Shown: piece by piece, positions 1 through 43,843 of the stretch
Layout: each line of letters begins with the position of its first letter
How positions within the stretch are numbered: the stretch's first letter is position 1
IMG/VR virus record: IMGVR_UViG_3300008252_000138
Span: 1-43,843 of that record
Strand: one strand, 5' to 3'
Length of the DNA: 43,843 nucleotides
Origin: a virus
Taxonomy: Duplodnaviria > Caudoviricetes
Program-made: the position numbers and the translations under genes
The notes under the pieces: model-generated
Seen by the model: the letters and a program-made list of their open reading frames with translations, nothing else
Databases searched by the model: none
What the model was told of the DNA's origin: nothing

Positions 1-288
1 ATGAAGGTATCCCAGCTCATCCAACTGCTCAGCAGCTACCCTACGGATACGGAGGTACTCGTGGAAGGCTACGAGAACGGTTACGACCCGCTTCATTCCG
101 TGTACATGCAAACACTCGCCAAGGTGCTGAATGCTGCGGACTATGACGGCCTGTTCGATGCACCTGAAAACCTGGTACTGGACGTTACAGGGGAGACACT
201 GACAGGCATACGAAGGATGGCTCGAAGGGAAAATGGCGAACACCACAGTTATCTGGTGATCACGGGATTGCGAGGACACCGACGGTAA
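1..288 (+). CDS. Hypothetical protein outside this prophage, probably from a neighbouring integrated element
   Basis: 95-aa ORF at the window edge, left of the att site; no family recognised. Confidence 0.6.
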   Translation: MKVSQLIQLLSSYPTDTEVLVEGYENGYDPLHSVYMQTLAKVLNAADYDGLFDAPENLVLDVTGETLTGIRRMARRENGEHHSYLVITGLRGHRR

Positions 289-491
289 GACGCTAGAGGC
301 GAATTGCTTGACTGCGATACCGGCCTGACAGGGAGAAATCAGAGCATCAAGGCGAAGCCTGTTACGCACCCACCAGAACGAGCGGCCACCAACAGCTGGC
401 GATGCAGAAGCCTTACAGCGGCGATCTATAACGGACTTTTGAGCCCTGGCAAAACCCTACCCCAATCCTACCCCGGAGCTGGTTTTCACAT

Positions 492-523
492 AAAAAAAGG
501 GCTACGCTGAAGCGTAACCCTTT
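492..523 (-). terminator. Intrinsic terminator downstream of the tRNA-Thr 3' fragment
   Basis: AAAGGGCTACGC-TGAA-GCGTAACCCTTT hairpin; the A-tract at 492-498 is a U-tract on the minus strand. Confidence 0.7.
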
Positions 524-531
524 GATTTGTC

Positions 532-579
532 TGGTGCCGGCACCAAGAGTCGAACTCGGGACCTACTGATTACAAGTCA
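532..579 (-). other. att core: 3' 48 nt of tRNA-Thr(TGT)
   Basis: Reverse complement TGACTTGTAATCAGTAGGTCCCGAGTTCGACTCTTGGTGCCGGCACCA gives anticodon arm (TGT), T-arm GTTCGA and CCA end; the D-arm and 5' half are absent. Confidence 0.9.
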
Positions 580-596
580 CTCAAATTGAGCCGTCA

Positions 597-682
597 CATC
601 AAATACTTACGCGCCGCAATTGTACGCAACACCCACCCGTAAACGCCAGTGATATCGGGGGCTTCACAAACCATTGTACGCA
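597..682. promoter_or_regulatory. Putative attP-arm elements: IHF-like site and integrase arm-type direct repeats
   Basis: CATCAA-ATAC-TTA at 597-609 (IHF consensus WATCAANNNNTTR, 1 mismatch); ATTGTACGCA repeated at 619-628 and 673-682. Confidence 0.55.
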
Positions 683-690
683 TCAATAAA

Positions 691-706
691 CTGTATACAT
701 ATACAG
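691..706. promoter_or_regulatory. LexA (SOS) box
   Basis: CTGTATACATATACAG = CTG-N10-CAG with an AT-rich core, 13 nt upstream of ATG 720. Confidence 0.85.
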
Positions 707-719
707 CAAAGGTGCAGCC

Positions 720-1016
720 ATGATTTTCTACGTGACACGCATGCGGGTGAAGGGGCGGCCGCTCACACCCGAACAGATAAGCCGCGGTGAGCGCATCCAG
801 TGCAACGTGAGCGTGCGCCACGAGAGCTGTGATCTTGGGCGGGCGTCTGTAGTGGCGAGAACCGCGGGTAGCGGCGGACCGCTGGAGAAAGGCCCCTTGC
901 CAGACCTGATTGACGTTCAGCTGCACTCGATGGTGCCGAATGCGATGGTGCTGTCAGGCATAGAGGAAATCGACGGGGTTATGTACGCGCAGTCCTGGCT
1001 GTGCAGGCCTGATTGA
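720..1016 (+). CDS. Small SOS-regulated prophage hypothetical protein
   Basis: 98-aa ORF, AAGGTG SD, SOS box immediately upstream. Confidence 0.8.
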   Translation: MIFYVTRMRVKGRPLTPEQISRGERIQCNVSVRHESCDLGRASVVARTAGSGGPLEKGPLPDLIDVQLHSMVPNAMVLSGIEEIDGVMYAQSWLCRPD

Positions 1017-1087
1017 CGATTTAGCGTTACGGTGAAATGTCACGAAAGCACGAAAAACACTGAAGGGAAATAGCTGTTAGAGTGCGC

Positions 1088-1405
1088 TTACCGCTCGAAA
1101 CCAGCTCTTGAGATTTCATCATTTGCTGAGAATGGCGTGGCTGGTTATTGGTGTTAGCATACGGATACCGCTTTACCTAACCAGCTTTCAGCCGGCGAGC
1201 GGTAAAGGTCGATACTTGCGGTGAACGCACTGCTGCAACAGCGCGCCACCGCAGTATCAGCGCCGTGGGGCGCCGAGCCTGTAGGCCCTAGTCATTGATG
1301 CACTTGCGATGCCCGCCCATCATTGAAAAATGAGCGGCGAATGTCAATGAGCTAGACCTCTGCTTGGCGGTTGGATCAACCATTCTGACCAATGGAGGCC
1401 TGCCT
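1088..1405 (+). ncRNA. Highly structured 5' leader of the putative type I toxin mRNA
   Basis: Inverted repeats 1088-1097/1196-1205, 1211-1223/1247-1258 and 1288-1298/1344-1355; anti-SD stem 1357-1367/1389-1398. Confidence 0.55.
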
Positions 1406-1507
1406 ATGATCTATATGCGGGTTTTGGATTTGGTACTGAGCCTGCTTCAGAAAGCAATTGAGCTGTGGCTTCTGATTCAGGACCTTCCTCTGCCGATGCT
1501 TGGTTAA
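1406..1507 (+). CDS. 33-aa hydrophobic/amphipathic peptide, candidate type I toxin (TisB/DinQ-like); not in ORF track
   Basis: MIYMRVLDLVLSLLQKAIELWLLIQDLPLPMLG; GGAGG SD at 1394-1398, 7 nt before ATG; terminator directly after the stop. Confidence 0.7.
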   Translation: MIYMRVLDLVLSLLQKAIELWLLIQDLPLPMLG

Positions 1508-1510
1508 GGG

Positions 1511-1542
1511 AAATCGGTGCGGCTTTGGCCGCACCGACTTTT
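1511..1542. terminator. Intrinsic terminator, probably bidirectional
   Basis: TCGGTGCGGC-TTTG-GCCGCACCGA perfect 10-bp stem with CTTTT after and AAA before; lies between convergent genes. Confidence 0.85.
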
Positions 1543-1565
1543 ACAAACAGCATCAGAGCAACCGG

Positions 1566-1790
1566 TCACTGACTCAGCGCCTCAATCAAGCCAGCCTTGC
1601 CGGCAGCGCACTCGCGGTACATACCAGCCAGCTCGATATCCATCAGCAGCAGCTCACCCATGTCGACCGTATCCGGTACCGCAGGCATCGGCGGGCACTC
1701 CTGCAGAAGTCCGGCGTCAATTCTTGCGGGCTGACTCGAGGAGCAGGCGACCAGAGTCAGGCAGCACGCAGTCACGATAAATAGTTTCAC
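1566..1790 (-). CDS. o-spanin (Rz1-like lipoprotein)
   Basis: GTG start with GAGGTG SD, lipobox LVA-C, Pro-rich, overlaps i-spanin 3' end. Confidence 0.8.
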   Translation of the reverse strand: MKLFIVTACCLTLVACSSSQPARIDAGLLQECPPMPAVPDTVDMGELLLMDIELAGMYRECAAGKAGLIEALSQ

Positions 1791-2022
1791 GCAGCACCTC
1801 CGTGCGGCCTTGCTGGTAGATGGTTTTGTTCTCGATGCGAATGCCGGCGATCTGATCGAGCGTCTTGCTGGATATCTCACGCACCAGGGCGTCGGCAGCT
1901 TCCTGGGCGATTCGGTCACGCTCAAGGTCATACGCCACCTTCCATGCGTGCAGCTGCCAACCGGTCACGAGCGCAATTGCAGCGACTGCCGCATAAGCGG
2001 CGATCCTGACTTTATCGATCAT
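1717..2022 (-). CDS. i-spanin (Rz-like)
   Basis: MIDKVRIAAYAAVAAIALVTGW N-terminal TM segment, helical periplasmic part, C-terminal Cys; directly after the endolysin. Confidence 0.8.
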   Translation of the reverse strand: MIDKVRIAAYAAVAAIALVTGWQLHAWKVAYDLERDRIAQEAADALVREISSKTLDQIAGIRIENKTIYQQGRTEVLRETIYRDCVLPDSGRLLLESARKN

Positions 2023-2548
2023 ACTGCACCTCACTTGCCAGCAGATCCGCCAGCACCTCGGCCAGCTGCATCTTCCAGCGCTGGTATGCAGCCAGGTCAT
2101 CAGGGTTGCTGATGAAGAACAGCTCAACGATGACGCCGCCACCTCGACTGACGAACGCCAAGCGGCTGTGCTGCCCGCTAGCTTCGCCTTTGGCACCGCG
2201 ATTTGCGATGCCAAGCGTCTGGCTGACGGCGTTGCAGATCCTCTGCCCAAACTCGGCATGGCCTGGCCAGCCCAACGTCTCTACGCCAGTAGCCGTGGGT
2301 TTGTGGAATGCGTTGCAGTGGAACTCCAGGGCAATGTCATGCTTGGCCGCCAGCTGCCAAGCCTTTGAAAGCGGCAGGTTTTGGCGCTGATCGCCGTCCC
2401 GATCGAACTCTACGCCCCGCGCCTGCAGCGCATCTGCCAGCAGGTCGCGAAACTCCAGTACGATGTCAGCCTCGGTGTGCCCATTGCCCACAGCGCCAGG
2501 ATCAACGTCGGAGTGGCCGGCGCTGATGAACAGTGATTTGGATTGCAT
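2012..2548 (-). CDS. Endolysin, N-acetylmuramoyl-L-alanine amidase (Amidase_3 type)
   Basis: ISAGH..DPGA, E, EFHCNA and VELFFISN zinc-amidase motifs; CAGGAG SD before MQSKS. Confidence 0.9.
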   Translation of the reverse strand: MQSKSLFISAGHSDVDPGAVGNGHTEADIVLEFRDLLADALQARGVEFDRDGDQRQNLPLSKAWQLAAKHDIALEFHCNAFHKPTATGVETLGWPGHAEFGQRICNAVSQTLGIANRGAKGEASGQHSRLAFVSRGGGVIVELFFISNPDDLAAYQRWKMQLAEVLADLLASEVQYDR

Positions 2549-2572
2549 TGAGAACTCCTGAAAGTCAGGCAC

Positions 2573-2596
2573 AAAAAAGCCGCCTATTCGGCGGCT
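2573..2596 (-). terminator. Intrinsic terminator between tail genes and endolysin
   Basis: AGCCGCC-TATTC-GGCGGCT stem followed by a U6 tract on the minus strand. Confidence 0.75.
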
Positions 2597-2728
2597 GTTG
2601 TGATGGGGTTATCGTTTGCTGGTTTTTGCCAGCGACAGCGCCCACGTGGGCGGGCACTATCGTGCTGGCTCTACAGGGACGTGAGCTGTTCCAATGCCGG
2701 GTTTTGCAGTACCGGCAACTCTCCCCCG

Positions 2729-2965
2729 CTATACCTCAATGTCGTACTGCGGCAGGCTGGGCGCCTGGCCGGTGATGCTGCCGTCAGTGATGAACGCCTT
2801 TTGCCCTACCCCGACGCCGGTGCCCTGCACCACCACATTCACGCCATTGCGCAAGGTGACGGTGCTGGTTCCGGTTGTGCTGCTGACGCTGGCCACGGTG
2901 CCGACTGTGCGGCTGCCGCCTGGCAGCAGGCCGATGAAGCGTTTCCACGGGTTGACTGTTGCCAC
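2729..2965 (-). CDS. Small tail-tip-associated protein
   Basis: 78 aa, beta-rich, start overlaps the stop of the upstream tail gene. Confidence 0.7.
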   Translation of the reverse strand: MATVNPWKRFIGLLPGGSRTVGTVASVSSTTGTSTVTLRNGVNVVVQGTGVGVGQKAFITDGSITGQAPSLPQYDIEV

Positions 2966-4836
2966 TACGCGCCCTCCGCGTGATGCCGTTCAAGACGGAC
3001 GCTTTGCTTAACCCGGCTTGCGCCGATGCCCTCTGCGGTGATCTCTGTGCTCAGGCACAGGCCGCGCCAGGTCTCGCTCACGTCGCGCACTTCACACAGC
3101 TGCGCGGGCGTCACTAGCCCAGGCGCAGTGGCTGCAGGGAAGAGCGGCAGGTTCAGGGTGACGATCTCCTGATTGCCACCCTTGCTGATCTCGGCAATGC
3201 CTCGGCTGCGAGCCACCTCGGTGCCGGTGATCCAGTCTGCGAACACGTCCGGCGCAGGGTTATCGCCGGCGGTACCTGCGCGGCGCACATCGACCGCGAC
3301 GCCGTAGTTGGTGCCGCTGACATAGCAGCCATTCCAGTCTGGCTGCGGCTGCCACTCGCTGCCCCAGTCGCTGATGATGGCAGCGGGAATGATGCGATCC
3401 ATCACGGCGCTCGACCATTGCCAGACCGGCTCGCGGTAGCGCGGCAGGATGGTCAGCTCATCGCTGGCCATTGCAGGGCTGACTACGCCGCCGGCTGTTT
3501 CAGCCAGCGCGGCAATCACCTGCATCGGGGTCTGGCTCTGGTAGCTAAACGCCCCGGCCGGCAGCGTCCAATCGGGCGGGCCGAGGGTGTAGCTGTCCCA
3601 GTTCAAGGTGAAGCCGGTATTGATCAGCTCATTACTTGCTGCCAGCTCGGCGTTGATATCTGCCGTGTTCACCTGGCTGCGGGTTGGCGCGTAAGGTGCG
3701 GCCAGCAGCTGGGTGCGGCTAACGCCCGTGATGCCGTAGGCTTCTTTGCCGAACTGGCCGGAGCCGCTGTAGCGCTCGATCAGGAACACCCAGACGTGAC
3801 CATTGATGGTCACTTCCACTTCCTTGGGGCCGCTGGCGTCCGGCCGCACCTGATTGAGCGACGTGCGCCCGAACAGGTTGGCCGAGAGCGTCCAGGCGAA
3901 GCTATCGATATCACGCCCTATGCGGATGTTAGTCGCATCCAGCGCCACCCGGTCAGGCAGCACCACAACGCTGACGCTGTTGGCGATCATGTAGGTCTCC
4001 AGAATATCCGGCTCGGCCGGCGGGGTGATGATGGTGATGGGGCCTTCGTAGTCTGGGTACTCAATGCCGGTTGGTACTGGGTCGAGCGGCGTGGCCCTGC
4101 CCCACGGCAAGCGGCTGCCGTGGTTGACCCGGCGCGCAGGGCGGACGGGCAACCCAGTTGAGGCATCCACAGGGCCGATCTGGCCGGCCACCGTTGGCGG
4201 CAGCGCGAAGGTGAAGAACACCGCACCGTTCACCGCCGGCGTGTACAGCCCCCCATCGAACGCGAACGCCAACGGCTGCGGCGGCACATAAAGCTGGCTG
4301 CTCTGCTGCTGCAGCTTGCGCACGCGATACTCAGCGCTGCGCTGGTAGCGGCCACGGGTGGTCGCATCCTTTGCCGGCACGCGCGGGTTGTAGACCAGCC
4401 GCACCTGCCACTCGACCGGCTGAATGCTCTGATCCCACCCCGGCGCAACGCCCAGATCCTTGGCTGGCAGATCGCCCCATTGCGCGCGGGTTGCTGCGCC
4501 ATCCATAGCGCTGGCAGTGCCCCACTCCAGATCGCTGCTGCTGTCCTTCGCTGGCACCCCAGACCACGGCGCACCGCGCTGCAGGTCGACCACCTGGCCG
4601 ATACCCCAGCCCGAGGCACCTGCCGCATCGCGGTAGCCAACAGCGCTCCAGCTCGCAGCCGCCACAGCATCAGCGGATGCTGACGGATGAGACCAGGCAC
4701 TGGTGATCGAGGTGACCAGGCTTGGGGGAAGTACGAAGCCAGAGGCTGCACTTCCGAACCAAAACTCCGGCACCGCCGGAGGATCGTAAGCATCCCCACC
4801 GAGCTGGAAGTTGGCTAACCCAGGCTGGTAAGTCAT
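2965..4836 (-). CDS. Tail tip/hub-like virion protein
   Basis: 623 aa in the tail operon; W-spaced N-terminal repeats, hub-like C-terminal half. Confidence 0.7.
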   Translation of the reverse strand: MTYQPGLANFQLGGDAYDPPAVPEFWFGSAASGFVLPPSLVTSITSAWSHPSASADAVAAASWSAVGYRDAAGASGWGIGQVVDLQRGAPWSGVPAKDSSSDLEWGTASAMDGAATRAQWGDLPAKDLGVAPGWDQSIQPVEWQVRLVYNPRVPAKDATTRGRYQRSAEYRVRKLQQQSSQLYVPPQPLAFAFDGGLYTPAVNGAVFFTFALPPTVAGQIGPVDASTGLPVRPARRVNHGSRLPWGRATPLDPVPTGIEYPDYEGPITIITPPAEPDILETYMIANSVSVVVLPDRVALDATNIRIGRDIDSFAWTLSANLFGRTSLNQVRPDASGPKEVEVTINGHVWVFLIERYSGSGQFGKEAYGITGVSRTQLLAAPYAPTRSQVNTADINAELAASNELINTGFTLNWDSYTLGPPDWTLPAGAFSYQSQTPMQVIAALAETAGGVVSPAMASDELTILPRYREPVWQWSSAVMDRIIPAAIISDWGSEWQPQPDWNGCYVSGTNYGVAVDVRRAGTAGDNPAPDVFADWITGTEVARSRGIAEISKGGNQEIVTLNLPLFPAATAPGLVTPAQLCEVRDVSETWRGLCLSTEITAEGIGASRVKQSVRLERHHAEGA

Positions 4837-4851
4837 GTAGCTACCCCTGAG

Positions 4852-5949
4852 TTAGACGGCAGGGCCAATAGTTGGGAATGGCGCATTTGGAGGCGTGAAG
4901 CTATCGGTATAGCGAGCGACCCCCTTGGTCACCCGCACTAGGTCTGCATATCCGTAGTACGGCTGCTGCCGCACATTACTCCTACCGATACGAAGGACCC
5001 CGCCCGTTAGGTCACGGCTATCAGAGCCGGTGGCCACCAGCGCCCCGCCAAGAAAGAGTCTCGATACTCCAGAAGCACTCGTGACGGCATAGTGAATCCA
5101 CTCAGAAAACATGATCGTCTGTGATCCCGACATGATCCTGGCGGCGTTTGTCCAAACTGACGGCACGTTACCCGGCGCTGCACCAGTTGGGTAAACGGCT
5201 ATACCCGTATCACCGGCCCCTCCAGAAATCCTGCTATCAAATAAGCAGGCATACGAACTAACCGCGTTGCTCTTGATAAAACACTCGTACGTGTAGTCCT
5301 GAGTCCCCATCTGCAGATTTGGGTTTGCGGAAGAAGTCAGGTCTGCCGCACCACCGAAATACGCGGCCCCGCCTCCAAATACGCCCGACTCCTCTGGGAA
5401 CAAAACCCCGATGTTGTCCCAAACCCCACCCTTCAAGTCGGTGACACCACCATCAAATCGAAGGTACGCCACAACCTGATCCCAATAGGGATCAAACGCC
5501 CCCTGCACCCAACTGATATCACTAACCGGCCCATGAGCTATTGGCTGGTAATGCCGGACCGCTTGCATCATGGCCGTGCCCACCTCTCGGGGCACGCCTG
5601 CCATTGAGTTCCACCACTCCGGCTCGGCACTGGGTAGCGCTCCCGGGGAAGTGACCTGATACATCCAGCCGAGGAACTGAGTTGGCCGAATAACATCGCC
5701 AGCGACTACCGCCAGGTCCGGCTCGAATGGAGTACCCCACTCGTCAATCGCAACGGCGTAGATCCGACTGGTAGGAAGGCCAGTAATAGCAATCTCGGCA
5801 ACACCGTTTCCATCACTGGCACCATGACCGCACACCCGCCACTGCCCATAATCTGGCAGCTCGATAGCAACTACCTGCCTAGAGGCCGGCAAGTCGCCCA
5901 CGCGAACAGTCGCCGCCAGCGTGCCAAACCATAGGTTTTCTTCACTCAT
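4852..5949 (-). CDS. Receptor-binding/tail fibre protein with C-terminal LamG/ConA-like lectin domain
   Basis: Start MSEENLW by TGATG coupling; DPYWDQVVAYLRFDG, DYTYECFI, WIHYAV and LVRVTKGVARYT..FTPP motifs; less GC-biased than its neighbours. Confidence 0.8.
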   Translation of the reverse strand: MSEENLWFGTLAATVRVGDLPASRQVVAIELPDYGQWRVCGHGASDGNGVAEIAITGLPTSRIYAVAIDEWGTPFEPDLAVVAGDVIRPTQFLGWMYQVTSPGALPSAEPEWWNSMAGVPREVGTAMMQAVRHYQPIAHGPVSDISWVQGAFDPYWDQVVAYLRFDGGVTDLKGGVWDNIGVLFPEESGVFGGGAAYFGGAADLTSSANPNLQMGTQDYTYECFIKSNAVSSYACLFDSRISGGAGDTGIAVYPTGAAPGNVPSVWTNAARIMSGSQTIMFSEWIHYAVTSASGVSRLFLGGALVATGSDSRDLTGGVLRIGRSNVRQQPYYGYADLVRVTKGVARYTDSFTPPNAPFPTIGPAV

Positions 5950-7520
5950 CAGTCTGCATCCCCACGAATCTGGATCTTGAACTGGTCGTCCTCGACTGTG
6001 CCTTGCCCACTGACCACAGTACGTACGATCCACATCGGCCCGAGGCAGGCTTCGGTGTTGAAACGCACTGCGTTGCTCGCTGCCCAGCCGCTGCCCCAAC
6101 CTGCAGCCCGAATGATGAAGTAGGGCATGCCAGTGGCAGGATTGATCGGCGCGCAATCGTTGCCGGTTGTACCCGCGGCGATCACACCCAGTTGCGCTTC
6201 CACCACGTTGAACGCGGTTGAACTGGTGAAGATCAGCGCCCACTTGCCGGTGATTGCACCAATGTTGGTGATCTCGACCGGGTAGTTCAGCAGGTTGAAC
6301 TGCGCAGTGGTGCTGTTGCCCTGCTGGGTGTCAGTCCAGTTGGGCGCGCCGGTGTTCCACGTCTGCTGGGTGAACCAGTTGAATACCCGCGCCTGCAGGT
6401 CGCCCCAGGTCACGGCGCTGCTGACCACCGTTTCAGCGGCGGGCAGGTCCCACGGCACGGGCGAGCCAATGCCGAGCGCGCCGGTGATCTGCACCTCGGT
6501 GCACACGGTCATGTGCTCCACGCGGTCGCGGATCACCAGCGGGCTGGTCAGCGGGTTGCCTTCGGCATCCACGGCGGTGAACGGGTCTGCCCAGGTCAGC
6601 GTGCCCAGCTCACGGTCAGTGGTGTACTGATCCGGGCGCAGGGCAACACCGTTGGCGTCGACCATTTCGATGGCCGCCTGGTAGATACGCGGCAGCTGCA
6701 CCGTTTGACCGGCCACCGGGGTGGCCTCTGTCTCTGCGGTGTGCTGGATCACCAGCACGTCGCCGTCGCGGTACACCGGCACTCGCCCGTCTGCCGGCAG
6801 GCGCACCGGGTCGAGCCCCAGCAGCTCTGCGGACATTGGCAGGCTGGTCTGCACAACGGCGTTGTATGTGATCAGCGATGCGATCACCGGCACGCTGGCT
6901 GCGCCGCTCACGTCGAGCGGGTCAGTGGTGAAGCGCAGGCGGACGATGCCGGTTTGAATGTCTACGGTGCCGTGAATAATGCCGCCGGTGATGGTGCCGT
7001 TCAGGTCTGCCGTGGCGGTGACGATCTCTGCTGTGTCTGCCCGAACTACAGTGATCTGCAGGCTGGCTGGCCGCAGCGGTGCGCCGGGCGTGCGGAACGT
7101 GAGTTCGGTCGTGCTGAAGCCTGCGCTGCTGGTGAGGCAGGCGAGGCGCGTGACGCCGCCGCTGATGCCTGCCGGGTAGCTGGCCAGCGTGGCCTTGCGG
7201 CCGAGGTAGTCGACCGTGCCCACGGCCACACCGGCGTTAGTGCTGGTATTGACCGCGCGGAACAGCACGCCAGCGCGATCAATGTAGGTCTCGCCGCCCC
7301 ACTGCAGCACAAGGCTGCCGGGTACGATCGGGTCTGCCACACCGGGCAGCAGGTCCAGCTCCAGCGCCGGCGTGCTGACGGAGTGGCTTTGGCTTTCATA
7401 GGTGGCACCGGCAGCCTGGGCACGCACCATCAACGTGCCGCCGAATACCTCCTGACGCGGCACAACGGTGGTAACCGTGCGCGGCGTGCTTTTGTATCGT
7501 TTACCCGCGACTACGCCCAT
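5949..7520 (-). CDS. Tail/baseplate-like virion structural protein (C-terminal part of a large tail module)
   Basis: 523 aa; LLGLDPVRLPADGRVP motif; GAGGT SD. Confidence 0.75.
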   Translation of the reverse strand: MGVVAGKRYKSTPRTVTTVVPRQEVFGGTLMVRAQAAGATYESQSHSVSTPALELDLLPGVADPIVPGSLVLQWGGETYIDRAGVLFRAVNTSTNAGVAVGTVDYLGRKATLASYPAGISGGVTRLACLTSSAGFSTTELTFRTPGAPLRPASLQITVVRADTAEIVTATADLNGTITGGIIHGTVDIQTGIVRLRFTTDPLDVSGAASVPVIASLITYNAVVQTSLPMSAELLGLDPVRLPADGRVPVYRDGDVLVIQHTAETEATPVAGQTVQLPRIYQAAIEMVDANGVALRPDQYTTDRELGTLTWADPFTAVDAEGNPLTSPLVIRDRVEHMTVCTEVQITGALGIGSPVPWDLPAAETVVSSAVTWGDLQARVFNWFTQQTWNTGAPNWTDTQQGNSTTAQFNLLNYPVEITNIGAITGKWALIFTSSTAFNVVEAQLGVIAAGTTGNDCAPINPATGMPYFIIRAAGWGSGWAASNAVRFNTEACLGPMWIVRTVVSGQGTVEDDQFKIQIRGDAD

Positions 7521-7522
7521 CG

Positions 7523-9526
7523 TTATACCTCGGTCATGTTGTATTGGACTTCGTGCTCTACGTAGTCGTAGAGCTGCTCAACCTGCAGGCTGAACGCCCC
7601 GGTTGTGTAGTTGATGCTGCCGATGAAGCCGATCCAGTTGCCGACGCCGTCGTCGTTGGCTTCGTAGTCCACCAGCTGCACGCCGCTGTAGGCGACGCCA
7701 TCGGTACCGGACGGCACCAGCGATTTGCGGGTGGATTGCCAACGGATGTTGACGCTGCCCGGCTGCAAGGGCGCGCCGGGGATTACCCCGCTGACGATGC
7801 CGCCCGAGTCCGGCGCTGCCGTGAGCGGGGTATCCACATCCACACCGCCGCGGTTGTAGTCGATAACGATGCTGCTGCCCTGGTCGGGCGTGCTGGCCAG
7901 CTCCAGCCGCACGGTGCCGGTGAGGTAGACCACGGTACCGGTACCGGCTGCGCCGGCCAGGGTGCCGTCGCCCTGGTCCAGCAGGGTCTGGCTGACGCCG
8001 CCCTGCAGCACAGTGACCACAACGCTACCCGGCTCGACGCCCTCATGCGGCAGCTGGTGCTCTACGCGAATCTGCGGCGCGGTACCGGCGCCGGTGTGGG
8101 TTTGCAGGTTGTCGTCGATTTGGCAAACGTAGGTGTAGACCAGGCTGGTGTTGACATCCGGCAAGGCGTTGAGGCTGATGCTCACCGCGCCGGTGGCAAA
8201 GTCAACCGTGCCGCTGCCCTCGCCCGACAGCTCGCCGTTGCCCAGATCCCGCAGCTCATACCATTTGCCCAGCGCCATAAAGCTGATCGACAGCGTGCCG
8301 GGGCGCGGCTTGGCCTCGGCAAGGTTGAGCGTGTACGCAAAGCCCCGGGTGGCCAGCACCACTTCGATCTCGCCGGTGACGCTCTCCCCTGTGACCGCTG
8401 CTGCCGGCTGATAGGTGAGGCTGGCCGAGCCGGTGTAGGTGCTGGACCGGTAGGCGTTGATCTCGCCCGTTTCGTAATCGACGGTGATGCGCGTGAAGTT
8501 GTTGGCACCGCTGCGCCAGGTCAGCTCGCCCTGCCCTTCGTCTGCATACACGCCGCCGTTAATGCTGAGCGACAGGCTACCCAGGGCGGCGCCGTGGGTG
8601 ATAAAGCTGCGGCTCTGGCCCGCCGTCACCTGCGCGAACTGCAGCGTAACCGTGCGGCTGGTCGGGCTGGCCGGCACAACGTAGCGCTTGCGGGCACCGC
8701 CGAGCTGATTGGTCAGCGCGCTTTCTTTCACCGCGCTGGGTACCAACTGCGAGTAGACCGAATCCACATTGACCGTCATGTCGCCAGCGGTGATCGCGGC
8801 AGCCAGCGGGCTGATGCCGTAGTACCGGGCCGAGTCTGCAACCTGCGTGGCGAGCACCACGCTCTTGGGTTCGTTGGCCAGGTTGGTCGCGCTGGTGCCA
8901 CCGGGCACAGCCTGCCCGCCCGGGAACTTGACGTTCAGCGGCGCGGTGATCGTGATCGAGAGGCGGCGACGGGTGAAGTTCACAAAGTTGCCGTTGCCGT
9001 AGTCGTACACAAACTCCTCGAGCGCAGCCTCCACCGCCTGCACGCGCACGTATTGGCTGTTGGCTCCGCTGGTGAGCTGGAACACATCACCCACCTCCGG
9101 CACCCGGGCCTCTTGCCGCTGAATACCAGTGATTGCGCGCTGGCCCGCATACTGATCGCCCAGCAGCTCAAACTGCGCAACGGTCGACGGGACCACGTAG
9201 CCCTCGATAACCGAGCGAGCATCAGAGCGCTCATCGGTCTGGCTGTTGCTGTTGAACAGCAGCACTGCCACGCGCGGATCCGCCGGGGCTTTGGTGACGA
9301 TGGAGTGCGCACCCAGGTAGGCGTCGGCATTCTCGGTCAGCACACCGGCAAACACCTTGCGCAGCGCGATGCGGCCAAGGGTGCGGTCAAGCCGGCTGAT
9401 ATCGGGGAACAGGTTGTTCACCTCACCGTCGATCACAGCATCGCCAGTGGCGCGCCCGCCGCCGTCGTTTTCATCGGTCAGGCGTTGGGACTTGAGGATT
9501 TTCACGTCATTGACGGTGATGGTCAT
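7523..9526 (-). CDS. Tail/baseplate-like virion structural protein (N-terminal part)
   Basis: 667 aa; SQRLTD..DGGGRATG..NNLFPDISRLDR..GRIALRKVF motif of siphovirus tail-tip proteins. Confidence 0.8.
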   Translation of the reverse strand: MTITVNDVKILKSQRLTDENDGGGRATGDAVIDGEVNNLFPDISRLDRTLGRIALRKVFAGVLTENADAYLGAHSIVTKAPADPRVAVLLFNSNSQTDERSDARSVIEGYVVPSTVAQFELLGDQYAGQRAITGIQRQEARVPEVGDVFQLTSGANSQYVRVQAVEAALEEFVYDYGNGNFVNFTRRRLSITITAPLNVKFPGGQAVPGGTSATNLANEPKSVVLATQVADSARYYGISPLAAAITAGDMTVNVDSVYSQLVPSAVKESALTNQLGGARKRYVVPASPTSRTVTLQFAQVTAGQSRSFITHGAALGSLSLSINGGVYADEGQGELTWRSGANNFTRITVDYETGEINAYRSSTYTGSASLTYQPAAAVTGESVTGEIEVVLATRGFAYTLNLAEAKPRPGTLSISFMALGKWYELRDLGNGELSGEGSGTVDFATGAVSISLNALPDVNTSLVYTYVCQIDDNLQTHTGAGTAPQIRVEHQLPHEGVEPGSVVVTVLQGGVSQTLLDQGDGTLAGAAGTGTVVYLTGTVRLELASTPDQGSSIVIDYNRGGVDVDTPLTAAPDSGGIVSGVIPGAPLQPGSVNIRWQSTRKSLVPSGTDGVAYSGVQLVDYEANDDGVGNWIGFIGSINYTTGAFSLQVEQLYDYVEHEVQYNMTEV

Positions 9527-9542
9527 GCTTTTCTCCGGGCAT

Positions 9543-9564
9543 AAAAAAACCCGCGCTGGGCGGG
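9543..9564 (-). terminator. Intrinsic terminator within the late operon
   Basis: CCCGC-GCTGG-GCGGG stem with U7 tract, followed by ATGCCCGGAGAAAA containing the SD. Confidence 0.65.
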
Positions 9565-9580
9565 CTCAAGGGCGGGTTCA

Positions 9581-10024
9581 TCAGGGTGCCGGGTCTGGCT
9601 CTGGCTCTGGCTCTGGCGGCGGCGCGACGGTAATCAGCCGCAGGGTCAGCTCATACACGGTGTCTGCCATGTCTTGTGAGCGGATGACCTGCTTTGCCGC
9701 GAGCGGCGGGCCGCTCTCGCGGTTCCAGGTCACCCAGTACTGATCACCGCGCGGCAGCACCAGTTGCATCACTGCACTGGGCTGATCGCGCAGCGCCTCC
9801 AGCGCCCGGACGGTGGCCAGCGTGAACCAGGCCCCGCCGTTGCTCTGCAGGGTGATGGGCCGGCCATGCAGCTTGACGCCCTCCTGAATCAGCAGCGCGC
9901 CGGTGAGGCCGCGTTCCTGGCTTTGGGTGATGGCGTCCCAGTCAAACTCGTCTACCCATTCCATCTGGTCGCCGGCCAGATCCGGATCGGCAGCCAGGTC
10001 CACTGCGCCAAGGGTTAATGGCAT
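9581..10024 (-). CDS. Distal tail-like protein after the tape measure
   Basis: TGATG-coupled to the tape measure gene; WVDEFDW..Q..RGLTGALLIQ..GRPITL motif; Pro/Glu tail. Confidence 0.75.
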   Translation of the reverse strand: MPLTLGAVDLAADPDLAGDQMEWVDEFDWDAITQSQERGLTGALLIQEGVKLHGRPITLQSNGGAWFTLATVRALEALRDQPSAVMQLVLPRGDQYWVTWNRESGPPLAAKQVIRSQDMADTVYELTLRLITVAPPPEPEPEPDPAP

Positions 10025-13000
10025 CACACGCTCCTCAATCCAGCCTGTTCAAGAATCCCCAGCAGTGCGTCTTGCTGCCCGGTGGGCACGCTCACATCGA
10101 CAGAACGGCCCTGCGCCGTTTCCAGCCGGATGATCGTGCTGGGCGTGGGCGCGGCTTCCGGCGCTGCCGCTGCGACGGCTTCACGCCGTTGCTGCCGGGC
10201 TTCGGTTTCGCGGGCCAGTTCGGTCTCGGACTGAATGGCGCGCAGCATGCCGAGGGCTTGCCGCAGGTCTGCAACGGCGGCCAGATTGCCCACCGCCTGC
10301 GCTTCGGCAATCTGGGCCTGCAGTTCAGCCTGCCGGCTTTGCATACGCCTGCGCTCGATCGCTTCCTCGTTGCCGCGCACCTTGTCCAGCTCGTCCCTGA
10401 TGCTGGCGAGCGTGCCCTTCGCGCTATCGGCCACCGACTCAAACTGCTGCTTGACCGACTCCAGGGCGCTGTCCAGCTCGGAGAAGTCCGAGGCGTCCAG
10501 CAGGTCCAGGCTGGACTTGAGGCCAACGGCCTGCACCTTGAAGCTGGCCAGCGAGACTGCGCCCTTCTCATACCCGTCCATCAACCGCTGCAGTGCCAGC
10601 TTCTGCTCCAGAAACTGCTCCTGCAGCTTGCGGCTGGCGAACAGGGTTTCATCCGCCCAGCGCGCAAAGGGGCCGCGCATGCGGTTGTCGAGATTGTTTT
10701 GCAGATCAGCCAGTTGATCGTTGACGATATTCAGCGACGCGGCAGTGCCTTCGAGGCTGCTGGTGTCAAGATCCACATCAACGCTGCTGATGCCCTTGAG
10801 CGCGTCAAACGCCTGCAGGGCTTTATCACTCAGCTCTGCCAGCGGCGAGCGCGCGGCGGTCATCACCTCGTCGAAGAAAGTGCTGAACGCATCGCGGAAG
10901 ACTGCCTGCTGCTCGGCCCGTGCATCTGCTGCGGCTTGCTCTGCTGCTGCCTGCTCGGCCAGCGCATCGGTCACGGCCTGCAGTTGCTTCTCAAGGTTTG
11001 TCTGGGCGTCGGCCTGGTTGCCGGTCGATTCGCTCAGCTTGTCCTGTTGTTTCTCCAGCGCCTTGATGGCTTTGTTGTACTCATCAACCGACAGCTTGCC
11101 GTCTTCATACAGTGAGCTGATGGCGGTGCGCAGCTTGCTGATATCAACGTCAGTCTTGGCGTTGCTGATGGCCTTCTGGACGCCGGCGAAGTCTTCCAGC
11201 TCGTCGATCACATCAGAGAGGGACTTTGCCGTTTTTGCGGCTTCGCCCCCTACTTCGTCCAGCTTGTCGGCAACGATGCCGAGGCCGGCTGCGTATTCCT
11301 GCTGGGTGATTGCGCCGTCCTGGTACGCGCTCAGCATTGCCGTGCGCAGGCCCTGCAGCTGCTCCACCGTGGTGGCGGTGTCGATCAGCTTCTGAGCTTC
11401 GGCAAAGTCGGCAATAGCCTGAGTGCCGGCGATCGCCGCTTCAATCGCGGCGTTCTTCACCAGCTGCTGGTTGTTGACCAGTTCATCAGCCAGCGCCTGA
11501 TTCATCATGCGCTGCTGATCAGTCTCGGCCTTGACCGCCTCGGTCACATCCCGCGCGCCCCGCACCTGATGCCGCGTGGTTACGTCCCATGCGTTGCGGA
11601 TGCTCTCGCCAGACTGCTCGATCTGATTGACCAGCGCGCCCTGCAGCATTGTGATCTCGCTGCGGGCGTTGGTGATCCTCTCTTTCAGGGAATCCAGATT
11701 GAAGGCATCAGCGATTGCCTCCCCTGCTGCCAAGAACGGGTCAGCGATGTTCTTAGCCAGCGTCACGGCAGCAAGCCCAATGGCCGCGAAGCCAGCCACC
11801 AGCCCCTGAAACAGGGTGGTGAACGGCGCCACAAACAGCTGCACCCGCATGCGGGCGTCGTCCAGCTTGGCACCCAGATCGCTCAGCCAGGTGCTGGCCT
11901 TGTCGCTCAGCTCGCTGAGGTCAAAGTCTGCAATGTCTCCGATGAACCGCTTGACCCACTCCGACGCCTCGATGAATGCATCGGACAGGGTGGTGGCCAG
12001 CTGATCCAACTTGCCGTCACGATCCATCTGGTCGATGGCATCGGCCACGCCCAACAGCTGCTGCTTGACGTAATCGAGCGCGCCGCTTTTGGCGATGCGA
12101 TCGAGGAAGTCAGCCGCCACGTCACGCAGGTTGCTGACGATGCCAGTCAGGCGGCTCATGTTGGCCGCTGCTGAGCCCTCTGCCGCTTTGCCAATCTCGG
12201 TGATCAGATCGCGGATTACATCGCGGCCCAGCTTGCCCTTGCTGCTCAGCTCCTGCAGCTGCTCGGTGTTTTTGCCGGTTACCTTCTGCAGCAGATCCCA
12301 CACGGGCACACCGCGTTCGACCAGCTGCAGAATCTCTTCGCCCTGCAGCTTCTGCTTGGCCCACGCTTGGCCGAGGGCCGACGAGATGCCGGTCAGCTTT
12401 TCCATACCCCCGCCGAGCTTCTCGGACTGGTCGGTAATGGCCTGCAGGGTGCCGTCCATTGGATCAAGGCCAAATGCCTTGAGCAGCGTGAACGCTTCGG
12501 TCACGTCCTGCAGCTGCAGGGGCGTGTCACGGGTAAAGCGCTTGATCCACTCCGTGGCCTGCTCGCCGCCCTCGATAGAGCCCATCAAGGCAGTGAGCTG
12601 GGTCTGCATGCCCTCGAACTGGTCGCCGGTTTGCAGCATCGAGTAGATGCCATCGCGCACCAGATTCAGGCCTTTTTGTACCAGGCCGAACGCCGCATTG
12701 AGCGAGACGTAGGCCGCAGCAAAGGCCAGTACTTGCTTGGCACCGGAGGTCATCGCCGAGCGGGCGGCATCAACGCGCGAGCGATACTCAGAGGATGCCC
12801 GCGACGCCTTGCGCAGCTCATTCTCCAGGCGCCGCACCTCATCGGTGTTGTCGCCCACTGCTGCCTTGGCCTTGGCCAGCTCGGCGGCCAGCCGCTTCTC
12901 TTCGTTTGCCAGATCCGCCGTATCGATACCCGCGTCACGGGCGGCGGCTTCGTGATCGCTCAGGCTGGCGTTGAGCGCAGTCACTTGCTTGGCCAGTTTG

Positions 13001-13317
13001 CGGCCTTCGCGCTCGGCCTCCTTCAGGGACTGCGCCAGGCCCGCGGCTTCCGGCGCTTTGTTCAGCGCCTCACGCAGCTCACGCACCTGCAGGTCATTCT
13101 GTACCAGCGCCTGCTCTGCCTGTTCGGCAGCGCGCTGGGTTTGCTTCAGGCTCTCAGCCAGGCCTCGGGCAGACTTGGCCCGGTCAAACTCATCACGCAG
13201 GCTCTGGCTCTGTGACTGCACATCCTCCAGCGCCTTCGCCGCCTTGCGGGCCTCGGGCGACAGATCATCCTTGCCGCGCAAGATGAACTGAATCAGGCGG
13301 TCTTTGATGCCAGCCAT
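10024..13317 (-). CDS. Tail tape measure protein
   Basis: 1097 aa, Ala/Leu/Gln-rich helical; tape-measure N-terminal domain (TPLQLQDV..AF..LKAFG, LGQAWAKQKLQGEEILQLVERGVPVW). Confidence 0.95.
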   Translation of the reverse strand: MAGIKDRLIQFILRGKDDLSPEARKAAKALEDVQSQSQSLRDEFDRAKSARGLAESLKQTQRAAEQAEQALVQNDLQVRELREALNKAPEAAGLAQSLKEAEREGRKLAKQVTALNASLSDHEAAARDAGIDTADLANEEKRLAAELAKAKAAVGDNTDEVRRLENELRKASRASSEYRSRVDAARSAMTSGAKQVLAFAAAYVSLNAAFGLVQKGLNLVRDGIYSMLQTGDQFEGMQTQLTALMGSIEGGEQATEWIKRFTRDTPLQLQDVTEAFTLLKAFGLDPMDGTLQAITDQSEKLGGGMEKLTGISSALGQAWAKQKLQGEEILQLVERGVPVWDLLQKVTGKNTEQLQELSSKGKLGRDVIRDLITEIGKAAEGSAAANMSRLTGIVSNLRDVAADFLDRIAKSGALDYVKQQLLGVADAIDQMDRDGKLDQLATTLSDAFIEASEWVKRFIGDIADFDLSELSDKASTWLSDLGAKLDDARMRVQLFVAPFTTLFQGLVAGFAAIGLAAVTLAKNIADPFLAAGEAIADAFNLDSLKERITNARSEITMLQGALVNQIEQSGESIRNAWDVTTRHQVRGARDVTEAVKAETDQQRMMNQALADELVNNQQLVKNAAIEAAIAGTQAIADFAEAQKLIDTATTVEQLQGLRTAMLSAYQDGAITQQEYAAGLGIVADKLDEVGGEAAKTAKSLSDVIDELEDFAGVQKAISNAKTDVDISKLRTAISSLYEDGKLSVDEYNKAIKALEKQQDKLSESTGNQADAQTNLEKQLQAVTDALAEQAAAEQAAADARAEQQAVFRDAFSTFFDEVMTAARSPLAELSDKALQAFDALKGISSVDVDLDTSSLEGTAASLNIVNDQLADLQNNLDNRMRGPFARWADETLFASRKLQEQFLEQKLALQRLMDGYEKGAVSLASFKVQAVGLKSSLDLLDASDFSELDSALESVKQQFESVADSAKGTLASIRDELDKVRGNEEAIERRRMQSRQAELQAQIAEAQAVGNLAAVADLRQALGMLRAIQSETELARETEARQQRREAVAAAAPEAAPTPSTIIRLETAQGRSVDVSVPTGQQDALLGILEQAGLRSV

Positions 13318-13335
13318 GGGTTTTCTCCGGGCAAT

Positions 13336-13359
13336 AAAAAACCCTGCCGTGGCAGGGTT
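13336..13359 (-). terminator. Moron terminator before the tape measure gene
   Basis: AACCCTGC-CGTG-GCAGGGTT stem with U-tract, followed by TTGCCCGGAGAAAA containing the SD. Confidence 0.75.
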
Positions 13360-13379
13360 CCAGGTGTTCGATCACGCAG

Positions 13380-14054
13380 CTATCTAGCCCGTGAAATACG
13401 CACGTCAATCAACCTCTCACCAGAGAAGTCGCATCGAATATCAAACTTGTTTTCGGCACCGAATGCGTTTTCAGCAGTGAAGCTGCTGATCACCGTACTC
13501 TCGCCATTAGGCCGGGCGTTGAACGCCAGATCCAGAATTCGTGAGAAGTCCACCGAGTCAGCCCGGTAGGCCCGATCCCGAGCTTCCTGCTCGCACCGCC
13601 TGACCGCAGCCCGTTCTTCAATCTGAACCGGTACCGCAATGCTGCCTCGGCCATCGATATCCCGCATAGTGAAGCGAACCACCGTTGGAACCTGACGATC
13701 ACCACACTGGACAAAGAACGACGGATTGTCCGGGGTGCTGTAGTCACGGGATACACCTGCCGTCTCGGGCGCTATGCGCTGACGACAATGAGCGTGCTCG
13801 GTTGAGAGCCGGTTCAGCATCCGAGCAACTTTCACTCGATACTGAGACTCCATCAGGATCAACTGCTGCGCCCGGATTGGGCCGCCGGTATCTTCCGAGC
13901 CTCCCCCGGCATCCTGCAACGATCCAGCGCAAGGCTTGTCGGTAAATACCGGCCGACCGTTCTGATCCTTGCATTGATAAACCTGACCATACCCTGGCGC
14001 ACTCAGCGCCGCAGCAGCCAGTCCAACAACTACACATGCCATCCTTGCAGACAT
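13380..14054 (-). CDS. Moron: exported DUF4124-domain protein
   Basis: Signal peptide then QVYQCKDQNGRPVFTDKPC (DUF4124 pattern); AAGGAGG SD; own terminator; codon usage differs from flanks. Confidence 0.8.
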   Translation of the reverse strand: MSARMACVVVGLAAAALSAPGYGQVYQCKDQNGRPVFTDKPCAGSLQDAGGGSEDTGGPIRAQQLILMESQYRVKVARMLNRLSTEHAHCRQRIAPETAGVSRDYSTPDNPSFFVQCGDRQVPTVVRFTMRDIDGRGSIAVPVQIEERAAVRRCEQEARDRAYRADSVDFSRILDLAFNARPNGESTVISSFTAENAFGAENKFDIRCDFSGERLIDVRISRAR

Positions 14055-14103
14055 AAGGTGCCCTCCTTTCAACTGAGGGCACCTTAGCACATCACTCACC
14101 GCA

Positions 14104-14847
14104 TCAAGCCGCCATATCCATCTGGCAGAACTTGCTGAGGCCGGTACCGGTGATGCGATCATCCGCCAGCGCTTCGCCCGGGATCTCCAGTTTCAGGTAC
14201 TCCTGACCGAAGGCTTGCATCTGGCTGACAAGGCCCAGCTTCACGCGATGAAAGCGCAGGCTGTAGGGCTCACCCGACTGGGCATCATTCAAGCCGGCAA
14301 TGTAAATCTCCAGCTCGACCGCAGGCGCCGTCAGCATCTGGATGACGCTGGCACCGCGCGGGGTGTAGCTGGCTTTGACGCCGGCGCTGGTGATGTTGGT
14401 GGTGCTCAACACGATGATGCCGTGCTGGCTCAGCAGGTAGTCGGTACCGGCAACCAGCGCAGTGTCTGACGCCGTTTTCAGCACCGGCGCAACCGTGAGG
14501 TCCGGCAGGTGCTTGAACGGAATCAGCTCACCGAGCACACCGGCGCAGGCCAGGGCTTCATCCACAATGGGCGTGGTATCGACTTCGGTCACAGTCGCAC
14601 GGGTCGCACGCGCGATGTTCTCAGGCGTGAGGTCCCACAGGCCGATGGTGGTGTTCACATCCGTCACACGATCACGGACGTTACGGTTACCGCCACCGCC
14701 GCGATAGTTCGGCAGGGCAATGCGGTTGGTCTGGTAGGAGATGTTGAAGACATCGCAGTTGCCGATATCCAGCAGCGCATCTTGGCTCTGATAGGCGCGA
14801 GCGTAGGCAATGCCCTCGCCGATAAACGAACGATCTACTTGTGCCAT
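14104..14847 (-). CDS. Major tail (tube) protein
   Basis: 247 aa, located between the tail terminator and the tape measure. Confidence 0.8.
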   Translation of the reverse strand: MAQVDRSFIGEGIAYARAYQSQDALLDIGNCDVFNISYQTNRIALPNYRGGGGNRNVRDRVTDVNTTIGLWDLTPENIARATRATVTEVDTTPIVDEALACAGVLGELIPFKHLPDLTVAPVLKTASDTALVAGTDYLLSQHGIIVLSTTNITSAGVKASYTPRGASVIQMLTAPAVELEIYIAGLNDAQSGEPYSLRFHRVKLGLVSQMQAFGQEYLKLEIPGEALADDRITGTGLSKFCQMDMAA

Positions 14848-14862
14848 GAAGGGTTACTCCCG

Positions 14863-15060
14863 TTAGGCCTTAGTGGCTGGCTCGGCCTTCTCAGGCGCGG
14901 CCGGCTGCTTGGCGGTTGCGTCGGTGGGCTTGGCAACAAACCCGTTCTTGATGGCGTGGGCGGCCACATCCGGCGGCAGATTCTGCTCGCCCTTTGGATA
15001 GGCCACGACCTTGCCGCCCGCATTCCAATTGAATGGTGCGGTGACGTTGTGCTTCGGCAT
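14863..15060 (-). CDS. Small virion-associated hypothetical protein
   Basis: 65 aa, GGAGG SD, in operon. Confidence 0.7.
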   Translation of the reverse strand: MPKHNVTAPFNWNAGGKVVAYPKGEQNLPPDVAAHAIKNGFVAKPTDATAKQPAAPEKAEPATKA

Positions 15061-15072
15061 GAATGCCTCCGG

Positions 15073-15510
15073 TTATTTGAGGGGTTGTTGGTAGTTGATT
15101 TGCAGCTGCATGACGTGGGCGGCCCACTGGCGACCCGGCGCGGGCGGCAACGATGACTCACTGGGCATAGCAACCTGCTGCACGCCCTGAACCGCCAGCC
15201 CGGCCTTTGGCCCTGCCAGCGCGACTTTCACCGCCAGCCGCCCAGCACGCAGCGCCGGGGCGAACGCACGGAGCTTGGTGACCAGGGTCACGCTTACCGT
15301 GGTTTGCTCGCGCACCCCGGCGTCGCCGACGCGCTGCAGCTCCTGCGTGTCGCCGGGCTGCAGGATGATGAAGCTGTCCGGCAGCGCGGGGTCGGCCTCA
15401 TCCAGCACCCGCAGCACGCTGTCTTCAAACACCAGCGCGCCAAAATCAGGCACCGCGGCCAACCGCTGTTCAAGCTCTGCCAGCAGCAGGCTCTGTACGT
15501 CAGCAGGCAT
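15073..15510 (-). CDS. Tail terminator/completion protein
   Basis: 145 aa, positional call before the major tail gene. Confidence 0.65.
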   Translation of the reverse strand: MPADVQSLLLAELEQRLAAVPDFGALVFEDSVLRVLDEADPALPDSFIILQPGDTQELQRVGDAGVREQTTVSVTLVTKLRAFAPALRAGRLAVKVALAGPKAGLAVQGVQQVAMPSESSLPPAPGRQWAAHVMQLQINYQQPLK

Positions 15511-15511
15511 A

Positions 15512-15853
15512 TCAGGGCCTCACGTAGAAAGTGATCAGGGAACCGTCATCAGATTCGATGCCGTCCAGGTGCATGGTCTTGCCGGCCATCAGCTTGACCG
15601 GCTCGCCCGCATTGCTGCGGAACGCGCCCTTGCGGTCATAACTGCCCAGCGCGCCTTTAAGCACGCAGATGGTGACCACACGGTCAACAGCACCGGACAC
15701 ATCGTTAATGCGCTCAACATCCTGCTCGACGATGGCATCGAGCCCCTCAACCGCAACCGAACCGGATGCGGTGAGGAAGTCGACGCGCCCATCCTTAAGC
15801 GAGTCCAGCAGGGTGGCGTCCATGTCGTCCATGGCTGCGGAGAAGTCGCTCAT
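15512..15853 (-). CDS. Head-tail joining protein (gpFII-like)
   Basis: 113 aa, beta-rich, positional call. Confidence 0.6.
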   Translation of the reverse strand: MSDFSAAMDDMDATLLDSLKDGRVDFLTASGSVAVEGLDAIVEQDVERINDVSGAVDRVVTICVLKGALGSYDRKGAFRSNAGEPVKLMAGKTMHLDGIESDDGSLITFYVRP

Positions 15854-15855
15854 GG

Positions 15856-16197
15856 CTACTCCTCCACTGCTCCAGCCCGCTTGATGATGCCTTGCCCCAG
15901 AAGATCTTCCTCGATCTCAGGGGTTGGCGGCTGGTACGGATCGCCTTCGACGTAGATTTCACCGGCTTCCTGAATACAGCCCCAGGCAACCACAAAACCT
16001 GCAGAGGCGACTGGCGCCGCCGCTTCCGGGCCAACATCCTGCCCAGTGGATGCAGCACCGGAATCAGCACCAGCCTGGGCTTCCACTGCACCAGCTTCTG
16101 GCGCTTCCACAGCGTCATCCAAGTCAGCTGCAGGAGCTTCATCCCCTTCGATCGGCACCAGGTCGGCTTGCGGCTTCTTAGCCGCTTTGCCAGCCAC
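15856..16197 (-). CDS. Acidic low-complexity head-associated protein (gpFI position)
   Basis: 113 aa directly after the major capsid gene. Confidence 0.6.
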   Translation of the reverse strand: MAGKAAKKPQADLVPIEGDEAPAADLDDAVEAPEAGAVEAQAGADSGAASTGQDVGPEAAAPVASAGFVVAWGCIQEAGEIYVEGDPYQPPTPEIEEDLLGQGIIKRAGAVEE

Positions 16198-16198
16198 G

Positions 16199-17227
16199 TC
16201 ACACCACCTTGGCGAAGATGAAAGCGTCCGGCTCGAGGAAGCCGGCCATGGGCGCGCTTTGCAGCTTCAGCCAACGCGCAGACGGCTCCGGAGTGACCCA
16301 GCTTTTCGGGAAGCGGGCCGCTTCCACCATGCCGCTCTCGATTGCGTCCAGATCCTGAATCGCGCCGTACAGCATCGCGTTGCGGGTATTGCTGGCACCG
16401 AGAATCAGGCCACCCGCCGGGATCATCGGCTGCTCGACGTCTTCCTCGTCCAGGTACCACTCGTCGTAGGCATACAGGTCCAGACCCGGGTCATTCAGGT
16501 AACCCAGATAGGTCACACCGTCCGGCAGCTCTTCCGGCTTGATCATGCCCATGTCTACGCGACGGGTGTTGAGTTGCTTCATCACCATGTCGTTGGCCTG
16601 AAAGGCCGAAACCGCTTCGGCGCTCAGCACTGCAGTGTTGGCAGTCCGGCCAGAGTCCTTGGCGATCTTGCGCTTCCAGGCGCGCAGGTTGGCGATAGGG
16701 TCAGAACCATCTGCATCCCACTTGTCAGTGGTGAGCGTGATCTTGTGGTCAGCGGCCATGAGGAAGTCGATGGTGTCATCAACACCTTCGCCGACCACAC
16801 GAATCTGGCCAGTGGTCAGGGCCTGAGCGCACTGCCACTCTTCACGGCGGATGATCTCTTCATCCAGGTCACGCAGGTCCGCGCCCAGCTTCTCAGCTGC
16901 ACGCTGCGCCGGCGGCTTGGCCGCATAGGGTGATTCACCGGCTGCGCGCTTGAGGATCAGGTCGGCAGTGGTTTCGCGCTTGGGCTGAACATACGGCGGC
17001 GCGTAGGTGCTGCTGCTGTAGCCTTCGCCCAGCGATACGCTGCCAGGCAATTTCGGGTGCACGAACGGCGCCATCTTGCGCTTGCCTTTGACGATGTCGA
17101 TGTCAACGGTTTTGGTGGGGAAGGTGCGCGGGTTGGAGCCGTTGAAGAATGTCGCCATCAGGAAGCGGCGCGGGGTCTTCATCTGCTCGACGGCTTCGAG
17201 CATCGTGCGGGTATCAAAAATATCCAT
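16199..17227 (-). CDS. Major capsid protein, lambda gpE family
   Basis: 342 aa; VDIDIVKGKRKMAPFVHP, RREEWQCAQAL..G and LQSAPM motifs. Confidence 0.93.
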   Translation of the reverse strand: MDIFDTRTMLEAVEQMKTPRRFLMATFFNGSNPRTFPTKTVDIDIVKGKRKMAPFVHPKLPGSVSLGEGYSSSTYAPPYVQPKRETTADLILKRAAGESPYAAKPPAQRAAEKLGADLRDLDEEIIRREEWQCAQALTTGQIRVVGEGVDDTIDFLMAADHKITLTTDKWDADGSDPIANLRAWKRKIAKDSGRTANTAVLSAEAVSAFQANDMVMKQLNTRRVDMGMIKPEELPDGVTYLGYLNDPGLDLYAYDEWYLDEEDVEQPMIPAGGLILGASNTRNAMLYGAIQDLDAIESGMVEAARFPKSWVTPEPSARWLKLQSAPMAGFLEPDAFIFAKVV

Positions 17228-17242
17228 CTGTCAGTGCTCCTA

Positions 17243-17593
17243 TCAGCGGATGAACAGAGAAAGCGGACGCAGCGCAGCCTTCACGCTTGCGACGGTGTGG
17301 CCGGTGCCAATGGTCAGCTTGTCGCCGAGCACTTCGCCGGTCAGCAGCACCGGGGCGGGGGCGGGGGCGTCAGTGGTATCCACCGCCTCAGCCAGAATCA
17401 CCTCGGGGGTTTCCGAGCCATCCTCGGCAGCAGACAACGACAGCACGTACTCATCATCGGCAGTGACCTTGCCGAGCACGGCGCCCGCAGCCAGGACCTG
17501 GCCCTGAGCGATCACCACCGAGTCCATGACGACGGGGAAGGTGCCAGCAGCAAGCTGAACCGGCACATAGGTATTACGGATCGGGTTAGCCAT
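17243..17593 (-). CDS. Head decoration protein, gpD-like
   Basis: GQVLAAGAVLGKVT..DGSETP..ILAEAVD; GAGG SD. Confidence 0.85.
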   Translation of the reverse strand: MANPIRNTYVPVQLAAGTFPVVMDSVVIAQGQVLAAGAVLGKVTADDEYVLSLSAAEDGSETPEVILAEAVDTTDAPAPAPVLLTGEVLGDKLTIGTGHTVASVKAALRPLSLFIR

Positions 17594-17604
17594 GTGGCCT
17601 CCTA

Positions 17605-17994
17605 TCAACGACGGTTTGCACCAGCGGCAATTGCGCTGGCGGCGGCAGTCCGTTCAGCGGCTTCGCTTTCCGCCGGCGGGGTTTGGGTAGTGGTGCGGGT
17701 TGCATCGGCCTTGATGCCAGCCAGGCTGATTCCGCGATCCTGCGCAGCTTTGAACAGCTGCAGGGCTGTGGCTTCAACACTGGAACCATCGTCGATGGCC
17801 GCTTCGATTTCCTTCTCGAAGCCCGTAGCAGCGAGCGCCTGAATACCTTTGACGCGATCGCGCTCAGCGGCGACCGCAGCAGCGGTAATGGCCTTCTCGT
17901 CTACCGGCTCAGGTGCGGCAATCTGAATGGTGTTCGGGTCGGTACCAGCAGCCAGAGCCGCCTGCAGTTCCGCCGTGGTCTTTACGGTTGTCAT
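17605..17994 (-). CDS. Nested in-frame scaffold protein (Nu3-like)
   Basis: Internal ATG (MTTVKTT) with GAGGAAA SD, in frame with the protease; Ala-rich, AERDRVKGIQAL. Confidence 0.65.
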   Translation of the reverse strand: MTTVKTTAELQAALAAGTDPNTIQIAAPEPVDEKAITAAAVAAERDRVKGIQALAATGFEKEIEAAIDDGSSVEATALQLFKAAQDRGISLAGIKADATRTTTQTPPAESEAAERTAAASAIAAGANRR

Positions 17995-18819
17995 GGTGAG
18001 TTTCCTCGGGGTTGCGGCCGCTTTGGCCATTTCAGTGATCAGGCCCTCAAGAGAGCCCAAACGGTGTGCGAGCCCAGCGTCTACCGCCTCGGCGCCCACT
18101 CTCAGGCCGCCGTGGTCGCCCATCTCAGGGATACGCTCAACATCAACGCCCAGGTTGCGGGCGACCTTGGCGACAAACACGCCAGACATGGAGTCGATGG
18201 TTTTGCTGAGCACGGCCCGCCCCTCTTCGGTGGAGAGGTCCGGGCGCTTGTTGGGGGCGTTCTGGCTGGTGATGGTGTAGCGCTTCTCGCCTTCTTTGGC
18301 GTCGCGGATCAGCACCTCGGTAACAACGCCGATGCTGCCCACCAGTGCAGTGTCATCGATCACCAGTTCTCCAGCTGCGCTGGCCAGCCAGTAGGCCCCG
18401 CTGGCGACATAACCGCCGCCGTATGCCTTGATCGGTTTGCGCTCCCGAGCTGCATAGATCATGTCGGCCAGCTCGTTGATGCCGCTGGCCTCACCACCCG
18501 GGCTGTCGATATTCAGCACGATGCCCTTGATCTTCGGGTCATCGAGCGCGACTTGAAGATCAGTCGCCAGCTCCTGCGTGCTGGTGGCGCCGCTGATACG
18601 CGTGAACAGGTTGGCGTAACGCATGATCGGGCCGGTCACGGGGATCACTGCGATCCCATCGCGCACGGTCACGCTGCGGGCGTTCTCCAGCGGCTTGCCG
18701 ATCCGGGCTTCCAGCGCTTCCGGCTCACCCTGGCGATCAGCAATCGCCATCAGGTTATCCAGGGCGTCAGGCAGCATCAGCCATGACCGCGACGCGGCCA
18801 GCTCAAATGCACGTGGCAT
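17605..18819 (-). CDS. S49 head maturation protease (gpC-like)
   Basis: LNIDSPGG, ASGAYWLASAA and VGSIGVV motifs. Confidence 0.93.
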   Translation of the reverse strand: MPRAFELAASRSWLMLPDALDNLMAIADRQGEPEALEARIGKPLENARSVTVRDGIAVIPVTGPIMRYANLFTRISGATSTQELATDLQVALDDPKIKGIVLNIDSPGGEASGINELADMIYAARERKPIKAYGGGYVASGAYWLASAAGELVIDDTALVGSIGVVTEVLIRDAKEGEKRYTITSQNAPNKRPDLSTEEGRAVLSKTIDSMSGVFVAKVARNLGVDVERIPEMGDHGGLRVGAEAVDAGLAHRLGSLEGLITEMAKAAATPRKLTMTTVKTTAELQAALAAGTDPNTIQIAAPEPVDEKAITAAAVAAERDRVKGIQALAATGFEKEIEAAIDDGSSVEATALQLFKAAQDRGISLAGIKADATRTTTQTPPAESEAAERTAAASAIAAGANRR

Positions 18820-18824
18820 GGGGT

Positions 18825-20429
18825 TTACTCCTGATTGGTGTTTGGTGCTTCTGGCTCGGGCTGGGCGCCCTTGGGCAACTGGTAGTTGCCATCCTGCCGG
18901 CGCTGGTCAATCTCGCGGGCGCGCTGGCGATACACCTGCTGCCATGGCTCGCCGGTCATAGCTGCTGTTTCCAGTGTTTCGTTGCTGACGCCGATCTCAA
19001 TCCGCTTGCCTGCTGCGTTGGCTTCTTTGAGCTCGTCGATAGCGCCACGGGCTGGGCCAATCCACAGCGCCTGGCAGTAGGCCTTGCGCTTGAGAGGGTC
19101 GGCATAGCCAGGCAGATCGATCAGCCCACGCGCGACAGCTTCGTCGATGATCAATTCACGGCTGGGCTGGCAGAAGTCGCAGGTCAGCCACCAGCGGCGC
19201 AGGCTGTAGAACCGCCATGCCTGCAGCATTGCTGCGCGGGCTGCGCTGTAGCTTGAGCTGTAGAACAACAGAATCTCTTCTGCCGGCAGCTCCAGCGCTG
19301 CGCCGATCTCCTTCACCACGGCCATAAAGAACGGATCAAACTGCGCGTTGGGTCGGCCGGGGTTGACGGTGGTCGCCTTCTCACCACGACCAAGATCGAT
19401 GATTGCCCCTTCACCAAGCTGAATATCTCCACCGTCGTCGTCATCGGTCGATGCGCCTTCGCCGCCATTCACCAGGCTGGCAAGGTTCATCTTTTCATCA
19501 TCGAACTCGCTGCTCTTTTCGATGAAGACGGTGAACATGGCCGACACCACCGCAGCCATCAGCTCGGCACTGCTGTAGCGCTCCAGCTTCTGCAACGGCT
19601 CAAGCACAGGCGCGAGGTAAGGTGCGCCACGCTTCTGACCGGGCCGCTCTTTGTCTGCCATGATGTGCAGCACCCTGCGACGCCCTGTTACGGCGCCGAA
19701 GGCTTCCAGCTTGTCCCAACGCAACTCAGCACCAAGCGTCAGCTCATTCGGGTAGCCGCTGCACACGTGGTACCGCACCGGAGCGCCCAGTGCATCGAAC
19801 TCAACGCCCTCCACAATGCGGGCGGTATCGAGCGCCCGACCAGGGTTTGACAGGCGGTCTGTCTCGATCAGTTGCAGGCGAGTGCTGAAAACGCAGCCGG
19901 TGCGCTCCTCATCTGGGGTAGACACCAGCACATCACCACCCACCAGCGACGACACCAGCACCAGCGCTTGCAGCTGGTAGTGGTTGAGCGTGGCCTCGGC
20001 GTCGCACTCGCGTGGGTCATCCGCATAGATTGACCAGATCCGGTCCAGCTTTGCATTCAGCGCATCGCCTTCTTCCTCGCTCAAACCAAGCGCCTCGGTA
20101 TCGACCTGAGCCCGACACACCAGCCCGGTACCGACAACATTCGTGCGCAGACGCGTGATTGCCGCACGGGCGATCAGATGGTTACGCATCGCATCGCGGG
20201 AGCGGGCCACCAGCATGCTGCGCTCGCTGCTTGCCAGGTCGCGCCGCGGGCTACCAAGCCCGGGAAGCCAGCTAACCATGCTGCGCAGCATGCGCGATGC
20301 ACCACGCCAGCGTGTCTCGCTACCTCCGCCACCGCCCTGCGTGACGATTTGCGGCTGAGCAATCTCGCGGGCCAGCTTGAGCGTTTCCTGCATGAGCAGC
20401 TGCTCGGGAGATTTTTTGAAAAAGCCCAT
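18825..20429 (-). CDS. Portal protein, lambda family
   Basis: ARSRDAMRN, NVVGTGL, ERPGQKRG.P.LAPV and SSYSAARAA motifs. Confidence 0.93.
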   Translation of the reverse strand: MGFFKKSPEQLLMQETLKLAREIAQPQIVTQGGGGGSETRWRGASRMLRSMVSWLPGLGSPRRDLASSERSMLVARSRDAMRNHLIARAAITRLRTNVVGTGLVCRAQVDTEALGLSEEEGDALNAKLDRIWSIYADDPRECDAEATLNHYQLQALVLVSSLVGGDVLVSTPDEERTGCVFSTRLQLIETDRLSNPGRALDTARIVEGVEFDALGAPVRYHVCSGYPNELTLGAELRWDKLEAFGAVTGRRRVLHIMADKERPGQKRGAPYLAPVLEPLQKLERYSSAELMAAVVSAMFTVFIEKSSEFDDEKMNLASLVNGGEGASTDDDDGGDIQLGEGAIIDLGRGEKATTVNPGRPNAQFDPFFMAVVKEIGAALELPAEEILLFYSSSYSAARAAMLQAWRFYSLRRWWLTCDFCQPSRELIIDEAVARGLIDLPGYADPLKRKAYCQALWIGPARGAIDELKEANAAGKRIEIGVSNETLETAAMTGEPWQQVYRQRAREIDQRRQDGNYQLPKGAQPEPEAPNTNQE

Positions 20430-20431
20430 GA

Positions 20432-20647
20432 TCAAATCTTCCCGTAGGTGATGCGGCTACGCCCGCGACCGCGCAGGGCTGCTTGCTCCGCAGCCACTTC
20501 ACGGGCGATCTGCGCTTCCAGAATCCGGAGGCTGGCCAGTTCGGCGCGTTGCAATTCGCGGTCGCCCTTGCGGAAGCGCTGGCCCTTCTCAAGGATCGTC
20601 TTGATCGACGCCCGAACGTCAGCCAAGCGCTGTTGTGCATCGGTCAT
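20432..20647 (-). CDS. Head completion protein, gpW-like
   Basis: 71 aa, basic, between terminase and portal. Confidence 0.8.
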   Translation of the reverse strand: MTDAQQRLADVRASIKTILEKGQRFRKGDRELQRAELASLRILEAQIAREVAAEQAALRGRGRSRITYGKI

Positions 20648-20655
20648 GGTTCACC

Positions 20656-22671
20656 TCAGTGCGCCCGACCGCGCACCCTGCGTCCTCCGCTCTTGGCGGC
20701 CTTGCGGGGTATGGGCGCGACGGGCTCTTCGCTATTGAAAAGGTTGGGTTGCAGCAGTTGCTGCTCCAGCGCGTCCCAATCGGCGTCGCGCAGGATGTGT
20801 GTCTTCAAGCTGCGCGCCGCATGCAGCGCGTAAACCTCGCAGTCCAGCGCCTCATTGCGACGGCCTGCCTTTTTCTGCCAGACCATCTTGCTCGGGTTGC
20901 GCGGGTGCGGAGCCAGCACCTCGTTGGTGATCTGCTCGTAGTAGTCGCTGCGGATATCGCTATACCAGTGCATGCGGCCAGGGCCGGTGCCTTTCAGGCG
21001 CAGACGCTGATCAATCAGCGACTTGGCCTTATGGGTACCAACGATGAACGGACGCAGGCCGTACTTCGATGCCTTGGTGTTCGCTGCGTTGGTGTCAGAG
21101 GTCGGTGCGGGCTTTACGAAAATCTCGCGCTCCCGGCTGTCTACCGATGCCCCTTTGACCGCCATGATGTTGAAGCGCATCCGGGCGCGGACGTAGGTGT
21201 ACACCGCGTCGCTGGATGTGCCGTCAGAGCAGTCGATGCCCGCTGCACTCACAACCATCTGACAGCCGTGCTCGCTCTTGACCTGAGTCGCCAGCAGCTT
21301 ATCCAGCTCGACCCACACCGGGTCTTTCACATCCAGCGGATTGCCATGCAGCTCGCCCCAGTACAGGCGCCATGACTCCTCACCACGCCCCCAGCCAACC
21401 ATCAGCACAGCCAGGCGATCGTGCTGCACGTCTACACCAACAGTGATCAGCAGCACGCCTTTCGGTGCGGTCAGCTCGCCATAGGCTTCGGCTCGGCGCT
21501 CAAGCTCGTCGGTCTTTGGCGCGTCGCTCTGGTATTCGTAACTCTCGCCCTTGGAGCTGTTCACGTAGGCGATCATCGGCCCGATATTGCCTTGGGCTGC
21601 TGCGTGCTCGGCCTGCAGCTTCTTCTCCATGAGTACTTCAAAGCGCGAGCCGTAGAAGGTCGCGTAGAGCTCATTGAGAATGTAACCGGCGATGCCGCGA
21701 AACTCGGCGGTCGCCTCCCAGCGCCCATGTTTCAGGTTGGCGTTCTTCTGGTTGTCGTCCCAGATCGCGCCACAATGCGGGCAGGCGTAGTAGCTCTGCT
21801 CTGGGCGATGGTTGCCGTACACCTCGTGCTGGTAATCCGGATCCTCCGGGCAGTGCAGGTGGTCAAAGCTGAGCGCGTGCTCCTGGCCGCACTCGTGGCA
21901 CGGCACCAAGCCAACGCGCTTGTCCGACAACTCCAGTTCGGCATCGATGGCCGACAGCCCTTTGATCGTCGGCGTACCACCGATGATGATCTTCGAGCGC
22001 CGGAACGTTTTCAGGCGCTCCTTCGCCAGCTTGATGCTGTCGCCCTGCCCGCGCAGGTTCAGGTTGCAGTCGTCCGGCTCTTCAACCGCCACCCGCGGTA
22101 CCGGGGTGGACTTAACACTGGCCGGGCTGTTGGAGCCGACCAGCTTGAGGAAGCCACCGGGGAACTTCTTAAAGTCCTGCCGCTGCTGCAGCTTGCGGCT
22201 GCGCAGGTCTACCTTCTTCCGCAACCGAGGCGTCGCCTCGATCATTGGCTCCAGCTTTTCCGCCACGTACTGCTTTGCAGCCTCGGCTTTGGGGAACAGC
22301 ACCAGGATCGGCGATGGGTCAATGTCGATCCACTTGCCCAGCGCATTACCAAGCACGCCGCTTGTCCAGGCCACCTGTGCCGACTTCCTGCCAACGATCT
22401 CGTTAACAGCTGGATCGTCCAGCGCCTCAAGCGGGCCGCCTGGCCAGATCAGGTGCGGGGTAATCTCAAACCGATACTTGCCTGGGCGCGCAGCTTCTTC
22501 CGGGGCAAGCCAGCGATACTTGGTTGCCCACTGGATGGTGCTCAGCCGGGGTGGTGGAGACCACTTGCGGCAGACTCGGCGCAGCGACTTAGTCGCCGTC
22601 TTCTTCAGCAGCCTCCGGATCGTCCGGTTCGTCAGGATCCCCGTCTGACGGGTCTTCGTCATCAGGGTCAT
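20656..22671 (-). CDS. Terminase large subunit, lambda gpA family
   Basis: KSAQVAWT Walker A variant, VAVEEPD Walker B, CHEC/CPHC, GVDVQ nuclease motif, RNEALDC. Confidence 0.95.
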   Translation of the reverse strand: MTLMTKTRQTGILTNRTIRRLLKKTATKSLRRVCRKWSPPPRLSTIQWATKYRWLAPEEAARPGKYRFEITPHLIWPGGPLEALDDPAVNEIVGRKSAQVAWTSGVLGNALGKWIDIDPSPILVLFPKAEAAKQYVAEKLEPMIEATPRLRKKVDLRSRKLQQRQDFKKFPGGFLKLVGSNSPASVKSTPVPRVAVEEPDDCNLNLRGQGDSIKLAKERLKTFRRSKIIIGGTPTIKGLSAIDAELELSDKRVGLVPCHECGQEHALSFDHLHCPEDPDYQHEVYGNHRPEQSYYACPHCGAIWDDNQKNANLKHGRWEATAEFRGIAGYILNELYATFYGSRFEVLMEKKLQAEHAAAQGNIGPMIAYVNSSKGESYEYQSDAPKTDELERRAEAYGELTAPKGVLLITVGVDVQHDRLAVLMVGWGRGEESWRLYWGELHGNPLDVKDPVWVELDKLLATQVKSEHGCQMVVSAAGIDCSDGTSSDAVYTYVRARMRFNIMAVKGASVDSREREIFVKPAPTSDTNAANTKASKYGLRPFIVGTHKAKSLIDQRLRLKGTGPGRMHWYSDIRSDYYEQITNEVLAPHPRNPSKMVWQKKAGRRNEALDCEVYALHAARSLKTHILRDADWDALEQQLLQPNLFNSEEPVAPIPRKAAKSGGRRVRGRAH

Positions 22672-23116
22672 AGTTCGCCAGCTCTCGGAGGATGGCCTCG
22701 ATAGGGTCGCGGATCAGTTGGTCATCCACCTCAACCCCGTATCGGGCAGAAAGTTCGCTCGCCAGGTTCTCCGGCAAGGTGTTCAGTAGTTCGATCTTTG
22801 CGGCGGTAATCATCGCCTCGAAGCGCTCGACCAGTTCCTCGGCCAGCACCACTTCTTCCAACTCACGGGCCAGCGCCAGTTCCTCGCGGTCACCCTTGAT
22901 GCGGTCCAGCCGCTCGCGGGCTGTCTCGCGCTTGCCGTTGAGTGCGGCAGCCTGCACCAGCCACTCGATCACCGCGGCCGTGTCATACACGTTTTCATTG
23001 CCGCGCCCGAGGCCAACCTCGACCACCGGCATGCCAGCGTTCTGCCAGCGAGATAGCGTGCGCTCATCACGGCCAACAATCTCACCGAGCTCAGCCTTAG
23101 TGACTTGCTTGCCCAT
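22589..23116 (-). CDS. Terminase small subunit, Nu1-like
   Basis: wHTH VTKAELGEIVGRDERTLSRWQNAGMP..YDTAAVIEW. Confidence 0.9.
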   Translation of the reverse strand: MGKQVTKAELGEIVGRDERTLSRWQNAGMPVVEVGLGRGNENVYDTAAVIEWLVQAAALNGKRETARERLDRIKGDREELALARELEEVVLAEELVERFEAMITAAKIELLNTLPENLASELSARYGVEVDDQLIRDPIEAILRELANYDPDDEDPSDGDPDEPDDPEAAEEDGD

Positions 23117-23170
23117 GACACACACCTTGAAAAGACGGACACCCCTAGACAAATTTCAGCTAGAGCCAAA

Positions 23171-23223
23171 ACACGAGCCGAATAACCCGTGTAGGGTCCG
23201 GGGGGCCGGGGAGGACCCGTAAA
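23171..23223 (-). other. cos site: cosQ plus cosN with a predicted 12-nt cohesive end
   Basis: Minus strand TTTACGGGTCCT (cosQ GGGTCCT at 23212-23218) followed by ACACG^GGTTATTCGGCT^CGTGT with symmetric flanks, just upstream of the terminase small subunit. Confidence 0.8.
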
Positions 23224-23258
23224 AATCCGGACGCCCCAAATCGGTGCAACCCGGCCAC

Positions 23259-23993
23259 CTACCCCCCGAACCGCTCGATGGCCCTGCCGATCGCGCCTTC
23301 GACCAGCGCATCGTTCTCGGCAACCCGCCGCACCACGCGATGAAAGTCGAAGCGGGCCGAGTAGTTGGGTTGCTTCACGAACAGCAGCACCAGAGCAAGG
23401 GTCTTGCCTCTTCGCTCTGCGATACCAATGGGGGTCTTGCCGCGCTTCATCACGAAGAACGCCTTCGCGTGGCCCTTCTTCAGGGACCGAGCGCTGCGGG
23501 TTGCGACGATGGTCGAGCCAGACGGGTTGTCTGCACCCAGACCAGAAAGCACTTGCTGCATGTGGCCGCGAGACATGTTGCCGTAGGCGTCCATCCGCGC
23601 GCCCGGCCCCGGGGCCAGGAACATGCCCGAAGGCAGAATGCCCTGCTCCCGCAACCGGTACTCCGAGCGCTTAACCGATCTGCCTCCGCCGTAGACTTGC
23701 GGCTCGAACCACGCCTCGGGCGCCTGACCACCGCCCGCCCCGTCCTTCTCATCCTTGACCCAGACCGCCGCCTCGGGTGCCGATGGCTTGGCACGCAGCA
23801 GCCTGAATGCGTTCAGAGTAAAGCGCGTGGGCCTGTCGAATGCAGTGCGGGCCTCGGCCTGCAGCATCTTGATGGCCTCGGCTCCAACCTCGTTGACCGC
23901 CCATGCCAGTGCAGGATTGGCCTGCTTGCCCAGCTTCGCCAGATCTGCCAGCGCGTCGTCCAGGTCGGTGACGGCCAGCCCTGCGCCGATCAC
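23259..23993 (-). CDS. Conserved phage late protein upstream of cos
   Basis: 244 aa, basic; AFDRPTRFTLNA and DAYGNMSRG motifs. Confidence 0.7.
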   Translation of the reverse strand: MIGAGLAVTDLDDALADLAKLGKQANPALAWAVNEVGAEAIKMLQAEARTAFDRPTRFTLNAFRLLRAKPSAPEAAVWVKDEKDGAGGGQAPEAWFEPQVYGGGRSVKRSEYRLREQGILPSGMFLAPGPGARMDAYGNMSRGHMQQVLSGLGADNPSGSTIVATRSARSLKKGHAKAFFVMKRGKTPIGIAERRGKTLALVLLFVKQPNYSARFDFHRVVRRVAENDALVEGAIGRAIERFGG

Positions 23994-24361
23994 CGCCCCA
24001 GCGCCTCACGAATCTCTTTGATCATGTCGATCAGCGACATGCCTTGGCTCTTTGCTGCGTAAGCAAACCACGCCCGGACCAACACCCAAGCCGGGAGGCC
24101 GCAGGCAAAGCACAGGCCGATCATCGCTACCGTGCCTTCGAACGTATCGACCCAGCTGGTGAAGCCAAGCCACTGGACCAAACCAGCCCCTCCACAGATG
24201 GACGAGACCAGAGTGCTGATCAGACCGGCCACCCACTCGCGTGAGGTTTTCGGCAGCGTCATCGCCATCACCACGACCGCGGCCAGGATCGCGCCAACGC
24301 TGACGCCCAGCAGCTTGCCCAGCCCAATGCCGGCCAGCCCTGCGGTGGTCGGCTCGCTCAT
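23990..24361 (-). CDS. Putative holin
   Basis: About three hydrophobic segments, charged C-terminus, first gene of the late operon. Confidence 0.7.
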   Translation of the reverse strand: MSEPTTAGLAGIGLGKLLGVSVGAILAAVVVMAMTLPKTSREWVAGLISTLVSSICGGAGLVQWLGFTSWVDTFEGTVAMIGLCFACGLPAWVLVRAWFAYAAKSQGMSLIDMIKEIREALGR

Positions 24362-24415
24362 GTTCTGAATCCTCATGGATGCTCCCGGGTTGAACCTTCC
24401 CTGGCGCTGAAATAG

Positions 24416-24438
24416 AAAACCCCGCCGGAGCGGGGTTT
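24416..24438 (-). terminator. Terminator in the late leader (tR'-like)
   Basis: AAACCCCGC-CGGA-GCGGGGTTT hairpin upstream of the holin. Confidence 0.65.
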
Positions 24439-24649
24439 GGGGTTTGCTGGCAGCCAGTCCAGCAGGGGAAGCGGTTTGCCGTGCTGCTTACGCACGAATC
24501 AAAAACTTAGCTGACTTTTTACGCTAGACCGTCAAAGGCGTAAACCGTCGATTAACGCCCTTTCCGGTGCTTTGCGTGGGCAGTGTGTGCAACGTGTGTT
24601 GAACGTGCGTTAGCGCCAAAACATGCCCGACGAACGGTAACGACTATTT

Positions 24650-25087
24650 TCAAGATGCCCGCCGAAGCCAGGGCAGCTCAGCCAGCAGCAGCGGCTCCAG
24701 CAGCACATGCAACTGGTGCAGCTTGCTGCGATAGGTCGCCTGCGACCGCCAGCCCATGCGCTTGGCCTGCTGCTCCACCAGCGGCATCGGGTCGGTCAGG
24801 TACCGCACCCGGGCCAGCTTAACCAGCTCTGCGCCAACCTTGCCGTGCCCGCCCGCCTCCACCGGTTGCCGGATCATCACCAGGGCACGCTCCACCGCTT
24901 CACCCACAGCACCCAGCGGGCCGTTCTCAAGACCAACGCCGTAGCCATTGCCAAGCGCAGTACTCCGGATCATCTCGCCCTGCGCATCGATCATTGCACC
25001 CAGAGTGCACTGCAGCATTGCCACCGTGCCCCGCCGCCGATACTGGTCTCCCCAGGTAATCAGGGCCATTTCAACCCGCTCGATCAT
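24650..25087 (-). CDS. Late gene regulator, Q/antiterminator-like
   Basis: IE..L..WG N-terminus, C-terminal HTH (RYL..QQAKRMGWRSQATYRSKL); located before the late leader. Confidence 0.65.
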   Translation of the reverse strand: MIERVEMALITWGDQYRRRGTVAMLQCTLGAMIDAQGEMIRSTALGNGYGVGLENGPLGAVGEAVERALVMIRQPVEAGGHGKVGAELVKLARVRYLTDPMPLVEQQAKRMGWRSQATYRSKLHQLHVLLEPLLLAELPWLRRAS

Positions 25088-25108
25088 CGCAACACCCCCT
25101 GTTTTCCA

Positions 25109-25391
25109 ACCCTAGACAGAAATCCGCCAACCCTAGACACGACCCCAGACAGCAAAACCCTTTTAAAAACAAACACTTTTTTATAGCTGTCTAGGGTGTC
25201 TAGGGTTGATAGGGTTTTTTCCTCACGCATGAACAAAAAACACCAAAGCCGATTGCGATAAATACACGCCCGCGCGCGCGTAAAAACCCGTGCAACCCTA
25301 GACACTTGAACGCCAGCCGCTCTAGCACGAGGGCTGTAGCTGTCTAGGGTTTGATTCTGCAACCCTAGACACACCCTAGACACCCCGGACA
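25109..25391. repeat. Iteron cluster, probable replication origin
   Basis: ACCCTAGACA at 25109, 25130, 25295, 25362 and 25373; inverted copies at 25188, 25197 and 25341; variants at 25142 and 25382; AT-rich core; directly downstream of the helicase. Confidence 0.85.
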
Positions 25392-25393
25392 GA

Positions 25394-27166
25394 TTAAGCA
25401 TCAGGGCCTCCCGCATTACGCAGCGGTGCGCTGTATCCAATGCAGCCGTCCCACTTCTCCGGGTGCCAGCCGGCCTCAGCGGCCTGCCTGCGCCAATCGC
25501 GCACCAACTGGCCCAGCCGCTTGCCATCCGACAGGTCGAGCCCGTCAGGCGGGTTCGGCACAAAGAACATCGAGCGCCTTCGGTTGTTGAAGTCGTCGTA
25601 CCAGAAGTACTGCCCCGGCGACTTGTATGTGTCCGGCTTGGTGCCGAGAAACAGCCCGAACTTCGTCTCGCTCAACTTGTGCTCACCACCCCGCGAGCAC
25701 CACTCAGTGAACAGGCCGTATAGGTCCTGCGTGCGGCAAGGGCTGAACGGAATGCCAAGCCCGTCAGTCTTCCACAGGTTGTAGAACGTCTCCCAGGCGG
25801 TAAAGCTCAGCTCCACCAAGCGCTGCCGCGCTGGCGTCTTCGGTGGCCTGGTGCGCTCGTCAAAGTCGCCCAGGTCGTAATCCAGCAGGTACTGGTAAAA
25901 CGCCTCAATACCCCCGTTGGCCAGCTCCCAGCCGATCCGCTTCTGCGCCTTTTCCGGCAGCGTCAGCTCCGGCCACAGCACCAGCATGCGCCGGTCGTTC
26001 TCCCCGATCGGCCAGGGCAGGATCTCGTTGGACAGGAACACGGCGTTCATATAGTTCGCCTCTTCCCACCCGTTCATAAACTTGGATTCAATGCGCACCG
26101 TCTTGCCGGTGACCATGTGCTTGATCTTGCCCGTCTGGTTGTAGCGCTGGTCCCGGCTGACGACCTCCTCAAACAGGCCATACAGCTTGCTCGACTGCCA
26201 CTGGCTCCAGCTGCTCTCCAACTGCACCTGGCCAACCGTCGCGCCGTACTCCCCATAGATCGGCCGCATGATGTCGCCGAACAGCAGGCTCTTACCCGAG
26301 CCCTCCATCGTCGAGTGCATCAGCACCGCCGTGTCCAACTTCGCGCCCACATGCTGCAGCGGGAAGGCCAGCCACTTGGTCAGCCAGTCGACCGCATCCT
26401 GCTGGCCATTGCAGAGGAAGCCCAACAGCCAGACGATGCCACGGCACAGATCAAGATCGGGGTTCGGGGTAAGAGGCAGGCCCTCAAAGGTGTTGATCGT
26501 ATCCTTGGGGCTTTCCGTCATGCGCGGGTCAAACACCAGATTCGCAGCCGGGATCACCTGCCGCTGGTCCGAGTTCTGCCAGAGCGAGAACGCATCACCC
26601 AGCGCCAACTTCACCGCCGCCGCCGGCAAACGCTGCCGCAGCTGGCGGTCGTAAATATCTTGCGAACCGTCCAGGTACACATAGCGCCAGTACAAATCCT
26701 CGCTGCTGACCTGCCCCTTCGACTTGCCCAGCCGCTTGCCCAGCTTCGCATCCGTCTCCAGCCGCTTCGCGTGTTCAGGGTCCACGCCCTTCTTGCTCGG
26801 CAGGTCATACCACTGGTTGCCCAGAGCCTTACCCACCATCGCCAGAAAGCCCGTCTTCTTCACGACCACCTTACGGTGCAGGTCGAATACCTTCGTCTCG
26901 CCCTCCACCAGCGCAAACCGGCTTGTCACCTTCTCCAGCGTCCAGCCCGAAGCCTCCCCCGCCCCCTCTTCTGGCGGTGCCGCACCAGCGGCGGGCGCTG
27001 TGTCGGATGGGGCCGGGGGAAGGTCATCAGCCGCGTCAGGCTCGCCCGCCGTGCGCACACGCGGCAACGGCGCATTGGCCGCAGCCCGCTGCAACTGCTC
27101 GCGCACCACGTCCAGCCCAAACTCTACATGCAGGTCATTCCAATCGATCTTGCGGGATGCCGTCAT
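25394..27166 (-). CDS. SF3/D5-like (DUF5906-type) primase-associated helicase
   Basis: EGSGKS Walker A, LFEEV Walker B, FLSN motif C, DRR arginine finger; N-terminal DWNDLH. Confidence 0.85.
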   Translation of the reverse strand: MTASRKIDWNDLHVEFGLDVVREQLQRAAANAPLPRVRTAGEPDAADDLPPAPSDTAPAAGAAPPEEGAGEASGWTLEKVTSRFALVEGETKVFDLHRKVVVKKTGFLAMVGKALGNQWYDLPSKKGVDPEHAKRLETDAKLGKRLGKSKGQVSSEDLYWRYVYLDGSQDIYDRQLRQRLPAAAVKLALGDAFSLWQNSDQRQVIPAANLVFDPRMTESPKDTINTFEGLPLTPNPDLDLCRGIVWLLGFLCNGQQDAVDWLTKWLAFPLQHVGAKLDTAVLMHSTMEGSGKSLLFGDIMRPIYGEYGATVGQVQLESSWSQWQSSKLYGLFEEVVSRDQRYNQTGKIKHMVTGKTVRIESKFMNGWEEANYMNAVFLSNEILPWPIGENDRRMLVLWPELTLPEKAQKRIGWELANGGIEAFYQYLLDYDLGDFDERTRPPKTPARQRLVELSFTAWETFYNLWKTDGLGIPFSPCRTQDLYGLFTEWCSRGGEHKLSETKFGLFLGTKPDTYKSPGQYFWYDDFNNRRRSMFFVPNPPDGLDLSDGKRLGQLVRDWRRQAAEAGWHPEKWDGCIGYSAPLRNAGGPDA

Positions 27167-28212
27167 GCTGCCTCCCTGCTCTGCTCCGGCGCGACCGGAA
27201 ACACCGCAACCGCGTCAAACTCCAACGCCAGCGCCTCGGCCTGCACCCGGCCCGGGTTATCGCCGTTGGCCTTGGGGTCATCATCACCGGCTATCACCAA
27301 CTGCGCGTGCGGGTAGCGCTCACGAATACCGCGGGCAATGTGCGCCATGTTGCCCAGGTCCACACACATGATCGTCGGCCACTGCGTCGCCTGGTACACG
27401 CTGCAGGCCGTCGCGTAACCCTCGGCCAGCGCGATCACCGGCATATCATCCGACCGGCCAACCCAATGGCAGCAACCCTGCTTGCGCGCAAACTTCGGGA
27501 ACAGCTTGGTGCCATTGCCGTTAATGCTCTGGTGGCTCCACACGGTGCCGTCCAGATCGGCCAGCGGAATCAGAATGTCACCCGGCCCGTACTTGCGGAA
27601 TGAAAGGTGGTCTGGCGTTGGCTTCGGCAGCGCCCCGAAGAACTGGCCGATACTCTCCCCGGTCCAAATCTCACATACCCCGCGCTTGTCGTCCGTCACC
27701 ATCAGCACCGGCTGCGTCACAAAGCGCACCCCGAATGCCGGCGCCTGCTTGCGCTCCAGGTACGCAGACTTACCCCGCGCCTTCGTAAACTCAGACAACA
27801 GGCGAACAGTTGCAGCCTGGATCTGCTGCTGCATGTTCGCCTTGCGCTCTTCATCGGCCAGCACCTCAGCCTCACGCTGCTTGCGGCGGGCCTCCTGCTC
27901 CGCGCGCTGGCGGCGCTTTTCTTCAGCGGTCAGGCTCTGCTTGCGCGGCTTCCAACCCCGCTCCTTTGCCAGATGGATAACGGTACCGATACCCGTCTTC
28001 CCGCGCTTGCAGCTCTTCCAGACCGACTTAGCATCGGCTGCCTTGTATGAGTCGCCGTTCTGGCTCCAGCTGTTCCAATCATCAAACCCAGCCTCACCAA
28101 ACTCGGACTTAACGCCCATGGCCACCTGCACCCAGGTCTCGCGGTCATGTGCATCGATATGGGCCAGCAGCCCCGGCAGGTCATCGAGAGTAATATCGGG
28201 CAGATCAGCCAT
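27163..28212 (-). CDS. Primase: PriCT-2 domain plus Toprim
   Basis: RETWVQVAMGVK..FDDWNSWS (PriCT-2); AEGYATA and IAGDDD (Toprim). Confidence 0.88.
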   Translation of the reverse strand: MADLPDITLDDLPGLLAHIDAHDRETWVQVAMGVKSEFGEAGFDDWNSWSQNGDSYKAADAKSVWKSCKRGKTGIGTVIHLAKERGWKPRKQSLTAEEKRRQRAEQEARRKQREAEVLADEERKANMQQQIQAATVRLLSEFTKARGKSAYLERKQAPAFGVRFVTQPVLMVTDDKRGVCEIWTGESIGQFFGALPKPTPDHLSFRKYGPGDILIPLADLDGTVWSHQSINGNGTKLFPKFARKQGCCHWVGRSDDMPVIALAEGYATACSVYQATQWPTIMCVDLGNMAHIARGIRERYPHAQLVIAGDDDPKANGDNPGRVQAEALALEFDAVAVFPVAPEQSREAA

Positions 28213-28933
28213 GCTGCGCCCCCTTGATCACCTCGAACTCAACCACCCAGACCCAGGGATTTGCGTCCCAGCTCTCATCGCCGTTGATACTGCACCAGAG
28301 GTCGATAAACCCCATGCGAGATGCACGTGGCGCCAACTTCTTTAGCTTCACAGTAAGAGGGCGCGCGCCCTCGGCTTGTGCCTGCTCTTCGCTGATGTCA
28401 TGAAGGCGCTCAACGCGCACGGCGGTGATTTCCAGCTGGATACGGCTGGCCCAGCGCGGCATGTGGATTGATGGCCGCCATCTGCCTTCTGCCCCTGATA
28501 TCAAGTCCTCATACCACGCAGCGAAGTGATAGCCTTTCACGCGCTCATCGTCGTAGTTGAAAGCACCGTGATCGTCGAGAAAGCTCAGCTCTTCCATCAG
28601 GTCGCGAACGTCGCCGTCAGCTCGGTAGGCAATACCAGGAGCACCGGAAAGGTTCACATCAGCCCACGTCTCGCGCACCCACAGCCGATCGCCTGGCTGG
28701 CCGTATGGGCAGGGGATGATGTCCACCTCCGGAAAGTCCGTGTGCTCGCCTCGGCGGATAAAAACGCCAAACTTGTCTTTGTGCGGGTGCTTGCTGGTGA
28801 TTCGCCCGTAGCCTCCGGTGAACCTCCAATCGTTAGCCGGCTGCGGCTTCACCACCCGCCGCGTCACCGTCTTCCGGCCGTCCAGAATCGCGCTGACCAT
28901 CTCACCACTGAACAGAATCGGACGCTCAAGCAC
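28205..28933 (-). CDS. ASCH/PUA-like phage protein
   Basis: ERPILFSGEMVSAILDGRKTVTRR, GDRLWVRETW, WRPSIHMPRWASRI and WDANPWVWVVEF; native GTG at 28933. Confidence 0.85.
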   Translation of the reverse strand: MLERPILFSGEMVSAILDGRKTVTRRVVKPQPANDWRFTGGYGRITSKHPHKDKFGVFIRRGEHTDFPEVDIIPCPYGQPGDRLWVRETWADVNLSGAPGIAYRADGDVRDLMEELSFLDDHGAFNYDDERVKGYHFAAWYEDLISGAEGRWRPSIHMPRWASRIQLEITAVRVERLHDISEEQAQAEGARPLTVKLKKLAPRASRMGFIDLWCSINGDESWDANPWVWVVEFEVIKGAQHG

Positions 28934-29170
28934 GGCCCACCCCCTTATGCTCGCGGATCGCCTGGCAATGCACACAGCACTCAACCCCCGGCAGCGCCTC
29001 GCGCCGCTTGAGGGGAATGGCTTCATCACAGTCGAGGCAGTACGGGTGGTCGATAGCGGGCCGCGAGGCTTTCTGGAGGCGGGCCGCGAGGCTTTCTGGA
29101 GGCGGGCCGCGAGGGCATCATCGAGCATCTGCTGGGCGCGGTCGCTGCCCAGGTCGCAAGCATCAGCCAT
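28926..29170 (-). pseudogene. TraR/DksA C4 zinc-finger gene frameshifted by a 23-bp tandem duplication
   Basis: Removing one repeat unit gives MADACD...YCLDC-x17-CVHC (73 aa). Confidence 0.85.
29056..29114. repeat. 23-bp tandem repeat, about 2.6 copies
   Basis: GCGGGCCGCGAGGCTTTCTGGAG twice, then GCGGGCCGCGAGG. Confidence 0.95.
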
Positions 29171-29405
29171 GGTCTGCACCTCCCATTTCTGCCAGCGCCT
29201 GCTCCAGCGTTACCACGTCAACGCGGCGGCGCACGGCAGCGGTCAATACGCTCTCATCGTTGGTCAGCATCAGGTCGCCTTCGCCTGTCAGGTCGCCCAC
29301 CTTCCAATCGTCAACCACACGCACGCAGCCGTAGTGCTTGCGCAGCGCCTCGGCGTGTCTGGTCTTACCTGCGCCCTGCGGGGCGTACAAAATCAGCATG
29401 CTCAT
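29163..29405 (-). CDS. Small P-loop-containing phage protein
   Basis: ILYAPQGAGKT, VVDDW; 80 aa. Confidence 0.75.
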   Translation of the reverse strand: MSMLILYAPQGAGKTRHAEALRKHYGCVRVVDDWKVGDLTGEGDLMLTNDESVLTAAVRRRVDVVTLEQALAEMGGADHG

Positions 29406-29887
29406 GGCTCCACCCCCTCTTCCATCGCCTGCCGCGCGCCGGCCACGATGCCCAGCACCTGCCCGATCAACAGCCGCGCGTGGTATTCCAGATCGGCGAC
29501 CTCATGAGCCTCCCAGCGCCCGTCGTCGGCACCGGCATGCAGGCTGCCAACAAACTTGCCCTCTTCCTCAAGCATCTTGCCCAAGGCCTTGAGCGCGGGC
29601 TTAGTGGCGGGCACTGGCTGAGGGGTGAAAGCAACAGCCCCCGCACTGCGCACCAGCGCAGCGGTCAGGCGAGGGTCTTGCGTATGCGAGAGAATGTCCT
29701 CGATCCACTCCGGCGCGATTGGCCGGCGGTTGTTCGGGTTGAGGGCTTTTTGCAGGGCGTCTGGGTCGATGCCCATTTCCAACGCAACGGCAGTGATGCC
29801 GCCTCTGGCGTCACGGCAAGCGCGATACAGCGCGGCCCTGAGTGACAGCACCGGCCCGGCGTCCGGCAGCAAGTCTTTACGGCTCAT
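29402..29887 (-). CDS. Phage regulatory protein, CII family
   Basis: GGITAVALEMG..L.KALNP HTH, DDGRWE..E; located downstream of cro. Confidence 0.8.
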   Translation of the reverse strand: MSRKDLLPDAGPVLSLRAALYRACRDARGGITAVALEMGIDPDALQKALNPNNRRPIAPEWIEDILSHTQDPRLTAALVRSAGAVAFTPQPVPATKPALKALGKMLEEEGKFVGSLHAGADDGRWEAHEVADLEYHARLLIGQVLGIVAGARQAMEEGVEP

Positions 29888-29946
29888 CGGTCTTATTTCC
29901 CCTTTAACGCCGTAGCCAAGGGGCGCAGGGGCGCTTATCCTTGGTC

Positions 29947-30205
29947 TACAGCAGTCGCCGGCCCCTTTGCACTGGCTGTGTCGGGGGCCTGACTGTTGTA
30001 CGGTGAGCGGTGTGGTAGCTGCTCACCAACCCCGTCAGGGCCTTGGGTCTTCCGTGGTAGGTGGTCCCTTGGCTCTGACACCTATTCAGCCAGTCGCAAC
30101 GCGGCTGGCTTTGTTTCTTGCTCTGTGCCGGTAGCGGTCTGCTGGTGAGGCTCCCGCTACCGGCTCCCGCCGTGCTTGAGTTGGCTGTGTCCGGCGGGTG
30201 TTTCT
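29947..30205 (+). ncRNA. Candidate antisense hairpin-array RNA between cII and cro
   Basis: Six consecutive stem-loops; G-U pairs in four stems work only on the plus strand; loops carry GTGGTAG(GTGG) and TGGCTGTGTC. Confidence 0.6.
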
Positions 30206-30208
30206 CTA

Positions 30209-30445
30209 TTAGGCGGCTGCTGGTTCGGCAGGCTGATTGCGCAGATAGCCCCAATCGATATCGGGCCGGATATCCTCGCAGCGAACGGCTCCGTCGCTGG
30301 CCATGTCGATCCGGATTGCGAGTTCAGCACTTGCCCGCCGACCGTACGCAACCTGCCTGATCTGGCCCGGAGTGCTGCGGCACTTGAGCGCAAATGCCTC
30401 AAGCGCGGCGGCCTTCATGGGCTTGATGTAATCCAGCAGGTTCAT
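30209..30445 (-). CDS. Cro/YdaS-like repressor
   Basis: 78-aa HTH with C-terminal IRPDIDWGYL; divergent from CI. Confidence 0.88.
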   Translation of the reverse strand: MNLLDYIKPMKAAALEAFALKCRSTPGQIRQVAYGRRASAELAIRIDMASDGAVRCEDIRPDIDWGYLRNQPAEPAAA

Positions 30446-30481
30446 AACGTTGGCTCGCTTAGGTTGATCTTGAGCGATTTT

Positions 30482-30534
30482 GTTACCTCAAGGTAACTAA
30501 TGTCAACACCTTTAGGTCAATTACTTTTTTGTAC
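30482..30534. promoter_or_regulatory. Right operator/promoter region
   Basis: GTTACCTCAAGGTAAC palindrome at 30482-30497; ACC-TTTA-GGT at 30508-30517; minus-strand TTGACA at 30501-30506. Confidence 0.7.
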
Positions 30535-30555
30535 AAACAGGCGCACAATTTCCGC

Positions 30556-31314
30556 ATGGACGTACAAGCGATTCGGCGAGCCAATCTGGCAGCCCTCATA
30601 GACTCAAGATTCGGCGGCGTGCAGAGCGCGCTGGCGGAAGCAATTGACCGCTCCCCCAGCTACATCAATCGCTGCCTGCTCCCAGACGATCACAAGAACC
30701 ACAAACCACTGGGCGAGAAGTTCGCCCGGCACGTTGAGCGCGAACTCGGCATGCTGCCCGGCGCTCTGGATGTACCCACCGGTATGGACAACCCCGAGCG
30801 CCGCTCATTTCTGGCGGTTGCTACCGACCACCGCGCTGAATACGAACTCTCCCCGGTCGAAACATGGAGTGACGACACCCCCCTCGGTGAAGACGAGGTG
30901 GAGCTACCGTTCTACAAGGAAGTTGAAATGTCTGCTGGCAAAGGATCCGAAGTCAGGATTGAAGACCACGGCCGCAAGCTGCGCTTTGGCAAGCGCACCC
31001 TCAGCCGCAAGAACATCATTCCCGAGTGCGCAGCCTGCGCCACGGTCACCGGCAACAGCATGGAACCGGTCCTGCCCGACGGCACCACAGTAGGCATCAA
31101 CACCGGCATAACCAGCATCAAGGACGGGCAGATGTATGCCATCGACCACGACGGCCAGCTGCGAGTAAAGGTTTTATACCGTCGCCCTGGCAATGGAATC
31201 CGCCTGCACAGCTACAACGATACCGAGCACCCAGACGAGATATACGAGGCAGATTACGTAGCAGATAAGATCCGCATCATCGGCCAGGTATTTTGGTACT
31301 CAGTCTTACTTTGA
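30556..31314 (+). CDS. CI-like repressor with S24 autopeptidase
   Basis: N-terminal HTH; SAG cleavage site, GNSMEP (Ser), RVKVL (Lys), IIGQVFW. Confidence 0.93.
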   Translation: MDVQAIRRANLAALIDSRFGGVQSALAEAIDRSPSYINRCLLPDDHKNHKPLGEKFARHVERELGMLPGALDVPTGMDNPERRSFLAVATDHRAEYELSPVETWSDDTPLGEDEVELPFYKEVEMSAGKGSEVRIEDHGRKLRFGKRTLSRKNIIPECAACATVTGNSMEPVLPDGTTVGINTGITSIKDGQMYAIDHDGQLRVKVLYRRPGNGIRLHSYNDTEHPDEIYEADYVADKIRIIGQVFWYSVLL

Positions 31315-31322
31315 CCTTTTTT

Positions 31323-31364
31323 TACCAAAAGGTATTGATTAAACCTTTTACTTAAAGGTACATT
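31323..31364 (+). promoter_or_regulatory. Left operator/promoter of the early operon
   Basis: TACC-AAAA-GGTA at 31323-31334 and TACT-TAAA-GGTA at 31349-31360 match the right operators; TTGATT...TACATT promoter-like elements. Confidence 0.7.
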
Positions 31365-31399
31365 TGTGTTGAACCCACCTACCACACAGGTTCAACACA

Positions 31400-31594
31400 A
31401 TGCAGACACAGCCAAGCAACACCTGCAGGGTATACCTGCACCCCACAGCGGCCAGTAATCCGGCCACTATCGCAGCCATCACAGCCCGCACCGGCATGGC
31501 CATCGTTATCGGTGGCAACCGCCGTGGGGCAGCCCTGCGCCCTTCGCGCCCCGCCGACGACCTCGGCCCATGGGACGGAGGGTCAGCCGCGTGA
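31400..31594 (+). CDS. First early gene, hypothetical
   Basis: 64 aa; start lies at the base of the 31365-31399 hairpin; GTGA-coupled to the next gene. Confidence 0.7.
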   Translation: MQTQPSNTCRVYLHPTAASNPATIAAITARTGMAIVIGGNRRGAALRPSRPADDLGPWDGGSAA

Positions 31595-31866
31595 ACAAGC
31601 TCACCGCCAACAGCCAGCGCCTGCTGGTTCACCAAATCAAAAGCCGCGGCTCCTTCCTCGTTGTGCTCCAGCAGCCCAACGGCGAGCGCGTGCGCGCCAA
31701 GCTGGAAACCCAGCACGATGGCCAGCGCATCAACCTCACCCTGCGCGCCTGCGGCACCGTCAACAGCACCACGCTACCACTGGTGCAAGCTGACAGAACC
31801 CTCAAGCACCGCGCCCAACGCTGGATCGAAGACTGCGCCAATGGCCGGCTGGAGCGTGCAGCGTGA
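31591..31866 (+). CDS. Early hypothetical protein
   Basis: GTG start with GGAGG SD, coupled. Confidence 0.7.
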   Translation: MNKLTANSQRLLVHQIKSRGSFLVVLQQPNGERVRAKLETQHDGQRINLTLRACGTVNSTTLPLVQADRTLKHRAQRWIEDCANGRLERAA

Positions 31867-32108
31867 GCCGGGAAGAACAGCGGAAAGTGGCTCTCAGAGC
31901 AATAGCCCGCATGCTGGAACAAGTTCGCCGCCCCAAAAGCTTCGACCTTGGCGAGTATGGGCACCTCGGCGGCCTGATCAATATGGCGGCCTTCCTGGGC
32001 GTGATCGACTTCTCTGAGGCTACCCGACTGGTTGAGCTCAAGAGCAACGCAGGGGATTACGCCGCCCGCGATTACCGAGCAGAACAGGAGGCTACCCATG
32101 CCGCGTGA
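31863..32108 (+). CDS. Early hypothetical protein
   Basis: 81 aa, GTGA-coupled. Confidence 0.7.
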   Translation: MSREEQRKVALRAIARMLEQVRRPKSFDLGEYGHLGGLINMAAFLGVIDFSEATRLVELKSNAGDYAARDYRAEQEATHAA

Positions 32109-32382
32109 ATTCGACCTGGGCCAAGCAGCCAAAGCGCTCGGCACCGGGCGCACCCGCCTGTGCCGCGAACTGAAGGCCCGCAAAATCCTTGACCAGTTCA
32201 ACCTGCCCAACAACCAGAGCGACATCGAGGCCGGGCGCTTCCGCGTGTGCCTCAAGTCGCACAACGGCAACCCGCAGCTTAACAACGGCAACGGCGTCAC
32301 CTACGCCAAAACCTACGTCACCGAGAAGGGCCTGCGCTGGCTGGCCGGCCTGCTGGGCGTGCAGATTGAGGAGGCCGCATGA
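32098..32382 (+). CDS. Antirepressor KilAC (ANT)-domain protein
   Basis: AAKALGTGRTRL..L...KIL, N.P....IEAGRF and KTYVTEKGLRWL motifs. Confidence 0.85.
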   Translation: MPREFDLGQAAKALGTGRTRLCRELKARKILDQFNLPNNQSDIEAGRFRVCLKSHNGNPQLNNGNGVTYAKTYVTEKGLRWLAGLLGVQIEEAA

Positions 32383-32753
32383 TCAACAAGACCTCCACCA
32401 ACCCGCTGCCGCTGATCTCCGACACCATCGGCGCGATCAAGCTGCTGCAGCTGCACCTGCAACACCCCAGCTATGTGGACACCAAGCAGGCCAGCAAGGC
32501 GGCAGACGACGCCCTGCAGCGCCTGTTCCTGCTGGACGACAAAGCCCTGCGCCTGGCAGAAGCCCTGCACCTGGGCATTGCCCGCTTCCCGCACCCGCTG
32601 AGCGTCAGCGTGGGGCTGTCTGGTCGCGATCTGGACATGCTGCAGATCACCGTCATGGACGGCGAGCACGTCATGCGCACCATCCAGGCGAAGACTGTCG
32701 AAGGCCTGCGCGAACTGCTCGCCCTGGGCGACCTGTCACCGGAGGCAGCATGA
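32379..32753 (+). CDS. Early hypothetical protein
   Basis: 124 aa, ATGA-coupled. Confidence 0.7.
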   Translation: MINKTSTNPLPLISDTIGAIKLLQLHLQHPSYVDTKQASKAADDALQRLFLLDDKALRLAEALHLGIARFPHPLSVSVGLSGRDLDMLQITVMDGEHVMRTIQAKTVEGLRELLALGDLSPEAA

Positions 32754-32998
32754 CCACCGCCACCCTGGCACAGCTGCAGCGCCGCTACACGCTGCCGTAT
32801 CTCACCCTGAGCGAACTGCGGGCCGAGCACTTCCCGCACATTCGCACAGACCGCCACCTGCGCCGGCTGATCGACACCGGCGAGCTGAAGATCACGCTCC
32901 AGCGGCTGCACGAATCCAAACGCAGCCCGCTGGTCGTCACCCTGGAAGAGCTGGCCCGATACCTCGACGCCCAGCTCCAACGGGCCAACGCCGCCTAA
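32750..32998 (+). CDS. Pyocin activator PrtN-family protein
   Basis: TLAQLQRRY...LSELRAEHFPHI...SKRSPLVVTLEELARYLD; ATG at 32750 with GGAGG SD. Confidence 0.75.
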   Translation: MTTATLAQLQRRYTLPYLTLSELRAEHFPHIRTDRHLRRLIDTGELKITLQRLHESKRSPLVVTLEELARYLDAQLQRANAA

Positions 32999-33024
32999 GC
33001 GGCACACAACCAGAGGAAGCACCA

Positions 33025-33369
33025 ATGAAACCTACCGACCCGGGCGAGTTCATCGCCAGCTTGAACGCCGGCGTACTCGCCAACCAGATGGGCATGGCCC
33101 TGTCGCACGTCGCCGCCGGCGTCGTTGAGCACGGCAAGAAGGGCAAAGTCACCCTCACGCTTGAGCTGAGCCAGATCGGCGACAGCCACCAGGTGAAAGT
33201 GGCCCACAAGCTGGACTTTACCGAGCCAACCAAGCGCGGCAGCAAGCGTGAAGACACTGCCACCGAGACGCCGTTCTTCGTCACTGCCAACGGCCTGCAG
33301 CTGTTCGCAGACAACCCCAGCGGCCAACTGTTTAGCAAGCAGGACGCCCCGGTCGTCGCCCGCGACTGA
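33025..33369 (+). CDS. Conserved phage protein, usual partner of DUF2303
   Basis: VAAGVVEHGKKGKVTLTL..HKLDF..PTKRG..TP.FV. Confidence 0.8.
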   Translation: MKPTDPGEFIASLNAGVLANQMGMALSHVAAGVVEHGKKGKVTLTLELSQIGDSHQVKVAHKLDFTEPTKRGSKREDTATETPFFVTANGLQLFADNPSGQLFSKQDAPVVARD

Positions 33370-33410
33370 CCGCCAGCAGCACCAATCCACCTACCACAAG
33401 GAAAGACCTA

Positions 33411-34229
33411 ATGCTGACAGCAGAAACACTCAAGCAAATCACAGACGCCGCCAACGTCGCCTACGGCAAGCCGCTGGAGTCGTTCACTCCCGCACTGCTG
33501 GTTCCTGATAGCTACTCGCTGAAGAACATCGAGCATCTGCAAGAGTTCCGCAGTCGCTTCCGCGGGCAACTGCGCACCGAATCCATCGCCGACTTCTGCA
33601 AGTACGTCAAAGAGCACCGCGTAGAAACCTTCGCCACCATCGGATTCGTAGACGCAGAGCGCATGGCCTGCAATGTCATCTTCAATCTCGGCCACATCGA
33701 AGAGCCAGGCCACGGTGACGACGAAGCGCTGCTGCAGCTCAAGCCCACCGCTGCGTTCAAGGCCATGAAGCAGATCGCCGGCGAACACCTCGGCCAGACC
33801 AAACTGGCCGAATGGATGGAGGACTGGCACGGCAACCTGGTCGTGATCGACGCCAACGGCGAGAAGATGGAAGTCGCCGATGCCGTACAGAAGATCCGCA
33901 CCATCACCATCACTGCGAAGGCAGAGCGCACCAGCTCCGAGAGCAACTTCGGTACCAGCCGCAGTGCGATGGACTCCATTGAAGCCAAGCACGCCGAGAA
34001 GCAGCCGGCCGAACTGCACTTCACCACTGTGCCGTATGAGGGCCTTGCAGCACGCACCTTCATCCTGCGGATCAGCATCCGCACCGGCGAGAAGCCAACG
34101 CTGATGCCCCGCTGGGCCATGCAGGAACAGAACGAAGAAGACATGGCGCAGGAGTTTAAGCAAGTACTACTGAACGAGCTGAGCGAAGTCGCAGACCTCA
34201 CCGTCGGCACCTTCGCCATCGTCAAGTAA
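33411..34229 (+). CDS. DUF2303 (YfdQ-like) protein
   Basis: RFRGQLRTESIADF, PGHGD, LAEWMEDW and F...PYEGL motifs. Confidence 0.85.
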   Translation: MLTAETLKQITDAANVAYGKPLESFTPALLVPDSYSLKNIEHLQEFRSRFRGQLRTESIADFCKYVKEHRVETFATIGFVDAERMACNVIFNLGHIEEPGHGDDEALLQLKPTAAFKAMKQIAGEHLGQTKLAEWMEDWHGNLVVIDANGEKMEVADAVQKIRTITITAKAERTSSESNFGTSRSAMDSIEAKHAEKQPAELHFTTVPYEGLAARTFILRISIRTGEKPTLMPRWAMQEQNEEDMAQEFKQVLLNELSEVADLTVGTFAIVK

Positions 34230-34302
34230 CCACCTACCACAGCAGCCAACCCGGCGGCGCGCCAACCACGCCAGCGCCGCCGGGCGCAGGGAGACACAGC
34301 CA

Positions 34303-34797
34303 ATGACCGAACCAACCACCCTCACCGCCATCCACTACCTGGGCGCCGCCATCCTCGTCCTGATTGCCCTGCTGGCCATCGCCTGCTGGTGGGCCTATGA
34401 CGCATTTGAGCGCGGCAGCAGCATGGGCCGAGCCGAACTCAGCAAGCTGCGCGCAGGCATGAACTCGGCAAACCGCAACAACAACGACCTACGCCGCGAG
34501 ACAGTCAGCCTCAAGAACCAGCTGGAGCGCATCAAGTCGGACTACGCCCAGGCGCTGGAACAGCAGCAGCTGAACCATGAACAGGAACTGCAAGCCCTGC
34601 GCGCCCAGCTCACGCCCCTCAGCGAACGCGACATCACGACCATCCAGCAGATGGCCGAAAAGCTCAACCTCAGCTCGCCCGCGCTCCACGCCGCCGGCCA
34701 CTTCCGCGAAGCCAAGCAGGCCAAGAACCTTGCCTCCAGCGGCTTCCGCATCGTCGACGACCTCAACCGCGCCCGCGCCACGCAGGAGGCAGCATGA
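34303..34797 (+). CDS. Membrane-anchored coiled-coil hypothetical protein
   Basis: N-terminal TM helix followed by a heptad-rich region. Confidence 0.75.
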   Translation: MTEPTTLTAIHYLGAAILVLIALLAIACWWAYDAFERGSSMGRAELSKLRAGMNSANRNNNDLRRETVSLKNQLERIKSDYAQALEQQQLNHEQELQALRAQLTPLSERDITTIQQMAEKLNLSSPALHAAGHFREAKQAKNLASSGFRIVDDLNRARATQEAA

Positions 34798-34997
34798 CAG
34801 GCCAAGCCATCCGCACCCGGCAAGAGCTGATGCAGCAACACGCTGCCCACGCCGCCAACATCGCCCTGCTGCTGCGCACCCCGCCCGAGGGCGAAGCCGC
34901 TCGCTTTCGCCGGCAAAAGACAATCGACAACCTGCGCAACCAGATGCTGGATATCGACATCCAGCTGATGCGCGAAGAATGCGCAGAGGGGGCCTGA
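34794..34997 (+). CDS. Hypothetical protein
   Basis: 67 aa, ATGA-coupled. Confidence 0.65.
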   Translation: MTGQAIRTRQELMQQHAAHAANIALLLRTPPEGEAARFRRQKTIDNLRNQMLDIDIQLMREECAEGA

Positions 34998-34998
34998 C

Positions 34999-35526
34999 AT
35001 GACGTGGATCATCACCGCCAGCGGTCGCCGCTTCGACCTGCTGAACCCTCAGCCTGACGCTATCGCACCACGCGATATCGCATTCAGCTTGGCCAAAATC
35101 TGCCGCTTCAACGGTCACTGCACAGGCCACTACTCCGTTGCCGAACACAGCCTGCGAGTCGCCGAACTGGTCGCGCCAGAGCACAAGCTCGCCGCCCTGC
35201 TGCACGACGCAACCGAGGCATATGTTGGCGACATGGTCAGCCCACTGAAACAGATGCTGCCGGCCTACCAACAGATCGAGCAGCGCATTTGGCACGTCAT
35301 CTGTGACCGTTTCGGGATCAACCCAACGCTGCCGGACGAAGTGCACCAGGCTGACCTGACAATGCTCGCCACCGAGCGCCGAGACCTGATGCCAGCCCAC
35401 CCAGACGAGTGGGCCTGCCTTGCAGGCATCACCCCGGCCAGCGGAACCATCAAGCCACTCAGCGCCATCCACGCTCGATTCCAGTATGAACAGGCTCTGC
35501 TCGAAGTGCTTGGAGGTGACCTGTGA
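34999..35526 (+). CDS. HD-domain phosphohydrolase (YfdR-like nucleotidase)
   Basis: CRFNGH..YSVAEHS, ALLHDATEAYVGD and ADLTMLATERRDL motifs. Confidence 0.9.
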   Translation: MTWIITASGRRFDLLNPQPDAIAPRDIAFSLAKICRFNGHCTGHYSVAEHSLRVAELVAPEHKLAALLHDATEAYVGDMVSPLKQMLPAYQQIEQRIWHVICDRFGINPTLPDEVHQADLTMLATERRDLMPAHPDEWACLAGITPASGTIKPLSAIHARFQYEQALLEVLGGDL

Positions 35527-36452
35527 ACGCCATCCACCAAGAGGATTACAGCGCGATCGGCACCCAGCACGAGCAGGTAACAGGCCGCATCAACGACATG
35601 CTGATCGAACTGCAAAACCACGCCTACGCCACCGGCGTAGAGCGCGGCAAAGAGCTGGCCAAGCAGGCAGCTATCGAGGCGGGCACTATCTCTCCGACGC
35701 TCTGCCAAACCATCCACCTCGGGCAACCCGGCGTCACCGTAGAACCCTGCTTGATGCTGGGGCCGGATGAAGAGGAGGTGGCCTGCCTGCTGTTCACCGC
35801 CCCCGGTACCGAAGTGCGCTTGACCTGGCAAACGCAGACCCAAGCGCTGGCCGCGCTGGCAGCAGCAACGACCGAGGCCTGCATTGAGGCAGACGCACCG
35901 CCGGTTACCTGCGAGTGCGGGGACAGCTACCCGCACAGCAGCCACGGCGCGGGATTCATCGAAGGCCGCGGCCATTGCGCGAACTGCGCCGCCGGATCCG
36001 GGGAAATGGCATCACTGCTGGGCGTGAGCCCTGCGCCAGTTAGGCGGGTGGAGCAGAACCATGACGCGATAGCGCTGGAGAAGGCGCGAAACATCATGCA
36101 GATCATGTATGGCGAAACGCCACGCGGCGGCTCTACTCAACTGCTCGCCATGGTTCAGGTGTGCGTCCTTGAAGCCATGAGCCATGTATGCACCCCACAA
36201 CACGCACCCACCGCCGTGCCACTCGCAGCCAAACACCAGGGCATGTGCATCAGCGCACAGGGCTTGCTTGCCCGCGTTCGCGGCCGCCTCCAGTTCGGCG
36301 CACGCGAGATGCTCAAGCACCTCGAAGAAATGGCCGACCGTTACTACGCCGGAGATATCTCTGTGGTGGATGAGTTCCTGCAACTGTACTGCCTGGACGA
36401 GAAGCGGCCGGAGCAGCGGGCAGCAGTCGAGAGCGGAGGAGGAGAGCGATGA
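35523..36452 (+). CDS. Mosaic hypothetical protein with a Cys-rich motif
   Basis: 309 aa; CECG...CANC. Confidence 0.65.
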   Translation: MNAIHQEDYSAIGTQHEQVTGRINDMLIELQNHAYATGVERGKELAKQAAIEAGTISPTLCQTIHLGQPGVTVEPCLMLGPDEEEVACLLFTAPGTEVRLTWQTQTQALAALAAATTEACIEADAPPVTCECGDSYPHSSHGAGFIEGRGHCANCAAGSGEMASLLGVSPAPVRRVEQNHDAIALEKARNIMQIMYGETPRGGSTQLLAMVQVCVLEAMSHVCTPQHAPTAVPLAAKHQGMCISAQGLLARVRGRLQFGAREMLKHLEEMADRYYAGDISVVDEFLQLYCLDEKRPEQRAAVESGGGER

Positions 36453-36718
36453 GAGACCTGATTCTGGATGCAGCTTTCGCAATCGGCGGATGCGTCATGC
36501 TGGCAGCGGGCATTGCCTTAGCGGCTGCAGCTGTAGGGCTTTCAACACTTTTGCTGCGAGCGGCCTGCACATTCTTCATCAAAGACGCGCTGCTCGAAAC
36601 CTACAACGTCGCATCGCTGCAGTATTACATGCGCGTAATGGTCGCCCTTGGCCGCAAGGGTCTGCTCAAGCACGTTGAGGAAGCGCGCAACGAGCAAAGC
36701 AAGGAGCAGAACCCATGA
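36449..36718 (+). CDS. Small membrane protein
   Basis: Hydrophobic N-terminal half, ATGA-coupled on both sides. Confidence 0.65.
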   Translation: MRDLILDAAFAIGGCVMLAAGIALAAAAVGLSTLLLRAACTFFIKDALLETYNVASLQYYMRVMVALGRKGLLKHVEEARNEQSKEQNP

Positions 36719-38541
36719 ACCTCCACACCCAATACCAACTCAACTACGCCAACGACCTGCGCATCGACCTGTTCGCAGGCGGCGGCGGGGCCAGCACCGG
36801 CACCGAAATGGCGACCGGCAAGCCGGTGGATATCGCCGTCAACCACAACGAGAACGCGATCAGCATGCACCGCGTCAATCACCCCTACACCCAGCACTTC
36901 ACGTGCGACGTGTACGAGGTGAAGCCGCACCAGGTAACCGGCGAGCGCCGTGTGGCACACCTGCACGCCTCGCCAGACTGCACCCACCACAGCCAGGCAG
37001 CGGGCGGGCAACCGCGCAGCACCGCAAGCCGCTCCCTGTCGTGGGTTATCGCCATGTGGGCAGGCCAGGCAGCACCCGCCATGATCACCATGGAAAACGT
37101 CAAGCAGATCCGCAACTGGGGGCCGCTGGTCGCCAAGCGCTGCAAGGCCACCGGGCGCGTTGTCACACTCGACCGTATCACCTGCCCCCGCACAAACAAG
37201 ACCATCAACCGCGTTGCCGACCCGGGCGAGCGGGTACCGGTGCAGAACCAGTTCCTGATCCCCGACCCGAAGCGCAAGGGCAAAACCTGGCAGGCCTTCC
37301 TCAAGCACTTGCGCGGGTTGGGGTACCAGGTAGAGCACCAGCTGCTGCGCGCCTGCGACTACGGCGCAGCCACCACCCGCGAGCGCCTGTTTCTGGTTGC
37401 CCGCCGCGACGGCCTGCCCATCTGCTGGCCCGAGCCAACCCACTTCGAGAAGCCCAAGCGCGGCCAGAAGCGCTGGCCAGCAGCAGCGGATCACATCGAC
37501 TTCAGCCTGCCTTGCCCGTCGATCTTTGACCGCCCACGCCCGCTGGCCGACGCCACCATGCGCCGCATCGCCAAAGGCATCCGCCGCTTTGTGCTCGATA
37601 GTGCGCAGCCCTTCATCGTGCCGATCGCCAACTGGAGCAGCGACAGGGTGCACCCCGTCGACGAGCCATTGCGCACTATCACCGGCCAACCCAAGGGCGG
37701 CGCGTTTGCGCTGACCTCTGCTGTCATCGCGCCGGCCACCCATCACGGCGCAGACCGGGTACAAGACGCTCGGCAGCCACTGCCAACCATCACCTGCGCC
37801 AACCGGGGCGAGCTCATGGTTGCAGCGCCAACACTGGTGCAAACCGGGTACGGCGAGCGCAAAGGCCAAGCGCCTCGCGCGCTGGATATCAGCAAGCCAC
37901 TCGGCACAGTCGTCGCGGGTGCAGCGAAGCATGCTCTGTCGTGCGCCTTCATGGCCCAAATGAACGGAGGCTACAACACCACCCCCGGCCACCCACTCAC
38001 CCGGCCAGCCAGCACCATCGTCGGCAAAGCCAGCCAGCAGCAACTGGTCACCGCTAACCTGGTCACCCTGCGCCGCAACTGCACCGGCCAACCAGCAGCA
38101 GCACCGCTGCCAGCCATCACCGCCGGCGCAGAGCATCACGCCCTGGTTGAATGCACCCTCTCCCCCGAGGTGATCGAGGAGAAAGCCCTGCGCGTTGCCG
38201 CGTTCCTCATGAGCTACTACGGCACCGATAACCTGTCAGCTGCTGACGCCCCGCTGCCCACAATCACCACAAAAGACCGGCTCGCGCTGGTAACCGTCGT
38301 GTACCAGGGCACACCCTACGTCATCATCGATATCGGCCTGCGCATGCTCCAGCCGCGCGAGCTGTATGGCTGCCAGGGCTTTCCCAGCAACTACGAGCAC
38401 GAACGCGGCCATGACGGGCGCATCTTCACAAAATCCGAACAGGTCAAGATGGTAGGCAACAGCGTCAGCCCCTACCCGCAGTGCGCAGTGGTGAAAGCCA
38501 ACGAGCACGACCAGCAGCTGGTGCAGGGGGTGGCGGCATGA
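36715..38541 (+). CDS. DNA cytosine-C5 methyltransferase (orphan)
   Basis: DLFAGGGG, SPDC, MENV, RERLF and GNSV motifs; repeated PLxTIT units in the variable region. Confidence 0.93.
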   Translation: MNLHTQYQLNYANDLRIDLFAGGGGASTGTEMATGKPVDIAVNHNENAISMHRVNHPYTQHFTCDVYEVKPHQVTGERRVAHLHASPDCTHHSQAAGGQPRSTASRSLSWVIAMWAGQAAPAMITMENVKQIRNWGPLVAKRCKATGRVVTLDRITCPRTNKTINRVADPGERVPVQNQFLIPDPKRKGKTWQAFLKHLRGLGYQVEHQLLRACDYGAATTRERLFLVARRDGLPICWPEPTHFEKPKRGQKRWPAAADHIDFSLPCPSIFDRPRPLADATMRRIAKGIRRFVLDSAQPFIVPIANWSSDRVHPVDEPLRTITGQPKGGAFALTSAVIAPATHHGADRVQDARQPLPTITCANRGELMVAAPTLVQTGYGERKGQAPRALDISKPLGTVVAGAAKHALSCAFMAQMNGGYNTTPGHPLTRPASTIVGKASQQQLVTANLVTLRRNCTGQPAAAPLPAITAGAEHHALVECTLSPEVIEEKALRVAAFLMSYYGTDNLSAADAPLPTITTKDRLALVTVVYQGTPYVIIDIGLRMLQPRELYGCQGFPSNYEHERGHDGRIFTKSEQVKMVGNSVSPYPQCAVVKANEHDQQLVQGVAA

Positions 38542-38903
38542 CCAAAGCCCAAGCACTACCCGCCGTGACACTCACCATCCGCTGGCAAGACCTGTTGCCA
38601 GCCAGCACCACCGCCGCCCTGCGCCGCCAGCGCTGGGCTCATTGGCTAAGACTGAGCCGCACAGCCGGCCACAACGGCACCGCGCGGTTCTGGACCACCC
38701 CAGACGCGCCATGCACCACCTGCAGCCACCGGCGTGGCGGCTGGTGCCGCGCACAGGGCCTGCCGTGCAACTTCAACCCCATCAGCACCCCGCGCTGCGG
38801 TCTGCAGGGCTTGGCCTGCTGGGGCGCTGGCTATACCGCCAGAGCGCTCGAGCAACTGCCTCTGATCGCAACGGCCAGCACGGCAAGGGAGGCGTCAGCA
38901 TGA
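38538..38903 (+). CDS. Cys-rich hypothetical protein
   Basis: CTTCSH..WC...PC...C...C; ATGA-coupled. Confidence 0.6.
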   Translation: MTKAQALPAVTLTIRWQDLLPASTTAALRRQRWAHWLRLSRTAGHNGTARFWTTPDAPCTTCSHRRGGWCRAQGLPCNFNPISTPRCGLQGLACWGAGYTARALEQLPLIATASTAREASA

Positions 38904-39208
38904 CTTGCCACCTACACCGCTGCACCAACCTGCCAGAGCCTGACTACATCGAGCGCGGCACACGCCCGAAAAAGCCCACTCGCTGGCGTGTGAACTACCT
39001 CATCAAAACACCGGACGGGGCAACACACATTGAAAACACCACAGTCACCCAGCCCATCACCATCCCCGAGCTGCTGGCAGTAATGGACAAGATGATCGAG
39101 CGGCTGGGCGATGAGGTGGGCAACGTAGCAACGCAGGTCACGTGGGACGCGTTCTCGCGGGGCGGGCACAGCAAGAAAAGAAAGGGAAAGGGGAGGGCCT
39201 CAGCATGA
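38900..39208 (+). CDS. Hypothetical protein
   Basis: ATG at 38900 with GGAGG SD, coupled. Confidence 0.65.
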   Translation: MTCHLHRCTNLPEPDYIERGTRPKKPTRWRVNYLIKTPDGATHIENTTVTQPITIPELLAVMDKMIERLGDEVGNVATQVTWDAFSRGGHSKKRKGKGRASA

Positions 39209-39411
39209 GCGCCGCCAAGGTACTAGAATTTGAGGAGCTGCAGCGGATCACCGGCTACACGCGGCGGGCCGACGTGGAGAAGTCGCTACGCCGGCAGGGC
39301 ATCAAAACCTTCGTTGGCCGCAACGGGCCATGGACGACCATCGATCTGGTCAACCAGGCAGGCGGGCTACGCCCAGCGGATAACGACAACTACGGACCAG
39401 ACATCGTATGA
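39205..39411 (+). CDS. DUF4224-like small DNA-binding protein, probable excisionase/RDF
   Basis: LEFEELQRITGYTR....L..QGI; coupled directly to the integrase. Confidence 0.75.
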   Translation: MSAAKVLEFEELQRITGYTRRADVEKSLRRQGIKTFVGRNGPWTTIDLVNQAGGLRPADNDNYGPDIV

Positions 39412-40553
39412 GACGCGGCCGCAAGCGGAAGCACAACCCGCTCATTCCCAAGCACATCGATCAGAGCGCCCTGCCAAAGGACGTCTACTTTGATCACCGC
39501 GGAGAGGGCCGCTGGTACCGGCTGGCCTTCAACGAGGCGGGCCGACGCACCCGCCAGAACCTGTGCAGCGCCAAGGTCACCCTGGCCGAGCTGCACAAGT
39601 TGATCGAGGAGCTGGACGGCCACGACACCGCCAGCCTTGATTACCTGTTCGAGCAGTTCCACGCCAGCCCGCAGCTTAAGCGCCTGTCCACCAAGACGCA
39701 GGAAGACTACGCCTACTGCCGCGAGATCCTGTCCAACCTACCAACCAAGCTGGACATGCCGCTTGGCCAGCTGGCCGCCCGCAAGTTCACCGCCCCGATG
39801 ATCCAGCGCATCATCGATAAGCTGGCAGAGTCAGGCCCTTCAAAGGCAGCGCACTGCCTGCGCTACCTGCGCCGCGTCATGCAGTGGGGCCGCAACCGCG
39901 GCTATATGGACGACAACCCAGCCAAGGGTCTGGAGTCACCGCAGGAACGCAAGCAACGCCGGCTGCCAGATACCGCAGTGATGAACGCCCTGATCCAGCG
40001 CGCCCAGCAGCGTGGCCAGCTGAAGCGCGGCCAAGCTGGGGCCTGCTCGCCATACCTCTGGATTGCTATGGAGCTCAGCTACCTCTGCCGGCTGCGCCTG
40101 ATCGAAACCATCACCCTGACCGACGCCAACGAACGCCCCGAAGGCATCCTCACCAACCGCCGCAAGGGTAGCCGCGACAACATCGTAGGCTGGACACCGC
40201 GCCTGCGAGCGGCATGGAATGCAGCCAAAGCGCTGCGGGCTGACACCTGGGAAAAGAGAAAGACCGCCGTGAACCTGCAGCCAGCACGCCGCCCGATCAT
40301 CGTCGGCACGAGCGGCCGCGCCCTGACCAAGTCCGGGCTGGATACCGCATGGCAGCGATTCATCACGTCAGCGCTGAAGGATGGCGTGCTGACACCGGAG
40401 CAACGCTTCGGTATGCACGATCTAAAAAGGAAAGGAATCACAGACACGAAGGGCACCCGGGCAGACAAGCAGCAGGCCAGCGGGCACAAGGATGAAGCGA
40501 TGATGGATGTTTACGACTTGAGTGTGCCGACGGTTAAGCCGTCGGCAGATTGA
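39408..40553 (+). CDS. int: Tyrosine integrase
   Basis: LCRLR..E, RKGS, HDLKRK, SGH and C-terminal VY catalytic residues; NPAKG. Confidence 0.93.
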   Translation: MRRGRKRKHNPLIPKHIDQSALPKDVYFDHRGEGRWYRLAFNEAGRRTRQNLCSAKVTLAELHKLIEELDGHDTASLDYLFEQFHASPQLKRLSTKTQEDYAYCREILSNLPTKLDMPLGQLAARKFTAPMIQRIIDKLAESGPSKAAHCLRYLRRVMQWGRNRGYMDDNPAKGLESPQERKQRRLPDTAVMNALIQRAQQRGQLKRGQAGACSPYLWIAMELSYLCRLRLIETITLTDANERPEGILTNRRKGSRDNIVGWTPRLRAAWNAAKALRADTWEKRKTAVNLQPARRPIIVGTSGRALTKSGLDTAWQRFITSALKDGVLTPEQRFGMHDLKRKGITDTKGTRADKQQASGHKDEAMMDVYDLSVPTVKPSAD

Positions 40554-40574
40554 ATGTGAAAGACGCGGCCATGC

Positions 40575-41471
40575 TCAGGCCTCCCCTGCCTGATTGATCT
40601 TCTCAAGCAAGCTCAAAGCAGAAACCATGCCCTCTGACGGCTCCTCAATATCAGAATAGTAGTCATCCAGAGCAGATCTGAAGGAGCGACGCAGGAGCGC
40701 GCCATCCTGGATGGCGATGACATGCCCCATTCGATAGTCCCCATCGTTCACCAATTGATGGCCGGGGGCTGGAATGTTTATGAACCCCATGAAGGTTCCA
40801 AGAATCCCGACAGACACACCAAGACTGTCCGGGCTCGGCGTCAAAATTACCGTGGATTCTTTCCGCTGGGATGTCATGAGCCAAAACACCCTGTGAGCCT
40901 CATCCTCTACAGGCTGCCAGCGCTCCCAAAGCCGCACATTGGGATTAATGGTCTCAAGATCATCAGCCATCATGATTAACCTGGCTTGCTCATGATCAAC
41001 TTGCTGCCGAAAGGCCTCACCGTATGTGAAGTAGCCGGCACTCAACGCAACCTTCGCAACGAACCGGATAGAATCATCAAGACCAATGCGAATTCCTCCG
41101 ACTTTTACCTCCTTCCCCCCGAACTCTCCTCTATCCAACACCCTCCTATCACGAGCATCGAAGACGCTTAGCCCATCCTGGCCAAACGAGACTTGCACCG
41201 GCCTGCCATCCAGCTCGGAGCGCTTTGCACGAGGCAACGGCGGCTGGCCACTGTACCCCCGAGAGTCTGCGTCACGACGATCAAATAGCACCAGAAAGTC
41301 ATTAGCTACAGCGCCATCGAGCTTGGCAGCAACGGTGTTATTGAGCACCCTGTCGGCCGGAACCGTAAACCCGTTGTGACCACCGAGCGAGAGAGGAATG
41401 ACGTGCTCCACACTCAAGTCGCTGCTCAAACCATCCTTATAGATGCAATAACCTTTACTAGGCGCGCTCAA
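40575..41471 (-). CDS. HNH-type endonuclease with degenerate Zn ligands, candidate defence cargo
   Basis: CIY...EHVIPLSLGG...LNN; AAGGAGG SD favours TTG at 41471 over GTG at 41477; lower GC. Confidence 0.7.
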   Translation of the reverse strand: MSAPSKGYCIYKDGLSSDLSVEHVIPLSLGGHNGFTVPADRVLNNTVAAKLDGAVANDFLVLFDRRDADSRGYSGQPPLPRAKRSELDGRPVQVSFGQDGLSVFDARDRRVLDRGEFGGKEVKVGGIRIGLDDSIRFVAKVALSAGYFTYGEAFRQQVDHEQARLIMMADDLETINPNVRLWERWQPVEDEAHRVFWLMTSQRKESTVILTPSPDSLGVSVGILGTFMGFINIPAPGHQLVNDGDYRMGHVIAIQDGALLRRSFRSALDDYYSDIEEPSEGMVSALSLLEKINQAGEA

Positions 41472-41570
41472 TACCACCTCCTTGTTCAGTCACAAATCCA
41501 ACTCGTTTCACACCATTTGTCGAGCATGCCACTAAAGCCCGCTCTACGCACACAGGTCGGACCGCTAAGG

Positions 41571-41830
41571 CGATCATCCTCGGCACCAGTGGCCGCGCCC
41601 TGACCAAGCCCGGACTGGATACCACCTGACAGCGATTCATCACATCAGCGCTGAAGGATGGCGTGCTGACACCGGAGCAACGCTTCGGCATGCACGATCT
41701 GAAAAGGAAGGGGATCACAGACACGAAGGGCACCCGGGCAGACAAGCAGCAGGCCAGCAGGCACAAGGATGAAGCGGTGATGGATGTGTACGACTTGAGT
41801 GTGCCGACGGTTAAGCCGTCGGCTGATTAG
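41571..41830 (+). pseudogene. Duplicated 3' end of the integrase (direct repeat of 40294-40553)
   Basis: 260-bp ungapped copy with about 19 mismatches by hand count; TGG>TGA stop at 41627-41629. Confidence 0.92.
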
Positions 41831-42431
41831 CGGCGTCTCTATCTTTTATAACGCCAGCCACAAACTTCTGGCCCTGGAAGACCTCCCAGAAGAACGACTT
41901 CAAATCTTCCTTATCAAGTTTGTTCAACTTTCGGTGCACACAAACATCAGCATGTGAGTCTGCATCGTCCAGAGGTGTCGCGTAAACACTCAGCGTCCGC
42001 AGCCCCACGTCGTCTCCATCTGCCTCAGTTCGAGCCTTACGAAGCTCACTTGCCTCGCATGTAACAAAACCAAGGTATGTCCGCTTGCGAGGGCCTTCGC
42101 GCATGGCCCGCTTCGTACCAAATTCGTCAATCTCAGCACGGGTCGTCATACCAACCCGACGAACAGAGAGGCCCTTGTTGAAGGCATCTCCGAACGCGGC
42201 CGGCGTACAAGCTAACGACATCCGTATATCTGGGTCTTCGAGATCAACTTGAGTGGGATCTTCAATCAACCGAGCAAGGCTCTCTGGCCCAGCCACCGGT
42301 TCAATCCCGTCCGACTCCGTCGGCAGCGCCTCCGCAGTCTCAATATCTTCATCAGACAAACCAAGTGCGGCGAGCTCCTTGCACTTGTCCTTGTGATCAC
42401 TGGTGACTATTGGTCTGACACGGTGTGGCAT
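41811..42431 (-). CDS. Putative ADP-ribosyltransferase-fold toxin/effector
   Basis: ESLARLI..P, AF...GLSV and SHADV pattern (R...S...H); third gene of the operon. Confidence 0.5.
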   Translation of the reverse strand: MPHRVRPIVTSDHKDKCKELAALGLSDEDIETAEALPTESDGIEPVAGPESLARLIEDPTQVDLEDPDIRMSLACTPAAFGDAFNKGLSVRRVGMTTRAEIDEFGTKRAMREGPRKRTYLGFVTCEASELRKARTEADGDDVGLRTLSVYATPLDDADSHADVCVHRKLNKLDKEDLKSFFWEVFQGQKFVAGVIKDRDAANQPTA

Positions 42432-42443
42432 TTGCTGGCTTAA

Positions 42444-43067
42444 TTACAGAGACTCAATAAAGGCCCAAGCTTGCTCAAGGTCCGCCGGCTGGTGCAGGTT
42501 CGCCTCAAAAAGCTTCTTCTGTCCAGTTTCTCGATTGCGATATACGCACGCTAGTTCGTGATCGTCATAGAACGAAACAGAGAAATATGCACGACCGGTA
42601 TCCCAGAACAGACCCGGAATCCCCTCCTCGTCGAGCATCGGACTCACGTCCGGGCAGCTCTCCACAATAGAACAGAGCATATAAAGGAACGCGGACGCCG
42701 CATTCAGGCGCTCATCAGTAGGCGCCAACGCATCCTCACCGTCCCAACCGTCGACTAGGGTCCGATAATGATCCAAGGCAGCAGACGCACGCACGCAGTA
42801 CTCACGGGAGACCAACTCACCTTCAGACAAGGCGCAAGCGGTCTCAATAGTAGGTGCAACAACACGCACCTCAAACAGCGCCTGCATGAGTGAGTCCAAG
42901 CTGGATTCGGCAGTTTCTACAGCAGGCGCGCGGTACTGGCCAGCATCCCGAAAACCCAAAAAGGAATGCTTCAGTCCGGCCTTCAGTACCTTCTTGAAAC
43001 GAGCGCTTACCTCGGCGGTGGAAACCTCCGGCTCTCGAATGACTTGCGGCAGAGCATACATGGTCAT
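42444..43067 (-). CDS. Hypothetical protein, candidate antitoxin partner
   Basis: L.DGWDGEDALAP...P.VSPMLDEEG..L.W motif; TAATG-coupled to the upstream gene. Confidence 0.65.
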   Translation of the reverse strand: MTMYALPQVIREPEVSTAEVSARFKKVLKAGLKHSFLGFRDAGQYRAPAVETAESSLDSLMQALFEVRVVAPTIETACALSEGELVSREYCVRASAALDHYRTLVDGWDGEDALAPTDERLNAASAFLYMLCSIVESCPDVSPMLDEEGIPGLFWDTGRAYFSVSFYDDHELACVYRNRETGQKKLFEANLHQPADLEQAWAFIESL

Positions 43068-43843
43068 TAACTCCCTGTTCTCAACCCGATAGCTTCAAGC
43101 ATTTTTTCTGACAAGATATCCGTAATATGGGTTTTGTGCACAGCTTTCAGACTACGAACCAAGGGTTCTAGTTCGTCACCAGGCGCAAGCGCAACGCCAT
43201 GAGTCAGGGTGATATCCACCTGACTAAAATAGGTCCCATCGAACGAATCCGCCATTCTCACGTGGTTAATCTTGCCTAGATTCAGCGAATCGCGACCAGC
43301 CAGCTCATCAAAGAACCCGTAGTGAGAGTGCCAGTACTTAGACTTCTTAATGGCTCCCATCGACAACAGCTCAGACCGGTTGCTGAACAGCTCCTCTGGA
43401 TCCCAATGTATGTCAGGTGACGTGAACTCGTCTCGGTACTCCAAAGTCAGCTTTTCTGCTTGCGCCCCGCTAGAACCAAATGCCTTGCAACCGATATCCA
43501 GAAAATACTTAGCCTCAGCCCAGAACGAGTTGAAGTCCGTGTATTCATTAGTGCAGAAAACAGCCCGATTACCCGCGACCTCAAACCATTTTGCCTCAGT
43601 ACCATCAGGCTTTCTGATGAAGTAGTGGTATCCAGACTCTTCCTCGTGAACCCGGTCTGAGCTTTCCAGACCAGGAAACGGAATATTGAGACTGCGGATT
43701 ACGCGACGCATGTTGAGCTTGGTCCGGAACCGCTTTGCCTCATCTCTAACAAGAGAGAGACCTTCAGCTCCTACCTCACTAGGGAATTCGAGCACCAAGG
43801 CTACAGCCTTAATAGAGTGCACATCATTAAGAGGCGTGATCAC
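43067..43843 (-). CDS. TIGR04255-like protein; start is at the window edge
   Basis: I..V.L.LEF, V.GN..VF.T.EY..F..F, LTLEYRDEF, DI and L...H..H...I.DILSE..L..IG pattern. Confidence 0.7.
   Translation of the reverse strand: MITPLNDVHSIKAVALVLEFPSEVGAEGLSLVRDEAKRFRTKLNMRRVIRSLNIPFPGLESSDRVHEEESGYHYFIRKPDGTEAKWFEVAGNRAVFCTNEYTDFNSFWAEAKYFLDIGCKAFGSSGAQAEKLTLEYRDEFTSPDIHWDPEELFSNRSELLSMGAIKKSKYWHSHYGFFDELAGRDSLNLGKINHVRMADSFDGTYFSQVDITLTHGVALAPGDELEPLVRSLKAVHKTHITDILSEKMLEAIGLRTGS

What the first reader, a model, noticed from the sequence alone, without database searches (positions are those of the whole stretch)
29947..30205. Antisense hairpin array between cro and cII with loops complementary to start regions of several early genes (candidate multi-target phage sRNA switch)
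Seen: six stem-loops with stems at 29947-56/29991-30000, 30002-10/30019-27, 30034-42/30071-79, 30088-97/30101-10 (followed by a U-rich tail), 30127-37/30154-64 and 30166-72/30192-98. The first four contain G-U pairs that work only on the plus strand, which is antisense to cro-cII. The loops display GTGGTAG (30012-18), GTGGTAGGTGG (30054-64) and TGGCTGTGTC (29973-82, 30182-91). Exact complements occur at initiation regions of the plus-strand early operon: CCACCTACCAC at 31375, 33387 and 34230, and GACACAGCCA at 31405 and 34293, with a near-match ACACAACCA at 33004. Established: lambda PRE transcribes in this direction from cII toward cI, and P1 c4 and P4 CI RNAs act through short loop-target pairing. 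Inference: a PRE-like transcript, possibly processed into several small guide hairpins, represses early lytic genes in trans during lysogeny establishment. An alternative is that the motifs are protein or antitermination sites on both early transcripts.
Basis: partly seen in the sequence, partly recalled or inferred. Interest (0 to 1): 0.85.

Follow-up and report, generated by a model that had tools for sequence, protein, structure and literature searches.

The report
Modular phage antisense guide-hairpin RNA array
Between the cro and cII genes of this Pseudomonas-family prophage lies a conserved row of hairpins whose loops are complementary to the start regions of genes in the phage's other early operon and change in step with them across related phages, so it likely encodes an RNA brake on early genes, although no transcript or effect has been shown.

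Summary
The six stems, loop motifs and five exact complements are confirmed; the near-match at 33004 is not supported. The element recurs in relatives found through the CII-like gene (143 loci), as arrays of mostly 2-6 hairpins behind a conserved plus-strand promoter whose predicted start falls at hairpin 1. Stems covary and favour plus-strand G-U pairs (69 vs 21). Two loop seeds match sites at translation starts of the divergent early operon, and loop and site switch together between phages, even where the cI/cro block between them is swapped. Best reading: an antisense RNA from the establishment-promoter position that blocks translation of several early genes. It works like P1 C4/P4 CI but is not a member (Rfam negative with positive control). 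Unshown: transcript, processing, sign of effect. Against: no wobble signature in loop-target pairs (8 vs 7), and RNA-seq was uninformative. Independence of the switches on a tree was not counted. The scan noted this element before on other genomes; eight literature searches found no description.

The parts
29402..29887 (-). CII-like regulator (Pfam Phage_CP76, PHROG 101)
29889..29911 (.). Position of a conserved inverted repeat around the cII ribosome-binding site, just upstream of the array promoter: candidate CII site or cII mRNA hairpin; degenerate in this genome
   Evidence: arms of 7 bp or more in 92 of 107 loci vs 12 of 1070 shuffles; the window's own copy is imperfect (sequence)
29913..29941 (+). 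Predicted sigma-70 promoter of the array (-35 at 29913-29918, 17-bp spacer, -10 at 29936-29941; predicted +1 at 29948)
   Evidence: 78 of 81 loci, spacer 17 in 76; 57 of 63; too weak for the consensus scan
29947..30000 (+). Hairpin 1, A-seed loop (29973-29982)
30002..30027 (+). Hairpin 2, short B-type loop (30011-30018)
30034..30079 (+). Hairpin 3, main B-seed loop (30054-30064); the loop can pair across the ribosome-binding site of gene 33411
   Evidence: predicted duplex -34.8 kcal/mol
30088..30120 (+). Hairpin 4 with U-rich tail, terminator-like, no guide loop
   Evidence: the tail is only partly U-rich in relatives
30127..30164 (+). Hairpin 5, second B-type loop; no cognate start site here, but 11-nt complement to the third site of phage pAN (L083)
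   Evidence: (read by eye)
30166..30198 (+). Hairpin 6, second A-seed loop (30181-30191)
30209..30445 (-). Cro-like repressor
30455..30487 (+). Terminator-like hairpin on the array strand before cI; may end read-through
   Evidence: only; conservation not tested
30556..31314 (+). CI-like repressor (S24 peptidase domain)
31335..31364 (+). Likely promoter of the divergent early operon (PL equivalent), picked by eye; overlaps palindromic operator-like sites
   Evidence: sequence, positions; inferred
31364..31415 (+). Target 1: leader hairpin showing the B site in its loop (31375-31385), start codon 31400, A site in codons 2-6 (31405-31415)
31400..31594 (+). First early gene, 64 aa, unknown function (PHROG 13491); its stop overlaps the next start; the operon goes on to KilAC/Ant (32098) and PrtN-like (32750) genes
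33387..33413 (+). Target 2: B site (33387-33397) directly before the ribosome-binding site of the YfdQ/DUF2303 gene 33411
34229..34305 (+). Target 3: B site after the YfdQ stop (34229-34240), hairpin with a one-mismatch B site in its loop, A site between ribosome-binding site and start codon 34303 (34293-34303)

Best explanation
The cro-cII spacer holds a conserved hairpin array whose loops are complementary to translation-start regions of the divergent early operon; it is likely transcribed from a plus-strand promoter at the cII start into an RNA that would pair with those regions and block their translation. Shown from sequence: the stems, their covariation, the promoter-like boxes, two seeds (A and B) and matching sites at three early genes, in the antiparallel order that a two-site duplex needs (A loop 5' of B loop in the array, B site 5' of A site in targets 1 and 3). 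Inferred: loop-loop contact at the exposed B site, then pairing of the A loop over the ribosome-binding-site-to-start spacer or the first codons, silencing the first gene and, by translational coupling, the anti-repressor-domain and PrtN-like genes behind it, plus YfdQ and the gene after it. The effect would favour or stabilise lysogeny beside CI. The same RNA is fully antisense to the cro-cII message. Activation of the promoter by the CII-like protein and cutting into single guides (RNase P-like) are weaker inferences.
For: Promoter: pattern in 78 of 81 and 57 of 63 loci, spacer variable in sequence but 17 bp in 76 of 78; the first helix starts at the predicted +1 in 48 of 107 arrays and within -1..+2 in 66. 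Structure: 95.3% of cells paired, 8 of 15 pairs with changes on both sides, slid controls 26-56%. Strand: with a strand-neutral stem finder, G-U 69 vs A-C 21 in 97 B stems (distinct contexts 44 vs 19, p 0.002) and 10 vs 2 in 15 A stems. Co-variation: cognate array-leader complement 11.2 nt vs 8.9 swapped vs 5.5 random, 0 of 20000 permutations, and each seed class matches its own arrays best or, for one class of 6, second-best. In 30 loci found through the early gene instead: 8.9 vs 6.6, and 9 nt or more in 15 of 30 vs 4.9% of swaps. 36 distinct cognate matches among 121 loci. Position: in 122 loci, 186 of 310 A hits and 158 of 292 B hits fall in start windows that cover 14% of the DNA, vs 7 of 84 and 8 of 54 on the other strand; 142 A hits sit in one 5-nt bin just before the start codon. 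Hairpin 3's loop pairs across the ribosome-binding site of gene 33411. Targets are predicted to be mostly unpaired (0.69-0.90). On the cro-cII strand the A motif is not at a conserved start (no start in 41 of 108; no ribosome-binding site in 67 of 67). Precedent: P1 a2/b2 sites of 7 and 8 nt before icd (record annotation).
Against: No transcript evidence: three raw-read runs had no reads on a relative's locus and contigs give no strand. Interruptions in loop-target duplexes show no G-U preference (8 G-U vs 7 A-C). The leader hairpins, which are certainly plus-strand if RNA, show no G-U bias (12 vs 14), which limits the strand test; a first version of the test (21 vs 5) was little beyond a composition control of 53 vs 22. 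The minus strand also folds far better than chance, and its z-score was the better one in 15 of 58 arrays. A promoter at this place is expected anyway for cI establishment. Relatives share ancestry, so permutation p-values overstate independence; switches were not counted on a tree. Pairing in a leader loop could open the hairpin and activate, as IsrK does (PMC4825925, section 21). The A match is under 7 nt in 9 of 133 loci.
Confidence: 0.6

Rival explanations
1. Same RNA and same pairing, but it activates: binding in the target loop opens the hairpin that holds the ribosome-binding site and switches on the coupled anti-repressor-domain genes, as IsrK does for orf45-anrP in Gifsy-1.
For: In target 1 the ribosome-binding site lies at the loop-to-3'-arm junction of a conserved hairpin. 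The operon has a small first ORF overlapping the next gene and a KilAC/Ant gene downstream. IsrK acts so in trans (PMC4825925, passages and section 21). By eye, the B loops resemble b1 loops of the c4-a1b1 alignment, which includes a Salmonella row.
Against: A sites sit between ribosome-binding site and start codon or in the first codons, and the hairpin 3 duplex covers the ribosome-binding site of 33411; both would occlude the ribosome. The likely early promoter starts inside the 5' arm, leaving only a 5-bp stem.
Confidence: 0.13
2. The motifs work in the same sense on both early transcripts (cro-cII message and divergent operon) as binding sites for a phage or host protein: nut/boxB-like antitermination sites, or a decoy row for a translational repressor.
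For: Lambda nutL and nutR lie in the first leader and after cro (recalled). The minus strand folds well and shows the motifs in loops in the same order as the targets; target hairpins and minus-strand array hairpins look alike. There is no wobble signature in loop-target pairs.
Against: Plus-strand G-U bias in array stems; hairpin 1 begins at the predicted +1 of the plus-strand promoter; matches run 11-14 nt in 84 of 121 loci with phage-specific flanks, more than a protein would need. Phages PG1 and pAN have 92% identical first early proteins but mutually non-matching seeds, and the protein has no arginine-rich tract (at most 4 in 10 residues). No start follows the A motif on the minus strand. 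Only that protein and the CII-like one were examined as binders.
Confidence: 0.15
3. The plus-strand RNA is mainly the protected 5' leader of an establishment transcript for cI, or a cis-antisense RNA against cro-cII; the likeness to the early-gene starts is a relic of inverted duplication and has no function in trans.
For: Promoter position equals that of phage 186 pE (PMC6593788, passage) and lambda PRE; the CII-like protein is of the CP76 family; hairpin 3's loop resembles an inverted copy of the 33411 start region; hairpin 5 has no target here.
Against: Seeds switch together at up to three sites 1-4 kb away while stems and flanks diverge, and stay matched across swaps of the cI/cro block. 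Tracts of 8-14 nt are too short for ordinary gene conversion (own knowledge). Terminator-like hairpins lie between the array and cI.
Confidence: 0.08

Closest known systems
C4 antisense RNA of phages P1/P7 (Rfam RF01695) with a1/b1/a2/b2 sites (RF03163)
   Same: Two short seeds (7 and 8 nt in P1) pair with two sites near the start of a small first gene that overlaps an anti-repressor gene (record annotation). The precursor is an RNase P substrate (cited in PMC5499578, passages). The c4-a1b1 element is also two hairpins right behind a -10 box with G/U-rich second loops (supplement file 5, part 65).
   Different: C4 lies on the same strand and transcript as its targets; here the RNA gene is a separate unit antisense to cro-cII and its targets lie in the divergent operon, at three genes over 3 kb. 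The fold is a row of 2-6 independent hairpins, not the C4 three-helix junction. No Rfam match.
P4 CI RNA with seqA/seqC
   Same: Short-seed antisense control of a phage early operon, favouring lysogeny (PMC4825925, section 21).
   Different: CI is processed from the transcript it controls and causes premature termination; it scores as C4 in Rfam, and this array does not.
IsrK of Salmonella prophage Gifsy-1 (RF01394; SeqA-like)
   Same: A small hairpin RNA that pairs in trans with the start region of a small ORF coupled to an anti-repressor.
   Different: IsrK is the 5' end of its own target mRNA and activates translation; no Rfam match here.
Establishment promoters: phage 186 pE and lambda PRE
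   Same: A promoter at the cII start facing cro and cI; 186 CII binds an inverted repeat at -38 and -58 (PMC6593788, passage), and an inverted repeat lies at about -40 and -55 in most relatives.
   Different: The half-site spacing is about 15 bp rather than 20; the repeat is degenerate in this genome. No guide-hairpin leader was mentioned for pE or PRE in the passages read.
Lambda OOP RNA and P22 sar RNA
   Same: Antisense RNAs in the lysis-lysogeny switch (PMC12197685, passages).
   Different: These are cis-encoded, single-target, long-duplex RNAs; OOP overlaps the 3' end of cII (PMC7067206, passage).

Membership tests
C4 / CI antisense RNA (RF01695, clan CL00128) | Covariance-model match | tested here: not met
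   No hit at gathering score in the window or 10 relatives, none at E up to 10 in 29500-35000; P1, P4 and N15 controls hit at 69-79 bits
C4 / CI antisense RNA (RF01695, clan CL00128) | RNA encoded on the same strand and transcript as its target sites | tested here: not met
   Array lies before cro and cI under its own predicted promoter; targets lie behind cI in the divergent early operon; P1 layout
C4 / CI antisense RNA (RF01695, clan CL00128) | Three-helix junction closed by a long terminal stem | tested here: not met
   Folds give independent exterior hairpins; C4 rows seen
C4 / CI antisense RNA (RF01695, clan CL00128) | Two short seeds complementary to two sites at the start of a small gene upstream of an anti-repressor | tested here: met
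   met as complementarity only
C4 / CI antisense RNA (RF01695, clan CL00128) | Maturation by RNase P | not testable with these tools
   Hint only: 33 of 93 distinct B hairpins end in the same three-base, tRNA-end-like tail
C4 / CI antisense RNA (RF01695, clan CL00128) | Repression of target translation or premature termination shown | not testable with these tools
   Needs reporters
IsrK / c4-a1b1 (RF01394, RF03163) | Covariance-model match | tested here: not met
   negative; controls positive. The reverse search with model R1 missed P1, P4 and N15, but it also missed the window's own array, so it is a weak test
Lambda nut (boxA-boxB) with N-type antiterminator | Arginine-rich first early protein binding same-sense hairpins | tested here: not met
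   R+K 8.9%, at most 4 Arg in 10 residues in 121 proteins; the defining feature is recalled
CII-activated establishment promoter (186 pE type) | CII inverted repeat flanking the -35 region, CII-dependent activity | tested here: inconclusive
   Repeat present in 92 of 107 loci but with other spacing, and it could be an mRNA hairpin; activity not testable

The most novel reading that the evidence does not exclude
The array is a programmable, modular guide cassette: it is cut into single hairpin guides, each tuned to one early gene, and forms an RNA immunity code that is independent of the CI/Cro specificity. Extra guides with no target at home (hairpin 5 here, complementary over 11 nt to the third site of phage pAN) silence the early operon of related superinfecting or co-resident phages.
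Probability: 0.2. Interest if true: 0.9.

Novelty: new variant of a known kind. Interest (0 to 1): 0.72.

Why it matters
If right, a common group of Pseudomonadaceae temperate phages (marker gene in 38 of 301 family genomes searched; cultured examples PG1, pAN, Lodos, LPPA56) carries an RNA layer in the lysis-lysogeny switch that works beside CI and survives swaps of the cI/cro block. Natural compensatory pairs such as PG1 and pAN make the pairing model directly testable. Stackable hairpin guides with 8-14-nt seeds and no evident dedicated protein would also be a compact design for multi-gene silencing in Pseudomonas.

Tried and rejected
RNA evidence: one run search with a relative's locus (L064) gave 14 RNA holders, all as contigs. 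Five contig runs covered the locus but show neither strand nor ends; a contig break across hairpin 1 in run X11 is a hole and proves nothing; three raw-read runs had no reads. No test resulted. Wobble test on loop-target duplexes: uninformative. An upstream start codon behind the A motif on the cro-cII strand (seen in one clade, and annotated as the CII start in Lodos): rejected as a conserved start. The 33004 near-match: rejected. Own covariance model R1 from 36 two-hairpin arrays: it found Lodos but not the window's six-hairpin type, so it was not used for range. Function of the first early protein: no Pfam, unnamed PHROG, 116 representatives at E up to 0.001, Atlas hits under 0.9, fold of low confidence (pLDDT 58.8), so no fold search was run. 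A search with the YfdQ protein in viral contigs gave 1 locus. DNA similarity to annotated phages reached mainly cII and cI. Hand-set values: array ends for 11 loci and starts for 3; gene starts came from a simple script, so some 'far' hits may be missed starts. Literature: searches found no description of this element. Not seen: the supplementary text of PMC5737381, unnamed candidate lists in viral structured-RNA screens and Pseudomonas sRNA catalogues, and subscription papers; any of these may list it without a function. Open: the number of independent seed switches on a tree.

Full report
Setting. The window is a whole virus record of 43,843 bases. The finding lies between a CII-like gene (29402-29887, minus; Phage_CP76) and a Cro-like gene (30209-30445, minus), with a CI-like repressor (30556-31314, plus) next. 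A plus-strand early operon runs from 31400 through KilAC/Ant, PrtN-like, YfdP/YfdQ/YfdR-like and methylase genes to the integrase (the YfdP and YfdQ names come from the PG1 record). The closest named relative of the CII-like protein is in a Halopseudomonas genome (99% over the best segment).

Observation. Both strands fold better than all 200 shuffles, plus more strongly (z -6.0 vs -5.2). Three of 17 early start windows hold a complement of 10 nt or more, against 4 of 600 loop shuffles. The near-match at 33004 is not supported, hairpin 4 looks like a terminator, and hairpin 5 has no target at an early start here. Rfam gives nothing in the window or 10 relatives, whereas the P1, P4 and N15 regions score as C4, isrK or c4-a1b1.

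Family. The CII-like protein fetched the best 80 of 209 viral loci and 60 genome loci; three cultured phages were added. Their cro-cII spacers hold hairpin rows: of 107 distinct arrays, 52 have two domains, 10 have six, and 2 fold as one. The smallest form is about 70-80 nt: one hairpin with the A seed, one with the B seed. All 58 distinct arrays of the first set fold with lower energy on the window's plus strand, with the better z-score in 43. In an alignment of 36 two-hairpin arrays 95.3% of cells pair and 8 of 15 pairs change on both sides, against 26-56% for slid controls. The first early gene, used as a marker, was found in 133 of 144 loci, in 38 of 301 family genomes and in 2 of 400 class genomes, so the system appears largely confined to the Pseudomonas family.

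Which strand. A -35/-10 pattern with a 17-bp spacer of variable sequence lies on the plus strand at the cII start in 78 of 81 and 57 of 63 loci. The first helix begins at the predicted +1 in 48 of 107 arrays and within -1..+2 in 66. A strand-neutral stem finder counts 69 G-U against 21 A-C positions in 97 B stems and 10 against 2 in 15 A stems. Against this, a first version gave 21 vs 5 with a composition control of 53 vs 22, and leader stems show 12 vs 14. On the minus strand the A motif is sometimes followed by a start codon, but 41 of 108 loci have none and none of the other 67 has a ribosome-binding site. The plus strand is therefore the likelier RNA, not a proven one.

Targets and co-variation. 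The B site sits in the loop of a hairpin about 21 nt before the first early gene, with the A site in its first codons. A second B site lies directly before the YfdQ ribosome-binding site. A third target after YfdQ shows B in a hairpin loop and A between ribosome-binding site and start codon. Beyond the leader, cognate 8-mers in 122 loci fall in start windows (14% of the DNA) in 186 of 310 and 158 of 292 cases, against 7 of 84 and 8 of 54 on the other strand. In 53 distinct array-leader pairs the cognate match averages 11.2 nt, swapped pairs 8.9 and random windows 5.5. In 30 loci found through the early gene the figures are 8.9 vs 6.6, with 9 nt or more in 15 of 30; at least three of these genomes were in the earlier set, and the 1.5-kb flank may cut off some arrays. 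Among 121 loci there are 36 distinct cognate matches of 8 nt or more. In L137 both seeds switch together with their sites, and in pAN and L142 hairpin 5 matches the third site, while in pAN hairpin 3 matches the first two (read by eye). Near-identical arrays and leaders flank unrelated cro/cI blocks (window, L002, L004, L007), and two RNA-run contigs show the block replaced between conserved flanks. The permutation values (0 of 20000) ignore shared ancestry, and switches were not counted on a tree. Interruptions in the duplexes show no G-U preference (8 vs 7), so direct pairing is inferred from matching, not from wobble.

Mechanism. Most likely the promoter at the cII start makes a hairpin RNA whose B loop contacts the exposed target loop and whose A loop covers the start region, blocking translation. 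In the window, hairpin 3's loop can pair across the whole ribosome-binding region of gene 33411 (-34.8 kcal/mol), and target sites are predicted to be mostly unpaired. The genes hit head a coupled run that includes an anti-repressor domain and a PrtN-like activator, so repression would favour lysogeny. A conserved inverted repeat at about -40 and -55 (92 of 107 loci) recalls the 186 CII site at -38 and -58 (PMC6593788, passage) but may equally be a cII mRNA hairpin. The same three-base tail after 33 of 93 B hairpins hints at RNase P cutting as in C4 and CI (PMC5499578, passages). Transcript, processing, timing and sign are all unshown; RNA-seq gave no test. The rivals are activation of the IsrK type, same-sense protein sites, and a cis-only role. 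The protein-site rival is weakened by PG1 and pAN, whose first early proteins are 92% identical while their seeds do not cross-match, and by the lack of an arginine-rich tract.

Comparison and novelty. It works like P1 C4 and P4 CI (two short seeds, small first gene, anti-repressor downstream) but fails the family tests on model score, fold and layout. What differs is a separate gene antisense to cro-cII, a variable number of stacked guides, and several targets in the opposite operon. Papers seen: PMC2864571 (passages; supplement file 5, parts 41 and 65), PMC4825925 (passages, section 21), and PMC5499578, PMC5737381, PMC12197685, PMC7067206, PMC6593788 (passages). Eight searches found no description; unnamed entries in RNA-candidate supplements were not checked. 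The scan's own notes list the same kind of element on other genomes: five read it as antisense and one as a leader RNA before cII. They are unchecked notes, seen after my main tests, and are not counted as support. Verdict: a real, conserved, apparently undescribed variant of short-seed phage antisense control; interest 0.72.

Noticed in passing
window 25394-28212: The primase is in two overlapping ORFs (349 and 590 aa, both PHROG 2249), whereas Lodos, PG1 and pAN have one ORF of about 900 aa.
   Followed up: no
window 29056-29114: Perfect 23-bp tandem repeat, 2.6 copies, inside the ORF 28205-29179; a non-triplet period in a coding frame may mean a wrong start, a frameshift or an assembly slip.
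   Followed up: no
window 32750-32998: A PrtN (pyocin activator)-like gene in the early operon, found in 129 of 144 loci; if the RNA represses it, this may bear on host pyocin control.
   Followed up: partly
window 7126-7138 (minus strand): 13-nt complement to the loop of hairpin 5 inside a late ORF (5949-7520), not at a start; probably chance.
   Followed up: no
window 23255-23263: A 9-nt B-type site on the plus strand at the end of ORF 23259-23993, antisense to the late operon.
   Followed up: no
window 30485-30523 and 31324-31365: Four palindromic operator-like sites over the cro and early promoters, likely CI operators.
   Followed up: no
window 30012-30018; PMC2864571 supplement file 5 part 65: The loop of hairpin 2 equals the b1 loop of a Pseudomonas row in the c4-a1b1 alignment (by eye), which raises possible cross-talk with, or descent from, C4-type elements of the host.
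   Followed up: partly
L081 8438-8563 and 6589-7128 (phage Lodos): The record annotates an ORF on the opposite strand where the conserved first early gene lies, and starts CII inside hairpin 1; both look like annotation errors.
   Followed up: partly
L064 6907-6950, run X10: A second low-depth contig carries another array type, suggesting two prophages with different B seeds in one sample.
   Followed up: no
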